64,000 bases of DNA from positions 124,001 to 188,000 of the forward strand of contig QPMI01000100.1 in assembly GCA_004431415.1 (NCBI GenBank). The letters are read 5' to 3'. The notes under the pieces were generated by a model that had not been told where the DNA came from, searched no databases, and was given only the letters and a program-made list of their open reading frames with translations. The position numbers and the translations under genes were made by a program. This DNA is from Cyanophora paradoxa CCMP329. Lineage: Eukaryota; Plantae; Glaucophyta. This document shows positions 1 to 64,000 of the stretch, one piece after another (the first letter of the stretch is position 1; each line of letters begins with the position of its first letter).

Positions 1-914
1 CAGCCCTCACCCATACTGCCATGGTGAATTTGATGATCCGATGATCCTCTGAGCCTTCCGAAGTTCTACAATTTCACGGGTTTAATTCCAAACGTTTTAA
101 CCAAATGATGAAAGTTCAGCATGCCTTTCAGCCTAGGCCTGCAGCTGGATCGACTACGGGAGTGCAACTAGTACTTGACCGTCGGACAAGTTGAGCATAC
201 ATGCGCATATATGGCCGGGCCTCGGCCTGGCCGCGGGCCGGGCAGAGATTCGGCTGAAAAGAATCTTGAATGTTGAATTCGAATTGGCTCTTCAAGGCTT
301 AGGCTGTGACTCAATGGAGACCCTTCGAATTCAGCATTTCCTCAGGGAGTCAGCCCGAGTCGGGCCTGTCAGCCGCTCATGATCAGCGCTAAAGCATTCC
401 TGTCAGCCGGTGCATGCACTGCAGCTGAGCCTTGAATATTCCTGGCCGCCGGGCGTACGCGTTGATGTGTCTACTGCTTTCTCTCTCAGACTGAGAGTAA
501 AGAGTAGAGAGTAGTAGTGAGAAGACTCTCTCAGTCTCTTCTCAGAGTCTGTCGACGTCAAAGTTGATCACTGAGTCATATGCATGATCATGATGCGCTG
601 TGGCACATGCATGCAACTTGCCGCACTGCGGCAGTGCCAAATTAACAGTAAACTTGACTCAGTAAAAACACACCCGTGGACTGGCCATGGGGTAACAGGC
701 CAGGGTCGACGTCCCCTACCGTAGTACGACAGGAGAGAGAGACTCTGAGAGAGAGAGATCTAGAAAGCAGTAGATCTAGACCGGGTACCGTCGGACGCGA
801 TACGTATACTGGTGGCGGTGTCCCGGGCGGCCTGGCAGTGGAGCTTGAAATTCGAGAGCCGCTGAGCATCATGATCAGGCAGACTCAAGAGATCTAGATG
901 TAGAAGCACTGGGG

Positions 915-923
915 AAAAAAAAA
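915..923 (-). terminator. RNA polymerase III terminator (T9) downstream of tRNA-Val copy 1
   Basis: A9 run on + strand (T9 on -) about 17 nt past the tRNA 3' end. An equivalent A8 run follows copy 2 at 8343-8350. Confidence 0.7.
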
Positions 924-926
924 CAA

Positions 927-1166
927 GCTACGGGGACAATAGCCCGACCGGGAATCGAACCCGGATCTCCGCTGTGTTAAAGCGGTGTACTAGCCGCTAT
1001 ACTATCAGGCCGGTTGGAAGTGCTGACCAACTCAGCCAAGTGATTCTGCAACATCTCTTCTCCACGACACAAAGACGTACGCGTCGGCCGGCTATAGCTA
1101 GCAGCAGCATCGATCGCTGCTCCATACAACCCAACCGCTAGCTGCCGCGGCCAGCCGTGCGCGCTC
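927..1166. repeat. ~240-bp dispersed duplication (tRNA-Val plus 5' flank), partner at 8355-8594
   Basis: Near-identical sequence from gctacggggacaatag to gccagccgtg(c/t)gcgctc in both places, with only a few substitutions. Confidence 0.95.
940..1011 (-). tRNA. tRNA-Val(AAC), copy 1
   Basis: Reverse complement folds as a cloverleaf: acceptor GGCCTGA/TCGGGCT, D-arm GTAT..GTAC, anticodon stem CCGCT-TTAACAC-AGCGG (anticodon AAC), T-loop TTCGATT, discriminator A. Confidence 0.95.
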
Positions 1167-1394
1167 TCGAATCAGCGCCTTGCCTGGAGTACTTCCCGTC
1201 TGGCTTGTGTCTTGAGCAAGGCGGTCCACACAGCGAATTGCTGGCCTCAAGAGCGCACGTAGCTAAAGGCTAGCTAGATCTCCTAGGCGCACGCGCGACT
1301 GCTTCGGACCGGGGGACGCCAGCATTGGAGCAAGCCACGCGCGCCACGCGTGCTGGAAAAGAGATGAAGAGTACCAGTATCTAGGAGCAAAGCT

Positions 1395-4300
1395 ATGACG
1401 TCTTCGCCCAGCACCGCGCTGGTGCGGGGACTGCGTGCGCGTACGCGAGAGCCAGATGCATCAAGACTGCTCCTCGCCTTCGCCTTCATTCTCCTGGGGA
1501 GCCCATCAGTGAATGCAACGCCTCCAAAGATCGAGCTCATCACGAGGCTAGAAGATGGACAGTACTCGAATGCGATTCGGCTTTCGTGGACTGTGCCAGC
1601 GACGGGCATTAATTACATATATAACGTGCTGGTGAGTGCGTGACTTTCTTGTATGCTTTCTCTGTCTCACTGGCCGACAGGGTCGCTTTACGCCAGCGGC
1701 AGGAGGCGCTGTCGCTTTCGATGCGAACACCACCAGCAACTTCTTTACACGAACGGGCCTGCAGCCTGGCACGCAGTTTCAGGTGACAGTGCGGGCAATC
1801 GATCTCACTGATGTCGATCCCGTGCGTTATGTTCCAATAGCGATTTGTGGTTGCCAAATTCTTGACCAGAATTACGTTTTTCAGGTTGGCCCGTGGTCTC
1901 CACCAGCTATCTCCTCAACTCGTGCTGGTGAGTGCCAGGCACGCCTGCAGGCCAGTTATCCAACACGTCAAACCTTCTATTCTCGCAGGCGGAAGCTTCA
2001 CATTAACTGTCTCATCCATCAGTCCGTCTATCGGCCCCTTGGAAGGCAACACCACTGTTGATTTCACTTTCAGCGTGGGCACATTCGACATATCCACGTG
2101 AGGCACATTGTTTTCTTCAAGTGCATACAATTCGTAACACGGTCGCTTGTGCATTTTCAGAATCGTTCCTGCTGTGATTGTGACCTTCACGTTCTCCGAC
2201 AACACGAAGTCTGATGTCTCGGGCACCTGGATCAGCGCATCCCAATTTTCGGTAAACACTCCACCAAATGCGATTCCTGGAGAAGCAAAGTTAGCAGTAT
2301 CCATCGATGCAAGACAAACATTCCCGACAACTGTTGTCTTCCGTTACTACGGTTTGTATGTGACATTATCCTGTGTATGTTCAACTGAGCTTGGGCCTGA
2401 CAGTTTCCCCAAACGTGACGAGAGTCCTTCCTCCTCCTGGAGTCACGATGAGAGCTCTTAGCCAGTTCATCATTGAGGGTGTGGGATTCTTTGATCCTGG
2501 TGCAAATCTTATCCGCAACAGGTGGGTGCCCAGTCCCGCTCTTGCCACCAACTGAAACTGATCTATCTGTAAAGGTATCGATACCCATCTCAAAAGGTCT
2601 CGGATGCTGGGCTGTGTGATTTTATGAGCACAACACAGCTGCGCTGCTTTTCTCCAGCAGCGGAAACGCCTGGGGATCTGGCGGTTGAGATCAGCTTCAA
2701 TGCCCAGCAGTTCAGCAATGGAACAGTGTCACTGAATGTTTGGGACAGCTCTCGAGCACCCATCGTAACTTCTGTCTTCCCTGGTGTGGGTCGCCTTGAA
2801 GGAGGCCTTCTGGTCACTGTCACTGGAACAAACTTCGGAGCAACTGGCGGAATCAATCGATGCAAGGTGCATGTGAAGCCTTTGTGCGCTTTTCTATATC
2901 TCCTGACAGTCCTCTTCCGACCAGTTTGGAGACCAAGTGTGTCCAATCTGCCTTCGTCCTTGTCAAATATGTCCTGCCTTTTTGAAATTGCTTGTATTCG
3001 TAGGTCTCGCCTGCAACATGGATATCATCAACTCGTCTGACATGCTCAACGCCCAAGAACTACCCCACTGCTGGAATGGCTTCTCTTGAAGGTAAACACA
3101 ATGACTGCTTCCAAGTTCTTGTTTCAAGCCTCAAGTTCCCGCAGTCTCCAATGGCGACCTGCACACTGATGGCTCTGAGTTGTACAGCTCCAGTGGGGTA
3201 CTGTTCGGGTTTGGTATGCATGCTCCTGCCTTGTTGGCGTTCGGGCTCTTACTTAATACTTTTCCAATGCAGCCCCCAAAATGAATCCTTTATTGAGTGC
3301 TCTTACCGGAACTGGACTGACTGGTTCCACTGCTGGAGAGTATGGTCAATTCAGAATCGTGGCAGTCGACAATGAGGTGAGCATGAGCGCATGAAAGTCG
3401 AATTGAAGTTAAAGTGGCTGCAGGGGCAACCAATTATTATTGGCGGAGAGCAATTTTTAATTCTTGTGATGAGTTATCCTGTGAATTCCTCAACACCCAC
3501 TGTGTTTTATGGAGACTTCATGGACATGCGGTTGGTCCTCTGCGTGCTTCGCGTTCTCTGTCTCATAGACCTGATCCGAGGCACTTCGTTCTGAAGAAAC
3601 GGCACGTATCTTGCTCAATACCGCACCACAATAGCTGGCGTTTCACTCCTTCGGATCTACAATGCTTTGGATGATCTCGCTGCATCTCCAGTGGCCCCAA
3701 CAGCAGCATCTGTTGTTCAGGAATTCGGTTCTGCTTTCGATTCCAAGTCGGCAACAATTCCAGCATCAGCACGCCTTGTTCAAGTTGGAGCAGACAGACG
3801 TGTCACAATTGTGCCGAGTGCGTCAGTTTTCTTCTCCCGTCCACACTGAAGTGTGCAGTCTTCATTCTTGTATTGCAGATATTGTCGGAATCGGAAGCTC
3901 GGTATTTGGAGATGGGCTGGCAACTGGGAGAGTAAATATCCTGCGCAACTTCACTATTCAGACACGAGACACATTTGGAAACCTAAGGCCTGCAACAGAT
4001 AATGGCAAGGACACGTGCGTACTTCCGGCATAGAGATGTTTGAGCTCTTTTCTCACTATCCATGCTTAGGTTTCTCGTCCGCATGGTTTGTGGTGCGGCA
4101 GAGTACTTTCCAACTGTCAAATTTGTCTTTGGAGGACTGTACTCTGTCACATACAAGATCAGTCGTATGGGCATCTACCAGACTCATATTGCGCTGAACT
4201 CATTCGAGAATCCAATCAAGGGGAGCCCTTTCACAACTGAGATCTATGCCCGTATGTGATGCTCCCTCTCTTCTGCCGAATTTTCAAGAGACAGTAACTT

Positions 4301-5894
4301 GGATTGCAGAGACAAACTCTTGGACACGCATGACAACCAAAAACACGCCACCAGCACGCAGTGGACACTCGTCTGTTGTCCTTGACAAGACAAAGATGTG
4401 CATTTTTGGCGGTTGGACAATGGATGACATCTGGTGCTACGACCTCAGTAAGTTTTGCTCATTGGTCGCATTCAAAGAAATTAACTCTTTTCCAGCAACG
4501 GATGAATGGAGCGAACTGTCTCAATTGCCTTACTATCAGGAGATGCAGACCGTGGCTTATAAGCGAGGTTCCCACTCAGCTCTTGTCTGGAACAACCAAA
4601 TGTATGTCTTTGGTGGTCATCTGGGCTATGTGTCGTTCGTATACCACCCCCTTCAACCTTTTGTTTACCACCCCCTTCAACTACGCTGACCCTAACACAA
4701 AACGTGCACAGGGCCACACAGTTTGAGATGACTGAGAAGGGCACAACAATGCGGGATGCAACCAATAGCACTGTGCAGCTGCGCATTGTGCAAAACGACC
4801 TATGGGTCTACAACTTCAGTGAGTAACCAAAGATTCATCCATGTGTTCGTTGATTAACCCAAGAACAGCCACCGACCGGAAGAATGGGACGTGGACCCGC
4901 CGCTGGCCTCGGAATGCAGATGACCCGGTCAATGGCCCCCTCCCAGCACCTCGCCATGGACATGCGTCCGCCATACTGGACAGCGGCAAAATTATCATTT
5001 TTGGTGGCCGGGGCTCAGGCTTCACATCAGAAATGAATGACACTTGGGAGTACGACATTGGTGCCCCCTGTTTCCTTTTAACCACAATTCCACAAGAATT
5101 CACCCCATTTTCCAGAGTCTAATCGATGGAGAGAGCTCCGCTGCTCGTTGAATGACACACGATACCCAGTCAAGAAAGTCAGTGGTGCTTCCATGTCCGT
5201 GATTGGCAAGAGAAAGGTATTGGTGTATGGGGGGCACACAACGGAGAATATTGCAGGAAGCAGAATCTCGTCAGAACTGTACATGTTGGACTTGGGTGTG
5301 CATTTTCGGGTCACAACCTCGTCTCACTCACTGATCATTAGTTCTTGCAGACCTCTGCGTATGGTACCGCATGCAGCAACCCGCAGCCGGCTCTTCGAAC
5401 CGGCCCAAAGCTCTTTATCATCATGCGACTGTGACCTATCATCTTGACACAAAGTATCCAAAGATGGTCCTTTTTGGGGGATCATTTGGTGTCACAAATG
5501 ACACGAAGGAACTCTGGTTGTATGAGCACTGTATGTTTCCTGATCTGGTCATGAATCTGAGTTGGCTGACAGGCAATCTGCAGGCGGAGGCACGTATGGT
5601 GTGTGGGCTCCTCTCTCTCCAGTACCAGATGCGGGAGCAGAGGACGAGACAGGACGCTATAAGCCAGCTTATGGACCTCCATCTGAGAGACACAAGCACT
5701 CTCTTGTGCTAGCAGAGCTTCTCGGACCCAAAATTCTTCTTTTTGGCGCCTACACGTATTCCGGTGAGCAATGTCCAATTGAATCATTGCTCCAATCTGC
5801 TGACCTGACCGCGTCCTCAGTTCAAGCAAACGACATCTGGGCATTCACGCCTGATGACCGAGAATCATATGGGTGCAAGGATCAGGGCTATTGA
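1395..5894 (+). CDS. Multi-exon secreted protein: signal peptide, FN3, several IPT/TIG domains, filamin-type Ig repeat, C-terminal Kelch repeats
   Basis: Signal-like LLLAFAFILLGSPSVNA; FN3 IRLSWTVP..GLQPGTQFQVTVRAI; IPT ISPSIGPLEGNT and VFPGVGRLEGGLLVTVTGTNFG; filamin FTIQTRDTFGN..YSVTY..IKGSPF; Kelch ARSGHSSVV..IFGG, PRHGHASA..IFGG. GT-AG introns throughout. Confidence 0.8.
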
Positions 5895-6710
5895 TCGCTT
5901 TGTGGACTGGTGTCTGGCGCACAGATGTAGAGTCATGTAGAAGCACAGTTTCTCAGATCTGTTTATTTTACTATAGCTAGTCAGAATATGAGCTTCATGT
6001 ACAGTATACTAGGCTAGTAAGACACTATTAGCAACCAAACGACAAACAAAAAAAAGAGGCAGCGCAGTGATCACAAGGCTCCGAGGCTCTGCATGCACAG
6101 CTGCAGCTGCCAGATGCACTCAACTGTCAGTGTCGACATCAGAATCATTGAATCATGATGCATATGAGTCTCGAGATCTAAGAAGGCCCGGGCGGCCTAG
6201 GCAGCCCGGTCTGCATATGCATGCGCAGCCTGGCAGACCGTCGGAGTCTGTGACTCATGATATCGATCAGTGGATCGCCGAGTCGCAGTCTGATATATCG
6301 ATCATGAGATCATCATCGGATCTCAGAGCCTAGATATCTATATATAGCTATAGCTATATAGCTGCTGCAGCTGGGCATGAGCCCGCCGCGCGGCCCCACC
6401 GGCATGTGGCTGTCACAGTGTGCATGTGGCCAGTGCGTGTGAGCGATCGATATCAAATTAAAGAGCGATCGAGATCCAGAAAAGAGTGTGTGCGTGTGAG
6501 GCTCATGTGATCTCGAGAGAGCGATCAAAAGGCTCATGTGATCTCGCGATCGAGAGAGAGGACGCCAGAAGCCAGAGGGCATGCGCAACCAAGCCAGAGG
6601 GCATGCGCAGGGCATGTGAGAAAAAAAAACGAGTCTTGTCCGTGCATGTTAACGTTGCATGCGCATGCAAGCGCTAGCCTTGAAATTCAACGGTTGCAAC
6701 ACCGAGTTCC

Positions 6711-8007
6711 ATGACCTTACAGTGCCAGCACGCCTTGCTCGCCTTCCACGACTGGTCGAGCGTTGGGCACGACGCTGCTGCACGTACGTCTCTCGGAGTC
6801 TGTCTTCATGCACGTTCCTGCATTCCTAAAGAGTCTCGTTCTTCAATCTGATCGCACGCGCATGTTTTGCTCTAGATCTTTCCGAAAGTTCGAATTTGTT
6901 TTCGACTACATGTTCCTCGTGCAGCTTCGATTTCGCACGATCCCGGCACGCCGTGGTCATTAGCTGCAAATGTGGCATCAGCGACGTCGACGGAGGTTGT
7001 AGTCCGGAGAAGTCCGCTTGCCGCTCTGCGTTCTGCCGACGCTGCATCTCTGGGATTGCGGACGGTGCCCGAGAACGAGTTAGGGCCACGCTCGGAGTGG
7101 ATGGAACTAGTACAGTGCCGCGAGTGCAGAAGGAGCTGCGGGACTCCTTTTATCGATGCAAACCCTTGGTGCGTGCTGTGGAGGGGGAGTGGACTTGCTT
7201 GCATTTGGAAAACAAATTGCAGCTCACTGACCATAAAGGCACTTGCGGCAGGCGAACTTCCAGAATTGCTTGTTCGTGCAAGAGCACGTATTCTATGTGC
7301 AGCAGGACCCCCTCGAGGGCGATGGAGCATGCGCAATCTGTGGAGCTGTGCGTTCCTTATTGTTGCTAAACGTGGCCAGAGCTTCGCTGAACGCTTTGCG
7401 CGAGCAGGTTTTTGGCAAGTCATACGATCTGCAACTTAACGATGGAGTGGCTGTGACCTGCACGGTTTGTGGGCACTCGGCGTGCATTGTATGCTTGACA
7501 ACTGCTTGCTCTGATCAAGAGATGAAGGTGCTTAGAATTGATTTAAAATATGATTTTATAATGCTTATCAGTCAGGACATGTCCAGAATAAAGCTCGTGC
7601 ACGTTATCGGGAAGCTGTTGGTGCACCCTCTATTTCTTTCGCAGGGTTCTCAGTGGGACAGGTATTGCAATCCAAGCGCATCACTTAGTAACTAACTCAA
7701 AACTCATAACTCATTACTCATAACCCCACTCATAATTCATCAGGCACAGCTTGGACCGCATCGCCAGCCGCAGGCTCTAGGAGTATCAAATCCACCGGTC
7801 CTCCACAGTTGCGAAGACAAAGTCGTTCCCGAAGCCACATTCTCGCCTGAAGCAGAGGCTGAAAAGGAAGCTGTGCGGGAAGCTGTTCGGAGAGCAGACC
7901 GCGAACACTTTCGAAGGCAGACCATTCTCCGAGATCAGGCAGAGGCAGAAGCTATCGACCGTGCGGCACATCACTGTATAAGAGGCTGTATTTGCGCACA
8001 GATGTGA
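6711..8007 (+). CDS. Hypothetical Cys-rich (zinc-finger-like) protein, multi-exon
   Basis: Exon fragments contain CSSC, CKC, CRSAFCRRC, CAIC and CTVCGHSACIVC, plus a charged C-terminal exon (EAEAEKEAVREAVRRADREHFRR). The exon chain is uncertain. Confidence 0.4.
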
Positions 8008-8367
8008 CTAAATTAATGTGACTGCGTTTTCCGGATGTGCCGATGTGCACGTGGCACCCCTTCAGCTAGCTAGGCCTGCCATGCCAGTGTCCAGGCTAGG
8101 CCTGCAAAAGCCTTGAACTTGAAGCTCAAGCTCGAGCCCACAGCTGGCCGGCATGTACGTATATACATGTGCATGCGCACGTGGCACCCCTAGCTAGCTA
8201 TAGCTATATATAGACGTTGCATATGCATGTGGCACCCCTAGCTAGGCCTGGCCATGGCCCATGCCAGTGTCCAGTGCAGTGCCACGGTGCCACGAACCAG
8301 TGGTCCAGTGCAGAAGCCTTGAAGCTCGAGGGCGAAGTCGAGAAAAAAAAGCAGGCTACGGGGACAA

Positions 8368-8439
8368 TAGCCCGACCGGGAATCGAACCCGGATCTCCGC
8401 TGTGTTAAAGCGGTGTACTAGCCGCTATACTATCAGGCC
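8368..8439 (-). tRNA. tRNA-Val(AAC), copy 2
   Basis: Identical to 940-1011. Confidence 0.95.
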
Positions 8440-8726
8440 GGTTGGAAGTGCTGACCAACTCAGCCAAGTGATTCTGCTGCTTCTCCTTTCCACGACACAA
8501 AGACGTACGCGTCGGCCGGCTATAGCTAGCAGCAGCATCGATCGCTGCTCCATACAACCCAACCGCTAGCTGCCGCGGCCAGCCGTGTGCGCTCGTCCGA
8601 CTCGATTGCGCCCAGCTCGTCTACCCCCAGAGATTTTGTCTAGTTCAGGAGGCTGCGTTGCAGCTGCGCGCCAAGCTCGGCCAGAAGATCGCAGCCACGG
8701 CCGCGCTGCGCGCCGCAATCGCTGGG

Positions 8727-11700
8727 ATGTCGACCTCGTTCGCCGGACCGGCGGTGCTGCCCGGAGCGGCGAAGCGTATGCCGGTTGCGCTGAGGCCGTT
8801 TGTCGTCGCATCGGCACCGCTGCCAGCAGCTAGCAACAGCGAGAGCGCCGTGCGTACGCGCTCGCAGTTCCTCGGCAAGGCGCTGGCTCGCCAGCAGCGC
8901 GTTGCGTGCTTCAGCGGCCCGCGCCGTCGCCCGGAGTTTTTAGATTGGGGAAGGAATGCGCTTCATGTGCGCGCATCGAACGTCGCGGAGAGCAAGCCCA
9001 GCGGTGCGCGCCAATCTCGCGTCTTGATTGCGTTGGCGCTCATGCCGAGCGGCCAGCAGCTGCGCCTGGGAGCGAGATTCCGAGTACGTTCGACCCCTCC
9101 TCGGTCGAGGAACGCCTGTACAAGTTCTGGGAGGAGAGCGGCTTCTTTACCCCGACCCCCGACCCAAGCAAGGCGCCATATGTGATCGCAATGCCGCCCC
9201 CCAACGTCACCGGCGCGCTCCACATGGGTCACGCCATGTTTGTGACGCTCCAGGACATTCTCACGCGGTTCGTGCCTGCTTGCCCGCACCGACTCTCTGA
9301 AGTCCTCACGCGCGCGCGCGTTAGATACAAGCGCATGCAGGGCACTCCGACGCTCTGGCTCCCCGGCACGGACCACGCCGGTATAGCTACACAGCTTCTT
9401 GTTGAGCGCTGGCTCGCGGCGGAGGAGAAGATCAAGCGCCAGGAAATCGGACGGGAGGAGTTCGTCAAGCGCGTGTGGGAGTGGAAAGAGAAGTGCGCCG
9501 CGCGTGATTTCAACTTTAGCCGCAGCAGCGTTATATCTACCTGTGCTATCTCTGCTACAGAGCTGATATTTTTTGCGTTGATAGTCGCCCATTCGCATCC
9601 CATCTTCCGCATCAAATATTGTTTTCGAAGTCTCAACTTTGCACGCGCGCAGGTATGGCGGAACGATCACCGGGCAGCTGCGCCGGCTTGGCGCCTCCTG
9701 TGATTGGAGCAGGGAGAAGTTCACTCTTGATAAGGACCTAAGTGAGGCAGTCATCGAGTCATTCGTTCGGCTTCATGAGGACGGCCTCATCTATCGTTCC
9801 ACCTACCTCGTCAACTGGTCGCCGAATCTCCAGACTGCCGTGTCGGATCTAGAGGTCGAATATTCGGAAGAACCTGGCACTCTCTACACCTTCAAGTACC
9901 CACTGAAGGTCTGATGAAGCATCCCAGGAAGGCACCGAATTCGCAACTTATGTTTCCCTCAGGACTCTGACGAGTTTATCCCGGTTGCGACCACTCGCCC
10001 TGAGACGATCCTTGGCGATACAGCTGTTGCTGTTCACCCTGAGGACCCGCGGTACAAGAAGTACATCGGCAAGATGCTTGTTGTGCCTCTCATTGGCCGC
10101 GAGGTGCTTCATCCTTCTTTCCTCTTCTAATTCGCAACCTTGCTCATTGTTCCCTGCAAACTCAGATCCCTGTGATTGCGGATACCTACGTGGATCGCGA
10201 GTTCGGCACTGGCGCACTGAAAATCACACCTGGCCACGACCCGAATGACTATGACATCGGCAAGAAGCACAACCTGCCCATCATCAACATTATGAATAAG
10301 GACGCCACCCTGAACGAAAATGGAGGTTCATCTCTTCCCCCGAGCTTTCCAGTGCATCGCTCGTTGTATTGAGTGATCCTGTGCAGGCAAATTCGCGGGG
10401 AAGGAGCGCTTTGAGGTCCGCAAAGAGCTGTGGGCTGACATGGAGAAGCTTGGATTGACGATCAAGACTGAGCCTCATACGCTTCGGTTAGCAGTCTCAC
10501 CCCTTTTGAAGGAGTCGAGCCAGTCGCTGACTTGAGCATAATCTCGTTTTCTCCAGGGTTCCCCGCTCGCAGCGCGGTGGTGAGGTGATCGAGCCGATGG
10601 TCAGCACTCAGTGGTTTGTGCGCATGGAGCCCCTCGCCAAGCCTGCCTTGGAAGCTGTTCGCACTGGTGACATCAAGATTGTGCCCGAGCGCTTCGAGAA
10701 GATTTACTTCAACTGGCTTGAGAACATTCGGGACTGGTGTATCTCGCGGCAGCTCTGGTGGGGCCACAGGATCCCTGTGTGGTATGTGAAGGGTCAGAAA
10801 GGCGATGATGGCGAAGAGCCCTTCGTCGTTGCACGCACGGAGGAAGCAGCTTACGAGAAGGCGAGGGAGAAGTATGGCAAGGATGTCGTTCTGGAGCAGG
10901 ATCCTGATGTGCTCGATACCTGGTTCTCCTCTGGCCTGTGGCCATTCTCTACTCTCGGCTGGCCGAATGAGAAATCGGAGGATTTCTATTTCTACCCAAC
11001 GGCTGTTATGGAGACTGGCTACGACATTCTGTTCTTCTGGGTTGCCAGGATGATTATGACAGGCATCTATTTCACGGGGAAGTCTCCTTTCAAGGTTCAT
11101 GAGGTCTTCTCATATCATTTGCTGGGACTTACTTGGGAGCAGATTGTCTACCTTCACGGACTTGTTCGTGATTCTCAGGGCCGCAAAATGTCGAAGACGC
11201 TCGGCAACGTTATCGATCCGCTGGATGTCATGAAGGACTTTGGCACTGACTCCCTGCGCTTCACTCTTGCAACCTCCAACACCCCTGGCCAGGTCTGCCA
11301 CAGTGTTGTTGTTCAGGCCAGTTTCTCTCTTCTGAACATGTCCACAGGATGTAAACCTGTCGCTCGAGCGTGTGGAGTCGAACCGCAACTTTGCCAACAA
11401 GGTTTGACCTCGGACACCTTTCATGCAAATGCAATGCTTACCTCAGGATGCTGCAGATGTGGAATGCAGGGCGTTTTGTTCTTAGCGACTTGGCAAAGGC
11501 ATCACAGGAAGAGCTATCAGAGATCCAGGCTTTGATTGAGAAGCATACCGACAAGAAATATGTTGATAGCCTCGCACTGCCCGAGCGGTGGATCATCTCA
11601 CGGCTGCACACGCTTGTGGATGAGGTTTCAGAGAACCTCGATGCTCTGTCCATGGGAGAGGCTGGTCGCTCGCTCTACGGTATGTGACTGATACTGGCAT

Positions 11701-12689
11701 TCATCACTTCGAGCTTGCTTCTGAATGCTTTCACAGATTTCTTCTGGACCGAGTTTGCGGACTGGTTCATTGAGGCTAGGTGCCGATTTTATGTGATATT
11801 TTGCTTCAATCATATCTCAATTGGCTTGCAGCAAAACACGCCTCTATGGCCAAGATGCGAAGGCGAAGCAGCAGGCACGGGCAACTCTCGTATACGTTCT
11901 TGACCGGTCTGTGTTCTGCCCAGTCTGGGAGTGTGTATGCTCATTTCTTGTATTTTCAGATCGATGCGCCTTCTTCACCCTTTCATGCCCTTCGTCACTG
12001 AGGAGATCTGGAGCTTCCTTCCCAGGGCTGCAGGGGTGAAGGAGCCGTCACTGGTTCGTGATTGTGATCTCCCAGAGTCTTCTAGCACTCACCCAGATGG
12101 CCATGAAGATCGTCGGTGCATGGCCAGCTCGGGGCTTGCCTGTGGACTCCACTGCCCTTGAACAGTTTGAGGCACTTCAGAATCTGGTTCGGTCCATCCG
12201 AAATGCGCGGGCCGAGTACAATGTGGAGCCTGGTTCGTTTAGTTCCTTGATTGCATCGAATTTTCTAATCCTTCCCCAGGCAAGCGCATTGCCGCTGAAG
12301 TGCAGGTCCAGGATGCTGCCATGTGCAGCGCCTTGTCTGCTGAGAGGAGCGTTCTCGTGTCTCTGGCGAAGCTCGATGACTCTCAAGTCGGCATTGGCCC
12401 GAACTGCGGCGCAAACCTTACTACACAGGAGGCTGTCCCTCTGGTTGTTGCCGAGGGTCTGGAGGCATTCCTGCCGCTGAAGGGCATGGTGGATCTCGAG
12501 AAGGAACGGCAGCGTCTCACCAAGCAGGCTGCTAAGATCGAGAAAGAGCTCGAGGGTCTCCAGAAGCGCCTCAACTCTCCTGGCTTCACAGACAAGGCAC
12601 CTGCAGATGTTGTTGCTAGTGTCAAGGACAATGTTGCTGATCTCAGTGAAAGGCTTCGCATCATTAAGGAAAGGATGGCTTCACTGTAG
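8727..12689 (+). CDS. VARS: Valyl-tRNA synthetase, organellar (plastid-type transit peptide)
   Basis: [13 protein letters not shown] (HIGH motif), [47 protein letters not shown] (KMSKS motif) and C-terminal coiled-coil arm. N-terminal extension [10 protein letters not shown]...VRAS is Ser/Ala/Arg-rich. Confidence 0.96.
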
Positions 12690-13361
12690 TTCTTGAGTCG
12701 TTTGTTGATGTAGTCTAGCCGAGGTTTTATATATGTAGGCAAAATACATGAATTCATAGATCGGAACTGTAATGTGTGCCGAGGTTTAATGTGCAAGTCC
12801 GGGCTACAAGTGTGGAATGTACACTGCGGCCGCACTGCAAGCTGGCCCTGCTTGGCAGGGCCCCCTAAGGAGAGTAATGGGCATCCCCCTTCGGGCCCAC
12901 TGGGCCAGCCCGCCAGCAAACTGGCCGCAGTGGTCGGAGCCGCGGGCCCGGCGGCCCTAGCTGTGCATGCATGCGCATGGCCGGCGCCCGGCCCCCCAAC
13001 TTGTAAAGAGATCTAGAGTAACTTAAGTAGTAATGTGCCTCCACGCGAGCACCGTATACGTATACGCACGTGTCCTACAGGCCAGTTACAGTTGTACATG
13101 TAGTTAGCTACGTATACACTGTGACAGGTGCCCGTCCTACGGTCCTACTGTCAATTGCAAATACGACCAATCTTAGCTTCGTCGTCTCAGAAGTCCTAAG
13201 CCCAGTAGTGAGGGATGCAAGCAGACACGTACTAAAATCGCCAGTCCGGGCTACAAGTGTGGGACTCTCCGGGATGTACACTGCGACCTGAGGCACAAAC
13301 TATCGTAATGTATTCGCATTTGCAGTACGATTCATCCTACGCTTTGGCACTAATACTAACA

Positions 13362-14246
13362 TCACCCCTTCGCAAGGCGCTCCGAGAGCCAGTTGATACC
13401 CTCCTCCAGTCCCTCGCCCGTGAGCGCATTGCTAGCCCTGCATGAAAGCGCGATTAGGGAATCCTGCTTTGTAACCCATCGGATGAACTTACACGATGTG
13501 CCATGGCCTGTCCTGTATCCTGTCCAGCTCCAGGGCTTGCACGCAAGCAACCGGATCATAGGAGCTCGGAAGATCCATCTTGTTTGCATAGAAAAGAACC
13601 GCAATTTTCGAGCTAGCAATGTCTGCATACAATGGCGCTGCACGTCAGATACTGTGTTCAGTTGAGAGAAGGATTGAACTAACCTGGGTGTTTGAGCATC
13701 TGTGCGAGCTCGTCCTTCACTACACACATCCGAATCTTGTCTGCACAATCGATTACAAAGATGATCGCCTGCGCCTCCTTGTAGTAATGTTCCCAGAGCC
13801 CGCGGTATCTGATCCGCTCTGAGTTCGGAGTCGCGTTCCCAACAGGCTGGCGTTTCTCACCGGCCCTGGCCTGACATGTCGAATGCTGTAAAAGTAATTT
13901 TGTGCTTGCTGAACTCCTCCACCTGGAAGCCGACGGTTGGGACAACTTCTTGCACTGAATTCTGCGCGACGGGTCAGACTTCGGTTGCTCATAGCCGCGG
14001 CGCGGATACCTTCGTGGGCTTGAACTTGTTGATGATTGTCGACTTGCCACTGCGCAGGCGCGCGATTAACTCGGCTGCGCTAGCGGGCGCAAGCGGCTCT
14101 GCAGACCTGTTGTCCAGCCCAACGACCAGGATCTTTGCCGGTCTGCGCGTGAAGCTAAGCCACAGGCAAACACGGCGCCGCGCAGGGGCGCCGGATGCGC
14201 GCTGCGCGGCGGCCGCGCACCTGGCCTTCGACGAAAAGAGGCCCAT
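13362..14246 (-). CDS. ARL6: ADP-ribosylation factor-like GTPase ARL6/BBS3
   Basis: MGLF N-terminus, GLDNSGKST P-loop, [47 protein letters not shown]. Confidence 0.88.
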
Positions 14247-14420
14247 TTGCAAGAGCGGCTAACTAATACAGTTTAGCAATAGTGGCTTGCCGATTAGCTA
14301 CAGGGCGCTCCTTCGCGGGCGAGAAGCGGCACGGCAAAAGTAGTCACTGCCGCGAGGGGGTACACGCAAAGCAGCTCGTGGCCCCGTCGTGGTTGTCCTG
14401 CGCTCTGCAGAGGCGGGAAG

Positions 14421-16334
14421 ATGGCGGAGCGTCTCGGTGTCGACAAGAAGCCCGTGGTTGCGGATGTGCGCCCGCCTCCCCTCAGCAGCTGACGCCGCAC
14501 TCACTGCACTCGCACCGAAGGGCCCGCCCCTGTCGGAGGCCACCATGGCGCACCATCGCGAGTTCGGCGCGAAGGTGCGCTCGGCCGCCAGTTGTGCGTA
14601 CGTGATGTTTCTCGCTCGTCGAACGATGCCCTCTTGCCCCGTGCAGCCGAAGACCCGCAGTCGCATCAACGGCGCCCTTAAGCCTGATAGGCTCAAGCGG
14701 AAAGATTACATGGTCAGTTCCGCCAAGGCGGTCCCCTCCTCGCCGTGCTGACGCTTGCCGCCCGCGCTCCGTCGTAGGATCGCCCCGCGCGGCTTCAGGT
14801 GCACCCTCCGCTTGTTTCTCCGCCTTCTCCCTCGCCTTACGTAGACTTCCCCGCCCCCCGCAGACCGACAGGCCAATCGGTGCCAGTCCTCGCATCCCGC
14901 CTGCGCTGCCTCTGTGCTAATGGTTCGCATGATCGCACTAGCTACGGGAAGCGGAAAGGAAGGTGCGTGCAGTTGCGCAGCTCGCTTGTTGTTCTCGCTA
15001 ACGTGTCTGCAGAGGGTGCTTTCTGGAACATCTGGTACGAGCGGTGGCAGGGAGGCAACAGCTACAGGCAGCGGGAGCGGTGCGCTGCTTTTCTTCTTAT
15101 CGCTTTCTCTCATCGCAAACCTGCCCTCGTAGGAAACTCGCACCAACGCGCTGCTGCATTGCCACCGACGCTGGGTTGACTCGCGGCAACACGAAGAAAG
15201 GCGCATTCATTTGCCTTCACTTCGCGAAGGGTCGCTGCATCTATGTGCGTCGAAATGCATTCTTGTTTTTCGAATTCTGACTCTTTCGCAGGGGGCGGAC
15301 TGTCCTTTCTTGCACCGGCTCCCAAATGAGGACGACGACAAGCGGCTCGAGGTCACGAAAGACATCTTTGGTCGTGAGCGATTCTCGTGCGTTTCTTTCA
15401 CTGGGCAGCGTTTTTGCCTGCGTGCCTGAGTTCGACAAAGAACGGACCGCGAGGACATGGGTGGTGTGGGGTGCTTCAACCGCGACAACAAGACCTTGTA
15501 CCTGGGCGGCCTCCAGGCATACGCTAACAAGGATCTGGAAGAGGTCATCTGGCGCCATTTTACGGAGTGGGGCGACATTCTTCAGTGTTCGTCCTTCTCC
15601 ACACTTTCATTGCGCGTGCTAATCGTCCGTTCCCATTCCAGTGAAAGTATTCGCCGATCGCTGCATTGCGTTCGTGGAGTACAGGTCGCGGTCTTCATGC
15701 GAGTTTGCCCGAGAGGCCATGATGGATCAACGCCTAGACGGGAATGAGGTTCGAGGCATGTACTGTGACTCGATGGCATTCTCTGATTGTTTGACAGGTT
15801 CTCAACGTGCGCTGGGCTTACGAGGATCCGAATCCGCGCGTCCGCATCGTTCGCCATGCGGAGAAGGTGCATACCATTTGCTAGCTGGGCCAACTTCTGG
15901 CTGATTGCTTGCTTTGTGCGCAGGTTGTCACGGCGGTCAATGCGGTTATCGACAGATATGGAGAGGAGAATCTTGCCATGACCGGTTAGCTCGGTGGAAC
16001 TGGCATCGGCCTGCTTGACCCTGATGTTCTGTCCCAGATCCGGATGCCTTCTACCGCGACCAGGCGCAGCGAGACGACGAGGAAAATTTCTCCAAGCGGC
16101 GGCGTGTAGAGGAGCCAGGAGCTCCTGCTCCAGCGCCTGCAGCCGATGCGTCTGCTGCGGGAGGGCCTCCTGCGGACCCTGCTGCTCATGCAGCGGCGTG
16201 GGCACAGTACTGTGTGCACTTTTCCTTGCATTCACGTGCTTCGAAGCTAACGCCTTGCAGATGCGGCGCAACAAGCACAGTATTTCGGGGCGCAGCAAGC
16301 CGCTTATCAGCAATATGTGCAGAACAGAACCTAA
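14421..16334 (+). CDS. CWC2: Pre-mRNA splicing factor CWC2/RBM22-like (Torus, CCCH finger, RRM)
   Basis: RPARLQ, NIWYERWQGG, CLHFAKGRC..CPFLHRLP, DIFGRERF, DMGGVGCF..TLYLGGL, EFAREAM..Q, LNVRWAYEDPNP. Confidence 0.9.
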
Positions 16335-16859
16335 GCGTTGGGCTTACCGCAGCGAGAGCAAGCGGCCAGGAGAGCAGCGCAGTGTGAAAGTCAAATGGAT
16401 CATCGAATCATCATGTGCATGCCTGCAGTGCACTGGGGCTGCTAGACGGCAAGCGAGCGGGAAGCCTTGAAGGGGCGGCATGTCAGCACACATTTGCATT
16501 CTTTGCTGTTATGCTCTAAAAGGCCTCATGCACACTATCTCGACACTATGCCGGGATTAATATTTGAGCCTCGAGCTGTTGGACCGGATCTTTGCTTTGT
16601 GCCGCGTTGCAATTGTGACAAGACGTGATCATGACGCCTGCACATGCAGCTGGCTAACGTTCAGTGGCAGCCCGGCCGCTGAGCTGCAGCTTGCAATTGG
16701 CAGCGCAGCTGCAGGCCTAGGTCATCACGTGAGGCCCCTAGCCTATCGCAGATCAAAGCCTTGAAGCCGTCGTAATCGTAATCGCAGATCAAAGGTGTCG
16801 TAATCGTAATTGCTGGAATTGGGACTGTCATTACTGTACTGCATTCAACACATATTTGT

Positions 16860-19120
16860 CTAATCAACTATGACATTCACTGCAGGCATCCGGCGGCCCT
16901 CTGGCTCTTCAAAGCGACCAGTCCGCATGTAATCCTGAACCAGCATCCGCAGCCGTGTCTCCCCGCCTCTGTTTTCGCCTTGCTGAGCCATCAGAGGCAG
17001 CAAGGACTCTTGGATGACGACCATGAGTTTTCGGAATTGACTCCTGTATGTGTTGCTGAGAGAGAAGCCTGCAGCCTGCGAAACTTTAGTGAGATTCGTA
17101 GGATCGGTGATGATAATAAAAAAATACCTTCAGAAAGGCAGCGATGACATCTGAAGTGATACGTTTTGGCTTTCGGTTACAGATAGCTGCCAGCCAAGCC
17201 CAAGCCCGTCCAATGAAGGGCTCTGCCCCTGCGAAAGGCATTAAGTTTTCACGAGCACCAGTCTGGAGGCAGTAACCAACCTTGGCACTGCGTCTGGAGT
17301 AGAGCCCCGAGGAGTGAAATGTATCCACACATGCGGCGAGCATACGATTCATCATCCTCGAATCCTTGCCCACTTCTTGCATACCCACACTCTTCAAGAT
17401 AAGCCTCGTTTGTTTGACCCTGTGCATGCCTTACAAAACGAATGACGCATGAGTATTATCTGCCTCACCTCACGCTTGGGTACGTATCGAGGGATCGAAA
17501 CAGGGCACACTTTGTTCAAATGGGCCAGGAAAGTCTCCAAAACGATAGGGTGCGCTTGTGAAACTTGGCCAAGAACAGCTGCGATGGCAAATGCCGAGCT
17601 CTGATTGGCCTCTACTTGGGCTTCACCTTGAGCCTGCGAGCACAGAAATGAATATGTGCGAAACTGTGGGAGAAACGACACAGCTCTAGGCACCACAAAT
17701 CGCTCAGCCAGTTCTATCACGGCAAAAGCATAGGCTGTTTCTGATATTCGTGTCCGTTCTGCTAGAAGCTGGACGATCTCACGACTCTGCGATCTGGGTC
17801 ATTATCACAGAATTGAAAGAAAAAGAAGCACATGCCTTGATTTCGACTTGCTGTCTGGTGCCTGCAGCACACGAGAGAGCAGCTCGGAGTCAGAAACACA
17901 CGACGAATGTCTCAGAGCATGCAAGAGCAAACCGGAGATCTGTTGCACATAAGTATTCATTCTCTTTTTCGTATCTAGTCTAAGCGACCGATCGCTGCAA
18001 GCATCTGCTCGCTGTTTCAATGCCAGCAACTCAGTTGCACGTGCTTCTGCTTCTTGAATGGCTCTTGAGCGCCCTGATCGTGCTGGAGCAGGCTGTCCTG
18101 CCGCTGGGGCCGGATTTGCTGGCTCAGTGGCCGACTGAGAAGCTGACTGTGTTGCTTGTGCTGCTTGTGCTGCCGCCGCCGCTGCTGCTTGGGCACGGGC
18201 TTGCTCCTGCTCCTCACGCAGCTTTTGCTCTGCTAGCTGCTTTGCTGCATCTTCTTGAGCTTTCCTCTGTGTTTCGGCTTCTTCGGCAGCTTTTCGAAGG
18301 GCTTCTTGTCTGGCACGCTCTTCGTCTTCTCTTCTTGCTTGCTCCTGCTGCTCTTGTATAGTCTGGATAGTGTTGAAGATCAGCAAGCCGTCAAGTAGAT
18401 AAGGACACCCTCAACCGCATGTCAAGAATCACCTTTCGAACGGACGTCAATTGCCTGTTTCCTTCGCTGGCCTCCTGAAGAAGCTCATTTTGTAACCGTT
18501 GTATGGTTTCAGCCATCTGTTTTCGCCTACAGCGCAATTGAGTGAATGCTCGCTCCAAAGGAGCCAAAGCGGATCTCACCTAATAGAGTCCTTCTCTGAT
18601 AACTGCTGCTGAAAGCTCATGTGCTGTTCAGCGAAGAGCTCCGCAGCTCGTTCGTATCCACGAAGCGCCTGTTGCCTGTTCTGGAAGAGCAGGCTGGCCG
18701 AGGCCGGGAGAAGACCCTGCGTAATGCACTTTGAGAATGCGCTGACCCTGTGAGAAGGGAAAGCGCACATCACGGGAGTGGGCGCCGTCCAGCACAGAAG
18801 GGGGAGGCAAGAAAGGCTCCCGAGGAGCAGCTGCGAGCGCCCGTTCCGAGAACGCGTCCTCATCATCGCTATCGTAGTCGCTACGGAGATTCATCAGATG
18901 CAGCTTCAATCCGGGAAGCCTGCGCGCGGCAGCGCTTTCAAATTTGTGCGTGATGCCATGCGCGGGCACATGCAGCGCTGACGCACGAGCATAGATCCAC
19001 ATCAGACTCCGACTCCACGTCCGTCTCTCGCGCTGAGACCCGCCAAGCGCGCGGGCGCGAATCCGAGGACGGCCGCAAAGAGAGCACCGCCTCGCGCGGG
19101 CCGGGAGTTCCATCGACCAT
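16860..19120 (-). CDS. GLE1: mRNA export factor GLE1-like
   Basis: Central charged coiled coil, then QGEAQVEANQSSAFAIA, LAHLNKVCPVSIP, YARRMCGYISL, AWAWLAAICN, YRSQFRKLM, and terminal EEPEGR. Confidence 0.85.
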
Positions 19121-19454
19121 GCTCGTGAAGCAGGCGGCGTGTACCGGCAGCTAGCTTATCTATCGCTGCACGGGCAGCTCCAGCTTGGTCGAGAGCGCGA
19201 TCAGATAGATGCGCGACGCTGATCGTGACGCTCCTGTTCTCTGTCCAGCTCGCCGGAGACCCAAGCGTTATGTCAGAAGAGTCTGAAGTGAAGCAGGGGG
19301 GTACGAGCGACAAGCCGACTTCCCTGTCACAGCAGCGACAGCAGCAGAGACAGCGGCAGCGAATCGTCGTTCGCTCGTTGCTCGCAGTCTCTGTGAAGGA
19401 CCTGCGGCCGGTGGGCGGGCCATACTTCAGTGGGGAGCGTGCACATATTCAGCA

Positions 19455-22400
19455 ATGGCGGACAAGGAAAGAACGCTTGAAGATGAGATTAAGGACGCGC
19501 AAGCGATCCGAGCTGGCCTCAAGCAGGCAGCGCCCGAGGTTCCGCAGCACAAGCGAGTGCGCAACGCACTCCCTCCCGTGGTTTTGTTGTCGACTTACGG
19601 GGCTCTTCTCTCTACGGCGAATGCAGGTCGCGATGACCGCGGCGCCTGGCTACTTCGACAAGGAGCTGTACACGGAAGGCGCGGAGTACGAGACCAGCAT
19701 TGCGCCCGGCGGCGACGACGATGAGGATGGGGGCGAGGACCTTCGGTGCGTTAGTGCTCTTCGCTCATTCCGCCTCCGCGCAAGCGCCCCGCCGCTGAAC
19801 TTTCGGCTCCCTGTAACAGGAAGCCGACTGACAAGGCGAAGAAGAAGTTCTTTGAGGAGATTGCGCGTCAGGGCGGCGACATCGATGTGCGTTCGCTTCA
19901 AAGCACTCGATTTCCTTGTCGCTCACGCCCGCCTGCAGCCATTCGCAGACTACAAGAAGCAGACCATCGCTGAGCGCGAGGATGAGTACAAAGCAAAGCG
20001 GAGGAATCGTATGATCTCCCCAGAGCGTGCGGATCCTTTCGCCCAGGTCGCTGCTTTCAACGTGGTTGTCCTGTGCCGGCGGAAGCTTATCCCTCCTCAG
20101 GATGGCGACGCGAACGCTCGCTCGTACAAGGACGTCATGATGGAGGCATCTGTCCAGAAGGATAAGGCGGACCTCGTGCGCAAGCTGCAGGAGAAGAAGA
20201 AGGAAGAGGAGAAGAAGAAGGCAGAGGGCGGCGCGCCAGCTGCAGCTGCGGCTCCGGCGGCCGAGAAGAAGCGGAAGCGCTGGGATCAAGGAGCCGAGGG
20301 CGAATCGTACGTGGCGGCCTTTGAACTGAGTTCTCCTAAGCTAAACGCGCTCCGTGCAGGAAGCCGACTTCCGAGTGGGACTCTCAGGAGCCTTCCTCGT
20401 CATCCAAGGCGAAGTGCGTGGCGTGCTTCGTGCCGACAAAACCGCCTGTCTCAATTACGGTTTGTGCAGGGAGTGGGACACCCCTGTCCGCGCCGAGGGT
20501 GCTGCCCCTGGCAAGCGGAACCGCTGGGACGAGACTCCAGCACGCATGGACGGTAGGGGAACTGTTCCCTTCCCAAGCTCTCTCCACTAATTGTTATGTT
20601 CAGGTTCGAAGAGCTCCTGGGACGAGACGCCCAAGACTGGTGTCGATGCCGTGCGCCCTTTTTGTTCGGCCCCGCTGGCAAATTTTGAGGTTTAAACTTC
20701 CACTGCAGACTCCGAAGCGCACGCGTTCGAGGTGGGATGAAACACCTGCGATGGCAGCTGGGCTGACCCCCGCCATGACTCCAATGTGAGCTTTCCGTTC
20801 CAATCGTCCTCTTTAAGCGAAGTTTCGAACGTGTCTGCAGGGGCGCGGCAGGCCTGATGACACCCACTCCTGGCCATCTCGCTGGAGGGATGACCCCCGG
20901 TTTCGGCATCGAGATTGACGATCGCAACCGGCCCATGACCGATGAGGAGATCGACGCCATTCTTCCGAAGGAGGGCTACAAGCTTCTCGATGTGCGTGTT
21001 ATTATTCTTCTTGCCGGGTTCTTTCTTTGCGCTAATACAGCCCCTGCAGCCCCCCGCCAGCTATGTGCCTATTCGGACCCCTGCACGAAAGCTGATGGCT
21101 ACTCCTACTCCGCTGGCCGTTGGCGCGACCCCGATGTACCACGTTCCGGACTCGGAAGGCTTCTCGGCGGGCAAGATGGGTATGGGTACGCTCGTGATGT
21201 TTTGTCCTGGGCAGTTTTGGCTCCGTGCTTAACCCTACCTCGGCAGATGTGCAGCAGACGCCCCAGAACGCTGAGCTGCCTTTCGTCAAGCCTGAAGACT
21301 ACCAGTATTTCGGGGCCCTTCTCACTGAGAAGGACGAGAGTGAGCTCACTGAGCAAGAGGCCAAGGAGCGCAAGATCATGAAGCTGCTGCTCAGGGTTCG
21401 CTGCTGTCCGAGACTTCGTCCTCCACTTCACTTGCCTGATGTGGATGCTTGCAGGTCAAGAACGGGACACCGCAGATGCGCAAGCAAGCACTCCGGCAGC
21501 TCACTGAGAAGGCTCGGGATTTCGGCGCCGGGCCCCTGTTCAATCAGATTCTTCCGCTCCTCATGTCTCCGACCCTGGAAGACCATGAGCGCCATCTGCT
21601 TGTGAAGGTTATTGACCGTATCCTCTACAAGCTCGATGACCTTGTCCGGCCCTACGTCCACAAGATTCTCGTGCGTGCACTGATTATCGCTTGTAGTTCC
21701 AAGCAGAGCTTCATTTGACAGCTTTTCAGGTCGTGATTGAGCCGCTGCTTATCGATGAGGACTACTACGCGCGTGTGGAGGGCCGTGAGATCATTTCCAA
21801 CCTGGCCAAGGCTGCTGGTCTCGCAACAATGATTGCCACTATGCGTCCGGATATTGACAACGTCGACGAGTACGTGCGCAACACGACGGCTCGTGCCTTC
21901 GCTGTTGTGGCATCTGCCCTCGGCATTCCGTCTCTGCTGCCCTTCCTGAAGGCCGTCTGCAAGTCCAAGAAGTCGTGGCAAGCTCGCCACACCGGTATCA
22001 AGATCGTGCAGCAGATTGCCATCCTCATGGGCTGTGCCGTTCTGCCACACTTGAAGAGCCTGGTGGAGATTATTGAGGAGGGTCTCAATGTACGTCCACT
22101 CCACTCCATAGCACGTCCAATGTGCGTCTGCTGACGTTCACAAACAGGATGAGCAATCGAAGGTCAAGACCATTTGCGCCCTGGCGCTTGCTGCCCTCGC
22201 CGAGGCCGCGGCTCCCTACGGTATCGAATCCTTCGACTCGGTGCTCAAGCCCCTCTGGAAGGGCATTCGTCAGCTCCGTGGCAAGGTTCTTGCTGCCTAT
22301 CTGAAGGCCATTGGCTACATCATCCCCCTCATGGATGCCGAGTACGCCAACTACTACACGAAGGAAGTCATGATCATCCTCATCCGCGAGTTCATGGTGC

Positions 22401-24418
22401 GTGTGCCGCAGCACCCTCTTCTATGAGATTTATGGTTGCTCATTCTCTTCTTCAGACTCCTGATGAGGAGATGAAGAAGATTGTGCTCAAGGTCGTCAAG
22501 CAATGCGTCGGCACAGAGGGTGTTGACCCCGAGTACGTCAAGCAGGAGATTCTGCCCGAGTTCTTCAGGAACTTCTGGGTCCGGCGCATGGCGCTTGACA
22601 AGCGCAACTACAAGCAGCTTGTCGAAACGACGGTGGAGCTCGCGAAGAAGTGCGGGGGCTCCGTCATCATCGGCCGTGTTGTTGAGGACCTCAAGGACGA
22701 GGCAGAGCCATACCGGAAGATGGTCATGGAGACGATCGAGAAGATTGTGGCCGAGCTGGGTGTCTCGGACATCGACCCACGCCTGGAGGAGCTTCTCATC
22801 GATGGTATCCTGTACGCCTTCCAGGAGCAGACATCCGATGACACAACTGTGCTCCTGAATGGTGTGTTAATTTCTTCACTTCTGCGATCGTTCCATGCTC
22901 ATCAAGCTTTTTGCAGGGTTCGGAACTGTCATCAACGCCCTGAACAAGCGGTCGAAGCCGTACCTCCCTCAGATTTGCGGTACCATCAAGTGGCGGTTGA
23001 ACAACAAGTCTGCCAAAGTCCGGCAGCAGGCTGCAGACCTCATTGCTCGTATCGCTGTCGTCATGAAGACCTGCGAGGAAGAGGCACTTATGGGGCATCT
23101 GGGCATTGTGCTCTACGAGTATCTTGGCGAGGAGTACCCCGAGGTGCTGGGCTCCATTCTGGGCGGCTTGAAGGCGATTGTGAACGTGATTGGTATGTCC
23201 AAGATGACTCCTCCGATCAAGGTTTGCAAAACGATCCTAATGTTGATAATCTTGTATTCTTACACGGAACCGCAGGACCTGCTGCCCCGTCTCACCCCGA
23301 TTCTGAAGAATCGGCATGAGAAAGTGCAGGAGAACTGCATCGACCTCGTTGGGCGCATTGCTGATCGTGGTGCTGAGTTCGTGTCTGCACGCGAGTGGTA
23401 TGATCATTCGCATTGCATTTTGCTCTTCAAAGAATGCTTATCGCTTGACAGGATGCGTATCTGCTTCGAGCTCCTTGAGATGCTGAAGGCACACAAGAAG
23501 GGCATCCGCCGTGCCACTGTCAACACGTTCGGCTACATTGCGAAGGCCATCGGTCCTCAGGACGTGCTTGCTACGCTATTGAACAATCTCAAGGTCCAGG
23601 AGCGCCAGAACCGTGTCTGCACAACGGTCGCCATTGCCATCGTCGCTGAGACTTGCTCTCCGTTCACTGTCCTTCCTGCACTCATGAACGAGTACCGTGT
23701 GCCGGAGCTCAATGTGCAGAACGGTGTCCTCAAGGTACGACCCATGCCTGCTCGGATCTGTGGTCTTCGTCTCACCGTCTTTCCAGGCACTTTCTTTCCT
23801 GTTCGAGTACATTGGTGAGATGGGCAAGGACTACATTTATGCTGTCACACCCCTGCTGGAGGATGCGCTCATGGATCGTGACCTTGTCCACCGGCAGACT
23901 GCGTCGACAGTCGTCAAGCGTGCGTTTTCTTGCCTGAAGCTTGGGCATTTTCTCGGTTCTTTTGGTGACGCATTTGCAGACATCGGCCTTGGTGTTGCTG
24001 GCCTTGGATGCGAGGATGCTCTCACGCACCTTCTCAACTTCGTCTTCCCCAACATTTTCGAAACAAGCCCACACGTGATTAATGCCGTCCAAGAGGCTAT
24101 CGAGTCTTGCAGAATCGCACTTGGGCCAACCCGCGTGTTGCAGTACGCTGTTCAGGTGTGGTTTTGTACCCTCCCGTCTTGTCTTCAGCAGCTCACCCTC
24201 GCCTTAGGGCTTGTTCCACCCTGCAAGGCGAGTCCGCGAGGTCTACTGGAAGATCTTCAACAACTTGTACATCGGCTCTCAGGTGTGCATGTGCTTCAGT
24301 ATTCCTCGGGGAATATTCTAATTTTCTGCCCCAGGATGGTTTGGTCCCTGCATATCCCCGGATGGAGGACGACCCGAGAAACTGCTACCAGAGGCCAGAG
24401 ATGGACGTGTTCGTATAG
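19455..24418 (+). CDS. SF3B1: Splicing factor 3B subunit 1
   Basis: RWDETP ULM repeats, [58 protein letters not shown] repeats through [10 protein letters not shown]. Confidence 0.98.
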
Positions 24419-24612
24419 ACTATTGTTAGATCCTCCAGCCGTACTATGTATAAGCTAGTCGAGTCGATCTCTGCATGCATGTTGTCGAACTCGTGGTAAA
24501 CTCTCGATCGTGCCTGGGTTCCCCTCCCACACTACTACCCCGCCCGCTCAAGCATGCATGAAGAATGGATATAATATTGCTGGAAAAAAAATATCAACGA
24601 AGCGCTAAAGAG

Positions 24613-25306
24613 TTACACGGGCCGCAAGTTGAGCTAATCGCATGCGAAGTCAAGTTTTGTTGGGAGGGGAATGAACACGAAACTCACCTCACGGACGACT
24701 TCCTTGTACTTTTCTACATCTTTGCGCTTGAGGTAGAGCATGAGACGTCTCCTCTGACTGATAAGCTGCTCCAGACCGTATCTATTGCGTCTGGATTGAG
24801 AAGAAGACGAAGGGGGCCGGGAGCACAAGAACCGCACCGGGTGTGCACGTCCTTCTTATTCGCACGAATGTGACCCATAAGATTCTCGATGCGTGCCGTG
24901 AGAACAGCGACTGGCGCGGCGTGAGCTACGCAATCGCTGGTAGCGGCGGCAGCGTACTCTGCACTTCCGAGCTGCCGGTGTCGCCTGGGCGGCGCTGGAA
25001 CTTCTCCATGAGCTCATGCATGCGGTACTTGATCCTCTGCTTGTTCGACGCGTTCTCAAGTGAATAGACCGCCGCCGCCGCGGGGCCGAGAGCCTCGACC
25101 ATCTCTGGCGTGACTCTGTGCACTAGCGCCGGGCGCTGAGGTGCTGCTGCTGCCGAAGACGACGCAGCAGTCGCATGCATCCGCAAGGCGCCGATCGCTT
25201 GCGCCGCCGCCGTTGACGTAGCGGCGGCGCGGACGCGCCCTGCGCGACGGTCAGCCGGCGCATCGGCGGGGGCGCGGGGGACGCTCTCACCGACAACAGC
25301 GAGCAT
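24613..25306 (-). CDS. MRPS15: Mitochondrial-type ribosomal protein uS15
   Basis: SLENAS..KFQRRPGDTGSSEVQ/IAVLTARIENL..H..NKKD..RYGLEQLISQRRRLMLYLKRKD. N-terminal extension is Ala/Arg-rich. Confidence 0.88.
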
Positions 25307-25527
25307 CCTGGTGATTGAGCCAGGCGCCTCCTCTACGCGCGGAAGATGGCCAGTGCGTCGAGGGGGGTACTAGTACTGGTGAAAGGGGCCCTCGTGGCTG
25401 TACCGGATCGATATCCGGATATCGATCGGAAATAGTTTACGTAAATATAGATTTGCATGCGGCTAGGCTGCACGATCCGCCGCGTATCAGAACGTATGAA
25501 TATATGCCACAGACTCATCACGGCACA

Positions 25528-27586
25528 TCAATGCTTGGGGGCTGGCGCATTGCCGTGGGAGGGCGAGGGGTGGCCCCGCGGGGCACTGACACCAGCATGC
25601 ACGTGGCCATAGTTGCCTTCGGGCTCCATGTAGTCGACCTGCAGAGAGGGGGGTCAAGAGGACTGCGTATTTTTTTGAAATATACAGAGCAAGCAGGATG
25701 ATGACGGACCTCCTGAGGATCAACATCGAGTGGAATCTGATGGCACCATGCACACCTTAGAAAGACATAAACATCACACTACGAGGCCTAAAGGCACCTT
25801 GCTCATCATCCGGTGAAGCGAGTCGGCAACCTTCTGGTTCGACATCATCAGGGCTTGGAACTCTGCAGCAGACGCGCCCCTGAGAGCGGAGGATCATTGT
25901 GACGTTGGGCAAAATTTGGAGTGCATTAAAAACACGTACGCAGAGACTTGCAGCTTCGACTTGAGCTGACGAATCATGGCCTGCGAACCCAAAAAATGCT
26001 CAATTGGAAGCACAAAACCTGACAAAGGATGAACACAAGCGCACCCTGTGCCGCACAGACTGTTCCCGGTGTGAAGCAAGGTGCTGCTCCATCTCAGCCT
26101 TCTCGCGAGTAAATTGCTCTAGCCTGGACTGCGCCTCCAGGTTCTGATTGTAGAGTTCCTGCCAAAGCGTGTAAGCGATAGTTACATGTACAGAGCCAGA
26201 CAGGATATTGCACCATGTTCAGAGTGTCGAGCTCCTGCATCCGGCTAAGATCCTTGCGGTGCTCGTCCTCCATATACGACAGGTGCTGCTCCAGGTATGC
26301 CCTCCGCTAGTCTTGCCGTCAGAAGACAAAACGATTTGAAATACATTGGGACGCACGTCAAGAGCAGCCTTGAGCTTCTCGTGCGCCTCACGCAACAGAA
26401 TCTCGCTCTTCTCCAAGCGATCCTCAAGCTGCTTGTTCTTGATAACGAGATTCTTGTTCGTCTGCAAAATCGTGGGGTCATTGCGCGCAATGCAACAATC
26501 TCAATGCATTTGTCAGCACACCTCCGCATGTGTGGTAGCACTGGCCACACTGCTGATGTACTTCCCTTGATCGGAATCGTTCTCCTGCTGGATCCCTGCA
26601 GAACAGAGTACATTGGACACTGGACCAGGACGTAGAATGGTACTGATGTTCGACTCACCCTTTTTGATTTTCTCCAGCTGAGCGGCCATGTCCTTCTTCT
26701 CCTTCTCCAGCTTCGAAAGCTTGTCGTTCATCTCCTCAGTAAGCTTTTTCATGCTGTTCTGAACAGTCGCCAACTGCTGCTTGAGAACCTCGTTGTTTGC
26801 AGACAGCTCGCGGTTCTTGTCCTGTGACGATAGCATGAGTCCAGATATTCCGAAGAGTCTCATTAACACAACTCATTTAAACTCATACCATGAGATCCTG
26901 CTCCTGCATTTCGCTGAGATCACCAGCCCGTGCATTCTTCTCACGCTCGTCAAGAGTTGCCTTCAGCCTTGCTGCCTCGCTGCTCTTCTCCGCCAGCTGA
27001 CGGGTGAGCTCGTCGATCTGGAGGGGGTCAACATAATTTTTAAATCAGGAAGAGCAACTCCAAACGAATACCCGAACGCTGAAGGCAGCATTGTGGTTCT
27101 TGAAACTGTCAAGCTCGGAGTACAGCTTTCTTTTCTCAACTTGGAAAGCATTGTTGTCCTGTGTGAGCCTCGCATTGTCCTGCTCCAGCCTGCGGAGCTT
27201 CCCATCGGTCGCCGTCAACTTGTCGAGCTCCGCCTTGAGAAGCTTGTTCTGTTGTTGAAAGTTAGAAGAAGAGGTGCAGAGAAACCTGTCCAGACACCGC
27301 ACCTCCTGTGCAACCTGAACGAGTTCCGAGATTACCTTCTTCTTGTCGTCTTCCATATTCCGCTTCATGGTCTGCAGCTGGCGGCGTGCCTCGTTGCGCT
27401 CGTCTGTCAGCTGCTGCATCGCGTACTGGGCTGCGAGAGCCTCCTCCTGGAGAGAATCCATCTTCGCCTGCATAGCCTGCAAGAGAATGCGATCAAATCA
27501 GGATGAGTCAATGATCTAGCTAACGATCGGCCGCTGACCGAGAGCTGCTCCTTCATCTGGAGCTCGAAGTGGCTGGACTTCACCAT
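25528..27586 (-). CDS. Uncharacterised long coiled-coil protein, multi-exon
   Basis: Successive heptad-rich exons (MQAKMDSLQEEALAAQYAMQQLTDERNEARRQLQ; LKQQLATVQNSMKKLTEEMNDKLSKLEKEKKD) with GT-AG introns. Both ends are uncertain. Confidence 0.6.
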
Positions 27587-28592
27587 TCCGCCAGGTGCAT
27601 CGTTCTCTGCTCCGCATCTCTGAAAACTTCTATAGGGGGCCAGATATACAAACCCCCACACCTTTCGACGACGCGTTGCCGCCAGCGCCGCCGCGCTCCC
27701 GCCTGCGAACAGCGTCAGCACAGCAGAGTGACGCTGTGGTCTGGGAACACACAGGAACCGGAGCTCAAGCTCAAGAAAGTAGCTGCGTGAGCGCAGAGAG
27801 GCCGAAGCTAGTCAGCGAGACGCCCCGGGCCCACTCGAACAGGCACGTACATCTGCTGTCTGCGGGCTCGGCGTCAGGAGTGCGGACAACGGCTACGTGG
27901 AAGGGAGAGACTCACTGTAGGTTGTAGATGTCTGCGGAGGCCGGAGACGAGCGCAGGTTGCCGCGGTTAGCCTAGCCGCTTAGCGCAGGCACAGAGCACG
28001 CACACTGCTTCTCCAGGTCCTCCTCGCCGCCTCGGCCTCCATGCGGCGGCAGATTCACGCTCTTCCGCGCTCCGGTCGCCGTTCCCGCCCTCGCGAGCAT
28101 CGCTTGTCCGACGGTCGTTGACAACTTCAAATACGGGGGGGGGGGGCGGGCCAGGGGGGGTAGACCTTCCCACCTCGACGAACTGCAGCTAGCCGCTGAG
28201 CTATATAGCTGGCGCTAGCGCTAGCTATAGAGCTAGCTAGCGCTGCAGCTGCGCTAGCGTTGCAGCTGCGCTAGCGCTAGCTAGCGCTGCGACTGCCCCA
28301 GACTCTCTACCGTACTACGGTAGTACGTTCGATTCTCCGAGGCTCACCGTACTACGGTAGTGCCCGGCGGCCACGGTGGCACACGCGTACGGCCGCGGCG
28401 TGCACATATGCATGCACGTGGCCGGCCCCGGGCCCCGGGCTCATTAAGTCATACTATGGTAGCTACGTACGCATTCAATAAAAAGGCACTGCGGCAGTCG
28501 CTGAGCGCGGGCGGGCGCGGGTCCGAGCAAGGGAACCTCGGCCCCGGCGCGCGCGCGGAGTCGGGGCGCGAACATAGGGCGCCGGCGCGCGG

Positions 28593-31500
28593 CTAGCAGG
28601 AGTGGAGCTCGGAGGCGAGGGGCGCGAGACGGAGGGCGGCGCGCTGCTCGAGAAGGGCCGCGCGGTCGGCCGCGCCGGGGACGGGCAGCCGGCAGACGGC
28701 GAAGGCGTAGGGGAGGCGGGAGAACTCGGCCTTCGCGGGGCCGGAGGCCGCGCCGAACTGGTCGGCGGCGGAGCCGAGGGGCGCGCCGGCGAGGGATGAG
28801 GAGGAGGCGGAGGCGGGGGCGGAGCGCGAGCAAGCATCGAGGACGGCGGAGCGCGGGGCGTCGGCGGGGAGGGAGCCGGCGGGGAGGGGCACGACTGGGA
28901 GGGAGTAGGTCGCGTTGGCCTTCAGGCGGCGCTGGCCGAGTAGGCGCCCCAGGTCCTCGGGGAGGGCGACCGCGGGCTCAAGGGGGAGGACCCACTCGCC
29001 GGCCGCCGCGCGGACCGCCGCCTCGCGGGCGCGAGCCTCGTCCACGGGGCCGGCGAGGCGGACGAAGCGGACGGGGAGGGAGGAGGGGAGGACGAGCCCG
29101 GCGATGGCGTCGGGTCCCGGGGCGACGGCGAGGACCAGCTCGGCGGCGACGCCGTGCCGGGAGACAAGGGCGTCCAGGTGGTCCGCGAAGGCCTGCAGCG
29201 GGTTCAGAGAACGAAGGAGGGCGCGCTGGCGGGCGCCCGCACCTGAAGGGCAGCGGAGTCGACGCCGGGCAGGGCGGCGGCGGCGAAGGAGACGTAAGGG
29301 GCCGCGCCGCCGCAGGAAGGGCGCGCCGGCGCCGCGGGGGCTTTCGGCACGAGGGGGAAGCGGTACCCCACCGCCTCGAGGTCCTGCGCGCGATCCTCAG
29401 CGGGAGAAGGCGACGGGGTACCGCTCGAGTCTATTTTTAGAAGGAGAGCGCGGGGTACCGCGGCGAAGGAGCGGGTGATGTTGGCGTCGAGCTCGCTCCA
29501 GTGCTTGCGGGCAAGGAGGGCGTCCCCCAGCTCGACCATCATCGCCTTGACGCTCCCCGCCGCCTTCTCCGAGGGCTCCCAGCCCCGCAGGAACTCAACG
29601 AGCTTCCCTGCGCGTGACGGCGGCGGCTGAGCCTTTGGGGAGGGGGGGGGAGGGGAGCTGAAAGGGGGGTACCGGCCTCGAGGTAGAGCTGCATCTCCTC
29701 CTCGAAGTCGTGGAGGTAGCTGTGCGGGTTGCGGACCTGCACGGGCTCAGCCTTCCATCCAGGCCCCTCCCCTTCCCTTTCTAATTCCCTTCGGTCGAAC
29801 CCTAAAACTAAGGGAGGGGCATTATCTTTCCCACATGCGTTCCCCTTCATAGAATGTTCAGCCTTCGGGAAGGGCCGGGAGGGGCACCTGCACGGCGGTG
29901 GCGTGCCCAAAGGCGAGGCGGGCGCCGAGGCGCCAGAGGATCGCCTGCGCCACGTAGCCGCGCCAGATGTCCGAGACGCGCCTGCAGGGGGTACATGCTC
30001 AGAATTAGGGGGTACAGGCAGGAAGACGCGTGTGTGTTCGATTGGATAAACGCGCCAGTTGACGGAGGTGGGCATCCAGAGGCCCCAGAAGGCCTGGTAC
30101 AGCGTCACCGTGTTCTGCGTGTTGTACGGCTGCAGGGCGGTAAGATATCTCAGATATTGCATATTGCATCGTTTCGTAAGAACGCGTTTAAAAGCAAGAA
30201 TCCCCCGTCCCGCGCACCACCATGAGGCCGCGGCGGACGGCGACTGGGTCGCGCTTGGCGAAGTGGATGTGGCCCACGAGCTTGGGCTTCACCAGGCGGA
30301 AGACGGCGTCCAGGTCCGGGTCCGCGTCCGCGAGGTACTGCTGGACGGGTACAGAGACCTGGCGGGGGGGTACATGATTAAGGCGGGGTGATGGGGAGGT
30401 AGAGGAAGGAGGAGGTAGGGGCACCCTGGGGGCGCCCGGGGCGTGCAGGGGGGCCGAGCGGCGCGTGCAGGTGAGGTCCTGCGTGCCGAGGTGCTGCAGG
30501 GGGTACCCCCGCGGCCAGATGTCCCGGTGTCCGAAGTACGCGTACGGGTTTACGACGGGCTGGTGGGGGGATCGAGTCAGGGCCGGCGGCGGCGGCGGCG
30601 CGAGAAAGCAGGGAGGGGGGTACGCGCGCGCCTGGGCGTCGGGGCCGGCGGGGTTGCAGGGCTCGAGGGTCGCGACGTGCGCGGTCTCCTCGATGACGGG
30701 CACGTGGTCCTGCGAAGAGGATCGGATCAGATTGGGGGGTACAAACACGAAGATTCGAAACGGCGGGCCTGGAGGAGCGCGTTGTCGTCGTCGGTCTCGT
30801 AGACGACTGTGGCGCCGCGCTCGATGGCGTACAGGTAGCCGACGTTCTTGCGCATGTACGTGTTCCACGGGAGAAGCTTCCGCGTCGCGTAGGGGAGCTT
30901 CTCCTGGTCCTCCACGGAGAGGAAGTGGACGTTGGGGTACTCGGGCAGCGACCAGTTCTTCGGCGTCTTCTTGTCCGCGACGACCACGATCTGCGCGCGG
31001 CGCGGCGGGGCGCGGCGTCGTCTCGCAGGTCGGAAGGGAGGGGAGGGGTGGGACGGGGAGTGCCCGCCTGCCAGCCGGGTACGGCCGCGACCTTCCGGAC
31101 GTCGTCCGTCGGCGGGTTGATCGTGGTAATGATCGCCCAGGGCACTGCGGCGGCGCCGTGAGCGCCCGCTGGCCAGCCCACGCGGCGCGGCGGGCCTCAC
31201 CGAAGTAGCTAAGCTTTCCGTAGCCCGAGGGGCCGGAGCCCTGGCCGCCGACTTGCACGTCGACGTCGATGTTCGCTCCCTTGCCGGCCTCCAGGTGGCA
31301 AGCGATCTCGCGGTGCGGGACCGTCACGGTGGCGTCCGTGCACTTCTTCCCGCCGACGGTCACGTCCACGGGGGTGCCCACAGCGCCGAAGTTCTCTCCG
31401 CGGATCGTGATGTGGCCGCCGACCGGAGGCGCGAACGACGTGCTGTGCACGACGGGCGCTGCCGGCGGCCGCTTAGCTAAGCGGGCGGGCTGCGCGGGAA

Positions 31501-31894
31501 GGGCGATCGGGCCGGGCACCATCGTACGCGAACGCGCCCTTCGCCACGTGCTTCGCGCCGCTCTCGATGTCCTGTATCACGACATCGAGGCCCGCGCCGA
31601 CGCCCTCGCCGATGGTGCACGACAGCTCAGCGCCGGGAACTACTGCGTAGGGATGCAGGCACGGGGCGCCTCCGACGGTGACGCGCACGGCCGACTTGGA
31701 GGTCAGCCCCTCGAAAATGCCAGTCACGAAGACGCGCCCGCCCGTCGTCGGGGCGCTGTTGAGGGCGCCCAGCGCTGCGCGCCCGGCAGTCAGCGCTAAG
31801 GGTCGGAAGCGAAGCAAACGGCACCAATGAGGCATTTACCGACGTGCGCGAGCGCTAGGATGCCCAGGAGGGCAGCGCCCCGCGAGGACCTCAT
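28593..31894 (-). CDS. Secretory-pathway protein: signal peptide, two IPT/TIG domains, STELLO-like (DUF288) glycosyltransferase domain, degenerate GT-A-like tail
   Basis: Signal MRSSRGAALLGILALAHV; IPT GGHITIRGENFG..VTVGGKKC; STELLO motifs WAIITTINPPT, VVVADKKTP, RKNVGYLYAI..GA..VYETDDDN, NPYAYFG..WPRGYPL, PYNTQNT, SDIWRGY, QVRNPHSYLHDFEEE. Confidence 0.85.
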
Positions 31895-31969
31895 CGCCAA
31901 AATACTGTATCCGGCTGGTGCGGCGGCGGCGGCCTAGCTCGAGCGATCTGAGGCTTGCAGTGCCGCGCC

Positions 31970-33531
31970 ATGGCTGCTGAAGATTCCGTTGTTCTCGGCT
32001 TCGTGAGCAGCGAGATCGAGGAGGACAGCGACGCGTACGAGTCGAAGTTCGGCGGCTGGCCGGTGCGCGCTCGCGCGCTCACGTTTAGCTGAGCGCTAGT
32101 GCAGAGCGTTTCTCTCGCGCCGGCTCATCGGTGTGCACGGCGCAGATCTGGCTCGGGCCAGCGCCCGCAGAGGGCGACGTGCGGTGCGGCGAGTGCGGCG
32201 GCCCCACGTTCCTTGTGGTACAGGCGTACGCGCCGCTGGCTCCGGCGCGCGCTCACCAGCGCGCCCTGCACGTCTTCTGCTGCCCGAAGCCGAAGTGCAG
32301 CGGGTCCTCCCGCGGGTGCGATTCGCCGCGCGCGTGCGCGCCGCGTCGCGGCTGAGCCGCCGCAGATGGAAGGCGTTGCGCTCGCAGGAAGGCGCAAGCG
32401 CCTCCGCGCTGGCCGCGGAGGCGGCCGAGAAGAAGAAGCCTCCCCCGCCGGAGCCGGTCCCGATGGCGCCGAGCGAGCCCGCCAAGGCCGTAGGCGAGTT
32501 CGGAGAGGCGATGTGGGACGACGTGCCAGAGGAGGGCTCGGCGTGGTGTCCCAGCACCGCAGCGCCCGTCCCGACCGCCGGCGCGCGCGCCCCGCGCGAG
32601 CCGCCGTCTCTCGCGCGCGTTCCCGGCTTACCTTGCGCCTCAGATCTCGACGAGCTGATCCGGATGCGGGAGCTGGCGCTAGAGGAGAAGGCTGCGAGGC
32701 CGAAGGCATCCGCCCCGCCCAAGTCCCAGCAGCGCTCCTCGCAAGGGCCCGATGCGACCGCCGCCGCGCGGCCCAAGCCCCAGCACGAGCGTGCGCCGCC
32801 GAAGAACAAAACAAACGATGCGGCGCCTGCTGAGCGGCGCGGCAGAGACGCGGTGGGGCGTGCACCTGGCGCCTCACTACATGGAGGTGGACTACGAGCC
32901 CCCCGCGGAGGCGGAGGCGCCGCCGGAGGCCGAGCTGGCGCACGCGCGCGAGCTCTACGAGGAGTACAGGAGGCGGGAGGCGGCGGGGGACGAGGGACCC
33001 GGTACCCCCACGGGGGCCGAGGGCGGGGGCGGGGGCGACCCGGAGGGGTACGAGCGGGCGGAGGGCGAGCAGAGGGCGATGCTTCGGTTCCAGAAACGGA
33101 TGGGGCGGAGCCCGGAGCAGGCCCTCCGGTACCTGAGCGGGACCGCGGCGCCCCTCTGGGCGAGCGGGCCCGTTCCGCCCCCAGAGGCCGTCCCCGCCTG
33201 CGAGCGCTGCGGCGGGCCGCGGCGGGCCGAGCTGCAGCTCGTACCCCCCCTGCTCCTGCACCTCAACGCCCTCGCCTCCGCCCTCGAGCCGCCCCCCGCC
33301 GCCGCCTCCTCCTCTTCTTCTTCTCCCGAGGGGAGCCCGAACCCGACGGCGCTTCTGGAGGATGGGATGGACTGGGGCACCGTAACGGGTGCGGCCCGAC
33401 CCGCGCCCGGCACCCCGGCCCGTTCCCGCTGCTGACGCGCGCGCGTTCTCGCAGTCTTTTCGTGCGCCGCGAGCTGCGGGGACGATGCGGGGTCCCACCC
33501 TGAGTTCGTCTTCGTGCAGCCGCCCCTATAA
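31970..33531 (+). CDS. PDCD2L: PDCD2-like / Tsr4-like uS5 chaperone
   Basis: VVLGF, SKFGGWP, CGECGG..LVVQAYAP..RALHVFCC, C-terminal PEQALRY, CERCGGPRRAELQLVP, MDWGTVTVFSC..EFVFVQ. Confidence 0.88.
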
Positions 33532-33592
33532 CACTCAGCTCTAGAATTGTTTTTAATCGACGCGTTAATATTAATACAGTACAGTGAGTGTT

Positions 33593-34458
33593 TCATCGCT
33601 CGGCGTCGAGGGCGTGCTTCTTGAGGTCCTCGAGGCGCGTGTACTCCAGGGCCTTCTCGTGCGTGGCCGCCAGGACGACGGGCGGGGCCACGCCGGCCTC
33701 CAGCGCCTCCTGCCAGCGGCCTGCGCGAGATTCGAATTCGATGATCAGCGATGCAGATTGCTCGGGTACGGGGACCACCGGATCGCATTGGGGACACGCA
33801 CTTGCGCAAAGGCACCAGCGGGAGCCCGGCTTGAGGCCCGGGAATCTGTACTGGGGCCTGGGCGTGGAGAGGTCGTTGCCCCGCGCCTTCGTGAACTCCA
33901 GGAACTCCGCGGTCACCTGAGCGGCCACGACGTGCACGCCAAGATCGTCCGGCCCCGTGGCGCAGAAGCCGTCCCCTGCGAGCGCCGAGAGTGTCGGGAA
34001 ATGAGTGCGCGCGCGCGTGAATGGCGAGGATTGCGTTCGCACGGTAGAAGCCGGTCGGCGGGTCCGAGCAGCAGCGCTCGAGGTCTCCACCGAGCACGTT
34101 CTTCTCCTTCTTCTTTCCCGTGCCGTTGCCGCTGGCGCCTGCGCTCGGTGGTCAGCGTCCTGCGCGTGCGCTGGCCATGGCTATCGAATCTGCGCTGCGA
34201 CGGATGCATTTGCGAAACCGTGCTCGTGCTGCACGTGCTGACTGCATGGAGAGGCCGATCCCCGCCGACCCACGAACGCAACCGGCGCAAAAGGTACGCA
34301 CCGTTCATCGAAGCTCGTGGGCTAGCCGGGGTCGCCGTGAACGTACGCAGAGGCCGGCGCGAGGGCGCTCTAATCCTGAGCTTGGCGAGGGCGCTGGGGG
34401 TGCAGAATGCGGTGCGAGCGGTCTGCGGCACGACGACCTGGACAAAGCAGGCGTTCAT
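33593..34458 (-). CDS. DUF2237 family protein with putative plastid transit peptide
   Basis: NVLGGDLERCC.DP.TGFYRDG.C.TGPDD.G.H, EFLEFTKARGNDLSTP, FPGLKPG.RWCLCASRWQEA, APPVVLAATHEKAL. N-terminus is MNACFVQ... Confidence 0.88.
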
Positions 34459-34593
34459 GGGCTGTGACGAAACCGTCGCAGACCGTCGCAGACCGGCTGC
34501 CGGGGTACGCAGCAGATCGAATCGAAGCAGGTGCTCACCTCCAGAGTACTGCAGCGAAGCCGGGGCGCCGCCAACCTCTCGCGCGCGCGCAGG

Positions 34594-36027
34594 ATGTTCG
34601 TCGCCGCCACCGTCGCCGCTCCTCGCTCGGGTGCCCGTGTCGCCCAGTCGGCCTCGGCGCTCTGCGCTCCGGCGAAGGCGATCCGCTCGGCGAAGGCTGA
34701 GTTCGCTGGATCCGCGTCTTCTGTCGGCCGGAGCTCGTTCGTCGCGGCCCCTGTCTTCGAGGCTCGCCGCGGTGAGCAATGATCGATCCACGCCGATCCA
34801 GGCCGTCTCGTCTTGATTTTGACGGGGCCTCCCAGCGACTCGCAACGTCAATGTCCGCTTCTTCGCTGCTGCCGCGGCCCTCACGCCCGACACCGGTCAT
34901 TGCACTCTTGCGCGTGCCGCACCGCGCCTATCCTCCGCTGACTCTGCCGCTCGCAGCCAAGGTGACCAACAAGGTCTACTTCGACATCGAGGCATGGCGT
35001 TCATGCGCTACGCGTAGCCTTTCTTCCCCTGACGTAGCCACTCGCAGATCGGCGACAAGAAGGCCGGCCGCGTCACCTTCGGCTTGTTCGGCGATGTGGT
35101 GCCGAAGTACGCCAAAGCCAGTCGCTTTCCGCGTACGTGCTCGGCCTCACGCGCGACTTGCAGGACCGCGGAGAACTTCCGCGCCCTCTGCACTGGCGAG
35201 AAGGGTCCGCGTCCGGGCTGGGGCGCGCTCGCAGCTGTCACGCCCTGACCAGCCCTGTGCAGGCTTCGGCTACAAGGGCTGCGCCTTCCACCGTGTGATC
35301 CCCGTGCGTTGCTGAGATCCCATGACTTACTAATTGATCTCTAATTGACCCTTTCCTGGCCGCAGGACTTCATGATCCGTACGCCTGACTGAGGTCTTTT
35401 GGAGGCGATGGAGGACAATTGTAGCTGACACACTAGAGCAGAGGGTGGCGACTTCACCTCCGGTGATGGCCGCGGCGGGAAGAGCATCTACGGTGTGTAT
35501 CATAGTATCTCGTACTTTTCACAGCATCATGAAGTCCTAATCCCTAAAACCCCCAGGCAACAAGTTCGAGGATGAGGCAAGCGGACCACGGATGCCTCTT
35601 AAAGCTATGATGTGGCGTGTGGCCTGACATGGGTACGTTCGCAGAACTTCACCCTCAAGCACACTGGCCCTGGCCTCCTCTCCATGGCCAACGCTGGTAT
35701 GTTCGTTCGCTGGCTCCAGGCTTGAGCAGGCTGACATGGTCGTGCTTTGTTCGCAGGCCCCAACACCAACGGCAGCCAGTTCTTCGTTACCACCGTCGAG
35801 ACCAAGTGGCTCGACGGCCGCCACGGTGAGCTCCACTTCGTGCCTTGTAGATATGAATCTGTAGCTGGCCAATTAATGCACCTCTTCGTCTCACGTCCGG
35901 GGTCGCAGTGGTCTTCGGCAAGGTCATCGAGGGGATGGACATCATCAAGCAGATCGAGAGCTCCCCGACCGGCCCCATGGACCGCCCCAAGAAGGCCGTT
36001 GTCATTGCCGACTGCGGCGAGCTGTAG
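34594..36027 (+). CDS. Plastid-targeted cyclophilin-type peptidyl-prolyl isomerase (CYP20-like)
   Basis: Transit peptide [10 protein letters not shown]...; [70 protein letters not shown]. Contains two GC-AG introns and 13- and 20-nt exons. Confidence 0.95.
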
Positions 36028-36207
36028 AGCTGCATCTGTCCTGCATGTTCTGTGATGTTAATTAATGTAAGCTTCTCAGTGCTTAGACTTCAACTTTTTG
36101 AAGAGTTCGATGAGAGAGAGAGTATCCTGGGGAGTACGCAATTTCAGCCTTGTTCGTCGGCCGAAGTCTTCGGCGTTATCGTTCATAGAAAACTAGTACT
36201 TCGAAAG

Positions 36208-37081
36208 ATGTCGTGCACCGATAAGTCGTGGCCCGGCCCGGACTGCACCCAGCCCCGCACGCAGGGCGCTATCCAGCTCAACTGCGTGGGCCGCCACGTG
36301 AGTCTTCTCTGCATCTGGTATCATATCCCGTACATTCCGAGCTGAAACGATCTCTTGCGCAGCTCGGGGTTACTGCGCCCGAGGTGCTTCAAGACTTGAT
36401 CCGATTGCCGTTATGATTCGACACTTAGCGGCCGCGTGCGTACGTCGCAGATGGACGAGGTCTTCGACCAGATCGAAGCCAAGATTGCCCGCGGCGAGTG
36501 CGTGAGCTTTGACCCCCCGCGCTGATTAGCTGAGCGGCCGATGTCGATGTCGGTTAACTCGAAGATTGTGCACAGCTTTCGTTTCCGGGCCTCCGGACGA
36601 TTAGCTGCAGCATCTAGATGTGATGAATGACCCATCGAATAGCTTACTGCGCGCCCCCCCCTTCTTCGGAAGACTCGCTTTAGCTCCCCACGCGCGCTGC
36701 TGCGCACCGGGCTGACGCGTTCTCCCTCCTTGCAGCACTTCCGTTTGCGATTACTACAACCGCGGCGAGCTCCGCTTCGATGATCGCCTCGTGAAGCGCT
36801 GGGATGCGGTCCGATTACCCCGCCCGGCGGCCGCGGCGCTGCTGCCGCAGTGCAGCCACTGCCAGAGCGCTGACGGGCTACCGCCGCGCCGCGGGCCGCA
36901 GGTGGAGAAGAAGTGCGCCAAGCTGTCGCAGCTGGAGGACGACGTGAACCAGGTGTCGGAGGCCTTGTTCGCCGCGGAGCACGACGCCTTCTGCCCCATC
37001 GCTGAGGCGTCGGAGTACGATTGCGCCGAGTCTGAGCTCGAGATGGTCTCGGCCCCTGCCGACGAGGTCGCCTTCATGTAA
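36208..37081 (+). CDS. Small hypothetical multi-exon protein
   Basis: Short exons with clear GT/AG ends: MSCTDKSWPGPDC.., MDEVFDQIEAKIARG, CDYYNRGELRFDDRL, VEKKCAKLSQLEDD..EVAFM*. No family recognised. Confidence 0.4.
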
Positions 37082-37219
37082 GGCAGCTCATTTTAGCACT
37101 CGAGCCTGCTCTTTACAGATTCTGTACTGTTCTAGATCTGTGCTGTTTAGATTGATTCAACCATGCCATGCTATTGTGAGACTGTCCCATATGCAAGCCT
37201 GTCTAAGGAGAGAGTGGGG

Positions 37220-39323
37220 CTATCGCAGGCTAGTCTTGTCAACTATCTGTCGTGCGTGGAGGATGCAATCATTGACCCCGACACCGTAGAAGCTGCTCCC
37301 AGTGAAGGAGAGGCGAGGGAAATAACGGGCAACCTGCTGCTCCAGTTGGGTAACAGTGTCATCTGCCAGCAGCGTGAGGGGGCGATAGAACAGCAACAAA
37401 GCTCAACGCTGACCATGCCCAACGTTGTACTGAGCGATGGCTGCAGTCAGGGCGTCAGGGAAGGGCTTGGCAGTGCAGTAAGAGAATCTCTGTGCACACC
37501 ATTAAAGCCCCGCATGACCTTAATGAGATCGGGCTTGATCTCTGGGGCGATCCCAAGGTGCTTCTTCATGTACTTGACTGCAAGGTCAATGAACTGGGCT
37601 TCTGTCATTTCTGGGAAACGCTGGGGGGCGTGTGAGTGGATGCAGCAATGCTGTCTGGAACAGCAGAGTCTATGCACCTCCTTCATCCGAGCCCCACCAA
37701 TCATCACAGTAAGCCTCGTTTGCTCTGGGGAGTGCTCCTGCTGGCCTGCTCGTGCTGATGAGAAGAGATTCACGCACGCCACAATGAGGGTTGTTCCCAC
37801 CAGGGAAGGTGCACGAGTCCCAGACCATGCCAAGGATCCCCTGGCCCTCCATCGAAGGGCACAGGTGTCCGAAGCCGCTGAAGGGCAGGACCCGCTGCTT
37901 GAAACCTGCACAGAGATCAGAAAGGCGGTCTGACCTTTCAACACACGTGGCGCACCAACAGAGACGACCGCAATGTCTGCATACTGTATGGATCGAAGCT
38001 TGGAAGCAGTGTCTGCATGCTGAGACTCGAGCAGAGGTGCTAGCAATGGCGCTGGGAGCGCCGAGAAGACGTGATCATAAGTTGCAGCTGTCAATAAATA
38101 TATCAGAACAGGGAACTGCAAACACAAAGTGTTGGACGCACAGCTTCCATCATCGAACAGCACGGAGACCTGGGGGAGGGGCAGAGGTCAGAGGGTAATC
38201 AACCGGTACGAAAGCAGGGCAAGGGCACTTTATCGTTTGCACAGGACAACTTCTGCACAGAGCGCTTCGTCAGTACTCGTGCATTCGTGTTCTTGGCCAT
38301 TGCCTCTGTAAGGGTGTCCATCCCATGCTTGAAGCTGATCAGAGCCGCCCCCTTCAACTTCTTCTCAAACTTCGGGTCGAGTGGAGGCCAGCTGCTGACG
38401 GGGGGAGGCGGGTGTGGCGACTTCTTGCTGACAATGCCGAGCTGAGCAAGGATACCGGAGGTCACTGAGCCGCTCTCCCGCTCGGCCTTCCAGAGCTGCC
38501 GGGAAAGTTTCGCGGCGCGAAAGTGACCGGGAGGGCTGAGAGCGCACGGAAGGGAAGCAGGACTTGATGGAAAGCTTTCGGGGATCGCCAGCATACACGC
38601 CAGAGATGACGGGGTCGATCTGAACGAGGCCCGAGGGCGAGTCGGCCGAGCGCCAGCGGGCACGCGGACGCCGGCACAGGGCACGCACGAGAGTTTCGGC
38701 CATCTTCGTCGAGAACCGCCTCGAGAAGAAGTCGTGGATCGATTCGTCGTGGGCGTGCCGCAGCGGCATCCGTGAGCGCTCCCGAAAGAGGACGGTGGCG
38801 AGGCCGGACGTCAGGGGCGAGCGCAAGAAGGCCGGCAAGCTGCTCGGGACCTCCTCCAGCCTGCCGTTCAGCCAGATGTACCTGCGCTTCGCAGCGCTAT
38901 CCGACACGACGACCTGCGTCGCGGCCGCGTTGGTAAGCGCTCGCAGCGCGACGCCGCACGTGCCGAGCGCCCGGCACCCACCTCATCGGCGAGACCGAGC
39001 TGCTGGATGAGGTGCATAGTCTCGCGCCCTGGCGCGCCTGAGGGCCGGACGCCACGCGGTCCCTGCTCGAGCACGAAGTCGTCCTCGCGAAGCGTGCGGA
39101 CCCATCCACCGAGTCTGCTCGACTTCTCCACCAGCGTCACGTTTACGGACGACCCGCGCACTCTGCGTCAAGGCGCCGGTCGACGTGAGCTGGGCGAACC
39201 GACGCGCCCGCCCGGCATCGCGGCGCGCGAAGCGCACTTGTTTAGGAAGTGTGCGGTAGCTAAACCGGATACGCCGCCGCCGAGGACCAGCACCTCCCGC
39301 GGCCTCGTCGCCCTCGTCAACAT
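37220..39323 (-). CDS. PPOX: Protoporphyrinogen oxidase (HemY family, mitochondrial/animal-like)
   Basis: VLGGGVSGLATA FAD motif, EKSSRLGGWVRT, EQGPRGVRP, SGVYAGDP.KLS, LGMVWDS, LTVMIGG, PQYNVGH, TGSSFYGVGVNDCI. Confidence 0.93.
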
Positions 39324-39832
39324 CGCAACGCGTCACGCTCGAGGCCGACACTCGGCAGCTACGCGAGGTCGACACTCGGCAGCTACACCGCAACGCAGCG
39401 CTGCCTCGACGCGCCCGCGTCCTATGCGCGCTGCAATGCGCTTCTTTGCGATTGTGGCTGTGTCGCAGCGGCGCTGCTGCTTCCAGCGAAATAGATGCAG
39501 ATGCAGTAGGCAGACGTGCAATCCACTTACGTTTTACGACCGCCGCTAGAGACGCGGCTGGATCTCGCCGTGTACCCGTCTAGGCCCCGAGGGCATCTCG
39601 CAAGCGCGCCGCCTCCCGGTTCGTCCTGTAGCTTCCCGAGCACATAGCGCGCGGCGGGAGTGAGCGCGCAGCGCGCTTAGCTTCAACCGTTGGTGCGTGC
39701 GCGCGCGTTGCTGACAGGTCGACCAACCCGCATATTCTCTCGTTTTAACATCGATAAGCAAGACGTCCCTAGAGCGCTGGTCGAACGGACGCCGCGTGAG
39801 CATGACCGGTGGCGCGCAGGCGGTTCGCCAAC

Positions 39833-42800
39833 ATGGAGAAGATCCGCAGCAAGCGGAAGACGGGCGAGCAGGCTGCGTCGCAGCCTCAAGCTGAAGCGCA
39901 AGCGGCCAGCTCTGCAGCGCCTGCACCGGCCGCGTCAAGCGCACCGGTTGCTCCGTCTGCGAAGTCGGTGCGAAGGATCCAGCCGATGTGCACGCGTCAG
40001 GGCCGTATTTTGATGCGGCGTTTGTTTCTTTCCACAGGACAACCCCGCACAGAAAGCGGCTGCGGCTGCGGCTGAACGCGCCGCCGCTGAGAAGGCCAAG
40101 GAGCGCGAGGCGGCCGAGCAGCGCGTGAAGGTGCTCCCTCGCGTTGTTCTCTTATCGCCTTATCGCCGAAGATCTGACTGACCTCACTTCGCGTGCAGGC
40201 CGAGGAGGAGGCGCGCAGGGCGGCCCAGGCAACGGCGGAGCGCGCAGCGGCGGAGAAGAAGGCGGCCGGGGACAAGGCGGCCGCCGAAAAGGCGGCAGCA
40301 GAGCGTGCGGCCGCCGAGAAGCGGGCCGCTGAGGAGAAGGCGGCAGCAGACAAGACAGCGGCCGCCAAGAAGGCCGCCGAGGAGAAGGCGGCAGCCGAGC
40401 GCAAGGCCGCTGAGGAGAAGGCGGCGAAGGAGGCGGCAGAGAAGCGCGCGGCGGAGGAGAAGGCGGCGGCTGCAAAGGCGGCGGCGGCCAAGGCGGCCGA
40501 GGAGAAGGCGGCGGCCGAGAAGCGCGCCGCCGAGGAGAAGGCGGCTGCGGAGCGCAAGGCCGCGGAGGCCAAGGCCGCAGCCGAGCGTGCAGCCGCAGAG
40601 AAGAAGGCCGCTGAAGAAAAGGCGGCCGCGGAACGCAAGGCGGCCGAGGAGAAGGCGGCGGCAGACCGTGCTGCTGCTGAGAAGAAGAAGGCTGAAGAAA
40701 AGGCGGCAGCAGAACGTAAGGCCGCCGAAGAAAAGGCAGCTGCGGAGCGACGGGCGGCCGAGGAGAAGGCGGCAGCGGAGCGCAGGGCGGCCGAGGAGAA
40801 GGCGGCAGCGGAGCGCAGGGCGGCCGAGGAGAAGGCGGCAGCGGAGCGCAAGGCGCGGGAAGAGGAGGAGGCTCGCCGCGAAGCGGCGGCGAAGGCGGCC
40901 GCCGAGCGAGCCATCGCTGAGCAGGTGGCGGCGGAGAAGCGGGCGGCCGAGGAGAAAGCTGCGGCGGCCAAGGCAGCGGCCGAGAAGGCGGCGGCGGAGC
41001 GGCTCGCGGCTGCGGAGAAGGCGGCCGCGGAAAGAGCGGCGGCTCTGGCGGCGAAGGAGGCGGCGGAGGAGGCCGAGAGGGCGCGACGGGCGGAGAAGGC
41101 GCGCCGCGACGCGGCGGAGGCAGAGCGCATGCGGCGCGAGGTGGGCCGGCCGGCCCCGCCCCGCCCCCTCCCTGTATGCCCGCCCGCCCGCGCATCTTGC
41201 CGACGCCCCGCCGCTGCGCAGCTCGAGCAGAAGCGGCTGGCAGACGAGGCAGAGCGGCGGCTGCGCGTGCAGGCGAGCGAGCGCTGGGCGGGGCCCGCTC
41301 GGCCGCGCGCGGCGGCGCCGGTCTGACGCAGCCCGCGCGCCGCAGATGGGCGCCCCGTCGGCTTCGTCGTCGGCTGTGGCGTCGCCGGCGCCGGCGGCGG
41401 TGGCGAACGGCGTGGAGCACGCGCCCCGCGCGGCGGGCCGCCCCGAGCAGGACGTGGCGTCCATAGTCGCGGTGGGCCTCCGTCTCCGGGCCCCGCCCGC
41501 CCGCAGCACCGGCCCCGAGAAGCTCACGTATGCGCTCAGGCGGCGGCGCTGGCGCGGGCGCGGCGGCGGGCGGAGGAGGACGAGAGGCGGCGGCAGGAGC
41601 GGGCGGACGTGGACCGGCACAAGCGCGAGATGGCCGAGGCGGCGGCCCGCGAGGCCGAGGAGGCGATGCGCCGGCGGCGGGAGCAGGCGGAGGCCAACCG
41701 CCGCGCCGCGGCCGAGGCCGAGCTCAAGAAGAAGCAGGTCCGACGCGCCGGCGCGCCGCGCCGCGTCCCGGGGTTGGGCACCGATGAGCGGCCGCCTTGC
41801 GGGGGCAGGAGGAGGAGCGGCGGCGGGCGGACGAGGAGCGGAGGCGGCGGGAAGCCGAGGCCAAGGCCAAGGCGGAGGAGGAGCGGCGGCGCAAGGAGGA
41901 GGAGGAGCGCTGGCGCCGCGAGGCGGAGGCGGAGGCGGCGCGCGCGGCGGCCGAGGAGCAGCGGCGCGCCCGCGAGGAGGAGGAGGCGAAGACACGCGCG
42001 GCGGAGGAGGCCCGCCGCAGGGTGCGTCGTTTCCGCCCGAGCTCCCCCCTGGCTAGCTGGCGGGCCGGCGCTCACCCCGAGCAGGCCGAGGAGGAGGAGG
42101 CGCGCAGAGAAGCTGCGGCCCAGGCGGCCGCGGAGCGCGCGGCGGCCGAGCGGAGGGCCGCTGAAGAGAAGGCGGCGGCGGAGCGCAAGGCGGCCGCCGA
42201 GAAGGCGGCCGCCGAGGCCAAGGCCAAGGCGGAGGCCGAAGCAAAGGCCAAGGCGGAGGCGGAAGCGAAGGCCGCCGAGAAGCGAGCCACTGAGGAGAAG
42301 GCGGCGGCGGAGAAGGCGGCCGCCGCCAAGAAGGCCGCCGAGGAGAAGGCGGCAGCCGAGCGCAAGGCCGCTGAGGAGAAGGCGGCGAAGGAGGCGGCCG
42401 AGAAGCGCGCGGCGGAGGAGAAGGCGGCGGCTGCGAAGGCGGCGGCGGCCAAGGCGGCCGAGGAGAAGGCGGCGGCCGAGAAGCGCGCCGCCGAGGAGAA
42501 GGCGGCGGCGGAGCGCAAGGCCGCTGAGGAGAAGGCGGCAGCCGAGCGCAAGGCAGCTGAGGAGAAGGCAGCCTCGGAGAAGCGCACGGCGGATGCCAAG
42601 GGCGCGGCGGAGAAGCGCGCGGCGGGCGAGAAGGCGGCCGAGGACAAGAAGGCCGCGGACAAGGCGGCAGAGAAGGCGGCGGCCGACAAGGCGGCCGCTG
42701 AGAAGAAGGCGGGCGAGGAGCGCGCGGCTGCGGCGAAGGCGGCGGCCGAGAAGCGCGCGGCGGAGGAGAAGGCGGCCGCCGCCAAGAAGGCGGCCGAGGA

Positions 42801-45800
42801 GCAGGCGGCGAAGGATAAGGAGGCGGCAGAGAAGGCGGAGGCGGCCGCCGCGGAGGCGTCGGCGTCGTCGTCGTCCAAGGGCAAGAGCAAGAAGAAGAAG
42901 GGGAAGGGCGGGGCGGGCAAGGCCGAGGAGGATGCGGCTGAGGCGAAGGCGGCGGAGGCGAAGGCGGAGGCGGAGCGGGCGGAGATGGCGGCGGCTGCGG
43001 AGCGGACGGCGAAGGAGGCGGAGCGAAGGGCGCGCGTCGCGGCGGAGGAGGCGGCCGCCGCGGAGCGCACGGCGGCCGAGGCGGCCGCCGCGGATCGATC
43101 GCGCGCGGAGGCCGACCGCGCCCGCGCGACGGCCGCCGCGGCGGCGGCCGAGCGGCGCCTGAAGGCGGCCTCGGAGCCGGCCCGGCGGCGGCCCCCGCCG
43201 CTGCTGCCCCCGCCCCCGCAGCCGCCTCCGCAGCCGCTGCTGCGCCGGCGACGCCGGCCAAGTCGACGGTGCGCGGGCCGCGCCGCGCGCAGTCTACGTA
43301 GATTTCTCAAAGAGAGCGGCAGGACACGGTGGTGGAGACTGCGGAGGAGGCGTCGGCGCGGCGCAGGCGCGACGAGGCCAAGGCACGCGCTCCCGTCCCT
43401 TCCCCTCGGCTTCAGCTTAGGCTTTCGGCTGACGGCGGGGCGCGGGCGCGCAGGGCGCCGCGGTGGCCGCTGAGGACGCGGCGGCGGCGCGGAGGGCCGA
43501 GGCGGACAAGAAGGCGGGGGCGCAGGGCCCCCCGACCCTCGGCTGCAGCCGCGTGCGCACACACGCGCCCTTTCCCCCATCCATCCATCCGCCCCGCCAT
43601 CCCCTTAAGAAGAGCGCAGGGCGCGGACGGCGAGTGGAGCTTCGCCGTCTTCGCGCCGCACGCGAGCCGCGCGTGGATCTTCGTCCAGGCGGGGCCCGAC
43701 CACGCGGGCGCGCCCGAGGCGCGGGCGGCCGGCGAGGAGCTGGAGATGGAGCGGTACACGGCGCACGGGCTCTACACGGCGACCGTGCCGGGCCTGCTCC
43801 CCGGCGACCGCTACTGCTTCGTCTTCGAGCAGCCGGCGCCGGAGGAGGACGACGAGGAGTACGACGAGGACGGAGAGCGGGAGCGGCGGCGCCGGTTCGC
43901 GGAGGCGGCCGCGTGGGCGGCGCAGGTCCGGGGCGAGCCGCTGCCGGCCCCGGAGGAGGCCGAAGGCGAGGCCAAGAAGAAGGAGACGGGGCCCCGGCTC
44001 CTCCGCCGCCGCGACCCCTACGCCCGCGCCGCCGTGCGCCCATCCACCCATACTCTAAATACGATCTGCTCCTCAACTCTGCTCTCTTTAGAGCTTCTAA
44101 AAACTAGTATAAATAACCCTAGATACTCTAAATGCACTCTGCTCCTCACCTCTCTTCAGGACTTCGACTCGGAGCTGTGCATCGTGTGCGACGACGGGGC
44201 GGACTTCGAGTGGGCGCCCTTCGCGGCCGAGGCCCCCGAGGACATGGTCATCTACGAGCTGCACGCCTCGGGTGAGTGAATGAATGAACCCCAATCATAA
44301 CTTTGTAACTAACGAACGAGAGAACGAACGAATTAACCTAATCTCGTCTATCTCTAGCTCTCTAGCGTCTATCTCTAATCTCGTGAATGAATCGCGCTCT
44401 AGCTCCTCATCCTAATCTCGACTTTCTAACTGACTAACTTCAATCTTCTTCTTCCTAAGGGATGGTGGGCCTGCGGGACGGCCTGGACTACCGCACGGAG
44501 CTCTCGGTGTACGAGAAGCTCGAGACGAAGCTCGCCCACATCGCCGGCCTCGGGTCCGACCCCTGCGCTTCCTTATACTTCTGCGGCTCCCCGCTCTAGA
44601 GTCCTCGAGTTCTAGAATGAAGGCCTCGCTAGCTCGCTCGCTCGCTCGCGTCTGAGCCTCTTGAGCTAGCTAGTCTTACTCACGCGTCGCCCCGGCCCGG
44701 CCCGCCCCGCCCCGCAGCTTCAACACCATCCTGCTGCTCCCCGTCCAGGGTCCGCCCGCCCGTCCCTCTTCCATCCTCCCTCGCCGAAGCCGACGGGGCG
44801 GGGCCCCGCAGAGCACTCGGACGGGCTGGGCCAGGAGCCGCGCATGCCGCGGGCGCTGCACGGGCCCTGGGGCACCCCCGACCAGGTCCGTCTTGAATCT
44901 GACTTCACCTGACTTGACTAAACTTAGACCTTATTAACCTAACTAAACTTAACTTGAATCTTACTCAACTCATCTCCACTTGAACCTTTCCGCTCTCCCT
45001 CGCCTCGCCTCGACCGCTCCTAACTCGCGGTCGCTCCGGGCAGCTGCGGCGGTTCGTGGACGCGGCGCACCGCGCCGGCCTCGCGGTCCTCATCGACGTC
45101 GTCCTCGCCCACGGCGCCACAAAGGTGTCCTCGCACGCCAATATAAGAATAACAGAAGCTCGTGCTAAGCTAAGATATAGCTTAGTATACCGCCCATGCT
45201 AAGCATACTGCTTTGGCTAAGAAGATAGATATAAAACTGCTGCTGAACCGGACTAGCCACAAGAAGATAATACGTACTATGGCTGAACTTGACTGCGGTG
45301 CAGGGGAACGCGCTGTGGAACTTCGACGCGGAGGGCCCCGAGGAGGACGGCGGCATCTACTTCTTCGGCGCCGAGGAGACCCCCCGCGGCCGCCTCTTCT
45401 CCTTCGAGCGCCGCTGGGTCCGCCTGCTTCGCACCCAATCTAAGACCTAAACAAGACTAAGACCTAATAAGATCTAATAAGACCTAAGACTAAGACCTAA
45501 TGAGACTAAGACTGAGACCCCCCGCGGCCGCCTCTTCTCCTTCGAGCGCCGCTGGGTCCGTCAGTCTAAGTTCACTTTGGTTCACCTTACAGAATGAGGA
45601 ACTAGAACGTTAACCGGGCCCAACAAGACGAAGACCTAGTCAGGCCCGGGAAGGGCCCGCCCCCTTGCACTAAGACTGAGACGCCCCGCGGCCGCCTCCT
45701 CTCCTTCGAGCGCCGCTGGGTCCGTCTGCTTCGCACCCAATCTAAGACCTAAACAAGACTAAGACCTAATAAGATCTAAGAAGACCTGACACTAAGACCT

Positions 45801-48800
45801 AATAAGATCTAAATAGACCTAAGACTAAGACCTAATGAGACTAAGACTGAGACCCCCCGCGGCCGCCTCTTCCCCTTCGAGCGCCGCTGGGTCCGTCTAA
45901 GTTCACTTTGGTTCACCTTACAGAATGAGGAACTAGAACGTTAACCGGGCCCAACAAGACGAAGACCTAGTCAGGCCCGGGAAGGGTCCACCCCCTTGCA
46001 CTAAGATTGAGACGCCCCGCGGCCGCCTCTTCTCCTTCGAGCGCCGCTGGGTCAGTCTACTTCACAGCCAATCTAAGAATCTTAGAATCTTAGAGCTGTC
46101 CCAGTTGCTTGCTCGCTTGTCCCGCTTGCTTGCTTGTCTGCTTTAAGAATGGGGGGGCCGCACAGTCTACCTTTAAAAACGCCCTCAAACGCCCTCGCCG
46201 CTGTCTCAAACGCCCTCAAACGCCCTTTCTGAGCCCCTCGAACCCTCGTTTCTTGTCTTTTTGAGCCCCTAATCTACTTCACAACTGATCTAAGAACAAG
46301 AACTGCTCTGAGAATCGTTCTTGAACCAGCTCGAGTGCCCTCGCTGCTTGCTCGCTTGCCTGTCCCGCTGAGCCGCTCGCCTCGCCTCGCGCCAGGTGCG
46401 GGACCTGCTGCTGGCGGCGGCGCGCACCTTCCTCGCCGAGTACAACGCCGACGGCCTCCGCCTCCAGCGCGCCCAGGCCCGCCCGCGCCCCTCCCTCCCT
46501 CCCTCCCTTCGTTTATCGCCCTTCCGCCCTTCCCTTTTTAGTTGGGAGACGATTCCCTTCGCGTCGCCCCGCGTCGCCCGCATCGTCTGAGATCCCACTG
46601 CGCAGTACCTGCCGCTGTACTTCGCGGCGCAGATCACGCGGACCCTCAAGCAGGAGTACCCCCACAAGTACATCATCGCCGACGTGCGCCCCGCCCCGCC
46701 CCGCCCCGCCCGCCGCTCTCAACGCCAGCGCGCTCTGAAACACAAAGCTAAATATAATGAGCCCCCTCGCCCTCGCCTGCCGCTCCCGCCAGCTCATAGC
46801 TTGCTAGAGCCCCCAGCGAGCCCGCGCCCCGCCTGACGCCCCGCGCCCCGCGCCCCGCGCCTCTGCAGTACCAGCCGGAGGACCCTGAGGCGATCGTGCA
46901 GTGCGGGTTCGACGCCTGCCAGGTGCGCCGAACAGGGGCCGGGGCTACGCCGGGCCAGGCCGGGCCAGGCTAGACAGGAATAGACGACACCGCGCCCTTC
47001 TCCTCCTTGTCCCTCGCTCTGAGGCGGCCCCCCTTCTCCACGCAGCTGGCGTCGACGTGGACGGACGGGCTGCGGGCGGTGCGCGAGGCGCCCGTGGACC
47101 TCCCCTGCATCAAGCACCTCGCCGGCCTTCCCCTGGGCTTCACCCACGCCGCCCAGGTGCCTGCCGTCCCTGGCTCGCTTTAGGGCTAGACTCTTGTTGG
47201 GCGCTTGCTTGGCGCCCCCGCCTGACCCGAGCGCCCCGCCCCGCCCCGCCCCGCCCCGCCCCGCCCCCGCAGTGCGTGAAGCACCTGCTGGGCTGCCACG
47301 AGAACAACGGCGACAGCTACGACGGCTCCCAGGATGGCGCGCCCCCGCTTGCTTTGCTTTGCTTTGCTTTTCCCCTCTTTCTTCTCATTAATAACTCTTA
47401 TGCCCCGCTTATTCTTATGAACTAACTCTCTTTCTTCTTATTATAACAACTTCCCCCGCCCGCCTTGCTTTTCCCCCCGCTTGCCTTGCTTCGCCCTGGC
47501 GCGCGCGCCGCTGACCGGCTCGCAGAGGGCTCGCACCGGTACGCGGTGCAGCTGTTCGGGGGCCGCCACGACTGGTACGCGCGGGCGTTCGTCCGCATGC
47601 TCTACGCCGCGATGGGCGCCGCCGTCGGCGTGCCCCTCATGTTCATGGGCAACGAGGTCCGCCTTGTTATTATTTCTCAAGTTGTTCTTCTCAAGCTCAA
47701 GCTTTCTATCTTCATCAGTTCCTGGCGCCGAACTGGTTCGACGACAAGAAGCGCCTCTGGTGGCAGTGGGTCGACTGCCACTGGGCCCAGGTCCGTCCGA
47801 ATTTATAGATGGAAGGGGGTTAGAATTTATAGGAGGGGTCGTCGCGTCACACCTGTACATAAAAGCGTAAACAAAAAAGAAGGCGGGGCTGTCCGTCAAG
47901 TCGCCTTCCTTCCGCACTCACTCCCCCGGCCCCGGTCCGTCAGACTAGGACAATTGGCCCCACACACCCCCCCCTTACCCCCCCCCCCCCCCCACCCCCC
48001 CCGCCCCCCCCCGACCCCCCCCCCCCCCCCCGCCTCCCCTTCCCCCCTCCCTTCTCTCATCCTGCCCCTCCCCCCCCGCAGGGGATGATGCGGCTGGTGA
48101 TGGACGTGAACGGGATGCGGCGGGCCGAGGCGGCGCTGCGGGGCTCGGGCGCCTCCACTTGCTTCACCCACGAGAGCCGCGAGGCGGGGCAGGTCCGCCC
48201 GTCCGTCCGGCGTCCGGCGTCTAAATGGCTGGCTAGCTTCTAGCTAGAAACCTTCTGCGGACCTTTCGTCTTGCGGGGCTCGAACGGGAGCGCGCCCGGC
48301 TTGCTGTCTGGCTATAGCTAGCCGGATCCCTCGCTTTCGCTCGCTGACCGAGGGCGGGCCGGGGGGCAGTGCGTGGTGGCGTGGAAGCGCTCGGCCCCGG
48401 GCAGCGTCGTCCTCGCCGTCATCAACGCCTCCAACGTGCGCGCTCCTCGACTCTTCTTGTTCTCCTTATTATAGCAACACTTGACGTTATTATTAACTGT
48501 CTCTGTCTTCTTACAATCACTTCGTGTTCCTCTTCTGCAGCGCCAGTGGACGGCGTGCGACTACGGTCTGCTGGCCGACGAACCCCCCGGCACGACCTTC
48601 CACGAGCTCCTCAACTCGCAGGCCGACATCTACGGCGGCTGGGAGGGCTCCGGCAACGCCTTCCGCGAGATCCCGGTCGAGGCGGACGGCACGCTGCGGA
48701 TCAATTTGCCCAAGTGGTCCGTCCTCTACTTCCGCAGGGACGAGCCGGGCACCGAGATCCCGGTACTCCCCTCGGCGGACCCTGACCGGAAGCTCGTCAA

Positions 48801-48988
48801 CGTCGAGATCCCCTCCCCCTACGCCCCGCCCCCGGACTACGTGCCCCCCGGCTCCTCCCCCTCCTCCCAGACCTCTACCCCGGCCGCCTCCCCGGCGCCC
48901 CGGGCCGGCACGGCCGCGGCCGCCGCCCAGCGCTCGCCCGCGCCGCGCCCGGCGCCCCGCCGCCGGCCCCTCGGCCGGCAAGCGGTGA
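39833..48988 (+). CDS. Giant protein: long Ala/Glu/Lys/Arg helical rod fused to CBM48 plus GH13 (branching enzyme/TreZ-like) domain with substituted catalytic triad
   Basis: CBM48 FAVFAPHASR..RRDPYAR; GH13 VIYELH, LGFNTILLLPV, GTPDQLRRFVDAAH..GLAVLIDVVLAH, ADGLRLQ, YIIAD, GCHE, GVPLMFMGNE; C-terminal beta domain LLNSQADIYGG..INLPKWSVLYF. The fusion needs a 1-nt correction near 43181. The stop is at 48988 or 49221. Confidence 0.75.
40199..43170 (+). repeat. Coding ~33-bp (11-aa, AAEEKAAAERK-like) tandem repeats with an internal duplication (~40360-40560 vs ~42325-42525)
   Basis: Visible repeat units such as gcggccgaggagaaggcggcagcggagcgc, and a ~200-bp block repeated almost exactly in two exons. 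Confidence 0.9.
45376..46052 (+). repeat. Intronic higher-order tandem array: five copies of the 3' end of a GH13 exon plus donor, with two alternating spacer types
   Basis: gagac(c/g)ccccgcggccgcctc(t/c)tc(t/c)ccttcgagcgccgctgggtc at ~45376, 45514, 45678, 45849 and 46009. Spacers alternate A-B-A-B. Confidence 0.92.
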
Positions 48989-49976
48989 TCGTGATCGAAA
49001 TTGAATCGCTTTTCGAGCCGGGCCGAAATAGGTCTAGACCTTCGCTCTTTACAGTATCCTGTGTTTTTTGTTCGTTTTTTGCGGCCTGCTGGGCAACGGC
49101 ACGCCATGCATCAGATGCAATTGCAATGTTTCTCGTTTCACAGCCTGCTTTAGCTAGCGCTGGCATATACATTCCGATGGAATCGACATCCCGCTTTTAC
49201 ATCGACAGAGTACTTAGTTAATTCACTACGGTAGCAGTCACTGAGGCTCAAATGATAATTCTTCTTCTTCGAATTCCTTCCAAACGACGCCTTCTTCGAA
49301 TTCGAATTCTTTGGCCGCCATTGCATTGCGGGGGCCGGGCGCGTGATCATGAGCCTCGGAGCCGACGGCGGGATCCGGACCTCACGATCGGATGGTCATC
49401 CCCGGCCCCCTGGGGGGGCCCGGGGGTCCCGCCCGGGGGCACGGAACCGTCGGCATGAGAGACTCCGGCGACGCCTTCAAGGCTTCTTCGAATTTTACTA
49501 AGTTATTGGAAACGGGGTAGGGCCCCCGTTTCCTGTCACTTACAAAATGACGGTCCTGCTCATCTCCCGATCCAGCTCCGAGCTCTTAACCGAGTGCTAG
49601 GATCGCTAACGCTCCGTACGCGTGGCTCTCGCGCGCAGATTACGATTGCGATTTTTACGATCGATATCGCAGGATGAATTAATTACTAAGTTAGCCGCTG
49701 AGCTGCGCTAGCTATAGCGCTAGCTAGCTCTCCCGGCCCCCCGGGCCCCGGTTGGTCGACCACCAACCTCTTCCGCCCACAGTCTTGTGCGGCGCCGGTT
49801 AGCGCGTGGACCGGATAGAGGGGCTCCGCCGCCGTTCCCCAGGAAACTCCCTTTAAATTTGTTCACAGCACGGTCGAAGTCGTGCCGTATACGTAGTGTG
49901 TGCTGTACCCGTAGACGCGTGTCACTGTGTCACAGGCCGAGTTTGTACAATTGCATACCTTCTTCCGCAGGTCATG

Positions 49977-50194
49977 AACCACAGTTACAGCACTCCAGCA
50001 GCATAAGTACCCTGCGTGGGCTCACCCCGCACGAGGTCGTCGGCATCTCGCAGTCTTGTGCGCCCGATGGTCAACAGAAGCGCGCTGCCGGCGGTGCTGC
50101 GCCGCCTGCAGCTGCAAACCACAGTTACAGCACTCCAGCAGCATAAGTACCCTCGGCGTGGGCTCACCCCGCACGAGGTCGTCGGCATCTCGCA
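49977..50194 (+). repeat. ~76-bp direct repeat (49977-50052 and 50117-50194)
   Basis: aaccacagttacagcactccagcagcataagtaccct..gcgtgggctcaccccgcacgaggtcgtcggcatctcgca occurs twice. Confidence 0.9.
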
Positions 50195-51218
50195 TTTTGG
50201 CAAGCAGACGCACTCAGCGCCGGCGCCGGTGGCTTCACACTGCATGATCGGCAAGCGCTCTGTCTTCTCCAGCGCGGCTCGGGGTCAGATGCTTCGGGAA
50301 GGTTCTCTCCCTCGCGGAACCATCCATCGTAATTTCCCTCAGCTGAAAGCGCAGACGCGCAGGCGTTGACTACATCCGCTCGATGAAGGAGGCACTTGCA
50401 TGCACGGATCCGGAGGAGCGTGCAACCCGTCTAGCCCTGGTTCGACCGCGAATGCCGTGCGAGGTCCTCGCGCTTGCGTACGATACGATGCCAGCACTTT
50501 GGCGTGCGCAGGTTGTCTCAGATGCGTCGAAATTCGCGATTGGCGATGTGATGAAGGCGATCGATGTCCTCGACAAGAGGGTCGACGGCCTGAAGGAATA
50601 CATGAAGACGAACTCCGAAGCCCTCGACAAGAGGGTCGACGGCCTGAAGGAAGACATGAAGAAGAACTCCGAAGGCCTCGACAAGAGGGTCGACGGCCTG
50701 AAGGAAGACATGAAGAAGAACTCCGAAGGCCTCGACAAGAGGGTCGACGGCCTGAAGGAAGACATTAGCGGTGCCATGAAGACGAACTCCGAAGCCCTCG
50801 ACAAGAGGATGGGCAGCATCGAGTGGCTTATCCAGGTGCGGGATTTTCGATCTCCAAGCCCCTCGCGCTGTCCTTGCGCTGCAAGGTCTGACATTCGAAA
50901 TTTCAATAGATCCTGGTGGCCAGCGTCAGCGTCGCTATCGCGTGCGCTCCCTTCCTGTATGATCTATTTTTCCACAGGCTCATTTCTTTCTGCAGGATCT
51001 GGGCTTTACGCGGCACCACAGCACCGACCAGCACTTCAGCTCCGACCAGCAGCCCAGCACCGACCCCGCCCACCATGCTGGTCCCCAACCTCGGAGCTCG
51101 AGTGGGGACCAGCGATGCCAGCGCTTTCGCATCGCCCAAGAGCCCGCCGCCGCCCCCCGAGCTCGCTGTGGCCGGCACGACGCCCGCCATGCAGCGAGCC
51201 GCACCCCCCCGGACCTGA
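50067..51218 (+). CDS. Hypothetical membrane-anchored coiled-coil protein with 18-aa tandem repeats
   Basis: Arg-rich N-terminus; LDKRVDGLKEDMKKNSEG about 4 times (54-bp repeat, 50569-50810); spliced hydrophobic segment WLIQILVASVSVAIAIWAL; Pro/Thr-rich tail. Confidence 0.55.
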
Positions 51219-51785
51219 GTACTTTGCAAGCGGTCTGGGATGCCATCGCGCTGCCCTTGCCTTGCGGATGTGCCTGGATGCGGCTCTCGCACTGGCCCGC
51301 TGGCCCTGGCCTCTCGTTTTACATCGCTCTCCGTCCCATTCTCCCGTTGCATTACTATAGCTCGTGACTTGGGCAGTTCGGACGAGGCCAGGATATGCAA
51401 CATGTACATTATTGTACCAGTATTGTCTTCTGAGGGGTGTCTAGGTTGAGTTGGGTCCTTATTTCAAACATGCAGCAGTTTCCGCAGCTTTTTGGAAGTG
51501 TAAAGCTTTCGGAATTCGCCGAGTCGTGCTTTAATTTGGCAGCTCTCTTCTGAGCAGAAGCTAGTGCTCTCTTCTGAGCAGAAGCTAGCTCAGAGCTCGT
51601 GGTTCCTCTGAGATATCGATCCGTTCCAGATCCTCGGACATTTACAAATTGATGTCGACGTCTCCATAAGTCTCATGCTTGAGGTCAGAGGCGATCTGCT
51701 TCTATATGATATATAGCTGCTAGGCTAGGCTAACTCGACACGGACACAGCGATCCCCGGCAGAGCGCCGCCGCCCGCGCCTGGGC

Positions 51786-54700
51786 TCAGGCGGCGGTGGC
51801 CGAGCGGGCGTCGAGCAGGTCGATGAGCACCGAGAAGAGCGCTTGAGAGGGCCGAGAAAGCCATTGGGGAGCTCGCGATCGGGGAAGGGGCGCGGCGGCC
51901 GCCGGCCCTCCCGGGGCGCCTACGGCAGTATGGGCTCTCTCCTCGGGGCCCAGGGGCCGGAGCCGCGGGCCAGTGGGCCTGGAGGAGGGGAGGAGAGGAG
52001 GAAGAGATGAGGGAGGAGGGGTCAGTCCGCCGCTGCCTCCTCCTCCGTCCCCTTGCCGCGCGCGCCCGCGCCGCCGCCCGCGGGCCCCCCGCAGCAGCGC
52101 CCGGCCCGCCCCGCCCGCCCCCTCCGCGCCCTCCTCCTCCTCGCGCAGGGCGGCGGAGGCCGGCCGCTGCGACAGCTCCGCCTTGCGGGCGAGCAGGGCC
52201 CCCCCCGCGCCGGCCCCCTTCAGCGCCACCTTCACCTGGGCGGACGAGACGGGTAAGGCGCCGCTCGGGGACTCAGATCTGAGGCGGGGCGGCGGCGTGG
52301 GGCCGGGGAGGGCCTTCTGGTTGTTGTAGACGAGGGCCCAGAGGGCGCCCGCCACGAGGGGCGCAGAGGCGCGCGCTGCCTCCCCGCACCATCGCCAGCA
52401 GCCGCGGCAGCGCCATCTCTGAGGGGGGTAGAGGAAGAAGAAGTCAGAAGCGTTGGTGCGGGGGGAGAAACGAGGGCGGGGTACTGGCCGGGGGCGAGGA
52501 TGTGGGGCTTGGCCTCCTGCAGGAAGGCAAGGTTGCGCAGCAGCAGGGCGGCCCCGGCCCGCAGCGCGAGCCGCAGCGCCGCCGGCGCCCCGCGCCGCTC
52601 CTCCAGCAGCTCCACTGCGTGCGCCACCAGCCCTGGGGGGTACGCCTTCAGCGAGGCGCGCGGTGCGAACGAAGCGGGGCGGGGGCGGGGGCGGGGGCGG
52701 GGTACCCGGGGTGCGGACGATGGCAAGCTGGCCCTCATGTGAGAAGGCGAGGTTGCCGAGAAAGTGGAGGACGGCCGCCTGCCGCGCGGCGGCCGCCGGC
52801 ACGCCCTCCCCGCCCCCCGCCGCCACCGACGAGGCCGGGAGCTCCTCCGAAGGGGCCCCGGGGCCGGCGGCGGCGGCGACGCGGGGGCGCGCTCTCGGGC
52901 GACGCGGTCGAGGGCGGCGGCGCAGTCGGCGAGGAAGGCGGTGCGGGCGAGGGCGGCGCGGAACTCGGGGACGAGGGCCATCGAGGCCAGCGCGGCAAAG
53001 GCCGCCCCGTGCGCCGCCACGCCGAGCCGCGCCCGCCCCGCGAGCTGCAGCAGCAGCGCCGAGACCGAGGGCGCCCCGAGGTTCGCCACCAGGCCCAGCA
53101 GCTCCACCTGAGGGGGCAGGAGTCAGATCAGATCGGATCAAATCAGATCAGATCTGAGCCGACGAGAGGGGCCGACCTGGAGGGCCTCGCCCTCGCGGGC
53201 GGCGAGGGGCCAGAGCCGCTCGAGCAGCGCCGCGACGCGGAGGGCGAGGAGGGCGGCCTTGGCCTCGCCCGAGCCGGCCGCGAGGTTCTTGAGCAGGGCG
53301 AGCGAGAGCACGAGCTCCGCGACGGCCGCGCCATGCCGCAGCGCCCCCTCCCCGCCCCACTCGCCCCCCGCGCCGCCCCCGCCGGGGCCCAGCGACGAGG
53401 CCACTGCGTGCGCCTCCTCGGCCGCCGCGATGAGCGCGGCCGGCAGGCCCGACTCGAGCGCCGCCCGCGTGCCCGTCCGCGAGGCCGCCAGCACGTTCAC
53501 CAGCGCCCCGGCGATGGCGGCGCGGGAGCGGAGCTGCCGGCGATCCGGAGCCGCCCTCTCCAGCGCGCCCCGCGACGCCCCGTAGAGCCGCACGAGCCGC
53601 TCCGAGAGCCGCGCGCCCAGCTCCCCGCCGCCGCCGCCGCCGCCACCGCCGCCAGCCGCGTTCTCGGACGACGGCGGAGGCCGGGGCTGAGGCTCCGCCT
53701 CCCCGCCTCCCTTCCGTCGAGGACGCGGCGCATGGCGGCGTCGGCCTCAGCGGTGAGCGTCGCGACGAGCTGGCAGGCCGCCAGCTGCGCCCGCCGGTCG
53801 CGCCCTCGAGCGCCGCGCAGGCCCGCGGAGCAGCGCGGGGCCGCCGCCGGGCCGGCCTCGCCGAGGGCGGCGCGGGCCTCCGGGCAGCTGTGGAGCAGGT
53901 TCCCGACGGGCCGGTCAGCGGCTGAGGGGCGGGGCGCATGGCAGAACAGGCGCACCGGCGGAATGCGTCGGGCCACGTCGCGGCGGCGAAGGCGCGGGCG
54001 GCGGCGGGGTCGGCCTCGCAGAGGGCCGCGAGGCGCCCCAGCGCCGCCGCGCAGTCGGCGTGCGCCGCGGCGCCGGCGGCCGCGTCCAGCGCCGCGCGGA
54101 CGGCCGAGGGCGGGTGCAGGCGCGCCATGGCCAGGGTCCCGTCCCGCTCCTCGGGCGTCAGGGCTCCCACGACGGCCTCGCCGGCCGCCGCCGCCGCCGA
54201 TCTGAGGGCGCCGGAAAGGCCCCCGACCCGCTCCAGATGCCATGCCGCCGCGAGGGCGCGCGCGAGGCGCGGGCTCGCGGGGGGTACAGCGCCCTCCGCG
54301 GGGCCCTGCAGCGCGCAGGGCCGCACGGCGAACGCGAATCGGAAGGCCGCCGCGAGGGGCGCCGGGAGCGGCAGGCCGGCCCAGGGCCCCGGGGCGTCGG
54401 ACCCCTCCAGGACCTCCCGGGCGAAGAGGGCGGGCGTACGGCATCCGCGGGCCTGCGCCTCCTCGTTGTCCGAGAAGAGGGCCCACGCCAGGGCGGCCGA
54501 GGCCTCGCGCCGTACCCCCGTGTGCGGGTGGAACGCGTCTGCGGAACAAAGCCGGTCAAACAAGGCGGGAAGGGTGGGGGTACGGGGGTGGAACGCACAG
54601 GGTACGAGGGCGCGGAGCGACTCGGGCTCGTCTCTGAGGGTTCGGCGTACCCCCGGAAGGAGCCGGCAAAGCGAGGAAAGGACGGAGGCTGCGGGGCCCT

Positions 54701-55985
54701 CGGCGCCGGCTCGATCGCCGCCCCGAGCGGCCGCGACCGGCTCGCGCTGCAGCCAGAGTATAAGCAGGGGTAGGGGGAAACAGGGAGGGGGCACGGGCGT
54801 ACGAGGTCAGCGAGGGCCGAGCGGAAGAGAACTAGTCCGCAAACGCGGCGCTGAAGCGCGGGTCTGCGGGCGGAGGGCGTGAGCGAGCGAGGGGGGTACA
54901 TAGACGCCGGCGGGGCGCACAGCGGAGGGCGAGGGCGAGCTGCTCGGCGGCCGCGCGGCGCAGCTCGGGATCGAGGGCCGCCCCCTGGTAGATCCGCTCG
55001 AGCTTGGCGAACTCGGAAGCCTGGAACGAGCCCGCCGGCCCGCGCGCCGCCGGTCCCTCGTCGAAATCATCGCCAGGGGCGTCCGCGTCGAGAAGAGAGC
55101 CGAACGGGTCCCTCAGGCGCCGCCCCAGCCGCACGCGGTCCTGCAGTGGGTATGGGGTCGGCGAAGCGAGGGGGAAGGGGGGCACAGGAACACACGCGGC
55201 CGTCCAGAGCGTCGAGGAAGTCAGGGGCCGCCGGCTCGGCGAGCCGCAGCGCTTCGGCCGCCTCCCGCCGGGCCCTGCCCCAAGGAATGGGTACGCGGCA
55301 CAGGAAAGGAAAGAAGACAGCGGCGGGCGGAGCGTGCGCACCACTCGGCGCCGGAGAAGAGCGCGCGGGTGAGATGGCGAAGCCGATCCGGGGCGGAGAG
55401 GCGCTGCTCCAGGTCGCGCCCGAGGCGCCCGAACGGTCCCGGTCCCGGCAGCGCTGCGCGGTTCTCGGAACCGTCGTCCTCCGCGACCTCGCCCGCGGCA
55501 CGGGCCAGGACCCAGGCGTCCAGCGGGCCCAGCGCCACGGCCAGGCGGCCCGCCCCGTCCAGCCGCTCGGCGGCCGCGAGGACGAGTGCGGAGGCTGCGG
55601 AGGCGGCGGCCGGCTCCAGATCGTCCAGGCCGCGGGAGAGGAGGTGGAAGAGCAGATCGCCCCCCTGGGCCACCGGCACCGCTGCGGCCGTCGTAGCGCA
55701 ATAGGAACCGGCGGGCGACGGGCGATGGCAGTGGGCGGATGATGCGATATCGATCGCAGGAGGGTTCGGATCCCCGCCCGCGCTCGACGGGGCGACAACG
55801 ATCAACGCCGAACTTCGGAAGCGCCGCCGGCCGGGGCGGCCTGCAACCGCTCAGACGCCATTGCCGGCGCCGCCGCAGACCTGCAGAAGCGCCGGCGTAG
55901 GCACGCGGGCGTGGGCTCGACAAGCCAAATTAAAGGAGCCGCTTCGTTTGCAGCTTCAGTTGCGGTATACCCCTCGTGCAGAGGC
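51786..55985 (-). pseudogene. Rotatin-like ARM-repeat gene fragment, copy A (internal deletion, frameshifts)
   Basis: LLLRNLAFLQEAKPHILA and AGALWALVYNNQK/VKVALK resemble the rotatin C-terminus. Lacks the segment found at ~58700-59890 in copy B. Confidence 0.65.
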
Positions 55986-56395
55986 GTTCAAGGTGCACTT
56001 TCGGGTGTTTAAGCTAAGCTTGTCAAGGTGGCAAGGTGCTCAAGGCAAGGCGCAAGCTGCTGCCATACAAAATTTTTGTATGGGAGCGGCATGGCCATGG
56101 TAGCCCCCCGCGGGCCGCGCCGGCGGCATATCTATCCAACAAGCAAGACGGGTACAGTACACAGTTGCTTTTGCCGGGTAGGCAGTTACACCGGCCAAAG
56201 TCAGTCCGGTCCGTACGACCAGCTTAAAAGCACAGTATGCAGGCACCTGTCCTGCACCGAATTTGAAGCGAAACCAGCACAACCAGCATCGAAGCAAGTG
56301 TGCACAAGCTGCCGTCGAAGCAGAGCCTCTCCCAGGTCGACCAAAACGCGAAATCCCGTCCCTTCTGCGGTCCCCGAGGCGTCGGCCACCGCGGC

Positions 56396-56545
56396 ATGTC
56401 GAAGTTGGCGAAATCAGGCAAAGAACTTGCCGGGGCTGTGCGTCACGCGGGCAACCGTATCGGCGACGGGCTCAACCGTATCGGCGACGGAGTCGGCGGT
56501 GGACTCGTGGCCATTGCTCTGGCCATCTTTTACCGGCCCCCCTAG
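56396..56545 (+). CDS. Possible 49-aa tail-anchored peptide
   Basis: MSKLAKSGKELAGAVRHAGNRIGDGLNRIGDGVGGGLVAIALAIFYRPP*, with a 21-bp internal repeat and a C-terminal hydrophobic stretch. Confidence 0.25.
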   Translation: MSKLAKSGKELAGAVRHAGNRIGDGLNRIGDGVGGGLVAIALAIFYRPP

Positions 56546-56839
56546 TAAGCGCCCCGATCCGCGCCTTCTCTGGCCTGGCCGCCGTCGAATTCTGTTTAGA
56601 TAGCTTCCTTGCTTGTCTGCCTTCTTTGAACCGCACCAAATTCACGAGACTTTGTGTTAAGGCGGTGCTTTCAAGCTACCGCAGGGCGGACCGAGCACGA
56701 GCACTTTAATTTGAGGAGGGAATTAAAGGGGTGTGGATCGGACAGACGGGCAGGGGTTGTGCCCGACCGTGGAGGGGAGGGGCCCAGACGGGCGAGGAGA
56801 GGAGGGGAGGAGCATCCTGCATGGTGCCCCGCCGCGATA

Positions 56840-59800
56840 TCCCCGCCTCCTCCTCCTCCTACGCCCCCGCGCCGCCCCCGCGCCGCCGCCTGCTGGCCCC
56901 CCGCAGCGCTAGCAGTGCCCGGCCCGCCCCGCCCGCCCCCTCCGCGCCCTCCTCCTCCTCCTCGCGCAGGGCGGCGGCGGCCGGCCGCTGGGAAAGCTCC
57001 GCCTCTCGGGCGAGGAGGGCGCGCCCCACGCCGGCCCCCTTAAGCTTCAGCGCCACCTTCACCTGGGCGGACGAGACGGGTAAGGCGCCGCTCGGGGACT
57101 CGGATCTGAGGCGGGCCGGGGCGGCAGCGTGGGGCCGGGGAGGGCCTTCTGGTTGTTGTAGACGAGGGCCCAGAGGGCGCCCGCCACGAGGGGCGCAGAG
57201 GCGCGCGCTGCCTCCCCGCACCATCGCCAGCAGCCGCGGCAGCGCCATCTCTGAGGGGGGTAGAGGAAGAAGAAGTCAGAAGCGTTGGTGCGGGGGGAGA
57301 AACGAGGGCGGGGTACTGGCCGGGGGCGAGGATGTGGGGCTTGGCCTCCTGCAGGAAGGCAAGGTTGCGCAGCAGCAGGGCGGCCCCGGCCCGCAGCGCG
57401 AGCCGCAGCGCCGCCGGCGCCCCGCGCCGCTCCTCCAGCAGCTCCACTGCGTGCGCCACCAGCCCTGGGGGGTACGCCTTCAGCGAGGCGCGCGGTGCGA
57501 ACGAAGCGGGGCGGGGGCGGGGGCGGGGGCGGGGTACCCGGGGTGCGGACGATGGCAAGCTGGCCCTCATTTGTGAGAAGGCAAGGTTGTCGAGAAAGTG
57601 GAGGACGGCCGCCTGCCGCGCGGCGGCCGCCGGCACGCCCTCCCCGCCCCCCGCCGCCACCGACGAGGCCAGGAGCTCCTCCGAAGGGGCCCGGGGCCGG
57701 CGGCGGCGGCGACGCGGGGGCGCGCTCTCGGGCGACGCGGTCGAGGGCGGCGGCGCAGTCGGCGAGGAAGGCGGTGCGGGCGAGGGCGGCGCGGAACTCG
57801 GGGACGAGGGCCATCGAGGCCAGCGCGGCAAAGGCCGCCCCGTGCGCCGCCACGCCGAGCCGCGCCCGCCCCGCGAGCTGCAGCAGCAGCGCCGAGACCG
57901 AGGGCGCCCCCGAGGTTCGCCACCAGGCCCAGCAGCTCCACCTGAGGGGGCAGGAGTCAGATCAGATCGGATCAAATCAGATCTGATCTGAGCCGACGAG
58001 AGGGGCCGACCTGGAGGGCCTCGCCCTCGCGGGCGGCGAGGGGCCAGAGCCGCTCGAGCAGCGCCGCGACGCGGAGGGCGAGGAGGGCGGCCTTGGCCTC
58101 GCCCGAGCCGGCCGCGAGGTTCTTGAGCAGGGCGAGCGAGAGCACGAGCTCCGCGCGCCGCCCCCGCCGGGCCCAGCGACGAGGCCACTGCGTGCGCCTC
58201 CTCGGCCGCCGCGATGAGCGCGGCCGGCAGGCCCGACTCGAGCGCCGCCCGCGTGCCCGTGCGCGAGGCCGCGAGCACGTTCACCAGCGCCCCGGCGATG
58301 GCGGCGCGGGAGCGGAGCTGCCGGCGATCCAGAGCCGCCCTCTCCAGCGCGCCCCGCGACGCCCCGTAGAGCCGCACGAGCCGCCCGAGAGCCGCGCGCC
58401 CAGCTCCCCGCCCCGCCGCCGCCGCCACCGCCGCCGCCGCCAGCCGCGTTCTCGGACGACGGCGGAGGCCGGGGCTGAGGCTCCGCCTCCCCCGCCTCCC
58501 TTCCGTCGAGGACGCGGCGCATGGCGGCGTCGGCCTCGGCGGTGAGCGTCGCGACGAGCTGGCAGGCCGCCAGCTGCGCCCGCCGGTCGCGCCCCTCGAG
58601 CGCCGCGCAGGCCCCGCGGAGCAGCGCGGGGGCCGCCGCCGGGCCGGCCTCGCCGAGCGCGGCGCGGGCCTCCGGGCAGCGGTGGAGCAGGTTCCCGACG
58701 GGGGCCGCCAGCGGGGCGCGCGCCTCGGCCCCGCACGCTGCCTCGCCCAGCGCCGCCGCCGCGCTCGTCAGCAGCGCCGTCCGCTGCGCCACCGCCGCCC
58801 CAACCGCCGCCCCGCCGCGCCGGAGCGCCTCGTCCGCCAGCGCCGCCAGCGCCGCGCGCAGCCCGCCGAGCTCGGCCGCGGCGGCGGCGGCGGGGCCGGC
58901 CCACGGGACGGAGGCGGCGAGGGGCGAGTCGCGGAGGAGCGGCGTGGCGGCGACGCGGCGGTGGGCCTCCTCGAGGCGCCGCTCGTGCGTGGCGCGCTGC
59001 AGGAGGGCCGCCAGGGGCCCCAGCGCGCTGGTGCGCCCTCCGCCGCGAGGAGCGCGTCGGCGGCGGGGCGGTGGCCGGCGAGGAGGAGCGACGAGAGGAG
59101 CGCCGCCGCCGCGCGGCAGAGACCGGGCGTCCCCGCCTCGTCCCGCATCGCCTCCAGGCACTGCGGCGTGCGTGGGCGAGGCTTCGAGAGGCGGAGCGGG
59201 GCGGCGCTCATTACCTCGGTCAGAGGAAGCGCGTCGAGGGCGGCGCGCAGCTCGGCGGGGGCGGCGGGCCCGCCGGGGACCCACGAGGCCGCCACGTAGT
59301 TCGCGACGCACGCGAGCGCCTCCTGCCGCACCGCGGCGCACTCGCGCGCGTCCCCGGCGCGGGCGGCGGCGGCGCGGAGGCAGCCCGGGGCCGGCCCCTC
59401 CTCCCGTCGGGCCGGTGCGCGGCGGCGAGCGCCGGCCAGGCGTCGGGCCAGCGGGCGAGCTGGGCGGCGACGCCCCCGGCCAGCGCCCGCACGCGGACCT
59501 CGCGGTCCGAAAGGAACGCCAGCGCTGCGCCCAGGGCCGCCCCGCCGCACTCCGCGACCAGCGCGCCGGGGCTCCGGGAGGCCGCGTCCCGCTCCGGGGC
59601 CGCCGCGAGCGCCGCCAGGACCGCCCCCAGCGCCGCCCGCACGAGGTGCTTGTCGCGGAAGGCGTCCCCGTGGGCCGGCGCGTCCCGCGCCAGCAGCGTC
59701 AGCGCCCCGCGCAGCACCGCCGGCGCCGCCGTCCACCACCGGTCGGCGCGCCAGGTCCCCCGCCGACAGAGCCGCCAGCAGCTCGGCCGCGCGCGCGCGC

Positions 59801-60650
59801 GCCGCGGCGGCGGTCGGGGAGGCGGCGGCAGGGGAGGACGGCGGCGGCGGCGGGGCCAGGAAGCCGTCCGCGAGCGCGGCGGCGGCGAGGGGCGAGCCGG
59901 CTCCGCGAGCCGCAGCGCTTCCTCCCGCCGGGCTGCCACAAGGAATGGGTACGCGAGGAAAGGAAAGAAGACAGGGGCGGGCGGGGCGCGCGCACCACTC
60001 GGCGCCGGAGAAGAGCGCGCGGGTGAGATGGCGAAGCCGATCCGGGGCGGAGAGGCGCTGCTCCAGGGCGCGCCCGAGGCGCCCGAACGGTCCCGGTCCC
60101 GGCAGCGCTGCGCGGTTCTCGAAACCGTCGTCCTGCGCGACCTCGCCCGCGGCACGGGCCAGCACCCAGGCGTCAAGCGGGCCCAGCGCCGCGGCCAGGC
60201 GGCCCGCCCCGTCGAGCCGCTCGGCGGCCGCGAGGACGAGTGCGGAGGCGGCGGAGGCGGCGGCCGGCTCCAGATCGTCGAGGCCGCGGGAGAGGAGGTG
60301 GAAGAGCAGATCGCTCCCCTGGGCCACCTCCAAGAGGCCCGGCGGCACCGACCCACTGGTGCGCTGCGGCCGTCGTAGCGCAAGCGACGGGCGATGGCAG
60401 TGGGCGGATGATGCGATATCGATCGTAGGAGGGTTCGGATCCCCGCCCGCGCTCGACGGGGCGACAACGATCAACGCCGAAGCGCCGTCGGCCGGGGCCG
60501 CCGGGCGGCCTGCAACCGCTCAGACGCCATTGCCGGCGCCGCCGCAGACCTGCAGAAGCGCCGGCGTAGGCACGCGGGCGTGGGCTCGACAAGCCAAAGG
60601 AGCCGCTTCGTTTGCAGCTTCAGTTGCGGTATACCCCTCGTGCAGAGGCT
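56840..60650 (-). pseudogene. Rotatin-like gene fragment, copy B (different internal deletion, altered 3' end)
   Basis: Near-identical to copy A at both ends. Lacks copy A's ~53910-55230 segment. Has a small deletion near 58155 and no VLIDLLDARS terminus. Confidence 0.65.
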
Positions 60651-61008
60651 CTCAGGCTCACGCTCCGGTCACGGCGATTCGAATCCGCCGGCATCAGCGC
60701 GGCGATTCGATTTCGCGGCGCGGCGAAGCTTGAGCTGGAGCGCGGCTAGACGATGCGAGCCGTTTAGCGACCGCAACGTGCATCTAGATCTTCAAGGTGG
60801 GCATGTCCGAACAGGTGCGATGGGGCGCCCCTGCAGTGTGCTGTCCCCACGTTAATTTAACACGGATCATGGATCGTTGACTCCCCGGGGCATAGGCGCA
60901 GGCTGAGAATCCGGAGGTAATGGCGCAGTTGAAGGTGCGCGGCTGCACGATCGATCTTGGCTGCTCATCGATGAATGTAACCTAATGCCGGCAGAGCCTT
61001 CTCGCCGC

Positions 61009-61071
61009 GGCGGAGAAGCGGGCGGATGAGGCGGAGAAGCGGGCGGATGAGGCGGAGAAGCGGGCGGATGA
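61009..61071 (+). repeat. 21-bp tandem repeat x3 (would encode AEKRADE heptads)
   Basis: ggcggagaagcgggcggatga repeated three times. Confidence 0.85.
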
Positions 61072-62097
61072 GGCGAAGCAGTTGTCACAACAAGCGTTGG
61101 ACGAGAAAGAGCGAGCTCAGGTGCGCACCAGCGCTTGCGTGCATATGCTGACCGGAACCGCTCACTAAAACTCCGCAGGCGAGTGTTTTGTACAAGATTG
61201 CATTGTGGTTTGCTCGCTCTAAGTTCCCGTTTTGAATGTAGGAATGGAAAGGGTCCCTATTGGCTGGTGCAGCGGGCTGCAGTGTCGCTTTAGTCAGCTG
61301 TGTTGCACTGGGTTTCCGCTCCGCTGTAGAGGTGACCTCGTTTGGGCTGGTGTCGAGCGCTCTGCAGTGCTTTGGGTACTTCTTGCAGGCGATCTTCGCT
61401 CTTTTGACGACGAAGGTAGTCATGCGGCATCTAGATCTGAAGCGCGGGACCCTTATGCAGCTGCAGCCGGCTATAGCTGGCGCTGCTATCGGGCAGCCGG
61501 AGTCGACTATTATTGTTTAGCTAGCTATTAATATTATAGCTATAGTCTTATTATAGCTATATATAGTCTACCGTAGTACGCTATATATACGCTATGAAGT
61601 AAATTTAAAAGCCCGCCGGCGCCGCTCCCGCTCATGCCATGCATATGCACCTGCATTCCGGATCGATCCGAGGGTGACCCACTAGCGAAATAGCCAGGGC
61701 CGGCGGAGCGCCCAGGCCCCTGTGGCCGCGGGGGCTCAGCGGCTATATACAGCTAGGGGTTTGTGGGGCCCGGCGGCCCGGGGGCTAGGCTGGCCCTGGC
61801 AGAACCAGCTTCAAAGGCTCCGGCCCGGCGGCAAGAGAAGAGGCTTTAGAATCTGAAGGGCAAGGCCTAGGGGCAGGAGGCTCGGGAGGCCCAGGGCGCT
61901 TGAGAGGGCCGAGAAAGCCATTGGGGAGGCTCGCGATCGGGGAAGGGGCACGGCGGCCGCCGGCCCTCCGGATCCCGGGGTGCCTACGGCAGTATGGGGC
62001 CTACTATGGGCTCTCTCCTCGGGGCCCAGGGGCCGGAGCCGCGGGCCAGTGGGCCTGGAGGAGGGGAGGAGAGAAGGAAGAGACGAGGGAGGAGGGG

Positions 62098-64000
62098 TCA
62101 GGCGACGGCGGCCGAGCGGGCGTCGAGCAGGTCGATGAGCACTGAGACGCTCTCCAGCGCCGCCGCCGCCGCCTCCTCCTCCTCCTCCGCCCCCGCGCCG
62201 CCCCCGCGCCGCCGCTGCCGGGCCGCCCGCAGGAGCGCCCGGCCCGCCCCGCCCGCCCGCAGGAGCGCCCGGCCCGCCCGCCCGCCCCCTCGGCGCCCTC
62301 CCCCGCCTCCTCCTCGCGCAGGGCGGCGGCGGCCGGCCGCTGCGACAGCTCCGCCTCTCGGGCGAGGAGGGCGCACCCCGCGCCGGCCCCCTTCAGCGCC
62401 ACCTTCACCTGAGCGGACGAGACGGGTAAGGCGCCGCTCGGGGACTCGGATCTGAGGCGGGGCGGCGGCGTGGGGCCGGGGAGGGCCTTCTGGTTGTTGT
62501 AGACGAGGGCCCAGAGGGCGCCCGCCGCGGGGGGCGCAGAGGCGCGCGCTGCCGCCCCGAACCATCGCCAGCAGCCGCGGCAGCGCCATCTCTGAGAGGG
62601 GAACAAGAAGAAGTCAGAAGCGTTGGTGCGGGGGGAGAAACGAGGGAGGGGTACTGGCCGGGGGCGAGGATGTGGGGCTTGGCCTCCTGCAGGAAGGCAA
62701 GGTTGCGCAGCAGCAGGGCGGCCCCGGCCCGCAGCGCGAGCCGCAGCGCCGCTGGCGCCCCGCGCCGCTCCTCCAGCAGCTCCACCGCGTACGCCACCAG
62801 CCCTGGGGGGTACGCCTTCAGCGAGGCGCGCGGTGCGAACGAAGCGGGGCGGGGGCGGAGGCGGGGGCGGGGTACCCGGGGTGCGGACGATGGCAAGCTG
62901 GCCCTCATTTGTGAGAAGGCGAGGTTGCCGAGAAAGTGGAGGACGGCCGCCTGCCGCGCGGCGGCCGCCGGCACGCCCTCCCCGCCCCCCGCCGCCACCG
63001 ACGAGGCCAGGAGCTCCTCCGAAGGGGCCCCGGGGCCGGCGGCGGCGGCGACGCGGGGGGCGCGCTCTCGGGCGACGCGGTCGAGGGCGGCGGCGCAGTC
63101 GGCGAGGAAGGCGGTGCGGGCGAGGGCGGCGCGGAACTCGGGGACGAGGGCCATCGAGGCCAGCGCGGCAAAGGCCGCCCCGTGCGCCGCCACGCCGAGC
63201 CGCGCCCGCCCCGCGAGCTGCAGCAGCAGCGCCGAGACCGAAGGCGCCCCCGAGGTTCGCCACCAGGCCCAGCAGCTCCACCTGAGGGGGCAGGAGTCAG
63301 ATCAGATCGGATCAAATCAGATCTGATCTGAGCCGACGAGAGGGGCCGACCTGGAGGGCCTCGCCCTCGCGGGCGGCGAGGGGCCAGAGCCGCTCGAGCA
63401 GCGCCGCGACGCGGAGGGCGAGGAGGGCGGCCTTGGCCTCGCCCGAGCCGGCCGCGAGGTTCTTGAGCAGGGCGAGCGAGAGCACGAGCTCCGCGACGGC
63501 CGCGCCATGCCGCAGCGCCCCCTCCCCGCCCCACTCGCCCCCCACGCCGCCCCCGCCGGGGCCCAGCGACGAGGCCACTGCGTGCGCCTCCTCGGCCGCC
63601 GCGATGAGCGCGGCCGGCACGCCCGACTCGAGCGCCGCCCGCGTGCCCGTGCGCGAGGCCGCGAGCACGTTCACCAGCGCCCCGGCGATGGCGGCGCGGG
63701 AGCGGAGCTGCCGGCGATCCGGAGCCGCCCTCTCCAGCGCGCCCCGCGACGCCCCGTAGAGCCGCACGAGCCGCTCCGAGAGCCGCGCGCCCAGCTCCCC
63801 GCCCCCGCCGCCGCCGCCGCCGCCGCCAGCCGCGTTCTCGGACGACGGCTGAGGCCGGGGCTGAGGCTCCGCCTCCTCCGCCTCCCTTCCGTCGAGGACG
63901 CGGCGCATGGCGGCGTCGGCCTCAGCGGTGAGCGTCGCGACGAGCTGGCAGGCCGCCAGCTGCGCCCGCCGGTCGCGCCCTCGAGCGCCGCGCAGGCCCC
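62098..64000 (-). CDS. Rotatin-like gene, 3' part, copy C (runs off the window end; possibly the parent gene)
   Basis: Same exons as copies A and B, ending cleanly in LESVSVLIDLLDARSAAVA*. Confidence 0.6.

Follow-up and report, generated by a model that had tools for sequence, protein, structure and literature searches.

The locus at 39833-48988 on the forward (+) strand of the 64,000-nucleotide window from Cyanophora paradoxa analysed here raises the question of what a glucan-enzyme module with all three catalytic positions altered could be doing when carried by a long, highly charged rod. A preliminary description, made from the sequence alone, had read it as a catalytically dead CBM48-GH13 module carried on a helical rod, and as a candidate tether of starch granules.

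The locus corresponds to one gene of 27 exons with GT/GC-AG introns and a single open reading frame of 1,746 aa (~186 kDa), which reaches the stop at 48988 once three single C's from RNA contigs are inserted. Exons 1-7 (39833-39967, 40038-40130, 40199-41140, 41222-41272, 41346-41471, 41540-41737 and 41809-42021) were predicted from the sequence. The remaining exons, with introns taken from RNA contigs from exon 8 on, are located at 42085-43268, 43323-43382, 43454-43552 and 43620-44033 (exons 8-11); 44160-44271, 44460-44553, 44718-44749, 44812-44885, 45044-45124 and 45304-45417 (exons 12-17); 46396-46476, 46606-46683, 46869-46922, 47046-47156 and 47273-47336 (exons 18-22); and 47526-47656, 47719-47790, 48082-48192, 48370-48435 and 48541-48988 (exons 23-27). 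All lie on the forward strand, as do all features of the protein given below.

The region 43020-49010 (5,991 letters) was compared with four sequencing runs, X1, X2, X8 and X13. Introns were skipped in X1, X2 and X8 and present in X13, and the former three, whose labels had named them as RNA only tentatively, are therefore RNA. Spliced RNA of the gene was thus found in three runs from three separate studies, confirming that the gene is real and expressed. Introns 8-26 (19 introns) are fixed by 14 listed joints, by loose ends at 44034/44160 and by contig offsets. A single spliced contig (X2 record 13; 2,503 nt) runs from 43020 to 48841 and extends ~104 letters past 43020, the edge of the compared region. 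Its offset from the gene model is constant at nine of nine checkpoints, and that of X8 record 18 at eight. Because the X2 contig spans them, rod D, the linker, CBM48, the barrel and the C-terminal domain are on one transcript; rods C and D are encoded by the same exon (exon 8).

RNA contigs from both X1 and X2 contain one extra C behind each of positions 43180, 48942 and 48954. The missing C's are assembly errors and not true frameshifts. The first resolves the indel suspected near 43181, and the other two restore the frame of the tail, so that the stop assigned earlier to 48988 is correct. No substituted letters relative to the assembly were reported in any of the four runs over 43020-49010. 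The GH13 exons do join without internal stops, as had been proposed from manual splicing. The proposal of one transcript across 39833-48988 holds from the end of the rod to the head, as seen in X2 record 13; positions 39833-43019, which take in exons 1-7 and the greater part of exon 8, lie upstream of the RNA-compared region, and introns 1-7 are predictions. These seven introns are 63-81 nt long, all in phase 0, and have splice scores within or near the range of the RNA-verified ones. A protoporphyrinogen-oxidase-like gene, read by eye, starts ~0.5 kb upstream on the opposite strand, and so there is little room for further 5′ extension. Public annotation splits the locus: the only record found was EukProt tig00000402_g228.t1 (Cyanophora paradoxa), which matches the last exons at 100%, comprises the last 217 aa only and leaves the tail frame uncorrected. 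GC3 in the head is 0.96-0.99. Repeats are clustered in intron 17.

The head belongs to the GH13 fold family, with PF02922 and PF02806 above cut-off and a barrel containing regions I-IV. The CBM48 domain (43620-44033; PF02922, E 6.8e-6) coincides with exon 11 and carries an acidic helical insertion of ~40-50 aa. A structure model of this exon (mean pLDDT 82) folded as a beta-sandwich into which a helical segment is inserted, and it matched N-terminal domains from pullulanases, GlgX, isoamylases, MTHases and branching enzymes. The GxFxxW motif of the PTST/AMPK type, with a Trp pair of the W100/W133 type, is absent here and throughout the subfamily, active members included. The caveat that CBM48 Trp positions are changed to Phe/Tyr was correct as far as the changes themselves go; they are conservative and probably in the core, and the absence of the PTST-type Trp motif from the whole subfamily carries more weight. 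The C-terminal beta domain occupies 48148-48738 (PF02806, E 1.1e-8, via the tail record) and is followed by a Pro/Ala/Ser tail (48739-48988; stop TGA at 48986-48988), in which the assembly lacks the C's behind 48942 and 48954.

The barrel with domain B (exons 12-25; 44160-48147) keeps its fold and has a remodelled cleft. The nucleophile position is Gln1365 (GLRLQ, CAG, 46465-46467), the acid/base position Asp1394 (IIAD, GAC, 46681-46683) and the position of the transition-state stabiliser Glu1459 (GCHE, GAG, 47300-47302). Among relatives with these sites filled, the subfamily has Asp in 245 of 246, Glu in 244 of 246 and Asp in 243 of 244, respectively. The WGYN of the family reads LGQE (L1257, Q1259, E1260; 44826-44837), with loss of the stacking Tyr and the Trp, TPWG reads TPRG, and the domain B Trp is replaced by Arg (R1331; 45385-45387). 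The change of the triad to Gln/Asp/Glu, and those of WGY to LGQ and TPWG to TPRG, are thus as first described, and the Asp/Glu/Asp triad, the stacking Tyr of WGY and the domain B Trp of active GH13 enzymes are all lacking. Around the nucleophile codon the matched RNA piece agrees with the assembly letter for letter. The acid/base codon adjoins a masked repeat, and that of region IV falls within an RNA piece of 63 letters; both are given by the assembly together with exact agreement of exon lengths with the RNA. Splicing that restores Asp/Glu/Asp had been named as a possible objection; the donors and introns were inspected, and no alternative donors or hidden intronic motifs of this kind were found. 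Without the nucleophile Asp no glycosyl-enzyme intermediate is possible in the GH13 mechanism. A catalytically dead head is well supported by these substitutions.

Comparison with 69 close relatives showed that 77 of the 95 subfamily columns conserved at ≥90% are kept and 18 are changed. With cleft sites set by a rule-based definition drawn up after the alignment was seen, changes affect 15 of 40 conserved sites in the cleft versus 3 of 55 outside it, where 52 are kept (Fisher p=1.2e-4); the family median is 0 cleft changes per sequence. This contrast argues for purifying selection on the fold while the cleft was selectively remodelled, and against pseudogene decay; together with the altered triad, it bears out the reading of the head as a putative pseudoenzyme.

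By alignment, the residues lost from the cleft include those corresponding to Y155, D156 and W218 of Sulfolobus MTHase; at the Y155 and W218 sites the Cyanophora protein has Gln and Arg. In the Sulfolobus enzyme Y155 and W218 bind substrate, and Y155A raises KM ~7.5-fold and lowers efficiency to 0.63% (PMC3716775). Six further cleft aromatics are lost, at positions 1211, 1253, 1257, 1372, 1412 and 1418. H1299, D1294, R1363 and H1458 are retained in the cleft, many aromatic positions outside it are kept, and new Trp residues are found at 1341, 1528, 1531 and 1536. Exon 24 (47719-47790) encodes a Trp cluster (W1520, W1528, W1529, W1531 and W1536), three members of which are new relative to the family. 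Canonical glucan binding by the head is doubtful, because the cleft aromatics are lost and CBM48 has no Trp motif of the PTST/AMPK type. The glucan binding presumed in the preliminary description is not supported so far: the triad and most of the conserved stacking aromatics are gone and CBM48 is not of PTST type.

The subfamily to which the head belongs was assembled in two rounds, the first using exon 27 as query and the second using alignments built from its matches. The head falls inside a GlgB/TreZ-like GH13 subfamily clade with support of 100/100, and the subfamily motifs give the same clade-level placement. Its branch is long (1.05-1.23 changes per site), and the best identities to members are 35-40%. 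The subfamily covers apicomplexans, Chromera, dinoflagellates, chlorophytes, streptophyte algae and some bacteria, and includes proteins of Toxoplasma (XP_018634932/AAU01394), Neospora (CBZ55921), Chromera (Cvel_20619), Mesostigma, Chlorokybus, Closterium and Chlorella, as well as a TSA entry with the prefix GILK, which we take to be from a probable colponemid. The eukaryotic relatives found come from starch- or amylopectin-storing lineages. The subfamily lies between GlgB and TreZ; GH13_9 GlgB and GH13_10 MTHase/TreZ provide its nearest solved structures and NCBIfam matches, but intact relatives score far below the NCBIfam cut-offs (eight tested against the GlgB/TreZ equivalogs gave ~130-210 bits with cut-offs of 464-741, and none passes). 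For the parent subfamily, no member with known biochemistry could be confirmed. Identity of the family with Toxoplasma SBE1 was considered and rejected; the Neospora member is not SBE1. From chromosome XII locus tags, the Toxoplasma member is plausibly, on our assumption, alpha-AMY TGME49_246690, and may thus be an amylopectin-degrading enzyme. Loss of Toxoplasma alpha-AMY accumulates amylopectin (PMC7533317).

The Cyanophora protein shares with other members the full CBM48-barrel-C layout, but differs from those found in its Gln/Asp/Glu triad, the loss of cleft aromatics, the CBM48 insertion and the 1,000-residue N-terminal rod. Among the best 120 matches listed (~320-1,040 aa), neither a glaucophyte orthologue nor an active Cyanophora paralogue of the subfamily was found; public Cyanophora models are fragmentary. 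None of 13 relatives checked for N-terminal extensions bears a rod, and word searches covered proteins of up to ~1,040 aa. A word search with the read-through ORF 43302-44276 gave no match, and searches of PDB sequences and plasmids with single exons gave nothing useful.

A second disabled copy was found in Chara braunii. GBG81007 belongs to the same subfamily, and its nucleophile position is His and its acid/base position Asp, as confirmed in the genomic exon; unlike the Cyanophora protein it is 580 aa long and has no rod. Six of its eight cleft changes are at positions also changed in Cyanophora. A clade joining the two proteins was rejected when cleft columns were removed (p-AU 0.009), and the losses are therefore independent. 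The disabling of the same cleft sites at least twice in this subfamily, in Cyanophora and in Chara, suggests a non-catalytic role.

Upstream of the head, a long charged rod of the single-helix type was found as proposed, with ~840 helical residues in four segments within residues 49-950, against the 850-900 aa claimed. It is preceded by an Ala/Ser/Pro-rich N-terminus with a basic start, no Phe and no hydrophobic signal (residues 1-48; 39833-40046). Rod A (residues 49-407; 40047-41272) consists of 11-residue Ala/Glu/Lys/Arg repeats with 46% Ala and is separated by a helix-breaking Pro/Ala/Ser/Val linker (residues 408-448; 41346-41468) from rod B (residues 449-600; 41469-42126), which has an ER/K single-alpha-helix pattern with 28% Glu, 26% Arg and a charge period of ~8. 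Rod C (residues 601-843; 42127-42855) returns to the repeat of rod A and contains a 70-aa stretch identical to residues 130-199; Ala makes up 46-49% of these two rods. A Ser run with a Lys/Gly polybasic patch of net charge +7 (residues 844-864; 42856-42918) then leads to rod D (residues 865-950) and a Pro/Ala linker (residues 951-981), encoded together at 42919-43268, where the assembly lacks one C behind 43180.

Basic residues are followed at +4 by an acidic one in 68 of 92 cases in rod A (21 after shuffling) and 48 of 61 in rod C (14 after shuffling), and K/R-to-E(+4) pairs in the rod are ~3 times as frequent as in shuffled sequence. Leu/Ile/Val/Met/Phe make up ≤3% of the rod, which has no apolar moment: the value for rods A and C is 0.07, versus 0.10 for shuffled sequence and 0.32 for a known dimerising Ala-seam design. 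The rod is thus rich in Glu, Lys and Arg, with a pattern suited to i+3/i+4 salt bridges and no hydrophobic seam, matching published sequence rules for single alpha-helices (PMC5347031). Ala-rich helix designs can dimerise (PMC5347031). A heptad or Ala-seam coiled coil was considered, and the pattern, with no apolar seam, is against it; single alpha-helices, predicted to be monomeric, fit better. Myosin and caldesmon ER/K domains have the same K/R-to-E(+4) pattern and no apolar seam, but the rod is much longer in total, and Ala accounts for almost half of rods A and C. Searches of the ESM Atlas and Pfam with the rod gave no family match. Identity with epiplastin was also rejected: epiplastin repeats form beta-strand or coil, with VPV motifs in glaucophytes (PMC6212826), and the rod is Ala-rich and almost without Val and Pro.

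Single alpha-helices have a persistence length of ~15 nm (PMC5347031). Given this and the break at the Pro-containing linker, the rod would be a semi-flexible tether, and 126 nm is its maximum contour length rather than the length of a rigid spacer; the ~130 nm spacer proposed before is an overstatement if taken as rigid. The reported absence of a Phe-type transit peptide was borne out, the first Phe of the protein being residue 1042, so that none stands within the first 10 residues as in cyanelle transit peptides; the Phe rule is not absolute (PMC4510345). No transmembrane segment was found when sought in the protein, which is likely to be cytosolic.

We consider that these observations are best explained by a cytosolic pseudoenzyme tether that docks on starch or starch enzymes through a non-canonical surface, a candidate reading to which we assign a probability of roughly 0.45. 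The rod would form a chain of single alpha-helices, semi-flexible and at most ~126 nm in contour, that keeps the head at a distance from a second anchor; the polybasic patch or the basic N-terminus may provide this attachment. The head would dock on starch granules or starch-metabolising enzymes through its outer surface and not the old active site, using retained or new surface aromatics such as, putatively, the exon 24 Trp cluster, and the tether could thereby space or position granules or their enzymes. The starch-granule role is suggested by ancestry and location only. It is favoured because the glucan-enzyme domains are all kept, because the eukaryotic relatives belong to lineages that store starch and because disabled CBM48-GH13 proteins serve starch synthesis elsewhere. 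The lost cleft aromatics and the non-PTST CBM48 count against it, as does the failure to find a glaucophyte orthologue among the matches listed.

Non-catalytic GH13 proteins and CBM48-helix adaptors are already known. ISA2 and PTST are non-catalytic starch proteins (PMC4919380), and a disabled myzozoan BE2/GT4 fusion is essential for cytosolic starch (bioRxiv 10.64898/2026.09.25.754361). Plant ISA2 and the BE2/GT4 fusion resemble the Cyanophora protein as catalytically disabled proteins of the CBM48-GH13 type and act in starch synthesis, but belong to other GH13 subfamilies and have no long rod. The active partner of ISA2, moreover, is known, whereas among the matches listed there was no active paralogue from this subfamily in Cyanophora. 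PTST1/2 are likewise non-catalytic and combine CBM48 with long helical segments. They differ in their short coiled coils, plastidial location and absence of a barrel, and bind starch via W217/W255 (PMC4339375), whereas the Cyanophora protein has neither the PTST Trp motif nor heptads. The literature searched contained no mention of the subfamily, the rod-head architecture or the repeated inactivation.

A scaffold unrelated to starch ranks nearly as likely as the starch role. The dead GH13 module would then be an interaction or oligomerisation head, and the rod a spacer in the cytoskeleton, flagellar apparatus, cortex or nucleus. The almost complete loss of sugar-stacking residues from the cleft and the non-canonical CBM48 are consistent with such a function, and the polybasic patches could be signals for nuclear localisation or for lipid or microtubule binding. 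It accords less well with the keeping together of three glucan-enzyme domains and with the many non-cleft aromatics retained, and the rod is not epiplastin (PMC6212826). A different proposal is that only catalysis was lost and that the old cleft still binds malto-oligosaccharides or chains at the granule surface, like a lectin. The three triad substitutions (D to Q, E to D, D to E) preserve polarity and are conservative, and H1299, D1294, R1363 and H1458 are in place, but the Gln and Arg that stand for MTHase Y155 and W218 (PMC3716775) and the six other lost aromatics make this reading unlikely.

A shorter gene, in which exon 8 onward encodes one protein, made of rods C and D and the head, with a tether of ~330 helical residues and exons 1-7 form a separate or alternative transcript, would suit the start of the RNA comparison at 43020 and the split public annotation with its 217-aa record; the regular, phase 0 introns 1-7 in one open frame, the exact 70-aa duplicate common to rods A and C and the normal acceptor at exon 8 render it quite improbable. 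An enzyme with changed chemistry, using a nearby carboxylate such as E1398 or E1459, could draw on the carboxylates at two of the three triad positions and is very improbable, since an amide occupies the nucleophile position, the stacking Tyr is missing and the 246 relatives offer no precedent except the second degenerate copy. A decaying pseudogene, to which the long branch and the repeats piled in intron 17 might point, is scarcely credible given spliced RNA in three runs, each from a different study, an intact reading frame, 95% of invariant non-cleft sites kept and the GC3 of the head.

Returning to the starch tether, one further step may be taken, and we hold it to be possible at best: glaucophytes may have made their own granule-positioning device by converting a relative of starch enzymes into a dead docking head on a single-helix tether of up to ~0.1 micrometre. 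The glaucophyte pathway of cytosolic starch has been the subject of one biochemical study (bioRxiv 10.64898/2026.09.25.754361). If true, this would make the protein the first candidate to place or space granules in an alga with cytosolic starch, independent of the plant PTST/MRC/MFP1 proteins. The gene, hidden until now by public annotation, is a concrete and testable candidate for granule initiation or positioning, and with it a neglected GH13 subfamily, found in protists and algae that store starch, is brought to view.

In the splice model of the gene encoding the rod and the CBM48-GH13 head, each of the first 11 introns (window 39968-43619) is in phase 0 and GC donors are used at 4 of all 26 introns. 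In intron 17 (978 nt), the 3′ end of exon 17 is repeated several times in tandem together with its GT donor (window 45376-46138), with periods of about 160-331 nt. All of these copies are bypassed by the listed RNA joint. Single-C deletions in the assembly at window positions 43180, 48942 and 48954 were corrected from RNA contigs; they probably account in part for the fragmented public gene model (EukProt tig00000402_g228.t1). At the 5′ end, the start codon of the gene is overlapped by a short ORF (window 39802-39894; about 30 codons) that begins at an ATG further upstream in a different frame.

Three neighbouring genes on the minus strand were read by eye. A protoporphyrinogen oxidase-like gene (window ~37220-39330), with a GGGVSGL dinucleotide-binding start, is divergent from the rod gene and arranged head to head with it; the others are a cyclophilin-like gene (~35000-36050) and a small one similar to genes of the DUF2237 type (~33600-34200). 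An ORF at 50383-51360 encodes about five amphipathic repeats of 18 residues, with a weak apolipoprotein match (E 0.0015) far below the cut-off.

Among the subfamily relatives, the first 350 aa in Closterium NIES-64/65 (P0044, P0065) form a charged helical, Trp-containing N-extension on an intact enzyme. Pfam gave no match for this extension, which is absent from models of other Closterium strains and may be the product of a fused gene model.

In both subfamily trees a bacterial group (P0091, P0040, P0188, P0203, P0221 and kin) adjoins dinoflagellates inside a eukaryote-rich clade; this nesting hints at transfer, in one direction or the other.

Chara braunii GBG81007 (P0043; L001:14119-14391) has His at the nucleophile position and Asp at the acid/base position, and two cleft Trp are missing. 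It is an independently arisen pseudoenzyme of the same GH13 subfamily and, unlike the rod-bearing Cyanophora paradoxa protein, carries no rod.
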